A stretch of DNA of 64,000 nt from NCBI RefSeq assembly GCF_004010195.1, contig NC_057718.1:85822283-85886282 (forward strand). The letters are read 5' to 3'. The translations under genes were made by a program, and so were the position numbers. The notes under the pieces were generated by a model that was given only the letters and a program-made list of their open reading frames with translations, made no database searches and was not told the DNA's origin. The stretch is from Chiloscyllium plagiosum (Eukaryota). Positions 1-64,000 of the stretch are shown one piece after another (position 1 is the stretch's first letter; every line of letters begins with the position of its first letter).

Positions 1-190
1 AGAATGGCCAATTCACCTGGCCTGCACATGTTTGGACTGTGGAAGGAAAACAATGCACCCTGAGGAAACCCATGCAGACATGAGGAGAATGTGCAAACTC
101 CACACAGACAGTCACCCAAGGCTGGAACTGAACCTCTGTCCCTGGCGCTGTGAGGCAGCAGTGTTAACCACAGCCATCTATGCCATGCCA
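1..190 (-). mobile_element. HE1-type tRNA-derived V-SINE, 5' part, cut by the window edge
   Basis: Reverse complement matches the SINE at 31262 (tggttaacactgctgcctcacagcgccaggga...ggagtttgcacattctcc). Confidence 0.8.
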
Positions 191-344
191 TGGCTGCAGC
201 TGAGAACTGTAACCAATTCTGGGCGCCAGACCTCAGGAAATATGCAAAGCTTTTGCAGAAATTTATTAGAATGCTCCATTGCTGAGGAAATTACATTTAT
301 ATACATTGACTAAAGCTGCAATAGTTACTCTAAAGGCAAAAAAA

Positions 345-722
345 TTGGGATGAATTAATTGATGGTGTTTGAAACCATCATGGGCTTAGACAGAGCAAAT
401 GAAAAAAATCCATCTCCAATGGCTGTAGGATTAACAACCTACACTCGAGGACACTCATCGAAAAGGTGACTAGCAAAAGTAAAAAAACAATGACAGCAAA
501 CAGATCTTTTATGCAACAACCAGTCAACATGAGAAGTATACTAACAGAGAATGGTGGAAATAGATTTCAATGGCAGTCTTCAAAAGGGAAAAGGATATTG
601 TGAAAGAGGAAAAAGTGTGTGGAGGAGAGATCAGGGAATGGAATGCCCTGAATTGCCCTTTGAAATAGCTGGTGCAGAATTGATGGGCTGAATGGCCTCC
701 TCCTGTGCTATTCTATGCTGTG
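345..722 (+). mobile_element. Old CR1 LINE 3' fragment
   Basis: Degenerate CR1 3' end with the typical 3'UTR gatgggctgaatggcctcctcctgtgct. Confidence 0.55.
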
Positions 723-2299
723 ATACACTCAGTTTAAAGCCTGGAATCACTGGTGAGACTTGCCTGGGACATTAGGAATGGGCAACAGGAAATACACAAG
801 TAAAAGGAGGGGAGGCAATATAAAAGGATGAAGAGAATGCTTATAGGAATGGTAGACAGAGAATGGCAAGGGAAGGGACTGAGGAAAAAAAAAAAGGGGA
901 GGCTGAGACAGGAGGAGAATACAAAAAAAGAAAAACAAATATTGACCTTGGACAATAATGGGAAGGAGAGGATAAAATAGTCAGGGTGGAGGGTATGTGA
1001 AGGTATGATGCCTGGCAGAATGAAAAGGGCACTAGGGAAGGGAATGGAGTATAGGCTAGGGCAGAGGAGAGGAGAGGAAGGGAGCAGAAATTAAGGGAAG
1101 GGGCTTTGCAGCAATTGAACTAGAAATAATATTGAAGGTCTCTATCTGAAACAGTGACCTACCTTCCAACGACAGATACTGATTTACCTACTGCACACTT
1201 CCAGTATTTTCTATTTTTACCACATCTTAATCACAGCCATTGCCGTCGTCAATTGTGTCTGACTCGATTATAAATAGAGGCAATGTGAAAAAGCCATAAA
1301 TCGAGAATGGTTTACGCTACCAGTCAGAAAAACCTTGTAACTCAACTGGCAAATTAGCTGTTCTTGGGCAAAATGAATGATATCACTCAGTACATATGCT
1401 CTGTATACAAACACTGACTGTTTTTATACAAACAGGACAATTGACGTTCTATGAAATGCTATTGTTAGAATTTTAAATGAATTCATTCTTAAGATGTGAA
1501 GAGTGTTACTTGCAGGGTCGCTACTTCTTGGCCAGCCCTTGACATTTTGGAAAAGCGATGGGGAGGACTTTTTTGTTCAGCCACTGCTGCAGCATTTGGA
1601 CACAGTGGTTTGTGTGGGCACTCCATGGGCAGTTGCACTAGTGTGGGACTGAAATCACCTATCAGCCAGACTGTTAAGGTCAAAAGATTTCCTTCCCTGC
1701 AGGACAGTGGACCAGCTGGGTGTTTACAACAATCCTAGAGCTTCATGATCATTTTAACCAGTGTTTTAAACAAAAACTTTGAAAAACAAATGTAATTCAA
1801 AATTTCAAGCCTCAGTGGTACGGTTTGAACTGACATTAGCTTGATTATTCATCCAGTGAGTTTCTGCATCAATGTTCTCCCACTGATGTAATTACAAAAA
1901 TACTTTATCAGTTAAATTGCTTTCTCTTGTCAGGCGACCAGCATTTCCAATGTTTCCGTTTCATTGGTGACATAGGTAGAAACCCCAACTAATAATGCCT
2001 CAAATGGTAAACAATGTTTGAAAAGCTAATTACAACTTCAAGCCTTCCCTTAAATCTCCAGTTCTCTTTAAATGCCTAAACTGTAGTAAAAACAGAGTTA
2101 ATCGATTTATTTATTGCTGATCCTTAACTGCCCTGGAGGTATTGGTGATGGGCTGCCATCTTGTACTTCCCTTGTCCATGTGGTGAAAGAACACCCACTG
2201 TGTCATTAGGAAAGGAGTTCTAGGATTTTGACCCAGTGACGAACAGCAATATATTTCCTTGTTTACAGGTTTGCATGACATCGTGGTTTGGCAATCGTT

Positions 2300-2708
2300 C
2301 TTCCCAAGACCACAAGAAACTACACAGAGTTGTGAACACAGCAGCCTTCCATCCATTAACTCCATCTATGCTTCCCACTGTGGGAAAGCAATCAACATAA
2401 TCAAAGACCTCTCCCATCTCAGTTATATTCTCTTCCATCGGGCAGAAGACAAAAGGTTTTATACTCGTATAAATAGATTCAAGAACAGCTTCTTCCCCAC
2501 TGTTATAAGGCTCCTGAATGGACTTCTCAAAAGTTTAAATTTGATGTTGATTTCATTATTTGTACACCTTCTGTGCAGCTGTAACATTGTATTCTTTGCT
2601 CTATTGTATTACTCTGGAACTTTATATGGTGGGATCTGCCTGTACTGTACGCAAAACAAAACTTTTCACTGTATCTAGGTACATGTGACAATAATAAATC
2701 AAATCAAA
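2300..2708 (+). mobile_element. Rex1/Babar-like LINE 3' end
   Basis: ORF ends ...RINRFKNSFFPTVIRLLN and is followed by an aataaatcaaatcaaa tail; homologous to 40410-41336 and 35030-35342. Confidence 0.7.
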
Positions 2709-3106
2709 AACCGAGTCGATTGTGTGTAGCCTGGAGAGGAACTTGCAGGTGGTGACATTTACACGTATCTGCTGTTCTTGTCTTAAGTGGACGATGTTGC
2801 ATATTTGGAAGATACGGTTTAAAAAACCTCGGTGAATTGTCACAGTGCATCTTATAGATGGTACACACTCTGCACCAGTGATGCAGGGAACGAATGTTCA
2901 TCATGGTCCATGGGTTGGAAATCAAGCAGGCAGCTTTGTCCTGAATGGTGTCAAGTGTCAATGTTGTTGGAACTGCACCCATCCAGGCAAGTGGGGTGTA
3001 TTTCATCACACTCCTGACCAGTGCCTTGTGGATAGTGACTAGGATTGGAGGAGTTAGGAGCAGCAGTAGTCAGTATTAAACTGAACTGGTACAGTTCAGT
3101 TTCTTG

Positions 3107-3337
3107 GAGAAAGTGAGGTCTGCAGATGCTGGAGATCAAAGTTGAAACTTTATTGCGGGAACAGCACAGCAGGTCAGGCAGCATCCAGGGAACAGGAGAT
3201 TCGACGTTTCGGGCACAGGCCCTTCCTCAGGAGAGGCTTCTCCATTCCTGAGGAAGGGCCTGTGCCCGAAACGTCGAATCTCCTGTTCCCTGGATGCTGC
3301 CTGACCTGCTGTGCTGTTCCAGCAATAAAGTTTCAAC
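3107..3337. mobile_element. Palindromic miniature Penelope-like element with a hammerhead motif in each arm
   Basis: Near-perfect inverted arms 3141-3232 and 3246-3337, a 34-nt tail on the left arm only, and a 16-bp TSD acagttcagtttcttg (3091-3106 / 3338-3353). Confidence 0.85.
3244..3279 (+). ncRNA. Minimal type I hammerhead ribozyme motif
   Basis: attc-CTGAGGA-a-GGGC ctgt GCCC-GAAAC-GTC-gaat: stem I attc/gaat, core CUGANGA and GAAA, stem II GGGC/GCCC, palindromic AC/GU stem III, predicted cleavage after C3275. Confidence 0.75.
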
Positions 3338-4171
3338 ACAGTTCAGTTTCTTGTCAACCATAACCCTCGGGATGTTAATAGGACAGGATTTAGTGATGGT
3401 CAGTTTATTGAATGCTAAGGGACAACAGTTGGGAGTGGCATGCATATAGCTTGCCACTTGTCAGCCCAAGCCTGAATATTGCCCTGGTCTTGCTGCTTCA
3501 GTATCGGAGAAACCATGAATGGTGCCGAACATCGTGCAAGAATCCCTACTTCTGACCTTATGATAGAGAGAAGGTGATTGATGAAGCAGCTGAAGATGGT
3601 TGGGCAAAGTCAGAAAGAGAGAGTCCAAATTTTGCTGTCCATAGATGCTGCCTGACATAAATATTGTCAGCACCTTCTCTCTACATTTCTGATTCCAGAA
3701 TCTGAAGTGTTTTACAATTATATTAGCTGAGACCTATTTATGACCAAGCTCGTATGGGAGCAAGCTGGGATTGGCCAGGTCCCAATCAGTGTACCAGGAG
3801 CAAGTTAGTCAAACAATAGCTCTGCTCTTGAACTGGAATCAATGGCTGTATGGGCCATAGCTTCCTTTGTGTGGCCCACAGGACTTCAAAACCATTTTGA
3901 TTCCAGCTCACCTTGCCAGTTGGTTCAAATGCAGTTGGGTCCTTTGTAAAAAAAAAACTAGTGCAGGGAAGTGGAGATAATGAAGCAAGTTGGCCTCATT
4001 TTACTCAGGAGCAAGGATCCATGACTGTTGAATATTTGCTAGGCCACCTTAAATCCTGCCACTGACTGGAAAGCTGTCAGGAACACTTACACATGTGATT
4101 CATAGCCATTGGCAAATCGTTCCTTGTGCCTCTTTAGTCAGGGGAAGGATGATTTTTTTTTGCTTAAAATA

Positions 4172-4633
4172 GAAATGTTGCCAGGGTTGGAGGATTTGAG
4201 CAATAGAGAGGTGTTAAATAAGCTGCGGCTGTTTTCCCGAGAGCGGAGGCTGAGGAGTGAGGACCTTATACAGGTTTATAAAATCATGAGGGGCATGGGC
4301 AGGATAAATAAACAAAGTCTTTTCCCTGGGGTGGGGGGAGTTCAGAACTAGAGGGCATAGGTTTAGGGTGAGAGGGGAAAGATATAAAAAAGAGACCTAA
4401 AAGGGGCAACTTATACTTAAAATATATAAAAGGGGCACCTTTTTCCACGCAGAGTGATGTATGTGTGAAGTGGGCTGCCAGAGGAAGTGGTGGAGGCTGG
4501 TACAATTGCAACATTTAAAAGAACATGGGCCGGGTGCTGGCAGGTGGGACTAGATTGGGTTGGGATATCTAGTCAGCATGGATGAGTTGGACTGAAGGGT
4601 CTGTTTCCGTGCTGTACATCTCTATGACTATCT
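4172..4633 (+). mobile_element. CR1 LINE 3' fragment (same family as 25476 and 60468)
   Basis: MLPGLEDLSNRE.LNKLRLFS...VYKIMRGM; tail ctatgactat. Confidence 0.85.
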
Positions 4634-5601
4634 ACAGAGGGGATCTGAAATCAGTCTCACTCACCTTTGAACATAGTTGAAAATCCAGGTAGAGAATTGC
4701 AAATGCAAAATTGGATCGTCTAAGAAAAGAAACTCATCTCCATCTTAAAAGGGAGGCTTCTCCATTCTCAAACTAAATCGCCAGATTCCCACACGAAAGG
4801 AGAAATATTTTTTTGCCACCTATTCTGGGAAGATCCCTCAGCATCCTTTAATAAAATCACCTCCCATTATTTGAAAATAGAGCATAGGGCCAGTTCGCTC
4901 AATCTTTGACTAATGCACTAAGAACTAATCTAGGAATCAACCCACACAACCTTCTCTGAACAGCCTCCTATGCAAATTTATTAGGCCTTAAATCAGGAGT
5001 TTAAAATTGTATACAATATTTTAGCTGTGGTCTCACCAACATTCGAAACCATGCCAGCAAATCTTTGCCACTTGTTAAACCCTGCTCCCCCATGTAATAA
5101 AGACAAATGTTTCTCCGCAGTTACTTGTTGTACCTGCACTCTAACCTTGTGTGCGGACATCCAGTTGCTTCTGTGCTACAGCATTTTGCAGTCTTGAGGT
5201 AAAAACAAGGATTGCAGATGCTGGAAACCAGTCAAGGGGTAGAAATGTTGCAGTGCAGCATTGTGCTAGGTCAGTGTTACGTCTGCCCCACATGCCAACA
5301 GCTCACATGCTTCAAGCAGAAAGTCATGCTGGAAGGTCTAAGGGGAGTAGTGCTCAGTAAAGTCCAGGTAGACACCCTTCAGGCAGTGAGTCTCAGTACA
5401 GTTACTCGGATATTAAACCAGGGGCTTGGATGCAAAATCAGTCCTGCATCAGTGTTCGGTTCCTCCCAGCCTAGGGGTAAGGAGCTGAATGGTGGGTATT
5501 AGAGCTGGTTCTCTCAGTCGTATTGTGGGCCTGGAATGTGATAAAAGAGAGAGGTCGAGTGAGATAAATGTGGTTGACAGCTCTTGGTGCTGGTGTAGGA
5601 A

Positions 5602-5719
5602 AAAACGTGAGCACTGCAGATCAGAGCTGAAAATGTGTTGCTGGAAAAGCGCAGCAGTTCAGGCAGCATCCAAGGAGCAGGAGCATCGACGTTTCAGGCA
5701 TGAGCCCTTCTTCAGGAAG
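5602..5719 (-). mobile_element. Mini-Penelope-like element with hammerhead motif
   Basis: Minus strand reads ctgaagaagggctcatgcctgaaacgtc; TSD ggtgtaggaa (5592-5601 / 5720-5729). Confidence 0.75.
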
Positions 5720-5904
5720 GGTGTAGGAAGTGAGTGATCAGACTGTGCAGAGGGCATGCAGGGTGAGTAAGGTGGGATGTTGAGTGGTCATGATTGGAGT
5801 AGTTGCTGTCTGTTATAGCGAGAGGTAGAACATTAGCCTTGATGGGAGGTGGATGTACTAGTAAAGACAGAGTGACTGAGGTAGCAGAGAAAAGATGGCA
5901 GCAC

Positions 5905-6030
5905 TTACTCTGGTGGAACAGAGCAAGTCATTGACTGTGGAGACTGCACAGTGGGAACCTCAGACCAAGCTGGCATAGTTTGTGGTCTTGGCCTCCAATG
6001 GCCTTGATCGGCTGCACAATGACCTTTTGA
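5905..6030 (-). pseudogene. Possible decayed Myb/SANT-like (Harbinger-associated) ORF fragment
   Basis: Translation WRPRPQTMPAWSEVPTV followed by a GTAAGT donor. Resembles the 'AW.EVA..V' helix of Myb/SANT-like domains. Confidence 0.3.
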
Positions 6031-6364
6031 ATATGGTGCCAGTGCCAGGGATCCTGGGTAATCCCAGCAGTGGCTAGTACTTCTCCCCATTCTCATTTAA
6101 ATATCACTAAATAATGCAAAACAAAAATCACAATTATGATATTTGTAAGATGATACCCGTGTTGAATTAATTTCAATCTGCATGTAATGTAATGTAAAAG
6201 ATAACCCCAAATTATACCAATCTGAATTTTTTTGCCACTTCACTTATATAATCTTTATCAGTAAGCAAATTCCTCAAGTCCTCTTCACAACTTGATTGTC
6301 AAATTGCACAACTTTTTACAGCACTACCCGAGCTTCTAGAGGTGATGCATGGTTCTTTATCTTC

Positions 6365-6482
6365 GGGGCTTAAGCCCGAAACGTCGATTCTCCTGTTCCC
6401 TGGATGCTGCCTGACCTGCTGCGCTTTTCCAGCAACACATTTTCAGCTCTGATCTCCAGCATCTGCAGACCTCACTTTCTCC
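6365..6482 (+). mobile_element. Mini-Penelope-like element, 5'-truncated inside the hammerhead
   Basis: gggcttaagcccgaaacgtcgattctcc...ctgatctccagcatctgcagacctcactttctcc; TSD tctttatcttc (6354-6364 / 6483-6493). Confidence 0.8.
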
Positions 6483-7009
6483 TCTTTATCTTCCAGGTAA
6501 CTTCAAAGAGATCTGAAGGATTCCTCTCATTATTCCCCATCTATTGAAGGTTTTTGAGTCAAGGTGCGGCTGTTCAGGAACACGAGGCAGCAATTTAAAC
6601 CCAATTGACTTCCTTACATTTGCCACAGCCTCCTTCAGTATTTTTCCTCTCCCTTTATCTCAACTACTCCTTGTCCTCCTCTCTCACCCTTACCTTCCTT
6701 CATTATTTCTTGCCTCCCCCCCACCTCTCCATGTCCCTCCATCACCTCCACCCTGTCACATCTCCACGTGCATGTCAGCGCTGGGTCTCTATTCAGATGA
6801 ACGACTCATTGGCAACACTAGAAACAGAAAGGGGCCCTTACATATTGCCAACTGGAGAGGGACAATATTACACTAAGGACAAAGACATCCACCTGATCAC
6901 CAGAAGTTCAAGATTTGCACAGACCTGGCCTGCATTCAGTTCATGTAGCACACCTTGATCTCCCTCAGCAAAACAGGATTGAAACTCAATGCTTTGATCC
7001 ATCATTTCA

Positions 7010-7980
7010 GAATCATGGAATTGTTACAGTTAAAAAGAAAGGCCATTTAGCCAACTGTGGCTAAGCTGGCTCTCAGCATTTTAACTTAGTGCCATCTCCT
7101 GACTTTTCCCAATAACCTGGTAGATTGTTTAAATAAAAACAGTCTAATGGCCTCTTAAGTGCCTCAGTTAAACCTGCCGCCTTCGCACTGTCAGGCAGTG
7201 CATTCCAGGCCTGACTATTCATTGCATTAAAAACAATGTTTCTCACTACATATTTGCTTCTTTGGCAAAACATCTTAAAACTGTGGCAAATGAAAACCAA
7301 AAGAACTACTGATGCTATAAATCAGAAGCAAAAATAAAATGGAGGAAGGGTCACCGGACCTGAAATGTTAACTTTGATTTTTCTTCACAGATGCTGCCAG
7401 ACCTGCTTAGCCTTTCCAGCAACTTCTGTTTTTGTTTAAACCATGCCCTCTGGCTCTTGATCATTTTTGGAGCAGGCAAGTTTCTCTCTAGCTACTCTGT
7501 CCAGAGCCCACGTGATTTCTATCAAATCTCTCAGTATTCTTGTGAAAAACTCTCTTAAATCTTTCATCATAACTGAAGTGCTTCATCCTTGGTACCATTC
7601 TTGTACAACCCTTTTGCATTCTCACCAATGTATTCATATTCTTTCTATTGTATAGTGCCAGAGCTGTGCATAATACTCCTGCTGAGTTTTAGCCAGTGTC
7701 CTATATAAGTCATTATGACCTTCTTGCTCTTGTACTCTATACCCCTATTTTTGAAGCCAAGAATACAATGCTTGTTAACAGCTCTCTCTACCTGCCCTGC
7801 TATCTTTAATGACTTGAGGTAAATACATCTCCAGGTCTCTCTGCTCCTGCACACCCTTTAGAATAGTGCCATTTGTTTTACCCTGTCTCAGGATCTTTGT
7901 ACCAAGATGTACCTCACACTTCTCTGCATTGAACTTCCTGTACCATTTATCTGACTGCTCCACTATTGTACAAATTCCAT
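7010..7980 (-). mobile_element. Old CR1 LINE 3' fragment with an internal degenerate mini-Penelope (about 7285-7437)
   Basis: Translations KFNAEKCEV, VQEQRDL, LGFKNRGIEYKSKKV, AWNALP. Confidence 0.7.
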
Positions 7981-7981
7981 A

Positions 7982-8263
7982 AGGGTGGCACAGTGGCTAG
8001 CACTGCTGCTTCACAGTGCCAGGAACCCAGGTTCAATTCCAGCCTTGGGCGACTGTCTGTATGGAGTTTGCACATTCTCCAAGTGTCTGAGAGAGTTTCC
8101 TTCGGGTGCTCCGGTTTCCTCCCACAGTCCAAAGATGTGCAGGTCAGGTGAATTGGCCAGGCTAAATTGCCCCTGGTGTTAGGTGCATTAGTCAGAGGGA
8201 AAAGGGTCTGGGTGGGTTACCCTTCGGAGGGTTGGTGTGGACTGGTTAGGCCAAATGGCCTGT
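7982..8263 (+). mobile_element. HE1-type V-SINE fused at its 3' end to a CR1
   Basis: gggtggcacagtggctagcactgctgcttcacagtgccagg (A box), ggttcaattcc (B box) and the V-domain ggagtttgcacattctcc. Confidence 0.85.
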
Positions 8264-11032
8264 ACTGTTGGGACGGTCTCCACCTGAACCGATCAGGTAC
8301 CAATGTTCTAGCGAAGAGGATAAATAGGGTGGTCAGTAGGACTTTAAACTTCTGAGTTGGGAGGAGGGGGGAGGGGGGGAGGAAGGGAAAGCGACAGGGA
8401 GTATGGAGTTAAATGGAAAGATAAGCAACAGGATAGTATATGTGCAGGTAGATTTAAACTCGAGGCAGACTGGTAATGCAGCAAAAAGGATGGATAACTT
8501 AGGACATCTTATGGCTTCCAATATCTCTAATGATAAGAAAGTTAGCATTAAGGCACTTTACCTGAATGCTCGTAGCATTCGTAACAAAGCAGATGAACTA
8601 ATGGCACAGATCATGAATGATTATGATGTGGTAGGCATCACAGAGACGTGGTTACAGGGGGGTGCGTCGGATGATGTGGAGTCTGTGTGGGTGGAATTGA
8701 GGAACCACAAAAGGCAAAAAAAAAACCATAACGGGGGTTACGTACAGACCTCCTAACAGTGGTCAGGACCAGAGGCGCAACATGTACCGGGAAATAGAGA
8801 AGGCATGTCAGAAAGGCAAGGTCATGGTGATCATGGGAGACTTCAATATGCAGGTGGACTGGGTAAATAATGCTGCCAGTGGATCCAAAGAAAGGGAATT
8901 CTTGGAATGCTTACAGGATGGCTTTTTGGAACAGCTTGTCATGGAGCCCACAAGGGAGCAGGATATTCTGGACCTAGTGCTAAGCAATGAACCAGACTTT
9001 ATAAAAAATCTTAAAGTAAGGGAACATTTAGGAAGCAGCGATCATAATATAGTTCAGTCTGCAGTTTGAAAGAGAGAAGGCAAAATCGGATGTAATGGTG
9101 TTACAGTTAAATAACGGTAATTATGAGGGCATGAGAGAGGAACTGACGAAAATAGACTGGAGGCAGAGCCTGGCAGGGAAGACAGTAGAGCAAAAATGGT
9201 AGGAGTTTGTGGGTTATAATGGAGGACACTGTACAGAGGCTCATCCCCAAGAAAAGAAAGATTATGCGGGGAGGGATTAGACATCCATGGCTGACAAAGG
9301 AAGTCAGGAAATCTATCAAAGAAAAAGAGAGATCCTATAAAGTGGCCAAGAGCACTGGGAAATCAGAAGATTAGAAAGGCTACAAAAACAAACAGAGGAT
9401 AACAAAAGAGAAATAAGGAAGGAGAGGATCAAATATGAAGGTAGGCTAGCCAGTAATATTAGAAATGATAGTAAAAGTTTCTTTCAATACATAAGAAACA
9501 AACGACAGGCAAAAGTAAAACAATGGGCCACTTCAAACTGATGCTGGAAGCATAGTGATGGGAGATAAGGAAATAGCAGGAGAACTTAATAAGTACTGTG
9601 CATCAGTCTTCACAGTGGAAGACATTAGCAATATCCCAACAATTAAAGGCAGTCAGGGGGCTGAGTTGAGTATGGTTGCCATTACAAAAGAGATAGTGCT
9701 AGAAAAGCTAAAAAGGTCTTAAAATTGACAAATCTCCTGACCCCGGTGGGACACATCCTAGAGTTCTGAGGGAGGTGACTGAGGAAATAGCAGAGGCATT
9801 GGTTGACATCTTTCAAAAGTCACTGGAGTCAGGGAAAGTCCCGGATGATTGGAAGATTGCTGTTGCAACTCCCTTGTTCAAGAAAGGATCAAGACAAAAG
9901 ATGGAAAATTATAGGCCAATTAGCCTAACCTCGGTTGTTGGTAAAATTCTAGAATCCATCATTAAGGATGAGGTTTCTAAATTCTTGGAAGAACAGAATC
10001 GGATTAGAACAAGTCGACATGGATTTAGTAAGGGGAGGTCGTGCCTGACAAACCTGTTGGAATTCTATGAAGAGGTGACAAGTAGGTTAGACCGGGGAAA
10101 CCCAGTGGATGTGGTCTAACTAGACTATCAAAAGGCCTTTGATAAGGTGCCACACGGGAGGCTGCTGAGCAAGGTGAGGGCCCATGGTGTTCGAGGTGAG
10201 CTAGTGGTATGGATTAAGGATTGGCTGTCTGACAGAAGGCAGAAAGTTGGGATAAAAGGTTCTTTTTTGGAATGGCAGCCGGTACAAGCAGTATCCCGCA
10301 GGGTTCAGTGTTGGGGCCACAGCTGTTCACGTTATATATTAATGATCGGGATGAAGGGACTGGGGGCATTCTAGTGAAGTTTGCCGATGATACAAAGTTA
10401 GGTGGACAGGCAGGTAGTACTGAGGAAGTGGGGAGGCTGCAGAAGGATCTAGACAGTTTGGGAGAGTGGTCCAGGAAATGGCTGATGGAATTCAATTTGA
10501 GCAAATGTGAGGTCTTGCACTTTGGAAAAAAGNNNNNNNNNNNNNNNNNNNNNNNNNNNNNNNNNNNNNNNNNNNNNNNNNNNNNNNNNNNNNNNNNNNN
10601 NNNNNNNNNNNNNNNNNNNNNNNNNNNNNNNNNNNNNNNNNNNNNNNNNNNNNNNNNNNNNNNNNNNNNNNNNNNNNNNNNNNNNNNNNNNNNNNNNNNN
10701 NNNNNNNNNNTTGTTTCCGTTAGGCGAGGAGACTAGAACCCGTGGACACAGCCTTAGAATTAGAGGGGGTAAATTCAGAACAAAAATGCAGAGACATTTC
10801 TTCAGCCAGAGTGGTGGGCCTGTGGAATTCATTGCCACAGAGTGCAGTGGAGGCTGGGATGCTAAATGTCTTCAAGGCAGAGATTGATAAATTCTTGATG
10901 TTACAAGGAAATTAAGGGCTACGGGGAGAATGCGGGTAAGTGGAGTAGAAATGCCCATCAACCATGATTGAATGGCGGAGTGGACTCGATGGGCCGAATG
11001 GCCTTACTTCCACTCCTATGTCTTATGGACTT
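8264..11032 (+). mobile_element. Long CR1 LINE: end of ORF1 (SGNH esterase) and disrupted ORF2 (APE endonuclease + RT), with a gap
   Basis: WDGLHLNRSGTNVLAKRIN (ORF1 esterase end). EN motifs LYLNARSIRNK, GITETWL, MGDFN, LDLVL, GSSDH. RT motifs NYRPISLTS, PQGSVLGPQLF, KFADDTK. 3'UTR gggccgaatggccttacttcc. Confidence 0.92.
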
Positions 11033-11123
11033 AAAAAGAGAGGACAAAGATCACTGGCTGCTGTGAGATTCACAGTCCCTCCAGGACACAAAACAAGAAG
11101 GGTCACTGGACTCAAAAAGGCAT

Positions 11124-11775
11124 ATAGAGTCCTAGAGATATACAGCATGGAAACAGACCCTTTGGTCCAACCCGTCCATGCCAACCAAATACCCCAACCC
11201 AATCTAGTCCCACCTGCCAGCACTCACCCCATATCCCTCCAAACCCTTCCTGTTCACATACCCATCCAGATGCCTTTTAAATGTTGTAACTGTACCAGCC
11301 TCCACACCACTTCCTCCGACAGCTCATTCCATACACGTACCACCCTCTGCATGAAAAAGTTGCCCCTTAGGTCTCTTATATCTTTCCCCTCTCACCCTAA
11401 ACTTATGCCCTCTAGTTCTTGGGTCCCCAACTCCAGGGAAAAGATTGTCTATTTAACCTATCCATGCCCCTCATTATGTTGTAAACCTTTATAAGGTCAC
11501 CCCTCAGCCTCCAACAGTCCAGGGAAATCAGCCCCAACCTGTTCAGCCTCTTCCTATAGCTCAATTTCTCCAACCCTGGCAACCTCCTTGTAAATCATTT
11601 CTGAACCCTTTCAAGTTTCACAACATCTTTCCGATAGAAAGAGACCAGAATTACACACAATATTCCAACAGTGGCCTAACCAATGTCCTGTACAGCCACA
11701 ACATGACCTCCCAACTCCTGTACTCAATACTCTGACAAATAAAGGAAAGCAGACCAAATACCTTCTTCACTATCC
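11124..11775 (-). mobile_element. CR1 LINE 3' fragment
   Basis: IVKKVFGLLSFICQSIEYRSWEVMLWLYRTLVRPLLEYCV; 3'UTR shared with 26640-26742. Confidence 0.85.
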
Positions 11776-12031
11776 AACTTGTTTTCTCTCTACAGATGCT
11801 GCCAGAACAGAGTTTCTCCAGCAATTTCTGTTTTTGTTTCAGATCTCCAGAAACCACGGTTCTTGTTTATACAAAACAACTGGTACAGACATGGGCAAAT
11901 CCCTGCAGATTAAAAAGGGAAATATACAAGCACATCAAGGATGATACTGAGCTTGTGTAAAGGAACTCAGCGTCAGAGGTTCTGATGGAGCTGAAGCCTG
12001 GTCTTTAGAGTTCCAAGATGCCCTCTCTTAC

Positions 12032-12399
12032 CATCCTTTGTTCAAAATTTGTTGCTGTTCACTCACAATAGAGTGTGGGTCTTACATTGCTACAGATCTC
12101 CTCCCTTTTCAACTATTGTAAGAGACTTTGTAAAGGGATCGAAAAAGGAAGACATAATTGGGATTCCGATCCAGGAGTTGAACAGTTGAAAAACTGGAGA
12201 CAATGCCTGTGGATAACAACTGACCACACACCAAGCTCAGAAGCCATTGAGAGACATCATTTTTAGTCTCTTGGGCAGTTCTCGGAGATTCCTCCAGAAT
12301 GGTGACAGGAGGATGGGACACAAACACATGAAAGTTTACAGTTCGAGTTGTTTTCACCTTGTGGACATTGTTGTGGTCATCTCACCCTCTAAACATGGT
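12032..12399 (-). other. Candidate (probably 5'UTR) exon ending in ATG
   Basis: Acceptor tatgctttttctag| at 12400-12401 and donor aaaggATG|gtaaga at 12031. Non-repeat sequence with no frame open throughout. Confidence 0.25.
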
Positions 12400-12530
12400 C
12401 TAGAAAAAGCATATACAAGATAGGAGTAAGGCAGTATAGTGTTTATGTTACTAGAGTAGGTATCCAGAGGCCTGAATTAATAAGCCACAGAATCTGCATC
12501 AAAATATCACAAGGGTAGGTTTGACAATCA

Positions 12531-12647
12531 GATGAAGGACTTTTGGCTGAAACGTCCTCAGAAGCTGCCTGACCTGCTGTGCTTTTCCAGCACCACTCTA
12601 ATCTTGACCCTGATCTCCAGCATCTGCAGTCCTCACATTAGCTTAGT
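12531..12647 (+). mobile_element. Mini-Penelope-like element (degenerate hammerhead)
   Basis: gatgaaggacttttggctgaaacgtc...ctgatctccagcatctgcag; TSD tttgacaatca (12520-12530 / 12648-12658). Confidence 0.75.
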
Positions 12648-13789
12648 TTTGACAATCAATTAGTCTAAAACCAAATCTGGAAATAAAAAGAAGCCACCAG
12701 TCAAAATGGTTACAAAGTTGCCAGATCATAAAACAAACTGGTCCACGAATGCCCTTTAGTGAAGGAAACCGGCCATCCTTACTTAGTCTGCAACTTCAGT
12801 CACACACTGACACGGTTGACTCTTAGCCTGACTTAGTCCAGTTAGCCACTCATTAGGGGAGGAACATTCACATTCAGAAGATTTTAGAAAACTAATAAGA
12901 ATATAGCTAGGCAGGTGAAAACAAGACAGAATGCCTTAGAATCCTTACATGGTATCATCATTCTTTCAAAAATTACATTCTTCGATTGTACAATTTACTA
13001 GGAAACAATGTGACTGACTCTGAATGCATTAGGAGATTGGAACTGGACTCCTTTCCCTCGTTGCAGGAATGGTCGTGGATGATGCATTTTTCTTAATTTG
13101 TTTCTCTCTTCACTCTTTCGCCAGCATGGGACTGGCCTCCTGATTTCTTTCTCCCAATGGAGAGCAGTTTGCTAGTGCGCCTGCCTTTGATACTGAAGCA
13201 GTTGTTCACAGGAACTGGGCCAGGATCGGATGAAAGTCTGGCAATTACTCAGTTCAGACAGGCTCACTGAAATATCGAGCACGTATTTCAGGTTAGCAAC
13301 GCTTACTTTTTGTTCTGCAATTTATCTTGCATCTTTTATATGGAGGTTGAGATCCACAGTTACTCTGTGCTATTTGTAGCATTTTGAATCATGGCCCTTT
13401 TGTTCAACATCACCAGCAGTCAAGGCTGCAAGTTTATATCAAACTGAAAGTATTTTCTTGACATCAGAATGTTGACCATGGAGTAGCTAAGTGGGTTTCC
13501 AAGGCAAGCATTCTTCTTTGAGGGCAGTCTCGTTTTAAACTGTGCAGTGCTTTACTCAGTACTCAGAGTTGCATTTTATTAAATGCCACCATTTCGTAAA
13601 GCTCCTATATCCTGGTGCATCTTGGTGAAATGTGATTGCACTCATCTGCTGCATCTGAGTGGAATTTAGTGCAATTGACAAATCTGGAGAGATCCTGAAA
13701 ATGTAGCTGAGATAATTTTCATTAAATCCTCAGTCTCCCTCCAAGTCAGCATCAGACGATGAGTTTATCATTAGTGTCAGCCTGGGACT

Positions 13790-13955
13790 GTGCACCCCAT
13801 CTCCTTCTGTGTACTGTGTTCAAGCCCCACTGGAGTATATGATCTGGGCCAACACTCCCATTGCAGTACTGAAGGAGTGCTGCACTGCCAGAGATGCTGT
13901 CTTTCAAATGATGCGTTGAGCCAAGGTTGAGTCTGCATTCACGTGGATTTAAAGC
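13790..13955 (+). mobile_element. DeuSINE/SacSINE1-like fragment
   Basis: gcagtactgaaggagtgctgcactgccagagatgctgtctttc matches my recollection of the Deu domain. Confidence 0.55.
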
Positions 13956-15091
13956 CCCTCAGCCTCTGAGGTGGATGCCCTGTTCAGCTTCTGTGACTCC
14001 CAAAAGCTTCTAAATCTATCAGGAGGAGAGAGAAAAAGTGTCTTCGGCAGTAGTACTTTGCTTCCTCATTTTCCACCGTCCACTGTCTCTATAGAGCCGT
14101 ACGCAAAGAGGGAAGAGAATGTTTTTTTGCCCAGAGATGATGACGTGGATAAAGAACCTACTGGTTGAAAGAAACCCTCAGCACCCTGCACAAAATAGAG
14201 AGACTTGCATCTGCAGTAACCCACTGGCTCGGTCAGTACTTTGGCTGACAGATACAATGTAGCACATATTTGCAAATTGCATTTGTTCTGCTAGTCTGTG
14301 CTGTAAATTCCTACCATTGTCTGAAAAGAGGGAATGGGGGGCCAAAGGAGGAGGAGAAAGATGGGGGGGAATGCTCCATGCTTTCTGAGCACCCCCATCC
14401 TACAAAAAGTCATGAGTTGATTGGGAGCTGTGCCTATTTTTGCAACTTGGGTTCCAAACATTCTTTTAAAAAAAAAACCAAGTCCAAACAGGCTGTCATG
14501 AAACAGCTGTCTAGTGACTGTGTGTGTCAAAACATACACCTCAGGCACTCTGCTGTTTAGTATCAGGGGTCTTCATTTCCTGATGTTATCTCCCCATCGG
14601 AGCATTACATCAGAAAAGGCTTTGCAAATAGATAAAGGCACTCTCCCTGCCTGAAGATTACCTCTGCAACCTGACACTCGGAGCTGGCGCGATGCAGAAA
14701 TTCACTCCAACTCGTATTAACGGAAATCAGAAAGATTTTGCAACACCCTTTTGGCCCATTGAGTGGGACTGGAGGACCCCGCCCCAGCCCCAGAATAAAG
14801 CTCGATCAGTAACAATTCCCAAGGGTACTCTGAACTCGTTTCGAGTAAAGCCTTACTGTTTTCAAACCAAAACTAATCACATACAGTTAGAGAGCGATAG
14901 TCAACCTCCCAGCGGTATCACAATATATCGGGGAAATTTAAAAACCAGAGATTGGAGAAAATCATGAGGAGACATGGAATTACCACAGAATCAGTGGCTT
15001 GTCGCCCGGAGTTGATCAGAGACTGCAGTTAACAACCACAAAAACCTGTAGTTTAATATTTAGTTTGCTCAGAAGGCTCTAGAAGAAAATT

Positions 15092-15232
15092 GGTAAAAAC
15101 AATGACTGCAGATGCTGGAAACCAGAGTCTAGATTAGTGGTGCTGGAAAAGCACAGTTCAGGATGCTGCCTGAACTGCTGTGCTTTTTGTGGGGTGGATG
15201 TCTGTAACATTTTCCAGCACCACTCTAATCTG
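15092..15232. mobile_element. Mini-Penelope-like palindromic remnant (hammerhead region deleted)
   Basis: gtaaaaacaatgactgcagatgctggaaaccag tail plus inverted agattagtggtgctggaaaa / ttttccagcaccactctaatct. Confidence 0.65.
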
Positions 15233-16029
15233 GAAGTACTTTGAGTTTTTGCCCTCCCCCCTACCTTTATTCGGAGTGCTACCCACCCGAGACACACCAT
15301 ACTCCACTCAGCCGCAGAAATCATTGTCCTAATGGAGTTAGTGCCTCTTAAATCTCCCGCAATGATTAGTTACAATTCACCGGAACATCTTATTCATGAG
15401 GCGAAGCTCAACTCGGTGCACTCTAAGACGCGCGTCCCCTTTAAATGTGTAGGGGAATTTGCAAAAATGGACAGAAATGTTTGGGGCAGGTTTGTCAGTG
15501 TGTGCTGCGTGTATAACCGTGGGTACGCATATGATGTACAGGTCTGAATGTGATGTGAATGTTTGATGTGTGTGTAGATGGGTCAGTTTCACATCGTCGG
15601 TTACAACATAATCACTCCCCCCCCCCAGCAAGACAGCACTTTGTAACGCCTACCTTATCAGCTTTCCTCTATATTGCCTCCCCGTGCCCAAACCCCTTCA
15701 AGCCATCCATTAGCACTTGGAGGGGCTAGTCTCTGAGCAATTCCCGGCACCGAGCGGTCCCTGCAGGTGGGGACCGCAGAATCAGACTGCAGCATTCTGC
15801 CTTCCATCAGGAACATCTTTGCATCAGACTGCCCTGTTCAGAGAACTCGAATCTCCCAGCCCGGAAAAAAAACGAGCACCTTCCACACCAACCTGCCCTG
15901 TGTACCTCACATCCACTGCTGCTCCATTCTGCAGAAATCTCCCAGTGATACAGCCTATCCATCAGCACCGTGCCAATAACTGAGGATGTGCGAGAGAGTG
16001 CATATATCTGTGTGCATATCCATACACAC

Positions 16030-16712
16030 CGTCATAGAATCAAGCTGCACAGAAAACGACCCTTCAGTCCAACTCCTCCATGCCGACCCGACATCATCCC
16101 ATTTACCAGCATTTGGCCCATGTCTCTCTAAACCCCTTCTATTCATAAACCCATCCAGATGCCTTTTAAATGTTGTAACTGTACCAGCCTCCACCACTTC
16201 CTCTGGCAGCTAGTTCTGACACCACCCTCAGTGAAAAAACGTTACCCCTCAGGTCATTTTTTAAATCTTTCCCCTCTCACCTTAAAACCTGTGTGCTCTA
16301 GTTTTGGATTCCCCCACCCTAGGAAAAAAGACCTTGGGCTATTTACCCTATCCATGCTCATGATTTTACAGACATCTATAAGGTCATCCCTCAGCCTCTG
16401 ATGCTCCAAAGAAAAAAGCCCCAGCCTATAAAGTCTCCCCCCATAACTCAAACCCTTCAATCCTTGCAATATCCTTGTAAATCTTTCCTACACCATCTCA
16501 AGTTTAACAACATCCTTCCTATAGCAGGGTGACCAGAACTGTATGCAGTTTTCCCAAAAGTGGCCTAACCAATGTCCTGTACAACCGCAACATGACCTCC
16601 CAACTACATAATGTTCTGACCAGTGAAGGCAAGAGGACTAAACACCACCTTCACCACCCTGTCTACGTGTGACTCCACTTTCAAGGAACTAAGTACCTAC
16701 AAGGCAAGATAC
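16030..16712 (-). mobile_element. CR1 LINE 3' fragment
   Basis: GLKGLSYGGRLYRLGLFSLE...VRGERFKK; VEAGTVTTFKRHLD. Confidence 0.85.
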
Positions 16713-17134
16713 CTACAATGCATATATGTGTGCTTTTTTCATTTTTGTCCAGATACATATGTCTACATATCAATAGATTTATACTCTCAGCTGAGTGTTT
16801 TTGAACAATATGATTGTGTAGGTGTGTATGATGTATGTGTTGAAGAATGTGTAGTGCATGTGGGTAACTATCAATATCTGCATGTGTGTAAAAGTGTGTG
16901 TTACAATGTGCATGTGTGGTCAACCCACAGAAAGTACCTCAAAGCATTGAAGGTACATGAGTTTCACAGGTTTGTCCAAATCCAGTAGCAAGGAGCCCAG
17001 TCCAATGGCACAGTGCTCTCAATCCAGCATAGAGGCACTAATCACAAAAAACCCCCCAGCTCCACTTGACTGGATCCCTGATAAGTCTCCTGAGGCTTTA
17101 TGGACCAGGGCAGGTAATAGCAAATTCACCATAG

Positions 17135-17322
17135 CTCCAGAAGACCACAGGATTGACTACATGAGAGGGACAAACAGACGATTTACAGGTCACCATACCA
17201 CAGGCAAGGGGACAGGCTGAGAAGGAGATTCCTTCATGGTAACCTCAAACAGTGTGGGAATTGAACTCCCGCTGTTAGCATTTGGCTACATAAACTAGCT
17301 ATCCAGCCAACTGAGCTAACAG
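17135..17322 (-). mobile_element. tRNA-derived SINE (family also at 53842-54010 + and 54890-55085 -)
   Basis: Minus strand begins gttagctcagttggctggatagc...gagttcaattccc (A/B boxes); three homologous copies in the window. Confidence 0.6.
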
Positions 17323-18033
17323 CCCATGTTTAACGGCAAGACTCTCTCAGGGGAATAGCAGATACTCTTATAGGGATAGTTTCAAAGAATCCCTGAAGTG
17401 AAACATTTGGCAATTTATTGGAGACCCTGGCCGTGATGGATCAAACTGGATAAGGTTTATTCAGGAAGACACTCAACACGTTGAGACACATTAGGATCAC
17501 ACAGAAGCTAAGCCGAAGAGCCAGAGGAACTGCACAAACTGGCAAATAGCTCACCTACCCAGCCTTCTCAACACCATCTCTCTGCACATAACACAGGACG
17601 CCAATTACAGCTGGACTGCCCATTCACTGGAGAACCCATTAAGCTGGAGTAGAAATGTCTCATCCTCACGGCTCAGGGTCTGCCTAAGGCAGCAATTTCG
17701 AGAGTGATTGTGTGTGTGTAAAAAAGTGTATGTTTGCGAGACAGCACGCATGACAGTGTGTTAATGTAAACCTATGAGAATGTAAATGATTTGTGAATGG
17801 GAATGTGTGTGTGTATATGGGTGGGGAGTGGAGAGAGAGACAGAGAGCAAGAGAATGTGTATAGAGTAGGTGTGTGGGAGAGACAATATTTGTGGGAAAG
17901 TTGTATCAGATGGCTTGTGTACGAGTGAGAGATTGCTTGTGGGAGAGTGCTTGAGTGTGTGTGTCGTTAGTTTATGAATACTCGTGGGAGAACGTATAAC
18001 AGAGCGTACGTGAGGGAATGTAGGAAAAAACGT

Positions 18034-18284
18034 GTGTGTGGAAGACTGCGAGTGAACATAAGAGTATATGGGCGAGAGTGGTGTGTGATTGTGTGCATGT
18101 GACAGAACACAGTGTACTTGCGTGTACTAGGGGAGTATAAGCCTGCCTGTGTGTGTCTGTGTGTGGAAGACTGCGAGTGAACATAAGAGTATATGGGCGA
18201 GAGTGGTGTGTGATTGTGTGCATGTGACAGAACAGTGTACTTGCGTGTACTAGGGGAGTATAAGCCTGCCTGTGTGTGTCTGTG
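18034..18284. repeat. Recent tandem duplication, 2 x about 125 bp, in a GT-rich tract
   Basis: ggaagactgcgagtgaacataagag at 18040 and 18165; copies differ by a 2-nt indel. Confidence 0.9.
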
Positions 18285-18656
18285 GGAGACAATTATTTTC
18301 CCCATTAGGTTAACGCTAACATTAGGTTTATGTCGCTTGTGTGTACATGCTATAAGCAGCGTAACAACTGCCTGGCACAGTATAACTCGGGTATTAGTGC
18401 AACGAGTGACTGCTTTCAATATAAGGAAAGCAGCCTGAAAAGCGGTGCAGTGAAAATATCACCTTTCAATGGATTCAGAAAACTTGTCATTCTCAAGTGG
18501 ACAATCTTCGCCGAGCTGCTCGTCCAGAGATACCACATAAAACGCCAAACAGAAACCTACAAGTTTAACCTAATCCAATTCTCCTCGCGTTCTGGCCCAT
18601 CTCAATGCTAAAACAGGGAAAGCACTCCTGAGAGAGAGGCGAATTACAGACCTTAC

Positions 18657-18900
18657 CTCGGTTTGGGGAATCACAATCCGAGTTGCAACGGTGCGAGTGA
18701 TTCCCTTGGCGAAACATCGGCGTAAATCCCCGTGCGAACCGGACCCTCCGTGCAATCTTACTTTCTCAGTGAAGGCGTTTTCCATTCACCACTCTGCAAC
18801 ACAGGCGAGCCGGGCAAAGAGCACAGCTCTCAAAACACATTGGCTACTGCAGCGTTTCCCTCCGGTAAAACTATCTCCACGAAGCCACCGTGCTCACACA
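18657..18900 (-). other. Candidate first exon in a CpG-enriched region
   Basis: Strong donor CGAG|GTAAGG at 18657/18656, many CpGs at 18440-18920, and a 43-codon ORF (MENAFTEKV...PQTE) running in phase 0 to the donor. Confidence 0.35.
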
Positions 18901-19504
18901 AAAAAAAAAGAGTCCCGCATGACTTGGGTTAGATTGTACTGTAAACAAGAATAATTACTCCCACCCCCACACAGTACAGATAGCAGTGGCCCATGGGTCT
19001 GAACACCGACTCCTTATGTAGCTGTGAAATTTCCCATTTAAATTAATTTGGGCTCTGGTCAAGGTTAACAGAATTACTATGAGGGGTTTGCGTCAGGCAG
19101 CGACAGAGGAAGAAAACACGTTCTCCCATTGCAACGAAAGCTCACGCATCTGCAGATACTCAGCTGACTTTCCAAACTACTGCAGTACAAGTCAGCAGAG
19201 ATGTTGGCCAAAGTCAGATACAAAAGGTGACACGGGCAGATTTTGTGTTTTTTTTTTATATATTGCTCTCTTTCATTTGGTGTTAGGACTTTGGTTTAGA
19301 CCGCCCATCTGCTGTTCAATTAAATCTCCACCAAACCTGCCTCTAAGTTTATGACTCGGAGCACTTAACCTAAGATCAAAATCTATCTAACTCAGCCTTG
19401 AAACCTCCAACTGATCGTATGCACACGCAAGTCGAGGGATTTTCCACCACACTTTATGTAATAGAGAATGAAGGCTCCTTGAAGGGAAGTTTTAAGATTA
19501 CATT

Positions 19505-19850
19505 CTGACTCAGAATGTTGGTCACCCCAGAGACTTGAGCAAATGAGCTAGTGTGATACCGTGCAGACACAGGAAAGCCGCATTACTACAGGCAACCACT
19601 TTCAGATGCCTCATTGAATTGCATGAAATACTCACATGACAATGCTCAAAGAAAAGCAAATGAGCTCGCTCTGACTAATATTCATTTCTCAATCAGCTTT
19701 GCTGAAAAGGATCATTATATCGTTGTTGTTTCTGGGAGTTTGCTATGCACAAATTGCCCATTGCATCTCTAAATTAAAACAGTAACCACGATTCAGAAGG
19801 AAGTACTACATCATTGGCTGTGAAGCTCTTTGGGATATGAAATGCACAAT
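19505..19850 (+). mobile_element. Old DeuSINE/SacSINE1-like element
   Basis: tgtttctgggagtttgctatgcacaaattg...cattggctgtgaagctctttgggat 3' region. Confidence 0.45.
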
Positions 19851-20419
19851 TTAAATTCTTGTTGCAAATCCTCTCTTTGATTAATTTTGCTTGCATGAAA
19901 TCTGACCTTTAATAAATGTAAGATTTGGCTCTTTAGAAACAGAATTCTTCACGACTTCCTCACTCTTGCCTTTTATAAGTAATAACCATCCTTTTTAATC
20001 AGCTGATTAAAATTTCTTGTTTATGCGTTTTTTTTGGATGGGTTGGAATAATTAGAACAGCCCTGAATGATCTACAAAACACTGACTTTGCATTCCTTTT
20101 CATCAATTTGTTTAATTGCATTCATCAGTAGAATGTGTTCGTAGACGAAATGATGCTACGCGCCATTGCCTTGAGAATTCCTAAACTCCTCAAATAGAGT
20201 TCAATTTATTTTAGAGTGACAGAGGACGAGTTTACCAAATAACTTTAAAGGTTGTACATTTACTTTACAGTGGTATCCAGACAGGCTCCAATGCTTGAGT
20301 TCACTTCAGATTTGACTGCCCTTCATTCATTTTAGGTTTTTGTCCTGTTCTGGCTTCTTGCCTTTTCTCCTTTCCTCCTATAGTTCACCATGCTGACATA
20401 ACTCAGCATTTCCTGGGGC

Positions 20420-20660
20420 AACAAGTGATCAGCACTGCTGCTTCACCGTGCAGGGGCCTGGGTTCAATTCCACTTTTGGGTGACTGTTTGTGTGGGTTTT
20501 GCGTGTCTGCATGGGTGTCTTCTGGCTTTCTCCTAGAATCCAAAGATATATAGGTTCGGTGGATTAACTGTGGGAAATGCAAGGTCTGGGTGGGATGTTC
20601 TTTGTTGGGTAGATGTGGACTCAATGGCCAGCTTCCACATTATATGCATTCTATGATTCT
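20420..20660 (+). mobile_element. HE1-type V-SINE (degenerate)
   Basis: agcactgctgcttcac...gggttcaattcc...gtctgcatgggt; tail attctatgattct. Confidence 0.7.
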
Positions 20661-21259
20661 TCTTCACTCCTTCTGTGTCAGATAGTTTGGGCCTGAGGAA
20701 TGGAAGCATATCAATTGGAAAGGTTGGAATAATTAGTTTTGATTTTGATTCCCTGGAGATGTAGGTGCAGTGGTAGTTTTAAAGAAAAACACTCACAAGC
20801 ATCACTGGCTGGCCAGCATTTATTGCCCATCTCTCATTGCCCTTGAGAAGGTGGTGATGAGCTGCCCTCTTGAACCATTGCAGTCCATGTGCTGTATGGC
20901 AGACCCAGAATGCCCTGAGGGGGGAAGTCCCATGATTTTCACCCAAGGACACTAACGGAACAGTGACACATTTCCAAGTAAGAATGATGATTGTCATGGA
21001 AGGGAACTTGCAGGTTATGGTATTCCCATGTGTCTCCTGCCCTTGTCCATCTGGATTGAAGCAGTCATGGTTTGGATTGTACTGTCTAAGGATATTGGGC
21101 AAATTTCTGCTGTACATACTGCGGCTACTGAGCGATGGAGGTGGAGGAAGTGGATACTTTCACCACACCAGTAATTAGGGTCCCAGGCTAATGTTTTAAC
21201 TTTCAACACAGAGGTTCAAGTCCTGCATGGTAGTTGGTGGAATTTAGATTCAATTAATG

Positions 21260-22858
21260 TTGTGGTTCTGTTCGCCGAGCTGGGAATTTGTATTACAGAC
21301 GTTTCGTCCCCGGTCTAGTTGACATCCTCAGTGCTTGGGAGCCTCCTGTGTAGCTCTTCTGTGATGTTTCCTCCGGCATTTATAGTGATTTGTACCTGCC
21401 GCTTCCGGTTGTCAGTTCCGCAGTGGCCGGTATATTGGGTCCAGGTCGATGTGCTTATTGATTGAATCTGTAGATGAGTGCCACGCCTCTAGGAATTCCC
21501 TGGCTGTTCTCTGTTTGTCTTGTCCTATAATAGTAGTGTTGTCCCAGTTGAACTCATGTTGCTTGTCACCTGCGTGTGTGGCTAGCTGGTCATGTCGTTT
21601 CGTGGCTAGTTGGTGTTCATGGATGCGGACCATTAGCTGTCTTCCTGTTTGTCCTATGTAGTGTTTTGTGCAGTCCTTGCATGGGATTTTGTACACTACA
21701 TTGGTTTTGCTCATGCTGGGTATCGGGTCCTTCGTCCTGGTGAGTTGTTGTCTGAGGGTGGCTGTTGGTCTGTGTGCTGTTATAAGTCCTCGTGGTTGCA
21801 GTAGTCTGGCTGTCAGTTCAGAAATGTTTTTGATGTATGGTAGTGTGGCTAGTCCTTTGGGTTGTGGCATATCCTCATTCCGTTGTCTTTCCCTTAGGCA
21901 TCTGTTGATGAAATTGCGGGAGTATCCATTTTTGGCAAATATATTGTATAGGTGTTCTTCTTCCTCTTTTTGCAGTTCTGGTGTACTGCAGTGTGTTGTG
22001 GCCCTTTTAAACAGTGTCTTGATGCAACTTCTTTTGTGTGTGTTGGGATGGTTGCTTTCGTAGTTCAGGACTTGGTCTGTGTGTGTGGCTTTCCTGTATA
22101 CCTTAGTGGTGAATTCTCCGTTTGGTGTTCTCTGTACCATCACGTCTAGGAATGGGAGTTGGTTGTCCTTTTNNNNNNNNNNNNNNNNNNNNNNNNNNNN
22201 NNNNNNNNNNNNNNNNNNNNNNNNNNNNNNNNNNNNNNNNNNNNNNNNNNNNNNNNNNNNNNNNNNNNNNNNNNNNNNNNNNNNNNNNNNNNNNNNNNNN
22301 NNNNNNNNNNNNNNNNNNNNNNNNNNNNNNNNNNNNNNNNNNNNNNNNNNNNNNNNNNNNNNNNNNNNNNNNNNNNNNNNNNNNNNNNNNNNNNNNNNNN
22401 NNNNNNNNNNNNNNNNNNNNNNNNNNNNNNNNNNNNNNNNNNNNNNNNNNNNNNNNNNNNNNNNNNNNNNNNNNNNNNNNNNNNNNNNNNNNNNNNNNNN
22501 NNNNNNNNNNNNNNNNNNNNNNNNNNNNNNNNNNNNNNNNNNNNNNNNNNNNNNNNNNNNNNNNNNNNNNNNNNNNNNNNNNNNNNNNNNNNNNNNNNNN
22601 NNNNNNNNNNNNNNNNNNNNNNNNNNNNNNNNNNNNNNNNNNNNNNNNNNNNNNNNNNNNNNNNNNNNNNNCAGAAGTGGCAGGTATAAACCACTACAAA
22701 TGCCGGAGGAAACATCACAGAAGCGCTACACAGGAGGCTCCCAAGCACTGAGGATGTCACCTAGACAGGGGACGAAACGTCTGCAACACAAATTCCCAGC
22801 TCGGCGAACAGAACCACAGCAATGAGTACCCGAGCTACAAATCTTCTCCCAAACTTTG
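21260..22858. mobile_element. Penelope-like element with inverted pseudo-LTRs; left arm encodes RT C-terminus + GIY-YIG endonuclease on the - strand
   Basis: ORF 21412-22143(-): VYRKATHTDQVLNYESNHP...VVYKIPCKDCTKHYIGQTGRQL.VRIHEH...REFLEAWHS. Inverted pLTR 22672-22858 with a ~35-nt tail. TSD agattcaattaatg (21246-21259 / 22859-22872). Confidence 0.92.
22745..22784 (+). ncRNA. Minimal hammerhead ribozyme in the Penelope pLTR (mirror copy on - strand at 21295-21334)
   Basis: gca-CTGAGGA-t-GTC a CCT agac AGG g GAC-GAAAC-GTC-tgc. Confidence 0.75.
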
Positions 22859-22913
22859 AGATTCAATTAATGAATCAGGAATATAGTACTGTAACTACTG
22901 GACATCTGCCTAC

Positions 22914-23430
22914 AAACAGAAAATGCTGAGAGAAACTCAGCAGGTCTGGCAGCATCTGTGTAGAAAGTGAAACAGAGTTAACGTTTTGAGTCTGAAATGA
23001 CTTCTTCAGAACTGGAAAGGTTGGAAAGTGGTGTTTTTGACTTCTGTAGATGGAGGGGAAGAGAAGAGAGTGGAACAGATTGTGAGAATGTCCAGAGCAA
23101 AAGACATAGGAATTGCTAATGGTAATGAATCAGAGATACAGCTATAAAATGAGTGTAAATGAGAGACACGAAAAGGAGAATATTAGGCTGCTGTGCAGAG
23201 AGAAACGTCAAACAAGACCTGGCTGTGGGAAAGGGGAAGTGTAAGTAAAACAGAGGTGATGTTCTGAAGTTATTTAGGCACTAGCTCCTCCTTACAGAAT
23301 AAAACCTACTATTTTCCCACTACTTTCAGTTCTGGATAAGTCATATTGGATTCAAAATAGTAATTATTTCTCTGCATAGATGCTGCAACACTTGCTGAGT
23401 TTCTCCAGCACTTTGTTTTCTTTCCAGATT
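22914..23430. mobile_element. Old mini-Penelope-like element with inverted arms around a purine-rich spacer
   Basis: aaacagaaaatgctgagagaaactcagcaggtctggcagcatctg ... agatgctgcaacacttgctgagtttctccagcactttg. Confidence 0.6.
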
Positions 23431-24064
23431 TTATTATGCCTTCAGGGCTGAAGTCGGTGGATGTGGTTGGTTTGGCCTACACTTGACTCTAATCCCACAT
23501 TACATATCATTCATGAAGGGATTGCAACATGATGTGATGGGAAGTCTTGTGTATCCCTTTGACTCTATAATTTGGATTGGTAAAAGCAGCAGACCTTTCT
23601 GTGGGTGTTATTGGATGAGAGGCAGGGAACTGTGAATCAAACTAATAAACCACCCAATTTAAAACAATTTTTTTTTTCAACAATGAGCACACCTAGAGGC
23701 AAAACAAACATGTTCCATACTTTCATATATAATCAGCAGATGTGGACAACTGTTTGCAAAGTGAGCTAATAGTCCAGCAACATCTTGATGTGGAAAGATA
23801 ACAAATGGGAGAAATGCGTTGCCAATGTGACTAACTCATGACACAATTGATTTAATTTGGTGGAAAAAACATTTAGGGATGACCCAAAGAATACTTGGTA
23901 TCTAAAAGAACAAATACGTTTCAATGTTGAGGACAAGTTACATGACTATATATTCTTGCCCAGTGTATATTTAATTGTTGACATGTGAATAGACAAGAGC
24001 ACTTGGCATATGAATATGTGTTCTAAAGAATGGTCACTGGACCCAAAATGTTAACTCTGCTTTA

Positions 24065-24505
24065 AGACCATAAGATATAAGAGCAGAAATTAGGCCGTTC
24101 AGCCCATCGAGTCTGCTCCATCATTCAATCATGACTGATAGGTTTTTCAAACCAATTTTTCTGCTTTCTCCTCATAACCTTTGGCAATCAAGAACCTATC
24201 TCTCTCTGTTTTAAATCTGCTCAATGACCTGGCTCCACAGCCTTCTGTGGCAATGAATTCCACAGATTCACCACTCTCTGGCTGAAGAGGTTTCTTCACA
24301 TCTCCATTCTAAAAAGTCTTCCTTTTACACTAAGGCTGTGTCCTCAGGTCCTCATCTCTCCTGCCAATGGAAAAGTCTTCCCGATGTCCACTCTGTCCAG
24401 GCTGTTCAGTATTCTGTAAGTTTCAATCAGATCCCCCCTCATCCTTCTAAACACCATCAAATACAGTCCCAGAGTCCTCAAATGTTCCTCAAATGTTAAG
24501 CCTTT
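24065..24505 (-). mobile_element. CR1 LINE 3' fragment
   Basis: MKGLTFEEHLRTLGLY...RRMRGDLIETYRIL. Confidence 0.8.
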
Positions 24506-24508
24506 CAT

Positions 24509-24540
<32 letters not shown>

Positions 24541-25475
24541 CGCGTGTATGTGGCAGCATTTGTGTGCACAGCAAGATCCCACAATGCATCTAAATAACAG
24601 CCAACCTGACACTTCCTGACTGTTGAGAAGAAAATAGAATAATTGACTAGAAACCTTCGTTCTGGTTTCCTTTTGACAGTTACTGTCCAATTTGCTGAGG
24701 AATGCTAGTGTTTTCTGAGCCTGAGAAAGTTTGCTGACCGTGATGGCTCATCCTTCTGAACCCATTCTGCCTCAGTCTGGTCTCGCCCAAACTCTTTGGC
24801 CTTTATGATTTTGCTTTTGATCAAAACAATGGGACTGAAAAAAGTCTTCCTCTGCAACAAGACCATTTCTAATCATTTACATCTCCTTTTCCTCTGTACA
24901 ATAGTCTTTCTGTCCCCCCCCCAATCATTTACCTTCTCTGTTTTGGAGGAAATACTCCTTTAACTTGTCATTGATGTCACCTCTGGCCTTTCAGTGCCCG
25001 TAGTCTCAGTCTAAGACAAACCAGGACGAGACTTATACAGTCAGTAGTAGGGCTTTGGGTAATGTTGTTGAACAGAGGTGCATTGTTCTTTAAAAATTGT
25101 ATCACAGGTTGACAGGTTGGTGAAGAAGGCGTTTAGCATATTTGCCTTCATTGACCAGAGTATTGAGTATTGAGTATAGGAGTTGGGATGTCATGTTGCA
25201 TTTGTACAGGATATTGATGAGGCCTCATTTGGAGTACTGTATACAGTGTCCAGAGGTGTAGAGAGGAAAGGATTGCAAAGGTGATTCTGGATAGGAGCGA
25301 GAGTAACAGGGCGGTTATTATGGGGGCCTTAACTTACCAAATATTGACTGGGAATACTACAGTTCAAGTACTTGAGACGGGTCAGTTTTTGTCCAATGTG
25401 TGCAGTAGGATTTCCTGACACAGTATGTAGACAGGCCAACAAGAGGCAAAGTCACATTGGATTTGGTACTGGGAA

Positions 25476-26742
25476 CTGATCAGGTGTACCCGAGAACTCT
25501 GTAGAAAGCTAGAGAAGTGATTGCTGGGCCTCTTGCTGAGATATTTGTATCATCGATAGTCACAGGTGAGGTGCCAGAAGACTGGAGGTTGGCAAACGTG
25601 GTGCCACTGTTTAAGAAGGGTGGTAAAGTCAAGCCAGAGAACTATAGACCGGTGAGCCTGACCTCGGTGGTGGGCAAGTTGTTGGAGGGAATCCTGAGGG
25701 ACAGGATGTACATATACTTGGAAAGGCAAGGACTGATTTGGGATAGTCAACATGGCTTTGTGCGTGGGAAATCATGTCTCACAAACTTGATTGAGTTTTT
25801 TGAAGAAGTAACAAAGAAGATTGATGAGGGCAGAGCAATAGATGTGATCTATATGGACTTCAGTAAGGTGTTCGACAAGGTTCCCCATGGGACACCGATT
25901 AGCAAGGTTAGATCTCATGGAATACAGATGGAGTTTAATTTAGATAAATGTGAGGTGCTGCATTTTGTGAAAGCAAATCTTAGCAGGACTTATACACTTA
26001 ATGGTAAGGTCCTAGGGAGTGTTGCTGAACAAAGAGACCTTGGAGTGCAGGTTCATAACTCCTTGAAAGTGGAGTCGCAGGATAGTGAAGAAGGCGTTTG
26101 GTATGCTTTCCTTTATTGGTCAGAGTATTGAGTACAGGAGTTGGGAGGTCATGTTGCAGGCTGTGCAGGACATTGGTTAGGCCACTTTTGGAATATTGCA
26201 TGCAATTCTGGTCTCCTTCCTATTGGAAAGATGTTGTGAAACTTGAAAGGGTTCAGAAAAGATTTACAAGGATGTTGCCAGAGCTGGAGGATCTGAGCTA
26301 TAGAGAGAGGCTGTACAGGCTGGGGCTGTTTTCCCTGGAGTGTTGGAGGCTGAGGGGTGACCTTATAGAGGTTTACAAAATTATGAGGGGCATGGATAGG
26401 ATAAATAGACAAAGTCTTTTCCCTAGGGTCAGGAAGTCCAGAACCAGAGGGCATAGGTTAAGGGTGAGAGTGGAAAGATATAAAAGAGACCTAAGGGGCA
26501 ACTTTTTCACGCAGAGGGTAGTACATGTATGGAATGAGCTGCTAGATGATGTGGTGGAGGCTGGTAAAATTGCAACATTTAAGAGGCATTTGGATGGGTA
26601 TATGAATAGGAAGGGTTTGGAGGGATATGGGCTGGGTGCTGGCAGGTGGGACTGGATTGGGTTGGGATATCTGGTTGGCATGGACGGGTTGGTCCGAAGG
26701 GTCTGTTTCCATGCTGTACTTCTCTATGATTCTATGACTCTA
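25476..26742 (+). mobile_element. CR1 LINE, 5'-truncated, internal deletion at 25927; unedited reference for the 60468 copy
   Basis: VVPLFKKGG, NYRPVSLTSVVGK, YMDFSKVFDKVPH, LEYCMQFWSP; tail ctatgattctatgactcta. Confidence 0.92.
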
Positions 26743-27878
26743 ATTAGTATTAGATTTGGAGGTAGGTGAGCACTTTGGTGATAGTGACCATAATATGGTT
26801 ATGTTTACTTTAACAATGGAAAGGGATAGGTATATATCGCAGGGCAAGAGTTATTGCTGGGGAAACGCAATTATGATGCGATTAGGCAAGATTTAGGATG
26901 CATAGAATGGAGAAGGAAACTGCAGGGAGTGGGCACAATTGAAATGTGGAGTTTATTCAAGGAATAGCTACTGCATTTCCTTGATAAGTATATACCTGTC
27001 AGGCAGGGAGGAAGTGGTCGAGTGAGAGAGCCGTGGTTTACTAATAAAATTGAATTTCTTCTCAAGAGGAAGAAGGAAGCTTATGTTAGGATGGGACATG
27101 AAGGCTCCTTTAGGGTGCTTGAGAGTTACAAGCTAGTCAGAAAAGATCTAAAGAGAGAACTAAGAAGAGCCAGGAGGGGACATGAGAAGTTGTTGGCAGA
27201 TATAATCAAGCAAAACCCTAAGGCTTTCCATAGGTTTATCAGGAATAAAAGATTGACTAGAGTAAGATTTGGGCCAATCAAGGACAGTAGTGGGAAGTTA
27301 AGCATGGACTCCGAGGAGATAGGAGAAGCGCAAAATGAATATTTTTTGTCAGTATTCACACTGGAGAAAAGACAATATTGTTGAGGAGAATACTGAGATA
27401 CAGGCTACTAGACTAGGCGAGATTGAGGTTCACAAGGGAGAGGTGTTAGCAATTCTGGAAAGTATGAAAATAGGTAAGTCCCCTGGGCCGGATGGGATTT
27501 GTCCTAGGATTCTCTGGGAAGCCAGGGAGGAGATTACAGAGCCTTTAGCTTTGATATTTATGTTATCATTGTCTACAGAAATAGTGTCATATGACTGAAG
27601 GATAGCAAATGTTGTCCCCTTGTTCAAGAAGGGGAGTAGGGACAGTCCTGGTAATTATAGACCAGTGAGCCTTACTTTTGTTGTGGGTAAAGTGTTGGAA
27701 AAGCTTGTAAGAGATAGGATTTATAATCATCCAGAGAGGAATATGTTGATTAGGGATAGTCAACACGGTTTGTGGAGGGTAAGTCATGCCTCACAAACCT
27801 TATTGAGTTCTTTGCGAAGGCGATCAAACGGGTGGATGAAGGCAAAGCGGTTGATGTGTATGTGGATTTCAGTAAGGT

Positions 27879-27980
27879 GGAAGTTTCCTGAAGAAGGGCT
27901 TATGCCTGAAACGTCAATTCTCCTGTTCCTTGGATGCTGCCTGACATGCTGCGCTTTTCCAGTAACACATTTTCAGCTCA
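27879..27980 (+). mobile_element. Mini-Penelope-like element with hammerhead, inserted into the CR1 DFSK motif
   Basis: ctgaagaagggcttatgcctgaaacgtc; TSD gatttcagtaaggt (27865-27878 / 27981-27994). Confidence 0.85.
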
Positions 27981-29989
27981 GATTTCAGTAAGGTATTTGA
28001 TAAGGCTCCCCATGGTAGGCTATTGCACAAAATACCGAGGCATGGGATTGAGGGTGATTTAATGGCTTAGATCAGAAATTGGCTCGCGGAAAGAAGACAG
28101 AGGGTGGTGGTTGATGGGAAATGTTCATCCTGGAGTTCAGCGGTGTACCTCAATGATCTGTTTAGGGCCCACTGCTGTTTGTCATTTTTACAAACAACTT
28201 GGATGAGGACGTAGAAGGATGGATTAGTAAATTTGCAGATGACACTAAGATCGGTGGAGTTGTGAACAGTGCCAAAGGATGTTGAGGTTACAGAGGGACA
28301 TAGATAAGTTGCAGAGCTGGGCTGAGAGGTGGCAAATGGAGTTTAATGTTTGAGATCATTCGTTTTGGAAGGAGCAACAGGAATAAAGACTACTGGGCTA
28401 ATGGTAAGATTCTTGGCTATGTAGATGAATAGAGAGATCTCAATGTTCATGTACATAGATCCCTGAAAGTTGTCACCTAGGTTGATAAGGTTGTTAAAAA
28501 GGTATATGGTGTGTTAGCTTTTATTTATAGAGGGTTTGGGTTTCAGAGCCATGAGGTCACGCTGCAGCTGTACAAAACTCCGGTGCGGCCGCACCTGGAG
28601 TATTGTGTACAGTTCTGGTCACAGCATTGTAGGAAGGATGTGGAAGCTTTGGAATGAGTTCAGAAGAGATTTACGCAGGATGTTGTTTGGTATGGAGGGA
28701 AGGTCTAATGAGGAAAGGCTGAGGGACTTGAGGTTGTTTTCATTCAAGCGAAGAAGGTTGAGAGGTGACTTAATTGAAACATGTAAGATAATCAGAGGGT
28801 TAGATATGGTGGATAGTGAGAGCCTTTTTACTCTGATGGTGATGGCGAGCATGAGGGGACATAGCTTTAAATTGAGGGATGATACGTATAGGACAGATGT
28901 CAGAGGTAGTTTCTTTACTCACAGTAGTAGGGGCATGCAATACACTGCCTGCAACAGTAATAGACTCACCAACTTTAAGGGCATTTAAATGGTCATTGGA
29001 TAGATATATGGATGAAAATGGAATAGTATAGGTTAATGGGCGTCAGATTAGTTCCACAGGTTGGTGCAACATCGAGGGCCGAAGGGTCTGTTCTGCACTG
29101 TAATGTTCTATGTTCTATGTTCTGGTTGCCCTGCTTTAGGGAGGATAATATTATTTGGAGAGGATTGAGAAGAGATTTACAAGACTGTTACTGGGAGCGG
29201 AGGGTTTGAAATATAAGGAGAGGCTGGATAAGCTGGGACTTTATTTCACTGGAGTGCAGGAGGTTGAGGGGTATAAAATGGAGGTTTATAAAATCTGAAG
29301 GGGTATGGGTAAGATCTTTTCCCTGGAGTTGGGGAGTTAAAAACTAGAAGGTATAATTTTAAGCTGAGAGGCGAAAGATTTAAAAGGGACCTGAGGGGCA
29401 ACGTTTTCACACAAAGGGTGGTTTGTATGTACAATGTATTGCCAGAGGCAGTGGTTAACACAGGTACAGTTACAAAGTTTAAAATACTTTTGGACAGGTA
29501 CATGAATAGGAAAGGTTTAGGGGGATTGGGTCAGACACAGGCAAGTGGGAATCTTTTAGTTTGAGAAGATTGGTTAGGGTGGACAAGTTGGACCAAAGAA
29601 CCTGTTTCTGCGCTGTACATCTGTATGACTCTGAGACCCACTGCTCCCTCTCTGCAATCAAATTCATGCTTAATCTGAGCTATGGCATGTGCAAAGTAAT
29701 TCTTGAGAGGGACAGCTTACTTGTGACCCATGGCTTCAGAAACTCTTCATCACTAGGTTCCTTCACATCATTTCCATGTCTGGTGGGTTCTAATTAATAG
29801 AGACTGATTGCCCTGGCTATTCAGCAACTCCTGCTGTTATTCCACCATGGGACTACCAGAATAACTAGATATAACTTGGTCTTTTAACATCAAACAATTC
29901 CTCTGTTCCTATTATACTTATGGACCATCCTGGAGATCAAGGGTAAACCATATACTTCCCTTCCCTATCACAAACCTACTGCCACAACC

Positions 29990-30320
29990 CTTAGTAATTA
30001 TTATGACAAGAGGAAACTTTCCCTCCTGGTTCTTCCTGACCTGTTTGCGGGCTTTGACAATGTTGGCTATACCATCCTTCTCCCTTGCCTTTCCCCTGTT
30101 GTCGAGTTGGATTTTACTGCTCTCACATGCTCCCGTTCTCATCCAATCACAGCCAGAGAATCACCTGCAATGGTTTCTCACCCTGCTTATGCACACTTAC
30201 CTCGGGTGCCCTTCAAAGATTGATCCTTAGCTCCCTCTTATTTCCCATCCACTTGCTAGTCTTTGAGAAAACAGTGTTCATTTTTACATGCATCCTGATG
30301 ATGTCCTGCTCTATTACCCA
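29990..30320 (+). mobile_element. Old L2-like LINE RT fragment (further pieces at about 31600-31840 and 33160-33430)
   Basis: cttcctgacctgtttgcgggctttgacaatgttggctataccatccttctc resembles LDLSAAFDTVDH; gggtgcccttcaaagattgatcctt resembles GVPQGSIL. Confidence 0.5.
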
Positions 30321-30336
30321 GCTGGCACCATATCCC

Positions 30337-30487
30337 CCAGGCAGAAGTAGGTACTGCAGATGCTGGAGATTCGAGTCAGGAAGAGTCAAACCATTTCTGA
30401 TGAAGGGCTTTTGCCTGAAACGTCGATTTTCCAGCTCCTCAGATGCTGCCTGACCTGCTGTGCTTTTCCATCACCACTCTAATCTTG
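30337..30487 (+). mobile_element. Mini-Penelope-like element with hammerhead and a short inverted tail
   Basis: ctgatgaagggcttttgcctgaaacgtc; TSD accatatccc (30327-30336 / 30488-30497). Confidence 0.8.
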
Positions 30488-30589
30488 ACCATATCCCTTC
30501 AGCCAATTACCTTCACATTAACCTTACACGCTAATCTTCACACTTAACACCTTTACCTAACCTCACTAGCTTGTGAGAGAGGCTTACTT

Positions 30590-30955
30590 GAAGAATGAGG
30601 GGCCGTCTTATAGAAACCTCTAAATTGCTAACAGGACTAGGCAGGGTAAATGCAGGAAGGATAATCCCAACAAGTGGGGAGTCCAGTATCAAGGGTCACA
30701 GTGTAAGGATACAGAGTAGGCCATTTAGCACTGAGATAAGGAGAAATTTTGCCACAAATGAAAATGGCGAGCCTGTGAGAATCTCTGTCCCAGAGAGTGT
30801 TCAGGTCAAGAGGAGATAACTAGAATTCTTAGGGCCAAAGGGATCAAAAGAAATGGGAGAAAGTGGGAACAGGGGGTGAGCAGCCATTATCGAATCGAGT
30901 GGCACAGCAGAATCGAAGGGCTGAATGGCCTATTCCTGCTCCTATTTTCTATGTT
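30590..30955 (+). mobile_element. CR1 LINE 3' fragment
   Basis: MRGRLIETSKLLTGLGRVNAGR; 3'UTR gaagggctgaatggcctattcctgctcc. Confidence 0.7.
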
Positions 30956-31261
30956 TCCAAAACAGCAGCTATTGTTCTGTGGCTTCAGTGAAGGTACACT
31001 CTGACACTGTCTGCCTGATGTGCATCTGCTTTGGAGGCTGGTATCAGAAAGACGTATGAAGGTAAGAAAGGTACCTCTTGTTCTGATCTGGTTTGGAATT
31101 AGGGATCCCAGTAAAGATTAGAAGATTTGCGTATTGCTTTTAGTCCCCACTCCAACTGTTCTAGATACCAACTCCATCCTGCTCCCTGTATCAATCTGAG
31201 AGTAAGCCAGTGTGTTAAAGTTGATCCCCAGGTGAGTTTCCATCTTTGTATTCACACCTGT

Positions 31262-31590
31262 GGGCGGCACGGTGGCACAGTGGTTAGCACTGCTGCCTCA
31301 CAGTGCCAGAGACCCGGGTTCAATTCCCGCCTCAGGCGACTGACTGTGTGGAGTTTGCACGTTCTCCCCGTGTCTGCGTGGGTTTCCTCCGGGTGCTCCA
31401 GTTTCCTCCCACAGTCCAAAGATGTGCAGGGCCAGGTGAATTGGCCATACTAAATTGCCCGTAGTGTTAGGTAAGGGGTAAATGTAGGGGTATGGGTGGG
31501 TTTCGCTTCAGCGGGTCGGTGTGGACTTGTTGGGCCGAAGGGCCTGTTTCCACACTGTAATGTAATCTAAAATCTAATCTAAAATCTAAA
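31262..31590 (+). mobile_element. Full-length young HE1-type V-SINE
   Basis: gggcggcacggtggcacagtggttagcactgctgcctcacag; B box ggttcaattcc; CR1-like 3' end gggccgaagggcctgtttccacactgta; (aatcta)n tail. Confidence 0.9.
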
Positions 31591-31854
31591 ACCTCAGACT
31601 GCCTATTTGCAGGTCTGTAACAATGCTTGACAAATGCTCAACCGTAACCATAACCTTAACCCTGCCTCAATTCATCCTCCGAGGCCATCATTCCTTACTC
31701 CGTTACCTCTGGTCTCAACAATTCTAACATACGTCTGGTTGTTTTCATACATTTCACCTTCCAGAATCTTGAAGTAATCCAAAACTGTGCTGCCCGTGTC
31801 TTAATTCAAAGTGAGTCCCATTTACCTCTGGCTCCCAGTCAAGTAATGTCTTCG

Positions 31855-33150
31855 GAAGATGAGAACAGGAGTAGACCATTTAGCCTGTCGATCCTGTTGC
31901 ACCGTTCAATATGATAATGGCTGATTGAGCACTTCAATGCCTTTGGAATACCGTATCCCCGTAACCCTGTATGACACCCTGTAATCAGAAATCTAGCAAT
32001 CTCTACCAGAAACATACTGAAGGACTGAGCTTTCACAGCCCTGTCTGCCAGAGCTGAGTAAAAGGGTGGCACGGTGGCTCAGTGGTTAGCACTGCTGCCT
32101 CACAGTGCCAGGGACCCAGGCTTGATTCCAGCCTCAGGCAACATCTGTGTGCAGTCTGCATGTTCACCCCGTGTCTGCGTGGGTTTTCTCCAGGTGCTCC
32201 AGTTTCCTCCCACAGTTCAAAGATGTACAGATTAGGTGGATTGGCCATGCTAAATAGCCCATAGTGTCCAGGGATATGCAGGCTAGATGGGTTAGCCATG
32301 GGAAAATGCGGGATTACAGGGATAAGATTGGGGGGAGGTGGGGGGGTGGGTTGGAATTGAGGGTGTCGGTGGATGGTTAGGTCTGAATGGGATGCTCTTT
32401 GGAAGGTCAGTGTGGACTCAATGGACCGAATGGCCTACTTCCACACTGTAGGGATTCAATGACTCCAAAAGAAAACTGTCCTCATCTCAGACAGAGGTTG
32501 TTGAGGAAATTCTGACACAAAATTGCCCTTAATTTTAAATTGTATTCCCTAGTTCGACACTTGTCAATCAAAGGAACCTACATCAAACTTGTCTAACCCT
32601 TTCAGTATTTTGTAGGTTTCAATGCCATCACCTCTCATTCTTAGAAACTCGATAGTATACTGGCTCAGTTTTCCCCAGTTTCTCCTCATAGGACATCCCT
32701 GACAACCTGGGAACAAACCTGGTGAATCCTTGCTGCACTTCCTCTGTGACAATAACACCCTTCCTGAGATAAAGAAATCAAAATTGCACACAGCGCTCCA
32801 GTGTAGTCTAATCAAGCTTTGAGAGAATTGAAACAAACCTTCACTACCGCTGTACTCACATCCTTTTACAATAAAGGCCAACATTGCATTAATGTTCCCA
32901 ATAGCTCGCCACATCTATATGTTAGCCTTCAGTGACTTATTGGCAAGGATACCTAAGTCCTTTAATACATTTGCAATCTCTAACCTCTTCCCGTTCAGGA
33001 AATGCTCTGCGTATCTGGTTCTCCTCCCGGGATAATCTACATTTTTGCACAATATATTCCATCTGCCATGCTCTTGCCCATTCACTAAGCCTGTCCACGT
33101 CTTCCTTTAACATCTTCCTCATGACACACATTCCTACTTCACTTTGCAAC
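31855..33150 (-). mobile_element. Old CR1 LINE 3' fragment interrupted by an HE1 SINE (32064-32465, +)
   Basis: EDVDRLSEWARAWQME; NAMLAFIVKGCEY; RMRGDGIETYKILKGLD. Confidence 0.75.
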
Positions 33151-33990
33151 ATGATTTGACTTGGTCTAATTCTTATCCTTGCTTTCCAATCCCTCCTGTC
33201 TCTGAAATCTGCTCCAGATCCACAATCCTCCTGGATATCTATACTGATCTAATTCTCATCTCTTGCATATCATCAGTTTTAATCCCTCCACTATTGTGGG
33301 CTGTGCCTTAAATTGCCTTACCCCCAAACTGTCAAATAGCCTCTGTGCACATCCCTGCCTCTTTACTTCACTTTCCTCCTTTAAGAGATTGTTTAAAACC
33401 TAAATCTTTGACCATGCTTCTGGTCAGCCAGCACAGAATGTGACTTGCTGTCATATTTTGTAATGCTTCAGTGAAGCCCCTTGGGACAAATGAGCTCTTT
33501 ACATAAAGGTTGCTGGAACTCAACATTTGTTGTAGAAATTCATCAGCTACCTCTGCCTCCTCCATCATATTTGTTTTCCTGTCATGTGTCTCACTGTGCC
33601 CGACAAGTTAAATTCATGATGTTACTTTTGCTTTCAGCACTGCCTTGGGCTAGTTCCATCCCAGTCCAAGTAACCTGCTTCAGCTACATTGCCATCACTG
33701 CTTTCCTGCTCCCTCTGCTCGACTTTTGTAGGCTTGGCTTTCAGTCATCGATCCCTTTCTCTGGAAGTTTATCTCTTTCCACGACAGACCTCCAAAGTTG
33801 TTCACCTACTTCCCTTCGTTCATCCTTCCGTTTGTGCTCAGTCCGTTGTAAAGTGCACTGAGGCATTCAGTCTTGCTTTTGCTCTGACTGAGTCAGAGGT
33901 GATTCCTGAATACATTACAGGCTTCATTTTGTGAAGCTACCTTCTAATCTGGGGTCCAGTTGGATTGGAGTGACGGGTCTAGTATGAATG

Positions 33991-34207
33991 AAAACAAAAA
34001 CAGAAATTGCTGGAAAAGCTCAGCAGGTCCGGCATCTGTGGAGAGAAATCTGAGTTAATGTTTCGGTTCCAGTGAGCCTTTCTCAGAACTGGACTCGAAA
34101 AGTGAATTCTGATTTCTCTCCACAGATGCTGCCAGACCTGCTGAGCTTTTCCAGCAATTTCTGTTTTTGTTTCTGATTTCAAGTGTCTGCAGTTCTTTTG
34201 GCTTTTA
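33991..34207. mobile_element. Palindromic mini-Penelope-like element (older subfamily)
   Basis: aaacaaaaacagaaattgctggaaaagctcagcagg / cctgctgagcttttccagcaatttctgtttttgttt; TSD tctag(t/c)atgaatg (33978-33990 / 34208-34220). Confidence 0.8.
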
Positions 34208-35029
34208 TCTAGCATGAATGGAGTTGTCTCCAAATCTGCACTTTGCAATTAATCGAACACTCTGAACCGTACAGTTGTCGTCCTAATGCAACAAACACAG
34301 CAACCAGATCACATTCAGCAAATCCCCACAAGTAGCAACTTGTTACTCAGCATTGAATTGACCTGAATGATATTATGGGGGTGGGGGTGGGGGTGGGGTG
34401 TACGTATTGACCAGAACCTCCCTGCTCTTCTGTACAATGCTGTGGGTTTTTATGTGCCCACGTGAGAGACCTCAGCTGAACAAAAAAAACATTGAGAAAG
34501 TCTTGCATTACAATGAAATAATAACACATTCTTTTGCAAATGTTGTCTTGGTTTATTTACTTGAGGTGTTAATCCAGGTATTTCACACCAGTGGAGAGAG
34601 GTGTCTCAGATGAATGCATTAAGTGCTTGTATATAAGTATTCTAGAGAATAATTGCGGGAACTTTGACCCTCAGCTCATTTTGGCCAGTACTGTAATTGA
34701 TATTGTGTTCTTTTGACAGTATGCTGCTCCCAAATCCTCCATAGTAATCACTGGCATTTTTCCCACTTTCAGTATCTACCTTGCTGTTCCTACATTGAAT
34801 ACCATCTGTACTATCTTACCAACCCAAGCAGAATGTTCTACATTAACCTTGATATCATCTTCCAACTCCAATATGTCTTCCTTTACTCAAAGCTGAATAT
34901 GTAGGAAAACAGTGAATGAATTATGAGATGACTATCTCTTTGACAGCAGCTATTCTCAACCCTATTACAAAACTGTGACTGTCAGACCAAGTGTGTATTC
35001 AATGCCGGATTTCTGATCAAAGACCGATT

Positions 35030-35342
35030 GTACCCCAATAATGCTCTCCTACAACCTCTTCCAAGAGGCAAAAGATACAGAAGCCTGAACACACGCACCA
35101 GCAGGTTTAGGAACAGCTTCTTCCCGGCTGTTATAAGACTGACGAATGGACTCTGTCACCTTAAATAATGCTGATCTTGCTAACGTTGATCTCGCCTAGT
35201 GCACACCCTGTGCAATGTAACTTGTATGCCTCTGTTTAAGTCATTTTGACTTGTATATCCTTGCTTACTATGATATTCTTGTACTGCTCGTAAACAAAAC
35301 TTTTCACTGTATCTCAGTACACGTGACAATAAATCAATCAAT
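35030..35342 (+). mobile_element. Rex1/Babar-like LINE 3' end
   Basis: cgcaccagcaggtttaggaacagcttcttccc; tail gacaataaatcaatcaa. Confidence 0.7.
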
Positions 35343-37410
35343 TTCTTTTTAAAGGAGAAAACAGCTCAGAAGAACAAGAATGTATCACCTCTCAAGGCTC
35401 CAGCCCAGAAATTCCTGCTAGTGTCACAGTAAGAGGTGAGGGTACTCGAACCCAGGCTTTTATTTATGTTATGCCCTCAGCATAACTAGATGGCCCAGGA
35501 CATTTCAGAGGAGCATTTTCAAGATATCTCTGACTCTGAACCTCATAAAAATTTTTGGGATGGGTGGCGAAAAGCTCAGTCAGAGTGAAGAAATACAATG
35601 ATGTGCAAGAGGCCTGACATGTGGGACAGCAAAGCTACCAGAGGATGACAGGGCTGGATGAGGTTATGGAAATAGGAGATGTTAAGCCCATAGAGGGATT
35701 CTAACACAAGATTGAAAATTTTAAATTTGAGGTGTTGCCAGACCTGGAATCAATTTAAGTTGGTGAACGCAGGGGATGATTAATGAACTTCGGTGTGAGT
35801 TAGGACGTGGATAGCAGAGGTTAGGATAAGCTTCAGTTTTTTTAAGCTTGTGAGGTGGACAGCAGATCATTTAATATGAGAATTGAAAGGGCTGGAAGCG
35901 TTGGACAGAAGGGATAAGCATGCTGTTGGGCTGATTAAAGAAATGTCAGCACAGAGGAACAGTGCTGAAGCCTTGGACACAGTGATGGAGAATGCTATGT
36001 CAGCCAAAGACAGGGTGTTAGCAAGACCCATTTGGAACTCGACCGGAATCTTAACCAGCTCAGTGTCTCCACAAGGATCTATGCCAACAGCTATCTGGCA
36101 ATTGATTCAACTCTGCTGTCACTTTGAGATGGAAGTGTATCTTCTTAAGCATTGGCAAAATGATAGCAAATTAATCCTGCTTGAAACGTGTAAACTCGGA
36201 GACATGGTTAGCAACAGCTAGCGACCAGGGACTCTGTATGGGATCTGTTCACCTGAATATGTGCATGGGCCCCCAATAAAATGTTGATTCATTGATTTTG
36301 CACTCGAAACTATTTGAAAAGACATTTATATCCATTGCACACTGACTGACATTGAGTCCCAGTCAAGGGAAGACCCCTTTCTAAAATAAATTCTATTCTG
36401 TGTGTTCATTTCCCTCCATGGCCTTGTCCATCCTCATCTTCCAGGTAACAACCATTGGAACTTCCTGTGATGCATCATTTCTGCTGGCCTAATGTGCTTC
36501 CCTCTTGTTTTTTTTTGCTCCTGTTAGCTGTGCCTTCAGCGGCCTACATCCCAAAAACTGGAATTACGCCCTAAAAACCCCTTTATTGCTTCACAGCTCT
36601 CTCTTTTGAGACACTCTTTAAAGCTTACGTATTTGTCTAAATTCTTGACACCTCTAACTGTTTTTTCAGTCAAGCTCCCCTGATGCACCTTAGGACATGT
36701 TTCTCCATGAGAAGTTAAACGTCAATGTAAATTTCTGCTTCTAAATACTTGGGGCATCTGGACTGAAAGTAACAAACTATAGGTTACAAGGGGAATATTA
36801 ATCAGCACTTTGAACAATTGACATTTCTAGAGGACAGTGTTACAGAAAGTCAATAGAGCTAATGTAGCAACGCATTGTACCACAGAAAAGGCTCAACCAT
36901 CATTTTCAGTAGCTTGTACTCAATACTTAGAATGTTACAGAGTTGGTGAAATGGAAGAAACATGATTACAGTATGTAGACATTGAATGCAGGATGTTGCA
37001 AAGAGAAATGTGTTAAGCTTATGGTGGTGTAGTTACTCTGCTGTTGTGCTGTTATTCCAAAGAAAGTACACAAAAATTGGACCATGACAACTTGAAAGTT
37101 TTGATCATGTATAAAAAAAAGTCAAAAAATCCTAGACTCAGTTAAAATTATTAAGGATCTGTTGGAATCTTGCAAAGATCTAATCGGTTCACTTCTCTTC
37201 AGTCTGGACTAAACATGAGTATAGTCCATGTTTGTCTTTCAAAACAGGCTCTTGAGCCATCCATTTCTGTCAAAGCACTACTGGTATTCTGTAGAATTAC
37301 AAATGATATACAGCCTAGAAACAGCCCATTTGTCTTAACAAGCACATTCCCAATTTTCTCTGACAGTAAATTTTGATATCATTTTGCACTCAGTGGAAAT
37401 GAACCGATGT

Positions 37411-37606
37411 TGAGAGTGTGTTGCTGGTAAAGCACAGTAGGTCAGGCGGCATCCGAGGAGCAGGAAAATCGACATTTCGGGCTGGAGCCCTTTGAAACAT
37501 CAATTTTCCTGCTCTTTGGATGCTGCCAGACCTGCTGTACTTTTCCAGCAACACGCACTCTCGACCCTGATCTCCAGCATCTGCAGACCTCATCTCAGAC
37601 CTCCTA
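37411..37606. mobile_element. Palindromic mini-Penelope-like element
   Basis: Inverted arms gagagtgtgttgctgg / ccagcaacacgcactctc; imperfect 16-bp TSD ggaaatga(a/g)cc(g/a)atgt (37395-37410 / 37607-37622). Confidence 0.75.
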
Positions 37607-37929
37607 GGAAATGAGCCAATGTCATATTCACTCACTTGTGATCATCTGTGTTCAAAAGTGCTCAATGCAAAAATGACCCCGTTTTCTCCTGCAGCTGTGA
37701 TTTTAAACAATTCCTCCCCTTTCCAATGTTGGAAGCTTTCTCTTATCTCATCCATGCTAATTAGACCCCTGCACATCTGATATGAAAAGATACCTTGACC
37801 TCTGGCAAAGTTGTTTCACATCTCTCCTTTTCAGGATCCTCTTAATTCCATGAGTGTAACATAGATCTAAGCATAAGCTTTATAGGCATTATTACGGGTA
37901 CAAAGACGACACCCATTCTACTTACTGTG

Positions 37930-40110
37930 AGACTAAGGACCCTGACAACATTCCTACAATAGTGCTGAAGACTTGTATTCCAGAACATGCCATGCTCCTA
38001 TCCAACCTATTCCAGTACAGCTATAATATCGGCATCCAGCTGAAAATGTGGAAAATTGACCAAGTATGTCCTGTGCACAAAAAAGCAAGACAAATCCAAC
38101 CCGGTCAATTATCACCCCATTAGTCTACACTTGATCATCAGTAAAGTGAAGAAAGGTGCCATCAACAGTGCTATCAAGCAGCACTTGCTCAGCATTAACC
38201 TGCTCAGTGACGCCCAGTTTGGATTCTGTCAGGGCCACTCAGCTCCTGACCTCATACAGGCTTGGTTCAAGCATGGACAAAAGAGCTGAATTCCAGAGGT
38301 GAGGTGAGAATGAAAGACCTTGACATCAAGGCTGCATTTGACCAAGTGTGGCATCAAGGAACCCGATCAAAACTGGAATCAATGGGTATCGGGGACAAAC
38401 TCTCCAGTGGTTGGAGTCATACCTGACACATAGGAAGATAGTTGTGGTTTTTGGAAGTCAGTCATCACAGCTCCAGGACATCTCTGCACAAATTCCTCAG
38501 GGTGGTGTCCTAGGCCCAACCATCTTCAGCTGCTTCATCAATGACCTTCGCTTCCTCCTAAGGTGGGAGATGTTCGCTGATGATTGCACTATTTGTGACT
38601 CCTCAGATACTGAAACAGTTCATGACCAAATGCAGCAAAATCTGGATGGTATCCAGACTTGGGCTGACAAATGGCAAGTAACATGATAACCTTCTCCAAC
38701 AAGAGAGAATCTAAACAGAATTCCTTGATATTTGATGGCATTACCATCACTGAATACTCCACTATCAACATCCCTTAGGTCGCTGTTGTCTAGAAGCTGA
38801 ACTAGGCTAGCCATGAGAACACAATGGCTACAACAGCAGGTCAGAAGCTTGGAATACTGTGGTGAGCAACTTATTTCCTGACTCTCCAAAGCCTGTCCAC
38901 CATCTACAAAGCACAAGTCAGGAGTGTGATAGAATACTCCCCATTTGCCTGGATGGATGCAACTCCAACAACATAAGAAGCTTGACACTATCCAGGATAA
39001 AGCAGCCTGATTGGTACCACATTCACAAGCATCCACTCCCGCCACCACTGACGCTCAGTAGCAACACTGTGTACTATCTACAAAATCATAGGGTTATAGA
39101 GATGTACTGCATGGAAACAGACCCTTTGGTCCAACTTGTTCATCCTGACCACATCTCCTAACTTAATCTAGTCCCATTTACCTTCATTTGGCCATATCCT
39201 TCAAAACCCTTCCTATTCATATACCCATCCAGATGCCTTTTAAATGTTGTAATTATACCAGCCTCCACCACTTCCTTTGGCATCTCATTCAATACACTCA
39301 GCACCCTCTGCATGAAAAAGTTGCCCCTTAGGTTCCTTTTAAATGTTAAGCTCTCACCCTAAACCTATGCCCCCTGGTTTTGGACTCCCCTCCCCGGGAA
39401 AAAAGACCTTGGCTATCCATGCCACTCATGATTTTATAAACCTCCATAAGGTTACCCATCAGCCTCTGACACTTCTGGGAAAATTGCCCCAGCCTGTTCA
39501 GCTCAGCTCCCGCCACAGCTCAAACCCTCCAAAACTGGCAAAATCCTTGTAAATCTTTTCTACACCCTTTCAAGTTTAACAACATCTTTCCTGTAGTGAG
39601 GAGACCAGAACTGAATGCAGTATTCCAAAAATGACCTCACCAATGTCCTGTAGAGCCGCAATATAATACCTCAACTCCTATACTGAATACACTGTTCAAT
39701 AAAGGCAAGCATACTAAATGTCTTGTCTGCCTGAGACTTCACCTTCAAGGAACTATGAACCTGTACCCGAAGGTCACTTTGTTCAGCAACACTCCCCAGG
39801 ACCTTACTATTAAGTCTATAAGTCCTGCCCTGATTTACCTTTCCAAAATGTAGCATTTACCTAAATTAAACTCCATCTGCCACTCCTTGGCCAATCTGAT
39901 CAAGGTCCCATTGTACTCTGAGGTAACCTTCTTCATTGTCCACTACACAGCAATTTCAGCATCATCTGCAAACTTATGAACCATTCCTCCTATTTTCACA
40001 TCTAAATCCAAGATGCACTGCAGAAATTAATCAAGGTTCCTTAGACAGAACCTTCCAACCCATGACTATCACCATCTGGAAGGACAAGGGCAGCAGATAT
40101 ATGGAAAGGT
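37930..40110 (+). mobile_element. CR1/L2-group LINE RT region, interrupted by a minus-strand CR1 (about 39085-39975)
   Basis: KKQDKSNPVNYHPISL, DAQFGFCQG, LDIKAAFDQVWH, PQGGVLGPTIFSCFIND, MFADDCT. Confidence 0.85.
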
Positions 40111-40409
40111 ATACTGACACACTGTGAGACATAACACATCATTCGGTATTTGCTTTTCAAAGTTCAGGTAGGGTGGGTACTGAGCCATTTTCCTAGTGAC
40201 ATGCAGCTTATAATTATAGTACTCAGAGAAAAATACACTGGAAACAAAATAGACTTAATTTATAAATATATGTTCCTTGCTTTTCGGTTTTTGTTACAAG
40301 TTGTTTGGTTTAGCATTAAAATACAGAGGGGGCAGTGGGTGACCCTATCCTGAAAACCCCTGGAAAATTCAATTCAGTCAGTGAAGACAGACATCAGCAT
40401 GTCTTCCAT

Positions 40410-41336
40410 GATAATCCTCAACACTGGCGCCCCGCAAGGATGTATTCTCAGCCCCCTACTGTACTCCCTGTACACCCACTACTGGATGGGCAAATTCCAT
40501 ATGAATACAACTTTGCTGATGACATTACTGTGGTAGGCCAGATATCTAATAAAATTACGTCAGAATCCAGGAAGGAGATAGAGGACTTGGTGTCATGGTG
40601 CTATGATAAGAATCTCTTTCTTTGTCAATGAAACAAAGGAACTGATCATTGACTTCAGAAAGAAAGGAGGAGGATACACCTCAATCTACATCAGCAGAGC
40701 TGAGGTGGAGAGGGTTGAGAGCATCAAGTTCCTAGGAGTGACGATAACCAACAGTCTGACCTGGACCTCCCATGAGACACAATGGTCAAGAAGGGACAGC
40801 AGTGCCTCTTCTTCCTTAGGTGGCTTAGGAAATTCAGCATGTCCAAAAAAACCCTCGCCAACCTCTACAGAGGCATGATAGGAAACATTTTATCTGGGTG
40901 CATAACTGTCTGTTACTTCTCTGTCCAGGATCGTACAAAACTACAGAACGTTGTGTGCACGGCCTAGACTATCATGGAAACCAACCTTCCATCCATGGAC
41001 TCCATTTACGCTTCTCACTGCTATGGAAAGGCTGCCAACATCATCACAAACCCCTCCCACGCCGGTAATGCTCTCTTCCAATCTCTTCCGTCAGGCAGAA
41101 GATAGAGAAGCTTGAACACACGCACTAACAGGTTCGAGAACAGCTTCTTCCCTGCTACTATTAGACTGCTTAATAGACCTCCCTAATTTCAAATAATATT
41201 GACCTTGTGAATGTTGATCTTGCTTTGTGCACCTCCTGTGCCTTGTATGCTTTGCATGTCCTTGTTTGCTGTACTGTTTCCAAAACACTGTTCTTCGGTA
41301 CATGTGACTCCAATAAATCAAATCAAATCAAATCAA
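40410..41336 (+). mobile_element. Rex1/Babar-like LINE RT + 3' end
   Basis: GAPQGCILSP, FADD, ETKELIIDFRK, VESIKFLGV; (aaatc)n tail. Confidence 0.85.
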
Positions 41337-41867
41337 GTCAAACCCGTCAAATTCTGCTAACAGGCCAGAGACCTGTTCAAGGAAGCACTAGTTATGGAAG
41401 CATGTGTATTGTTGTGGCTAATTGACTGATGTGCTTTATAGTATAAGATGGTTTCTAAGCAGTTTGATGATTCCTGAAATAATCAGGAGTGACCAGAAGT
41501 ATCACAACGATGTTAAAAAGCATCAGTTGAGCGCTTGATAACATTAAAAAAAAACCCACTCCAAGTAAAATACATCAATATTGCTCACTTCTTCCAGTAG
41601 TTGAGTTTGGCATTCTCATTGTTCTCTGAATCATAATGTTTGTTCAGAATTCCCTAATGAGTTTCTTAATTGTTGTCTTATATCGGGGGCCTTTAGTTTT
41701 CCTCTCCACTCCCTCTGGATTTATTCTAGAAAAATATCTCACTGTTTGATGTGGTCACTACCAACCTTTACAGCAGAAGGGAGACCCTGTTTGAGCAACC
41801 TCTTGATTAATGGCTATATGTTTAGGCAACACGAGGCAGGTCTTACTCTACCAAGCTGCTGTTTGTA

Positions 41868-42086
41868 CAGGTCTTCCTGCTATAATGTGCGTTTCGTTAA
41901 TGCAAATGCGCTGCAACATGATTGACGAATTGGGGATACTGTTTCTAAAGCATTCACTTTTAAAACTTGTGTTGGCTGTAACATGATTACCTCGTCAACA
42001 CTTTAAATACTGTTTCTAAAGCACAATTCTTCTATAATGTGGGGTTACACAAGCATGCAACCGTCATGTTAAAGAAGAACTACCTG
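41868..42086. mobile_element. Tc1/mariner-pogo-type MITE
   Basis: TA-flanked TIRs: ta|caggtcttcctgctataa ... ttaaagaagaactacctg|ta. Confidence 0.65.
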
Positions 42087-42954
42087 TAGTTAAGAAAATG
42101 TAAGAGCCTTATATTCAGTCCTCATCTGTCTCAGCTTCCCAGAAGCTGCTAGCGATATTTATACAGCCTGTTCAACTCGTTCCTAGTTTGTGTTTCCACA
42201 CATTGTTGGTGTCAGCCATATTTGTGAACTCCCTCCAGTCAGTCTATATCCTTTCTATAATTTGGTAATAAGAAGGAACACAGTACTCTCTGTGCAGTCC
42301 AATAAAGGCTTTATACAAATTTATCTGTGTTTTCCAATATTATCTCTTTGGCCTTCATGTTGCCCTTATTAAATTTTGGTGATTTGTTTGTTTGTACTCC
42401 CAGATCATTTTGCTCCTCTACCTCATTAGGGTTATTGCCTTTCAACTAATTTGTGACCTCCTTACTTTTGTCACCAAAGTATAATAACTCTCATTAATCC
42501 GTGTTGAAATTTTATCGGTTAATATATACCAGAGATGTCAGCTCATTGTATTTTGTTGTTGACCTCTTCATACAAACTTTCTTCTTATTTTGATGTCCTC
42601 TGCAAAGTTACAAATTGTGCTCTTGCAAAGTCTAAAGTTGCTACTCAAAATACTGAACAATAGGAGGTAGACATTTGAGGGACTTTTCCGCCTGCTGCCT
42701 CTTGGAAAAGCTCTTACCCCGACTCTTTGTTTTCTGTCCTGTCGTTTGTGAGCTATCATTTCCACCACTTAACTTCTGAATCCATGCACTCTGACCTTAT
42801 TATATACCACTTCTGTAAATTTAGATAAATTACACTAATAGCATTATTTTTGTCAATGCACTCTGTTATTTCTTCAAAGCATTTAATGTTGCTGGTTGTG
42901 CAATACTTTTCCTTTTGAAATCCATGCAGACTCTTCATTATTATATTTTTGGTC

Positions 42955-44020
42955 TTGGAGTCAAACAGCATAAAACTTTCGGTCCAACCAGTCCACACCA
43001 ACCATGTTCCCAAACTAAACTGCCTGCGTTTGGCTCTAAATGTTTCCTATTCATGTAATTATCCAAATGTCTTGTAAACATTGTAACTGTACCTGCATCC
43101 ATCACGTTTTCTGGCAGTTCATTGCGCACATCAACCACTCTGTAAAAAAGTTACCCGTCATGTCCTTTTCAAATCTTTCTCCTCTCACCTGAAAAATATG
43201 CCCCCTGAATTTTGAATTCCCTCACGCTAGGGAAAGGACAACTGCTAACCTTATATATGCCCCTCATAATTTTATAAACCTCATCCCTCAACCTTCTACA
43301 CTCCAGTGAAAAAACGTACCAGCCTATTCAGTCCATTTTTATGTTCCAAACCCTCCATTCTGAGCAATCCATTCTGGCAACATCCTGGTAAATATTTTCT
43401 GAACCCTCCCCAGTTTAATATTATCCTTCTTATTACAGGGCGACCAGAACTGCACACAGTACTCCAGACGAGGGATCACAAACATCCTGTACAACATCAG
43501 CATGACGTCCCAACTCCTATGCTCAATGGTCTGAGCAATGAAGGTTGGCATGTTAAGTACTTTCTTAACCGTCCTGTCTACCTGTGTTGCAAATTTCAAA
43601 TAAATATGTACATGAACCCTTAGGTGTCTCTCTTCTATAACATTACCCATGGCTCTGCTGTTAACTATATGAGTCATGTCCTTCCTCACATTTGTCTAAA
43701 TTAAATTCCATCTGCCGCTTCTTAGCCTATTGACCCAACTGATGAAGATTTCTTTATAATCTTAGATAACCTTCCTCACTGTCTGCTATGCCACCAATTT
43801 TGGTGCCATCTGCAAACTTACTAACCATACTTTCTATATTCTCATCCAAACCATTCATATGGACGACAAACAGAAGTAGACCCAATACCGATCCCTGTGC
43901 AACACCACTAGTCACAGGCCTCCAGTCGAAAAAAACATCCCTCCATGTCCATGGTCTATCTCCTAAAATAAAGCCAATTTTGTATCCAATTGACAAGTTC
44001 ACCCCGAATCCCATGTGATG
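42955..44020 (-). mobile_element. CR1 LINE RT/3' fragment
   Basis: WRPVTSGVAQGSVLG, SKFADGTKIGG, LEYCVQFWSP. Confidence 0.85.
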
Positions 44021-44909
44021 TAATTGACCAGTTAAAGACCCTAATTGGCGATTGGTAGAGAAGGCTACTCTTGCCCAGATGGTGGTGGGAAGGTGATGAC
44101 TATCTTCTGATAATGACCCTACAATTATTTGCCCTTCCTTGCACTTTATCATGCCACAATCCATTTTGATGTTGGAATGAGCAATGGGGTTGAGAGGGTG
44201 AAGAATAGACCTCTCCTGTTCTTATTTTCCTATGATTGATCAAATGAAAGAGTCCCAGAATTGGGCCTTATGATAAATTCCTTGGACCTGTTCCAGACCT
44301 GTTCCAGTGTGATAGATCAAACATTAGGTCCCAGGGAACATAAAGAGCATGCCTGAGAACTTTTATATGCTCAGTCTTAAAGTCCAAAGTAGGGATAGTC
44401 CAGGTTGACACTGTTTTCTTACTGAGTATAAATTACAGTCACAATTGAAGAGGAAAGATTTTTCCTTGACATAGTCTTTTGAAGTGAATTACGAATACAG
44501 AACTAAGCTTCCTATCCTGACAGATGGAGAACCATTCATTCCCCTTAGAAACTGAAGTGTTGTAAATCAAATAATGAAGCTCCTTCCAATTGGGATGACT
44601 GGATGATTGAAGCTGTTTACTTTCTAATTCTCTTGAGGACATTTTGCTTCAGAAATCATTGTACAATAAGTTTGCTTGGCGTACATTCCACACTCTGTCC
44701 TCTATACCAGTTTTCTCCTTAAGTTGTATAATTGCAGCTCAAATTTTTCTTGGCCTTTGTTCTGTCTCTCATTTTAGAATTTACAAGATCTTGTTCTGCT
44801 GTAAGATATGATATCAATGGAACTGTTTGGACTAGGAGCAGGAGTTTTCCAGTATCCTGGCTAATATGTATCCCTTAAACATCATGACTCAATTCAATCA
44901 ACTGAACAA

Positions 44910-45121
44910 AATAAAACCGAAAGAATTGCAGATGTTAAAAATCAGAAACAGAAATGGAAATGGCTGGAAAAGCTCAACAGGTCTGTCAGCATCTGTAGAG
45001 AGGCATCAGAGTTAACATTTCAGGTCCAATGGCTCTTCCTCAGAACTGGACCCGAAGCATTAACACTGATTTCTCTCCAAAGGTGCTGCCAGACTTGCTG
45101 AGCTTTTCCAGCAATTTCTGT
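44910..45121. mobile_element. Palindromic mini-Penelope-like element (older subfamily)
   Basis: gctggaaaagctcaacaggtctg / cagacttgctgagcttttccagc inverted arms around ctggacccgaagcattaac. Confidence 0.65.
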
Positions 45122-45810
45122 AGTTCAATTGGACCTTTGCTATTTTGTTTGGACCTCAATCCATGTAAATGGTCTGTTCAGATTTCCACATTGCAACATT
45201 ATCTACTCTTTCATTGGCTCCAACAGGTTTTGAGGCATCCTGAAGTGGTAAAGGCGATGGCGATGTGGTGAAGTGGTCAATGCAAGTTCTTTTCTCCTTC
45301 GATGAGTTAGACAAGCCAATGTGAACTGCAGCTGCTCAAGAATGTACAATTGCTTACAAGCCAGATATCTTCATGTCAGTTCCCAATGTTCATATTTTAT
45401 TTCACCATCTACATCGATCATGTACACAGTGGATAATTTATGTCCCAAAACAAATTGATGAGAGACATGGCTGGTCCTTCAGTCAGGTGTTTTGTATGAG
45501 ATTGAAGTGAGGCGTTGAATGGGTTGGATGGATATCTTTGTTAATGTGCAGGGAAGATGTTATTTCATGTGGTCACGGGCTTCCCAGTTCAGTACTTATA
45601 CAAACCAGATGTTGCGTGAGTTAATTGGCAAATGGCTTTGTGAGTGAGTTGGAGGTTCTTGCTACAGGCTGGATGTTTTGGGGTTGAGGGGTCCTCTGCC
45701 ATATTTAGAGGTCTTTGTACTTCATTTTGCTCACTGTAAAGCCTTGAAACTTCCCATGATTCATGGTGGCCACTTCTCGAGCCACCATGATGTTTCCTGA
45801 GCAATCCAAG

Positions 45811-45990
45811 ATGGCTGCCAGTTTCCCCCATGCTGCCCTCCAGATGCTACTGGATGGGGTCATTGACTGAAGGGACCTCCTCTGTCTGGCTGAATCCACC
45901 AGGGGGCATCTTGTCAAGCCTGTTCTGCCTGGGCTGAGATCACAAACAAACCAGTGTCTTCCAAAGTACTGGAAGACAGTGCAGGGAACA
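45811..45990 (+). pseudogene. Decayed Myb/SANT-like (Harbinger-associated / NAIF1-like) ORF fragment
   Basis: MAASFPHAALQMLLDGVID*RDLLC..., frameshift, SAWAEIT. Resembles the Myb/SANT-like consensus F...L..L...V..RRDVL...AW.EI. Confidence 0.4.
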
Positions 45991-47204
45991 AATCAAAGAC
46001 TTCCTGCACTCTGCAAGTATCGATGGCACCACCTTCTTTCTGCTATCTCACACTCACTGGGGCATCACTCAGTCTAACTCAGCCACTGTACAGGCATCTC
46101 CCACAGTCCTACAGCCTATGGGTATCAGTGTCCAATTTATGATGTGCACTCAAGAGCAGGCAGCATCTTATCCTGTCTTCAGGCTGAGACAGAAAACTTT
46201 CTAATCATTGAGGAAAAATAAAACATTGAGGATGAGGCAGGAAAGTGGAGTTGAGAATCATCAGATCAGCCATGATCTCATTGAATGACAGAGCAGACCT
46301 GATGGACTGAATGGCCTGCCTTTGCTCCTATGTCTTATGGCTTTCAATCTGAGAGACTGTGTGCCTTTCCAATGGAGAAGATAAGCTATTGAATGAATGT
46401 TTCTTGTCCTATTGACTCTTTTTGACCTCAGTTGGCGAGACATCAATCAGGGCTCAATGTCCCCTCAACCAGGCCTTCTGGTTAGAATTAGAAAGCGTAA
46501 GGAAGCCATTTTTTTAGTCAACTTGTTTGGATATGTTGGCATACACCTTTAAGCCAGGTGGGACTTGAGCTTAGACCTTCCGGCTCAGAGGTAGGGACAT
46601 TACCACTGTGCCACAAGAGGCCCAAATTCTGAACAACCATTTCCAAAGCAAGCCTTGAACTGAAAGTCAACTTTTGAAAAAAAAAGTCTTTTTATATCTG
46701 GAAGTGCTATCACACACAAATGGTTTTTCTCCACATCACCAAATCGTAACTATTAACCGCCACCAGTAAATCATTCATCACACTTAGATATTTACTTGCA
46801 ACACCTGTAACTTACTTTTTTTTTGTAGGGACACTACCACTGTGCCACAACAGGGCCTGTGGGTTTGCTTTTTTTTGTCTTATTTTCCCAAAAGCACCCG
46901 TGGTCAATTCTGTTTGTTTTTACAATGATACAGAAAATGAAGAGAACTTTGTGAGGAGTGTTTATTTATTTTTTCTCCATCACCAGGATATCACCTGTAT
47001 GGCCTGAACACTTGCAAGCAAAGCCCGTCATGGAAGCTCCAATGTCAAAAGTGAAGGGGGGAGTGTAGGGAGAAAGGGAAGGGATTAAATCAAAATGGAG
47101 TTGTGGGGAAGCTGACAACCTATTACTTGAATGGCAAGAGTACTAACCACTAAGCCACAAATTAAAATCAAGTAACCCAACGAAAGCCTGATGAAGGAAC
47201 AACT

Positions 47205-47305
47205 CTGAAAGCTAGTGCTTCCGAATAAATGTGTTGGACGATTAGCTGGTGTTGTGTGATTTTTCACTTTGTCCACCCGAGTCCAACACTGGCTTCTCCA
47301 CATCG
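47205..47305 (+). mobile_element. Penelope pLTR-like fragment of a different family with a degenerate hammerhead
   Basis: cctgatgaaggaacaactctgaaagctagtgc: CUGAUGA...GAAA with palindromic AGCU stem III. Confidence 0.55.
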
Positions 47306-47399
47306 CATGATAGAGTGCCAACTCCTTAATGGGACAAGCATAGTAACAGCAATCACTTATTTAAAAATTTAGATGAAAATTCAATTTAAAATATAATTT

Positions 47400-47548
47400 T
47401 GGAAATTAATGATGTATTCCAGCCCCTGCAGTGTCCACTCACCATGGAAAGCCTTGTGCAAAACAACAAACAGCTCCCACTCCTTCTCCAAGGACATCCG
47501 AGCAGAGACATAGCTGAGGAAGAGGGGCAGGTAGTCAGTCAGGCTGAA
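47400..47548 (-). mobile_element. Tx1-like LINE ORF2 C-terminal fragment
   Basis: DYLPLFLSYVSARMSLEKEW....AFHGEWTLQGLEYII resembles the Tx1 C-terminus. Confidence 0.55.
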
Positions 47549-47554
47549 TGGTCC

Positions 47555-49735
47555 ATTCATTGATATTAGGAATTGGGATGTCTTGTTGCCGCTGTACAAG
47601 ATATTGGTGAGGCCACATTTGGAGGATGGTGTGTAGTTCTGGTTGGCCTACTATAGAAAGGATATTATTAAACTAAAAAGAGTGCAGAAAAGATTTACAA
47701 GGATGCTGCCTGGACTGAATTGGGTTATAAGGAGAGGCTGAATAGGCTGGGACTTTTTTCCCCTCCTTTTTTCTCCTAGGAGTGTAGGAGACTGAGGGAT
47801 GATCTTATGGAGGTCTATAAAATCATGCGAGGCTTAGATAAGGTAACAGCTTCTTCTTATGGTGGGGGAGTGTAAAACTAGAGGGCTTAGGTTTAAGGTG
47901 AGAGGGGAGAGATACAAAAGGGTCCAACTTTTAGTGGGTGAGTGGCTGGAAGGAGGTAGTGGTGGAAGCGAGTACAATTTTGTCATTTAAGAAACATGCT
48001 GTTGCTGTGGTTCTGTTCGCCGAGCTGGAAGTTTTGTTGCAAACGTTTCGTCCCCTGTCTAGGTGACATCCTCAGTGCTTGGGAGCCTCCTGTGAAGCGC
48101 TTCTGTGGTGTTTCCTCCGGCATTTATAGTGGCCTGCCCCTGCCGCTTCCGGTTGTCAGTTTCAGCTATCCGCTGTAGTGGNNNNNNNNNNNNNNNNNNN
48201 NNNNNNNNNNNNNNNNNNNNNNNNNNNNNNNNNNNNNNNNNNNNNNNNNNNNNNNNNNNNNNNNNNNNNNNNNNNNNNNNNNNNNNNNNNNNNNNNNNNN
48301 NNNNNNNNNNNNNNNNNNNNNNNNNNNNNNNNNNNNNNNNNNNNNNNNNNNNNNNNNNNNNNNNNNNNNNNNNNNNNNNNNNNNNNNNNNNNNNNNNNNN
48401 NNNNNNNNNNNNNNNNNNNNNNNNNNNNNNNNNNNNNNNNNNNNNNNNNNNNNNNNNNNNNNNNNNNNNNNNNNNNNNNNNNNNNNNNNNNNNNNNNNNN
48501 NNNNNNNNNNNNNNNNNNNNNNNNNNNNNNNNNNNNNNNNNNNNNNNNNNNNNNNNNNNNNNNNNNNNNNNNNNNNNNNNNNNNNNNNNNNNNNNNNNNN
48601 NNNNNNNNNNNNNNNNNNNNNNNNNNNNNNNNNNNNNNNNNNNNNNNNNNNNNNNNNNNNNNNNNNNNNNNNNNNNNNNNNNNNNNNNNNNNNNNNNNNN
48701 NNNNNNNNNNNNNNNNNNNNNNNNNNNNNNNNNNNNNNNNNNNNNNNNNNNNNNNNNNNNNNNNNNNNNNNNNNNNNNNNNNNNNNNNNNNNNNNNNNNN
48801 NNNNNNNNNNNNNNNNNNNNNNNNNNNNNNNNNNNNNNNNNNNNNNNNNNNNNNNNNNNNNNNNNNNNNNNNNNNNNNNNNNNNNNNNNNNNNNNNNNNN
48901 NNNNNNNNNNNNNNNNNNNNNNNNNNNNNNNNNNNNNNNNNNNNNNNNNNNNNNNNNNNNNNNNNNNNNNNNATGACAGCCAGACTACTGCGACCACTAG
49001 GACTTATAACAGCACACAAACCAACAGCAACTCTCAGACAACAACTCACCAAAACGAAGGACCCGATACCCAGCATGAGCAAAACTAATATAGTGTACAA
49101 AATCCCATGCAAGGACTGCACAAAACACTATATAGGACAAACAGGAAAACAGCTAACAATCCGCATCCACGAACATCAACTAGCCACGAAACGACATGAC
49201 CAGCTATCCTTAGTAGCCACACACGCAGACGACAAGCAACATGAATTTGACTGGGGACAACACTACCATTATAGGGCAAGCGAAACAAAGAACAGCCAGG
49301 GAATTCCTAGAAGCATGGCACTCATCCACAAACTCCATCAACAAACACATCGACCTGGACCCAATATACCGGCCATTACAGCGGACAGCTGAAACTGACA
49401 ACCGGAAGCGGCAGGGACAGGCCACTATAAATGCCGGAGGAAACACCACAGAAGCGCTTCACAGGAGGCTCCCAAGCACTGAGGATGTCACCTAAACAGG
49501 GGACGAAACGTTTGCAACAAAAACTTCCAGCTCGGCGAACAGAACCACAGCAACGAGCACCCGAGCTACAAATCTTCTCACAAACTTTGAAATTAAGAAA
49601 CATTTGGACAGGTACGTGGATGGGGTAAGTGGTGGAGGGATATGGTCTAAATGCAAGCAAATGGGATTAGATTAATTGTGAAAACTGGGACTAGTTTGGC
49701 TGAAGGGCCTGTATCCATGCTGTAAACGTCTATGG
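47555..49735 (+). mobile_element. CR1 3' fragment split by the Penelope insertion
   Basis: ...tgtcatttaagaaacat | ttaagaaacatttggacaggtac... reads as a continuous CR1 3' end. Confidence 0.75.
47998..49592. mobile_element. Penelope-like element with inverted pseudo-LTRs; right arm encodes GIY-YIG on the + strand
   Basis: IVYKIPCKDCTKHYIGQTGKQLTIRIHEH (frameshift about 49255) REFLEAWHS. Hammerhead motifs at 49476-49515 (+) and 48039-48078 (-). TSD ttaagaaacat (47987-47997 / 49593-49603). Confidence 0.92.
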
Positions 49736-50199
49736 CTGCCTGGACCTCTTTATGGGCCACCTTGGCCTAGCCCAGGGGCAGCCTCATGAGGATCTCCTCT
49801 GATCTGGCCATCTTCCTGCAACCAACCTGGATGACCAAAGATCAGGAGTGTGGGGCTGAAGTGATAAAAACATCTGAGAAACAATGCCCTTGAGAAGTGA
49901 AATAGAAGTGAACTAGTCTTGAGCTGGATATGACATAAATCTGTTGTCTGGTCCAGGATTGTAAGAGATACATGACTGCTTAAAGGAGCCATGAGAAACA
50001 AGGTAGATCCAAGCCATTGCTCACCACCAGCTTCCCAAGGGTCAATAGAACGGGCAATAAACACTGGTCTTGTTGACAGCACCCACATCCAGAAAATGAA
50101 TAAAAGTCGCATGATATTCATGAATGATCCAAAGCAAGTACAGAAATGAAGTGGTTGCACCCTGAAGGAAGAGCAACCACAGAGCACTTAGGGTTCAAA

Positions 50200-51035
50200 T
50201 CATCCAGGATGTCAGAAATACTAAACAAGAGAAACAGTCGGTCCATGTCCAAGTACAGCAAGTCCTGGACAATATTCAAATTTAGGCCGCCCAATCTAAA
50301 GTAACATTCACGCCACAAAAATGTCAAGCAATGGCCAACTTAAACAAAAAGAATCTAACTGTAGCCACTTGATACTTGATGACCATCACAGAAATCTCCC
50401 ACTATCAACAACCTGGGGGGTACCATTGACTAGAAACTGTACTAGACTCGTCACAAACTTACCATGGCTACAGAGCTTGTCAGTGTCTAGGAATCCTGCA
50501 GCAAGTAACATATCTCCTGACTCCACAAAACCTGTCCATCATTTAAAGGCACAGCCACCTGGATGACCGCAGCACCAACAACACTTCTGAAGTTTAGAGC
50601 CATTCAGGACAAAGAAGCCTGCTTGATTGGCACTACATCCACAAAAGTCCACTCTTTGCACTTCCGATGCTCATTCATAGCAGTGTGTACCATCTGCACG
50701 ATGAATTGCGTAAATTCACTGAGGGGCTTTGGATAGTACCTTCCAAGTCCACAACCACTTCCATCAGGAATGGTGAAAGGAACATAGGAACACCACCACC
50801 TGCAAGTGCCCCTCCAAGGCACTCACCCGCCTGACTCTGGATGTAGTGTATTATCGTTACTTCACTGTTACTAGGTCAAAATCCTGGACTTCTTTCCCAA
50901 AGGGCATTGTGGGTCTACTCACAGCACAAGGACTGCAGCAGTTCCAGAAGGCAGCTCACCACCACCTTCTTGAGGACAACTAGAAATGGGCAATAAATGC
51001 TGGTGCAGCTAGTAATGCTCTTATCCCATGAAATA
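50200..51035 (+). mobile_element. CR1/L2-group LINE 3' fragment
   Basis: Homologous to 38600-39080 and 58790-59520 (ccattcaggacaaagaagcctgcttgattggc; gggcaataaatgctgg). Confidence 0.7.
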
Positions 51036-52189
51036 ATTTTTGGATCCATATGCTGAGGTTTACATTTTACTTTGCAGGTCCTGCAAATACATCCCCACTA
51101 CTCAAACATACTAATATATAGAGACCCTGATGTTCCTGAAAAACTCATTTGATGCAGCCCTTGATGAAACTATTAATGTCCCCTTTTTAAGCTTGGAGCC
51201 CCTGATTATCAAGGTGACAATGTCTTTGCTGGTCCTTCACCCTCCCCATATCAAGGACAGAATGAGCATGACTTGCTCTTTCAATGAGCATGACAGCCCT
51301 TCAAGACCTCACATCCCCAAGTTTACCCCCTAACATCTATTGTTGCTTCCTGAAACTATTGACCACTCCTTCAACTTCTTAATACAATCAGGTCAAGGTG
51401 GGAGGCGAAAGGAGGGATAGTACAGGCAATAAGTAGCAGGTTTAAATAAGGACTAGGAATCAGTGCAGGCTTGTTGGGCTGAAGGACCTGTTCCTGTGCT
51501 GTGTTGTATTGTATTATTGTACTATATCTGCCTGCTGTCTTGACTGATGCTAAAACCTCCCTGGATTATGTGTGAACCTCACTCCAACCAATGCAGTTCA
51601 TACCTGGACTGACTAACTGAAGACACTAGGATTGACAGTGGCTCAGTCCCTGGATTTAAGCCCTTCAAATGACAGTGCAGTACCCCCTGGCTGACTGGAG
51701 GCCATTCTCACTTCACTAACCATGCATTTCCTTTCCCATTGTCATGCTGTCCTGCTGACAAATGCACCAGCTCTGTGTTGCTGCACCTCTGTGCCATTCA
51801 GCGTTATGTATCCAAGAATGTACTCTTCAATGCTTCCTACAGGCACCAGCTTCTATGCTGAAGTTTCATTGATGAAACAACAACTGTTGGCTGATTCTGC
51901 CCGATGAAGCTAATGCTGATGCTTTGCCTTCGCTCAGTTGATGGAGTGATGGTCCAGGGACACACTGTGTTTTAGTCAGCATGGACTACCTGAAAATGCA
52001 TTGCTACTATATCAGTGGAGGCAGTGAAAACTGTGTATCCCCCTGTATGTGAGGCACAGGAGCCAAGTCAACAGACATGTGCTTGCCTTATGCAATAGAC
52101 TGTCTAAAATGTCAAGTATCTTGATTGGATAGGTGAATTGGGAAGAGGGAGTAAATTGTGGCATTAGGTAATAAATGAGACACAAATGA

Positions 52190-53840
52190 ACAAGACCGTA
52201 AGATATAGGAGCAGAATTAAGTCATTCAGCCCGTTGAATCAGCTCCATTATTTGATCGTGACTGATATGTTTCTCAACCCCATTTTGCTTCCTTCATCCT
52301 GTTACCCTGGTCCTCGGTCTAAAATACACGCAATGACCTGGCCTTCACAGACTTCCGGGGCAATGAGTTCCTCAGATTCACCACCTCCTGGCTGAAGAAA
52401 TTCCTCTTCATCTCAATTCTAAAGATTCGTCCCTTCAGTCTGAGGCTGGGCCCTTGCGTCCTATTTTGTCTTACTGGTGGAAATGTCTTCTCCATTTTAC
52501 CCAGGGTCCTCAGTATTCTGTAAGTTTCAATGAGATTCCCCCTCATCCTTCTTAACTCCGTTGAGTACTGACCAAATTCTTCAAGCACTTCATCCCTGGG
52601 ATCATTCTTATAAACCTCCTCTGCATCCCCCTCCAAAGGTAGCACATCCTTTCCTAGATACAAGGCCCAAAACTGCTCACAATGCTCCAAATGCAGTCTA
52701 ACAAGAGCCTTAAACAGCCTCAGTAGTAGATCCCTGCTATTGTATTCTAGCCCTTTTAAAATGAACAGTAACATTGCATTTGCCTTCCTGACTGCCAGCT
52801 TAACCTGCATGCTAACCTGGTGAATCTTGAACCAAGATTCCCAACTCCCTTAGATCCTCTGATTTCTGAAGCCTTTCTCTATTTAGAAAACAGTCTATGC
52901 CTCTAATATTCCTATCAACGTGCATAGCCTCACACTTTCATACATTGTATTCCACCTGCCACTTCTTTGACCACTCTCCTAGCTGGTCACTGTCCTTCTG
53001 CAGCCTTCCCACTTCCTCGTCACTATCCTGTTATAGAGTCATAGAGATGTACAGCATGGAAACAGACTCTTGGGTCCAACTCGTTCATGCCAACCAGATA
53101 TCCTAAACTAATCTAGTCCCCTTTGCTAGCACTTGGCCCATATCCCTTTAAACCTGTCCCATTCACATAACCATCCAGATGCCTTTTAAATGTTATAATT
53201 GTCGCAGCCTCCACCATTTCCTCTGGCAGTTCATTCCATCCATGTACCACCCTCTACATGAAAAAGTTGCCCCTCGTGTCTCTTTTAAACTTTTTCCCTC
53301 TCATCCTAAACCTATGCCCTCTAGTTCTGGACTCCCCACCCTAGGGAAAAGACTTTGTTTATTTACCCTATCTATGCCTGTCATGATTTTATAAACCTCT
53401 AAAAGGTCACCCCTCAGTCTCCGACACTCAAGGGAAAACAGCCCCAGCCTGTTCAGCCTCTCCCTATAGCTCAAATCCTCCAACCCTGGCAACGTCCTTG
53501 TAAATCTTTGCATAACCCTTTCAAGTTTCACAACAATCTTCCGATAGAGGGGAGACCAGAATGACACACAATATTCCAAAAGTGTTCTTGCATTTATCTT
53601 TGTACCATTTGCAAACTTAGTAACAATGTTGTCAGTTCCTTCCTCCACATCATTAAGGTATAGTGTGGATAGTTGTGGTCCCAACACTGACCCCTACGGA
53701 ACCTCACTAGTCTCTGTCTGCCATCCTGAAAAAGACCTCTTTCTCTGCAATCTCTGCCCTCTGCCAGTCAGCCAATCCTCTATCCATGCCAAGATCTTGC
53801 CCCTAACACCTTAGGCTCTCATCTTATTTAGCAGTCTCCT
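52190..53840 (-). mobile_element. CR1 LINE fragment with a nested younger CR1 (about 53033-53585)
   Basis: AVRKANAMLLFILKGLEY; LGPQLSTLYLND...TKFANGTK; inner copy LLEYCVSFWSP...LPGLEDLSYRERL. Confidence 0.8.
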
Positions 53841-54404
53841 AAATTAGCTCATTTGACTGGATAGCTGCTTTCTGAAACCAGCAGCATACGTTCAATTGTT
53901 TGACTGAGGTTACAGTGGCAGACACTCCTTCTCAACCCCTCCTCTTGCCTGAAGCATGGTCACCCTTGGGTTAAGCCATCGCCAATCATCTCTGTTTAAT
54001 GAGAGAATAGGAGAACTTTATTTGGTCAATAGCAGCAGATGGTAGAAGTTGGACGTATCCACTTAGCCCCCAAGTTGGCATTATTTGTGTTGATTCTCAT
54101 CTTCCAATTAAAATAAACCATATTGTTTGCCAGTCCTTGTTGCCTGATGGTACTATTAGGTTGAAAGAACCATATAATTTGGTGGCAGCATACTTTGTGA
54201 TGATTAACTGAAAAGTATGCAGCTTTAACACTTCACATGCAACAAAAGGGAATAATTGATGTGAAAGGGAAGCAACTATCAAAACACATTGAATCTGAAT
54301 AACAGTTCTTTAGGAATTCTGTTCTCCATGCCTTCGTACGAGGACATCCCCGCACCATGCTCCAGTCAACAGGGATTAGTTAGGATTTTTCAAATTTAGG
54401 AGAG

Positions 54405-54532
54405 TCCTGAAGAAGGGTTATACCCGAAACACCGACTTCATCACCTCCTGATGCTGCCTGGCTTGCTGTGTTCTTCCAGCCTCCTGCCTGTCTACTTTGG
54501 ATTCCAGCATCGGCAGTTGTTTTGTCTCTAAC
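54405..54532 (+). mobile_element. Mini-Penelope-like element with a degenerate hammerhead
   Basis: ctgaagaagggttatacccgaaacaccga; TSD caaatttaggagag (54391-54404 / 54533-54546). Confidence 0.8.
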
Positions 54533-55259
54533 CAAATTTAGGAGAGGCAAACTAGATTAAATCTACTTGCCGCAGGAACAGAAATAGTTGACTTTGGGAA
54601 GTCTAATTTCGAGCAAACTTGACTGTCGTCGATATCCATTTCTGCTCTTTGCTGCAATTCTGGGAGGACTGATTACACACTACAGACTGAGCTGGGAAGG
54701 CAAATATCCTCCAATAACTGCGACTAACAGCCGGAAAAAAAGGTGTTAAAAATATTTATTTTAGTGTTGAAACACACAGTACAAATTGGTGCTTAAAGTC
54801 ACCACTTTATTGGTGAAATTTAGAGTAAAATGAGGGTTCAACAGTGTGACCATTGTAGTCAAGGAATAACCCATAACCAGTTATCGTGTTGCCATAGGGG
54901 CTTCTCTGTCATCAGCGAGAAGCAACTGGTGGTGATTTAACCTGACGGCCACCAGACTTCAGGTGAGAAAAGAGGTTGAGAAGGAGAGTCCTTCGTGGTA
55001 ACCTCAAACCAGTAATGGGAATTGAACCCACGTTGTTAGCATCATACTGCTCTATAAGCCAATGATCCAGCCAACTGAGCTAAACCAACTCCCATAACCA
55101 GTTGAGGCATTGCCCACAAGAGGTAATGCAACTGAAAGAGACAAAACGCCTGCATCGAGTTGTTGGAACTTCCAGCTAGCATTCAAACTCCTACAAAAAA
55201 GCAGGAGGTGACGGCAACATTTCCAAAACTTAATTGGAAAGCCTCTGCTTTGTTCTAAC

Positions 55260-55668
55260 AATAAGATTGTTGGAACTAGGAGCAGGAGTAAGCAATTCAG
55301 CCTCTCAAGCCTGCTCTGCTAATTAATACAATCGTGGCTGATCTCATCTCAGCCTCAACTCCACTCCCCTATAACCCTTTAAGACATTACTCATTAAAAA
55401 TCTGTTAAATTTATTCAGTCTCCCTGCATCCATCGCACTGTGGGGTAGAGAATTATACAGACTTACGATCCTTTGAGAGAAGTAAATCCTCCTCATCTCT
55501 GTTTTAAATATGCACCCCAAAAATCCCTCCCCCCAACCCCCCCTTGTGTGAAACTATGACCTCTCATTTTAGATTGCCCCACGGGGGAACATCTGCTCCA
55601 AGTCTACTTTGTCAATCCCCTTTAGAATCTTATAAACCTTAATTAGAGCTCATCTCATTCTTCTAAAC
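55260..55668 (-). mobile_element. CR1 LINE 3' fragment
   Basis: aggagcaggagtaagcaattcagcc 3'UTR (reverse); catctcattcttctaaac. Confidence 0.65.
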
Positions 55669-55670
55669 CT

Positions 55671-56105
55671 CATGAGGCTGCGTTTTCAGATCCTCAATTT
55701 TTCTAAACCAGACAAACAAGCCATTAAAATAAAAATTGCTGCAGGCAATGGAGGCTTCCATTGACTGAACATATCAGGTCTGTCCAATGACCATCTCAAA
55801 AATCCAGTTAAATACGGTCAGTACTCGAAAATCAATTAGACCTGAAGCTCATCTTCTGAACATATTATCGGAAAGTCATATCCTTTGGACACAACCCTCA
55901 GAGATTAGTGATCAACTCATAAGTAGATGCAGAGTCAAGGGACACAATTATAACTATTGGCACAGTGGTACAAATATAAACCTGTTCCAGTGCTCAAATT
56001 ATATGACCACAGATTAAGATTCAGCATAATTTAAATGGGAAACTAGATATTGGTGTAAGTACAAACATTTTTCAACCTGATAAACTGCAATGCATGAACC
56101 CACAG
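55671..56105 (+). mobile_element. Ty3/Gypsy LTR-retrotransposon relic: gag fused by deletion to protease
   Basis: KPDKQAIKIKIAAGNGGFH*LNISGLS...QPSEISDQLISRCRVKG (gag-like), then GKLDIGVSTNIF (aspartic-protease DTG-like). Confidence 0.55.
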
Positions 56106-56256
56106 AAGTGGCCAATGATGATTCAAACAACCAACAACAATTTCACCGTCAGTTACAGTCATTGAGTCATACAGCGCAGAAACAGACACTTTGGTCCAAA
56201 CAGTCCCTGCCAACTATAATCACAAACTAGCCTGCACTTGGCTCATATCCCTCCAA

Positions 56257-56620
56257 GGTAAAAACAATGACTGCAGATGCTGGAAACCAGATTCTGGATC
56301 AATGGTGCTGGAAGAGCACAGCAATTCAGGCAGCATCGAGGAGCTTCAGCAAAATCGACGTTTCGGGCAAAAGCCCTTCATCAGGAATAAAGGCAGAGAG
56401 CCTGAAGCGTGGAGAGATAAGCTAGAGGAGGGTCGGGGTGGGGAGAGAGTAGCATAGAGTACAATGGGTGAGTGGGGGAGGAGATGAAGGTGATAGGTCA
56501 GGGAGGAGAGGGTGGAGTGGATAGGTGGAAAAGGAGATAGGCAGGTAGGACAAGTCCGGACAAGTCAAGGGGACTGGAAGTTTGAAACTAGGATGAGGTG
56601 GGGGAAGGGGAAATGAGGAA
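56257..56620 (-). mobile_element. Penelope-like pLTR with an intact hammerhead motif (56354-56388) and purine-rich extension, inserted in a CR1 3' fragment
   Basis: Minus strand reads attcCTGATGAaGGGCttttGCCCGAAACGTCgat. Confidence 0.8.
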
Positions 56621-57204
56621 GACTTATCTATATTTCTTTTAAACATTGTAATTGTATCCACATCCACCACTTCCTCTAAAAGTTCATTCAACACATAAGC
56701 CACTCTCTGTCTAAAAAAAAATTGCACCTCATGTCTTTTTAAAATCTTTCTCCTCTTATCTTAAAATCTTTTAATTCATCCACAGATAACATGTAAGCAT
56801 GCTGATAAGGACAGAAGAGCAGTAAAAACAGGTTCAGGATCACAATAAAAATAATTTTGATCAAATGTTGCTCCAAAGTTTCAAGAGGTTCACCCAGATA
56901 TTTCATATTATTGATGGACACCAAACGTTCTGTGATTGTAGACCTAGCGATGAACAAGAATTATGAGAATATGGGAAAAGCCAGATCTTTATGGTAGCAT
57001 TTGATAGATGATAACATTTAAAAGAAGCAAAATACATGGAGGAACTAAGGGTGAGATGATAAATGGCAGGATTTCAAGGTTGAATTGAAATGCCAAAAAT
57101 TATTACATAAACAAAAGAAACATGAGCAGTGATTGCTAAGTAGATACATGAACAGGTAAGATGATAAATCCAAACCGCCATTTATAGCTGATATGTTCTC
57201 TCTG

Positions 57205-57484
57205 GGGTGGCACAGTGGTTAGCACTGCTACCTCACAGCACCGGGGTCCCAAGTTCGATTCCAGCCTTGGGTGACTGTCTGTATGGAGTTTGCACATTCT
57301 CCCTGTGTCTGCGTGGGTTTTCTCTGGGTGCTCCGGTTTCCTCCCATTGGCCATGCTAAATTGCCCATAGTATTAGGTGCATTAATCAGAGGGAAATGGG
57401 TCTGGGTGGGTTACTCTTTGGAGGGTTGATGTGGACTGATTGGGCTGAAGGGCCTGTTTCCACACTGTAAGGAATCTAATCTAT
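57205..57484 (+). mobile_element. HE1-type V-SINE
   Basis: gggtggcacagtggttagcactgc...gttcgattcc...gaagggcctgtttccacactgtaaggaatctaatcta. Confidence 0.85.
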
Positions 57485-57582
57485 AACTTAGACTTGAACA
57501 GTTAGGGTTAAGTTGAGGTAAGTAGGAGTTAATAGACAAACTGTGATCAAACACAGAATTGTTATGGTGTAGATGGATATGA

Positions 57583-57830
57583 TGGGCTCATGCACTGCAG
57601 TTTATCAGGTGAAAAGATGTTTGCACTTACGCCAATATCTAGTTTTCCATGTAAATTGTGCTGAATCTTAATCTGTGGTCATATAATTTGAGCACAGGAA
57701 AAGATTTGTACCACTGTGCCAATAGACACTTGAATGTCGCAATTCTGTCCCTTGACTCTGCATCTACTTATGAATTGATCAATAATTTCTGAGGGTTGTG
57801 TGCAAAGGACATGAATTTCCAATAATATTT
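57583..57830 (-). repeat. Inverted duplicate of 55858-56103 (Gypsy relic)
   Basis: gtcccttgactctgcatctacttatga and tgctgaatcttaatctgtggtcatataatttgagcac are exact reverse complements of 55917-55943 and 55990-56026. Confidence 0.85.
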
Positions 57831-58617
57831 TTAGTCCAGCATATGTGAAATGGCTGTGTTGGTATTTAACTCAGAGTTATTCTCCTGCCTTTTCCCCGTA
57901 CCCCTGCCCATTGTTTCCAATTAAATAACATCCAAAGCTCTCTAGAAAGCCTCAGTTGAACCTGCCTCCACTACAATACTTGACAGTGCATTCCAGACCC
58001 AACTACTTGCTATGTGAAAAAGTTCCTTTATCCCCCCACTACGCATTCGCTTGTTTTGCAAAACTGTGCTCTCGGGTTTTTGATCTTTTGATAAGTGGGA
58101 ACAGTTTCTCTGGATTCCCACTGTCCGGACCTCACATGATTTTGTAAACATCTATCAAAATTTGAATTGAATTGAATTGAGTTGAATTGAATTAGCTTTA
58201 TTGTCACATGTACTGAAATGAGTATAGGGCAACGTTTGCAATTCATCAGTTACTATACCATCTTAGGTGCAAAGGTAGCTGGTTATAGATTGTTCGAGAC
58301 AAGCTCTTAGGAAAAAAATAAGAGAAAAATAAAGAAATAAAATTAAAAAAAAATATCTTAGCCTTCTCTGCTCCAAAGGAAAATAGTCACTATTGTTCCA
58401 ATCTTTCCTCATGACTGAAGTGCCTCATCCTTGGGACCATTCTGTTACACCTCTGCCACCCTCTCTCAAATGCATTTGAGTCACAGAGATGTACAGCGCG
58501 GAAACAGACCCTTTGGTCCAATTCGCCCATGCTGACCAGATATCCCAACCAAATCTAGTCCCATTTGCCAGCACTTGGCCCATATCCCTCTAAACCCTTC
58601 CTATTCATATACCCTAG

Positions 58618-59525
58618 ACTCTGACCTGCTCTTGTAGCCACTGTGTTTATTTGGTGATTCCATTTGAGTTTCTAGTCAATGATAACCCCTAGGACGTTGA
58701 TAATGGGGGAATTCAATGATGTTAACACCATTGAATGCCAGTGGGTGGTGGTTTGATTGTCTCTTATTGGTGATCACAGTTATGTAACATTCAATGGCGT
58801 TACCATCACTGACTTCCTCCACTATCAATGTGCTGGGAATTATCATTGACCAGAAATGCAACTGAAATCACCACATAAACACAGCGGCTACAACAGCAGG
58901 TCAGAGACTAGGAATCACAGCGGCTACAACAGCAGGTCAGAGACTAGGAATACTGCAGCAAGTAACCCACCTCCTGACTCCGCAAAGCCTGTCCACCATC
59001 TACAAGACACAAGTCAGGAGTGTGATGGAATACTTCCCACTTGCCAAGATGGGTGCAGCCCCAACAACACTCAAGAAGCTTGACACCATCCAGTATAAAG
59101 CAGCCCGCTTGACTCGCACCACAGCCACAAACATCCATTCCCTCCACCACCGATGCTCAGTAGCAGCAGTGTGTATTATCTATAAGTTGCACTGCAGAAA
59201 TTCACCAAAGATCTCAGATAGCACCTTCCAAAACCTACGTCCACTTCCATTGAGAAGGACAAGAGCAGCTCATACATGGGAACACCACCACCTTCAAGCT
59301 CCCCTACAAGCCACTCACCATCCTGTCTTGGAAATATATTACTGTTCCTTCGCTGACTCTGGGTCAAAATTCTGGAATTTCCTCCCTAATGGTGGATCAA
59401 CCCATAGCAGGTGGACTGCAGAGATTCAAGAAAGTAGCTTACTACCACCTTCATCAGGGCAACTAGGGACAGGCAGTAAACGTTGACCAGCCAGTGATGC
59501 CCACGTCCCAGCAATGAATATTAAA
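58618..59525 (+). mobile_element. CR1/L2-group LINE 3' fragment with a fold-back inverted 5' end and a 36-bp tandem duplication (58880-58951)
   Basis: MMEYFPLAKMGAAPTTLKKLDTIQYKAARL; 58618-58740 is an inverted copy of 58788-58905. Confidence 0.75.
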
Positions 59526-60351
59526 AAAAAATGTCTCTGCCAATGTAGAGTCAACACGCTGAGCAATACAGTTATAAATGGATATGTATTGCAATTCCAA
59601 ATCTGTAAACTCCATTGTACTGCAGGGCCAATTCAGAATTGCTATTCAGTAGACAGTATTCAGTGCAGATAACACTAACCAATCATTGCTAGTCAATGCC
59701 CTCAGGAATACGTGATGTCTTGATCAAAGAATGGGAAGATGAAAGATTCACAGCACTGGCTTGTGGGTAGCATATTATCTAACCTGAACATGGGACAGAA
59801 TGTTTGAACACTGATGGTACGTGGAATCCAGTACAAATCAACAGAATATGCCCAGAATCAAGGTTGCATCAAGTACAAAATCAAAATGCATGGCAGTGAG
59901 TCCAAACAGATGCCAAATCAGAACAACACCACAACCATATACACCCAGGCAGTTCCATTGCAAACAGAACACAGTCTAGGACACAACACCAGTACAGTAT
60001 GCTCAACCGACAGCCTGGAAGTGCACAGCAGCCTCCAACAATGATCACCAGAACTGAATTTGGATAAACAACTGACCAATATATTTCAGAATTATGTAAA
60101 TGTATTGACTTGCATAATGACTTGATTAGACACAGTGTTATTTGCTGCCATAAATACAGTTTCATTTTTTCAGAGTAATCTTTTGTTTAAAAACAAGGGG
60201 AACTTTGCAAATGATGCATTTGTAGCTTTAAGGGAATACATGTCAATCATTGCCACTTTGACAGAATGTGATGTATTAATCCCATAACTTCATTAAATCT
60301 ACAGCAGAAGACGGTCGGGAGTTTAACATTTATACTTAGCGCTCTAGTTAA

Positions 60352-62595
60352 TGTATCATTTGGCAGAATGCCTCATTATCAGAACTTTGCAGCAAGCACC
60401 AAGACATTGTTTGGTTGAGAAGGGTGAGAAGGGCATCATCTGTGAGATCCTTCATGTATGTCCAGACGGGACCTGATCGGGTGTACGCGAGAACTCTGTG
60501 GGAGGCTAGAGAGGTGATTGCCGGGCCTTTTGCTGGGATATTTGTATCATTGATAGTCACAAGTGAGGTGCCGGAGGACTGGAGGTTGGCAAATGTGGTG
60601 CCACTGTTTAGGAGGGGCGGTAGGGATGGGCTGGGGAACTGTAGACTGGTGGGTCTGGCCTTGGTGGTGGAAGGGTTGTTGGAGGGAATCCTGAGGGACA
60701 GGATGTACATGTATTTGGAAGGACTGATTGGGGAGAGTCAGCATGGCTTTGTGCGTGGGAGGTCATGTCTCACAGACTTGATTGGGTTATTTGAGGAAGT
60801 GGCAAAGAAGATTGATGGGGGCGGAGCGGTGGGTCTGGTCTATATGGACTTCGGTAGGGCGTTCGGTGGGGTTCCCCATGGGAGACTGATTAGCAAGGTT
60901 AGATCTCATGGAATAAAAGGAGAACTAGCCATTTGGATACAGAGCTGGCTCAAGGGTGGAAGGCAGAGGATGGTACTAGAGGGTTGTTTTTCGGACTGGA
61001 GGCTGTGGCCAGGGGAGTGCTGCAGGCATCGGTGCTGGGTCCTCTACTTTTCGTCATTTAAATAAATGATTTTGATGCAAGCATAAGAGGTACAGTTAGT
61101 GGCTTTGCAGATGACACCAGGGTTGGAGGTGTGGTGAACAGCGGGGAGGGTTACCTCAGATTACAGCAGGATCTGGACCAGATGGGCCAATGGACTGAGG
61201 GGTGGAAGATGGAGTTTAATTTGGATAGGTGCGAGGTGCTGCATTTTGGGAAAGCAAATCTTAGCAGAACTTATACACTTAATGGTCAGGTCCTGTGGGG
61301 TGTTGCTGGGTAGGGGGACCTTGGAGTGCAGGTTCAAAGCTCCTTGAAAGTGGAGTTGCAGGTAGATAGGGTAGTGAAAAAGGTGTTTGGTATGCTTTCC
61401 TTTATTGGTCAGAGTACTGAGTACGGGAGTTGGGAGGTCGTGTTGCTGGTGTATGGGACATTGGTTAGGCCACTGTTGGAGTGTTGCATGCAGTTCTGGT
61501 CTCCTTCCTGTCGGAGGGATGTTGTGAGGCTTGAAGGGATTCAGAGGAGATTTGCAGGGTTGTTGCCAGGGTTGGAGGATTTGAGCTATGGGGAGAGGCT
61601 GAACAGGCTGGGGCTGTTTTCCCTGGAGCATTGAGGGCTGAGGGGTGACCTTGTGGAGGTTTGCAGGATTGTGGAGGGCATGGATAGGATGGATGGACAG
61701 GGTCTTTTCCCTGGGGTCAGGGAGTCCAGAACGAGAGGGCATAGGTTTAGAGTGAGAGGGGAAAGATATAAAAGAGACTTACAGGGCAACTTTTTCATAC
61801 AGAGAGTGGTATGTGTATGGAATGAGCTGCCAGAGGATGCGGTGGAGGCTGGTACAATTACAACATTTGAGAAGCATTTGGATGGGTATATGAATAGGAA
61901 GGGTTTGGAGGGATATGGGTCGGGTGCTGGGAGGTGGGACTAGATTGGGTTGGGATATCTGGTCGGCATGGACGAGTTAGACCGAAGGGTCTGTTTCCAT
62001 GCTGTACATCTCTATGACTCTATGACTCTCTGTGCCACATTGTCCCACATCTCCTTCTGGAATGTGCCTTTGCAAAGGAAGTCTGGAGAAAGATGCAGTG
62101 GTTTTTGTAGAGGTTCATCCTGAGCAGCTCCATGACGCAGGACTCTGCTCAACAGTCTGTTCTCCGGGACGCACACTGAGACAAACATTGATTGTGTCTG
62201 CAGGATCATCAATTCAGTGAAAGATGGTTTTCAGTCTGCCCAAAACGTGTTGGTCTTCCAGAGCAAGGCGTTGACTTCGACTGAGTATAGCAGACTGACA
62301 CATTCCAATGTCCAGGACTGCATGCTGAAGGATGCATTAAAGCTTGGAGCATCTGCCACCAAGGTACAGTGAGGCAAGACCACCAATTAAGGTCTTTCTG
62401 CCAAAGTATAATGGGGAGATGTCCAGTTATTGGACCCTCCCAGTGCCTCAAATGTATGTAAATAGTGTCTTATACAAGTTAGAGAAGTCTTGGGCATGTT
62501 TGTTCTCCATATAAAAGACTGCAAACAGAATGAACTGTTCTTGTGACTGTATGTATATAAAGACCTTTTATGAATAAAGCATGTTATTGAAATTT
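60352..62595 (+). mobile_element. Tx1-like (L1 clade) LINE 3' fragment split by the hyper-edited CR1
   Basis: Left: IIWQNASLSELCSKHQDIVWL...VRSFMY. Right: HLLLECAFAKEVWRKMQWF...GTHTETNIDCVCRIINSVKD (zf-RVT region). End tttatgaataaag. Confidence 0.75.
60468..62028 (+). mobile_element. CR1 LINE, 5'-truncated, with dense sense-strand A-to-G hypermutation
   Basis: Colinear with 25476-26742, but FKKGG>FRRGG, NYRPVSLT>NCRLVGLA, DFSK.FDKVPH>DFGRAFGGVPH, EVYKIMRGMDRINRQS>EVCRIVEGMDRMDGQG; tail ctatgactctatgactc. Confidence 0.92.
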
Positions 62596-64000
62596 TCAAA
62601 GATGTATTTTTATCTTCATTTGGAGGACCTACATTATTGTTTCATCATTCCTTGTCACTTGATTGTTCTGCTTACTTTAAGGAGAAGAATCTAAAATCCT
62701 TGTTGGCTAAAAATATTCAAGGCATTTTGTCATGTTGTCCTTAGCTATAAACTACAGCCATTTCCTCATCACAGATATTGGGTTAACTGGTAACAATTTC
62801 CACACCAAAAGACGGGAGAACAAGATCGAGGCTGATTTTCCAGAGCAGCGCTGAGCGAGTATGGAACTGTCAAAGTCCTGTCTGTCCTCTCCGCTGGATC
62901 TAAACAATCCCATGACTGCATTGTGAACAACAGACAGGCTTTGGAGTCAACCAACAATTAAAGCAGATGATCAAGTCATGATAACATTGCTGTATGTAGG
63001 ACTGTGCTGTACACAGACTGACTGCTATGTTTCCTAGATTGTAGCAGTACTATTGTACTTCATTCCTGCAAAACAATTTTAAATGACCACAGGATGTAAA
63101 TGGTGCATGTGAAGAGACAAAAAAAAGTGGTAATAATTTCTATTGTTGTTAAACCCAAACATGAGACATTATAAAGTAAAGGTTTTCCATGTTTAGTACA
63201 GGAAAGAATTGAACATCATCTCAGAGGAGAAACATTGCATGGAATTGAAAACTAAGGTAATGTCAGAAAGAACATTCTCCAATGTGCTGAATTACCAGCT
63301 GAATTTATGCAATGCTCTTCAATTGACTGAATGTAGCATCAGCAGAAGGTTTAGCTGCTCTGTTGTGACTAGATTAAAGGTCTTTCTTGTTTGTGTGACC
63401 ACAAGAAATCCTTCCCTGTTTGCTCTTGTTCTCCTAGTGTTCTTGGGAAATATAGCTCTTATACTTGAGAGGACTCCTGCGTCATAGGTCATAGTTCATC
63501 ACTGACGCTTCCCTTAAGTTGTCTTCGTGAGGAGGCAAGGGATCAGCCCTGAATGGCTTCTTTAGAAATTCCCCTTTCACTGAATAAGATCTGGGCTAAT
63601 ATGGCAAAGGGGGGTGGGGGTGAGGGGTGTGCGCACGGAAAGAATTGAGTGCATGTTACTGACTGGTACAGTCATAGAAGAACACAGGGATCTACCACCT
63701 CAGGATTATAATAGCACTGTACATTACGGCCATTTAACTCATCCCAAATAACCACCATCTCAGCTAAGCTCTAATTTAGACAAAGATGTACCAAACCTAA
63801 TACTTATTGGATCGACTGACTTTGAATGTATCAGGGATTGCATTAATTTGTAATGTGTGTTTAATCATGAAAGATTGCTGAAGGGTGAATTTGCACCATC
63901 GAAGAAATAATGGGAAGTATCACCATTCAACAGCAGTGAGTACTGACATCCAGAGGTTCCCGAAATCTATCCTCAAGTTTAGGCTACAAAGAGAGATAAA

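Follow-up and report, generated by a model that had tools for sequence, protein, structure and literature searches.

A LINE copy in the genome of the shark Chiloscyllium plagiosum carries a bounded, one-strand A-to-G footprint resembling ADAR hyper-editing

The window analysed here is a 64,000-nucleotide stretch of the Chiloscyllium plagiosum genome (assembly GCF_004010195.1, contig NC_057718.1), and towards its end lies a 5'-truncated copy of an abundant LINE family inserted in an older dispersed repeat (Table 1; referred to here as the focal copy). The focal copy spans most of the reverse-transcriptase region, the C-terminal part of ORF2 and the 3' UTR, and ends in tandem ATGACTCT units without a poly-A tail. 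It is dead, with one frame change near 61020-61065 and stop codons at 61311-61313 and 61632-61634. The truncation is judged from the homologous sequence, absent here, that runs further upstream in about 20 of 29 other copies, and both borders of the insertion are placed by three paralogs of the host repeat which have no LINE and read CCAGAC directly followed by TCTCTG (it should be noted that these sites are paralogous and not orthologous, and that microhomology leaves a 3-base uncertainty at the 3' border). The hallmarks of a retrotransposed insertion are found together here, namely a clean insertion when compared with the paralogous empty site, a 5' truncation and an intact 3' end with the repeats of the family, and the comparison of these sequences indicates that the focal copy is a clean insertion into the host repeat.

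Table 1. Features of the window discussed in the text (coordinates are those of the window).
Feature	Coordinates	Strand	Basis or A>G changes
Focal LINE copy, 5'-truncated, of an abundant family	60468..62029	+	Upstream homology in other copies; paralogous empty sites
Putatively hyper-edited domain	60479..61701	+	A>G at 97/338 ancestral A (29%; 17-48% across 100-base bins)
Unedited 3' tail: ORF2 end (stop 61941-61943 here), 3' UTR and terminal ATGACTCT repeats	61702..62029	+	A>G at 1/77 ancestral A
Upstream flank, part of the older dispersed repeat hit by the LINE	60356..60467	.	A>G at 2/34 A, no excess
Downstream flank, same host repeat continued	62027..62480	.	A>G at 2/53 A over 62029-62270, no excess
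Unedited sister copy (comparison copy of the preliminary description)	25471..26741	+	95-97% identity to the family majority

A search with the host repeat gave 1050 candidates, with 39 non-self matches at 82-86%. One read contig (run X15) links 60465 to 62060 and resembles an empty site, and was set aside as it is too short (a side of 27 bases) and too deep (depth 355) to be separated from a host-repeat paralog. We also note a contig of single-copy depth, from a run labelled as another species, which crosses 60468 with at least 36 bases on each side, though this is a hint only.

The identity of the family can be given at the level of the group. A 505-aa open reading frame in another copy (L002) matches RVT_1 with an E-value of 1e-29, and the 3' ends of the compared family copies read (ATGACTCT)n and lack poly-A. 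A 3' repeat with an 8-base unit is a typical trait of CR1. From these sequence features we would place the element as a CR1-group-like LINE, and only to that level; the preliminary description of the window had called it CR1, which stands only in this broader sense. In a survey of elasmobranchs, CR1-group elements account for 22-34% of the genome, and a poly-A tail is described there as unique to Zenon (PMC13343379).

We took the ancestral state at each site to be the column majority of 29 other copies from the genome (L002-L030). Over 1547 sites the focal copy departs from this majority by 98 A>G, 24 G>A, 4 T>C and 20 C>T changes and 22 transversions, whereas in the 29 others A>G changes number 2-12 per copy and 217 altogether (mean 7.5), and the per-copy ranges of the remaining classes are 14-30 for G>A, 1-14 for T>C, 4-18 for C>T and 12-32 for transversions. 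A>G is therefore raised thirteen-fold in the focal copy (Poisson probability of at least 98 at a mean of 7.5 = 3e-72), and this excess runs along the sense strand of the LINE, which is the strand of the RNA intermediate, with T>C, its mirror, and G>A, its reverse, both at background as would be expected of a one-strand editing footprint. The polarity proposed earlier, with A as the ancestral state, is upheld by the same majority. In base composition the edited domain has moved from the A 28% and G 31% seen in the 29 other copies to A 21% and G 38%. G>A, T>C and transversions fall inside the ranges of the other copies, and C>T, counted with them as background, is just above its range.

The preliminary description had compared the focal copy with its sister, which is truncated at almost the same 5' base and has a 293-base internal deletion equivalent to 60916-61208. 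Its counts for the two remaining blocks were reproduced exactly, with 42 A>G against 2 G>A over 60473-60915 and 44 against 7 over 61209-61702 (with 3 and 4 T>C and 11 and 6 C>T changes in these segments), and the sequence examples it quoted are present. A full pairwise alignment of the two copies gives 97 A>G, 19 G>A, 19 T>C and 22 C>T, and when the two blocks of the sister are themselves compared with the majority they show 1 and 2 A>G and 6 and 9 G>A. The segment 60916-61208, which lay beyond the earlier comparison since it is deleted in the sister, is also affected in the focal copy.

The limits of the excess are sharp, as it sets in no more than 11 bases from the 5' junction and breaks off abruptly at 61701 inside the element (97/338 against 1/77 ancestral A changed in the domain and the tail, Fisher p = 3.7e-9). 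Within the domain the changed A's are clumped (120 runs compared with 139 +/- 7.5 in permutations, P = 0.008), giving the dense clustering in a bounded region that is looked for in an editing footprint, and the other substitution classes stay at family background (non-A>G divergence is 54/1227 or 4.4% in the domain and 16/320 or 5.0% in the unedited tail, with 3.2-5.5% in the 29 other copies). As the excess is bounded by the 5' junction and both the tail and the flanks are clean, the mutations arrived together with the inserted DNA and do not reflect the locus itself.

A later origin, with the changes arising in the DNA once the copy was in place, would have to invoke a local mutator, biased gene conversion or transcription-coupled asymmetry. 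On the side of such an origin, transcription is known to favour A>G weakly on the non-transcribed strand. However, the flanks together have 4/87 A's changed (p = 2e-7 against the domain), the excess runs from the insertion junction to a point within the element, T>C shows no increase, and the inverted LINE pieces that lie close to the copy today form pairs only with its unedited 3' part (61471-62026). We consider post-insertion mutation to be extremely improbable, and biased gene conversion, like a subfamily origin, was rejected on the substitution counts. A regional GC bias, which had been named as a possible explanation from the start, is likewise not supported when 4 T>C are set against 98 A>G and the flanks are clean.

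The G alleles are private to the focal copy. At 85 of the 98 A>G sites the G is found in none or one of the 29 copies and no copy shares more than seven, so that the G-rich subfamily raised as a counter-explanation in the preliminary description finds no other members. Genome queries made only of the edited segments returned nothing above 84% and 87% identity; these can exclude a subfamily, but a copy edited independently would have few sites in common with the query and would be missed. No further hyper-edited copy was seen among the 53 copies and fragments examined, and the focal copy is the one that had been chosen beforehand. No copy stands out as the source, as all are about equally distant (84-87% identity).

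Support for the assembly itself comes from short-read contigs compared at 90% likeness, where paralogs swamp most of the stretch and four pieces of single-copy depth are usable (most of the other letters seen in this comparison belong to other LINE copies and are uninformative on the focal locus). A contig from run X1 covers 60790-60898, which holds 14 A>G sites, with no other letters at a depth of 24, and a contig from run X2 covers 60359-60521, across the 5' junction, with no other letters at a depth of 13. X1 may be the assembly's own sample, and X2 has a different sample and study code. None of the runs listed as containing the stretch is recorded as RNA. The concern that the G's are an assembly artefact is answered in these covered parts, which match the assembly exactly, and the match is limited to them. 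An assembly or sequencing artefact, or else a divergent G-rich subfamily or chimera, would be compatible with the focal copy being a singleton and with confirmation from independent contigs over part of the domain only, but we regard it as highly improbable given these exact matches and the expectation that a divergent subfamily would differ in all classes, when the non-A>G divergence of the domain lies within that of the family.

The bases next to the changed A's provide a further line of evidence. A's with a 5' G were changed at 18/120 sites (15%) compared with 79/216 (37%) otherwise (odds ratio 0.31, p = 3e-5), and A's with a 3' G were changed at 46/126 (37%) compared with 51/210 (24%) otherwise (p = 0.018). 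The 3' G effect is modest, with a four-way test giving p = 0.05, and among offsets -3 to +3 only position -1 is strongly non-random (p = 1.6e-9). The background A>G changes of the 29 other copies have no such bias, with 1.6-2.2% changed in every 5' context. The 5' preference of ADAR is for U and A about equally, and in the focal copy the changed fraction by 5' base falls in the order A 57%, T 29%, C 21% and G 15%, with A well above T, which is a point against an ADAR reading. Depletion of upstream G and enrichment of downstream G is the ADAR motif described by Porath et al. 2014 (PMC4365171) and also given by Zaranek et al. 2010 (PMC2873906), and the bias which the preliminary description had proposed as a check is present in the focal copy in the same form.

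Two other explanations place the changes before or during insertion. In the first, error-prone LINE reverse transcription would have set C opposite template A over the distal 1.2 kb, for example under a skewed dNTP pool or after a template switch and with no RNA editing, and this would likewise affect the same strand, stay within the insert and leave the 3' end, which is copied first, clean. We consider it very unlikely, as an error of 29% at one base with all other classes at background is far from ordinary polymerase error, the 29 other copies from the same enzyme family have only 2-12 A>G each, and the depletion of 5' G with enrichment of 3' G fits ADAR (PMC4365171). In the second, an adenosine deaminase other than a dsRNA-specific ADAR would have had single-stranded LINE RNA, or the ribonucleoprotein particle, as its substrate, and a 3' end protected by protein could explain the spared tail equally well; the duplex partner needed by ADAR is only an expectation of the preferred reading, and at least six genome loci have exon matches to A_deamin (PF02137) above cut-off, candidates for ADAR1 and ADAR2 as well as for ADAD and ADAT1, and these loci count on the side of the ADAR reading too. 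This is also very unlikely in our view, since dense promiscuous editing over more than 1 kb is known ADAR behaviour on long duplexes, and the neighbour bias is the one described for ADARs (PMC4365171, PMC2873906). In the inverted-repeat region of an avian retrovirus, nearly 50% of A's are reported as changed (PMC12925331).

The one-strand A>G excess, private alleles, clean flanks and ADAR-like motif support the earlier interpretation, that an ADAR-hyper-edited LINE RNA was retrotransposed, and we think it probable that a LINE RNA was hyper-edited by ADAR in a long duplex and then reverse-transcribed into the germline. A sense LINE transcript would have paired over at least 1.2 kb with antisense RNA, supplied most likely by an inverted copy on that transcript itself or by a second transcript in antisense, leaving the last ~330 bases of the LINE RNA unpaired, and we infer that an ADAR-type dsRNA adenosine deaminase turned about 29% of the adenosines in this duplex to inosine. 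The LINE reverse transcriptase would then have begun at the unedited 3' end by target-primed reverse transcription, reading inosine as G, and have stopped or been truncated at what is now position 60468, with the product fixed as germline DNA within the older repeat.

Some points tell against this reading, in which the duplex partner is a postulate. No internal inverted repeat of 14 bases or more was found in the focal element, and the inverted pieces at the present locus are irrelevant to editing before insertion. A partner sparing exactly the last 330 bases needs a special explanation because LINE copies normally share their 3' ends, and would have to be an inverted copy that was 3'-deleted or interrupted, or else have an internal antisense start. 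Further points against the reading are that the focal copy is the only one of its kind among the 53 copies and fragments, that the read contigs match it over parts of the domain only, and that no editing of human L1 RNA was found in the assay of Orecchini et al. 2017 (PMC5224506).

APOBEC 'DNA editing' of endogenous retroelements was reportedly described by Carmi and colleagues in 2011. It is also the subject of Knisbacher and Levanon 2015 (PMC4866542) and Lindic 2013 (PMC3880073), and as presented there it resembles the focal copy in that a host deaminase hypermutates a retroelement before integration, a fossil copy remains in the germline, and detection is by clusters in one direction and on one strand, polarised with a consensus. 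APOBEC, however, converts C to U on the minus-strand cDNA and so gives sense G>A in GG or GA context, and this reading was rejected as G>A in the focal copy is at background (24, with 14-30 in the other copies). Hyper-edited RNA clusters described from transcriptomes (PMC4365171, PMC2873906) have the same density, clustering and neighbour motif as the focal copy, but they are RNA-DNA differences which leave the genome untouched.

The closest precedents involve DNA copied from edited RNA. A>G hyperediting is described in integrated RAV-1, ALV, HTLV-2, STLV-3 and BLV (PMC8586724, PMC12925331, PMC8025556), with the proviral cases credited to Felder 1994 for RAV-1, Hajjar and Linial 1995 for ALV and Ko 2012 for HTLV-2 and STLV-3 (cited via PMC8586724 and PMC12925331). 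In these, as proposed for the focal copy, clusters of sense A>G enter integrated DNA through reverse transcription of edited RNA, with up to about half of the A's in duplex regions changed. The viruses are exogenous, with cytoplasmic reverse transcription, somatic proviruses and mostly short clusters (about 70 bases in BLV, PMC8025556), whereas the focal copy is a non-LTR LINE that would have used target-primed reverse transcription and is inherited.

A 2024 bioRxiv preprint reports ADAR-type clusters in 3/235 de novo L1-mediated processed-pseudogene insertions in human cells (PMC11702581), and here too a LINE reverse transcriptase wrote duplex-edited RNA into chromosomal DNA, leaving clustered one-strand A>G (reported there as T>C) in a rare few insertions and limited to the paired part of the RNA. 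Those insertions are somatic, in engineered cells, and derive from cellular mRNAs with the clusters inside inverted Alu pairs of 3' UTRs, in contrast to the focal copy which concerns the LINE's own RNA, a 1.2 kb domain and a shark, and is found in a germline assembly and in contigs of other runs. The suggestion in the preliminary description that such a footprint may be undescribed was therefore too strong, given the ADAR-type A>G clusters published for integrated retroviral DNA and de novo L1-mediated insertions, and the focal copy is less novel than claimed, being a clean natural example of a process known from retroviruses and cultured human cells. Among the papers covered, none describes a LINE copy with ADAR-type hypermutation that has become fixed in the genome of a germline; two that may be relevant, Gilbert et al. 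2005 and Carmi et al. 2011, lie outside this scope.

A function of its own is not likely for the focal copy, which is a single dead copy. What it would illustrate is that an RNA-editing event can become heritable vertebrate germline DNA through the LINE's own copying cycle, and the spared tail gives a hint that an RNA can be copied only when its 3' recognition region is left unedited. An equivalent ADAR-editing role for Alu was described as 'not yet determined' but 'logical to assume' in the review by Goodier 2016 (PMC4982230). With one class raised, sharp borders and a motif, this unusually clean case could serve as a template for genome-wide screens mirroring those made for APOBEC, which discard A>G clusters by design (the pipeline in PMC4866542 selects G>A and filters against A>G). 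It is tempting but rather doubtful to go further and propose a regular process, in which sense-antisense LINE duplexes in shark germ cells are hyper-edited by ADAR and some still retrotranspose, though only if about 330 bases at the 3' end, needed for recognition by the reverse transcriptase, are left both unpaired and unedited. If this were true, LINE-rich genomes would preserve fossils, open to dating, of ADAR activity in the germline and of the LINE RNAs that had been double-stranded, and ADAR would restrict non-LTR elements by mutating them, much as APOBEC does with LTR elements.

Pairwise alignment of the A>G-rich LINE copy in the window (the focal copy) with its sister, a second copy of the same LINE at 25471-26741 (+), gave 42 A>G and 2 G>A changes over 60473-60915 and 44 A>G and 7 G>A over 61209-61702, exactly reproducing the counts of the preliminary description, which had proposed a germline-fixed copy hyper-edited from A to G by ADAR. 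Polarity was assigned from the majority state of each column after 29 further genome copies had been aligned to the focal copy, which avoids reliance on one comparison copy. The focal copy then carries 98 A>G changes (2–12 in the 29 other copies, mean 7.5), with 24 G>A (14–30), 4 T>C (1–14), 20 C>T (4–18) and 22 transversions (12–32). Because of these counts, and a Poisson tail probability of 3e-72 for 98 A>G given the mean, we conclude that the increase, about thirteen-fold, is confined to exactly one substitution class and to one strand. The changed A sites are clumped along the copy.

Features in the window and in genome copies (L numbers), and informative contigs from short-read runs X1 and X2
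Feature	Position	Strand	Depth	Other letters	Remarks
Focal LINE copy	60468-62029	+			5'-truncated; very abundant LINE
Open frame, 206 aa	58866-59486	+			Resembles C-terminal part of another, unrelated LINE/reverse-transcriptase family
X1 contig	60790-60898		24	0	Contains 14 A>G sites
X1 contig	60359-60553		19	2	
X2 contig	60359-60521		13	0	Spans 5' junction
X2 contig	60492-60581			3	
Diverged fragment	L002:3638-3948				G>A 27 vs C>T 5
Diverged fragment	L004:3064-3518				G>A 40 vs C>T 16
Diverged fragment	L022:3101-3579				G>A 38 vs C>T 18
Diverged fragment	window 53030-53584				G>A 28 vs C>T 9
N run	10533-10710				178 bases
N run	22173-22671				499 bases
N run	48182-48972				791 bases

A search of the 3.56-Gb genome with the focal copy returned 32,130 first-look candidates, and all non-self full-length matches amongst the best 40 scored show 83-87% identity. 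Most other copies have upstream sequence in common which the focal copy lacks, and the 3' ends of all compared copies consist of ATGACTCT-type tandem units without poly-A. The longest open frame amongst the copies (505 aa, in genome copy L002) matches RVT_1 at E 1e-29; the frame of the focal copy is disrupted by one frame change and two stops, and it is a single dead copy. We call the element CR1-group-like, a putative placement based on RVT_1, the 3' repeats and the missing poly-A tail; its earlier naming as CR1 proper goes beyond this evidence. The neighbourhood of the focal copy is composed wholly of repeats. The unedited sister is nested in the endonuclease-coding region of another LINE (flanks 25301-25477 and 26742-26900), with the upstream flank translating as ...NLPNIDW...DRPTRGKVTLDLVLGT and the downstream flank, in another frame and by eye, continuing ...GEHFGDSDHNMVMFTLTMERDR. 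The 5' truncation points of the focal copy, the sister (25471-25476) and genome copy L022 (near 3066) lie no more than about 4 bases apart, at GGACCTGATC, and each copy has a different upstream flank; this may mark a truncation or end-joining hot spot, or reflect chance and the way the copies were picked.

The A>G sites span 60479-61701, including a part deleted in the sister and so beyond the initial comparison. Within this domain G is found at 97/338 ancestral A, compared with 1/77 in the last 330 bases of the copy (p = 3.7e-9). The focal copy is of ordinary age for its family, because its divergence with A>G left aside (4.4% for the domain, 5.0% for the tail) matches the total divergence of the other 29 copies (3.2-5.5%). 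The flanks are part of an older dispersed repeat (1050 candidates in a genome search), three paralogs of which are uninterrupted at the site, with CCAGAC directly before TCTCTG; the LINE separates the window's two motifs (60462-60467 and 62027-62032), and the edited domain and unedited tail therefore arrived together in one insertion. Compared with the majority of the three paralogs, the flanks show A>G at 2/34 A upstream and 2/53 downstream, far below the rate in the domain (p = 2e-7), which makes it very unlikely that a locus-wide process after insertion produced the changes. Directly 3' of the insertion (62033-62045) the window's host repeat lacks some 40 bases present in all three paralogs (L032-L034), which may be a small target-site deletion caused by the insertion or an unrelated deletion. 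One X15 contig, from a run under a third organism label, passes from 60465 straight on to 62060 with the LINE absent (side 27, depth 355); it is probably a host-repeat paralog rather than the orthologous empty site.

The bases surrounding the changed sites match the published ADAR motif, in which upstream G is depleted and downstream G enriched (PMC4365171, PMC2873906). With a 5' G, 18/120 A are changed compared with 79/216 without (odds ratio 0.31, p = 3e-5), the fraction changed by 5' base being 57% for A, 29% for T, 21% for C and 15% for G; with a 3' G, 46/126 are changed compared with 51/210 without (p = 0.018). Between offsets -3 and +3, strong non-randomness is seen at -1 only (p = 1.6e-9; -2 p = 0.018; +2 and +3 p > 0.9), and ordinary A>G changes, when pooled from the other 29 copies, are free of 5' bias (1.6-2.2% per context). 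Error-prone reverse transcription with no RNA editing would predict the same strand and the same confinement, but would account neither for this motif nor for 29% error at one base when all other changes are normal, and we regard it as highly improbable.

For A>G to be written into the sense strand of DNA, the RNA template must already carry the changes when first-strand synthesis begins. A deaminated cDNA strand is rejected as the source: cytosine deamination should give sense-strand G>A and adenine deamination T>C, neither of which is raised. We therefore favour hyper-editing of a LINE RNA that was afterwards copied. We think it quite probable that this was the work of ADAR on a long duplex, followed by reverse transcription into the germline, and the mechanism first suggested is well supported by the one-strand A>G, motif, clean flanks and private alleles. 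A_deamin exons occur at six or more loci of the genome, which are candidates for ADAR1 and ADAR2. Judged from sequence alone, there is a small chance that another adenosine deaminase was responsible.

Under ADAR editing, the LINE RNA would have been hyper-edited first and then copied into DNA by target-primed reverse transcription. The duplex partner would be another RNA, or another copy within the same transcript, because the focal element lacks internal inverted repeats of at least 14 bases. The abrupt end of the changes at 61701 points to a place where the duplex physically ended rather than to chance escape, since at 29% per site the probability of the 77 A staying unedited is 0.71^76 ~ 1e-11. 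A partner sparing the 3' end is unexpected, as LINE copies normally share their 3' ends; plausibly, RNAs edited in the 3' recognition region would be unusable by the reverse transcriptase, and only those with free tails would be seen. Inverted LINE pieces near the locus (53030-53584 and 58478-58614, both -) are rejected as the source of the pattern, as their pairing is limited to 61471-62026 (+), for the most part unedited sequence. These fragments of the same family lie 3-8 kb upstream of the focal copy and have 77-88% complementarity with its 3' part; if co-transcribed, they could form dsRNA today.

The G alleles are nearly private to the focal copy, with G in 0 or 1 of the 29 copies at 85/98 A>G sites and no copy having more than 7 in common with it. 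Edited-segment queries found best matches outside the locus of 84% (60570-60880; best 40 of 5,021 candidates scored) and 87% identity (61420-61705; best 40 of 6,388), the level expected of unedited copies. We therefore reject a G-rich subfamily; there may be a rare second copy with the same G alleles, since only the best 40 candidates were scored in each case. The A>G pattern is seen in 0/13 other LINE fragments within the window, 0/29 full-length genome copies and 0/10 further fragments in their flanks, and the hyper-edited frequency is 1/53 copies and fragments, that one having been chosen beforehand. In several diverged fragments G>A clearly exceeds C>T against the family majority, in part from a G-rich sense strand and subfamily differences; an APOBEC-like share would be a further possible source.

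Read contigs at 90% likeness are noisy, as contigs of thousands of paralogs align, and four pieces of single-copy depth are informative. Those of X1 at 60790-60898 and X2 at 60359-60521 contradict an assembly artefact over the parts of the domain they cover, where the reads have the assembly letters, including the 14 A>G sites of the X1 piece; X1 is possibly the assembly's own sample, and for X2 both the sample code and the study code differ. Eight runs with the same organism label (four samples, two studies) contain 35-49% of the words sampled from the stretch, and six with a second label contain 30-31%. Because a contig from X11, one of the latter label, crosses 60468 at depth 23 with at least 36 bases on each side, the insertion may be shared with a related species, as this sequence suggests. 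The base preceding the first aligned LINE base (60468) is G in the window and A, the family state, in the single X11 contig, a possible lineage-specific difference.

Our full-text literature search found no account in main texts of a LINE copy with ADAR-type hypermutation that had become fixed in a germline. The suggestion that such a footprint may be undescribed nevertheless goes too far, as parts of the mechanism are already in print. Published work reports A>G hyperediting in integrated avian and delta-retroviruses (PMC8586724, PMC12925331, PMC8025556), and clustered changes in 3/235 de novo L1-mediated pseudogene insertions in human cells, limited to inverted Alu pairs and 'consistent with ADAR editing' (2024 preprint PMC11702581). 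Goodier's 2016 review considers a role for ADAR editing in Alu evolution undetermined yet logical to assume (PMC4982230), and Orecchini et al. found human L1 RNA unedited in their assay (PMC5224506). APOBEC screens of vertebrate genomes selected G>A and filtered against A>G (PMC4866542), and such copies would go unreported there. The focal copy is possibly the first vertebrate germline case reported that involves RNA of the LINE itself, and provides a neat natural case of a process known in its parts.
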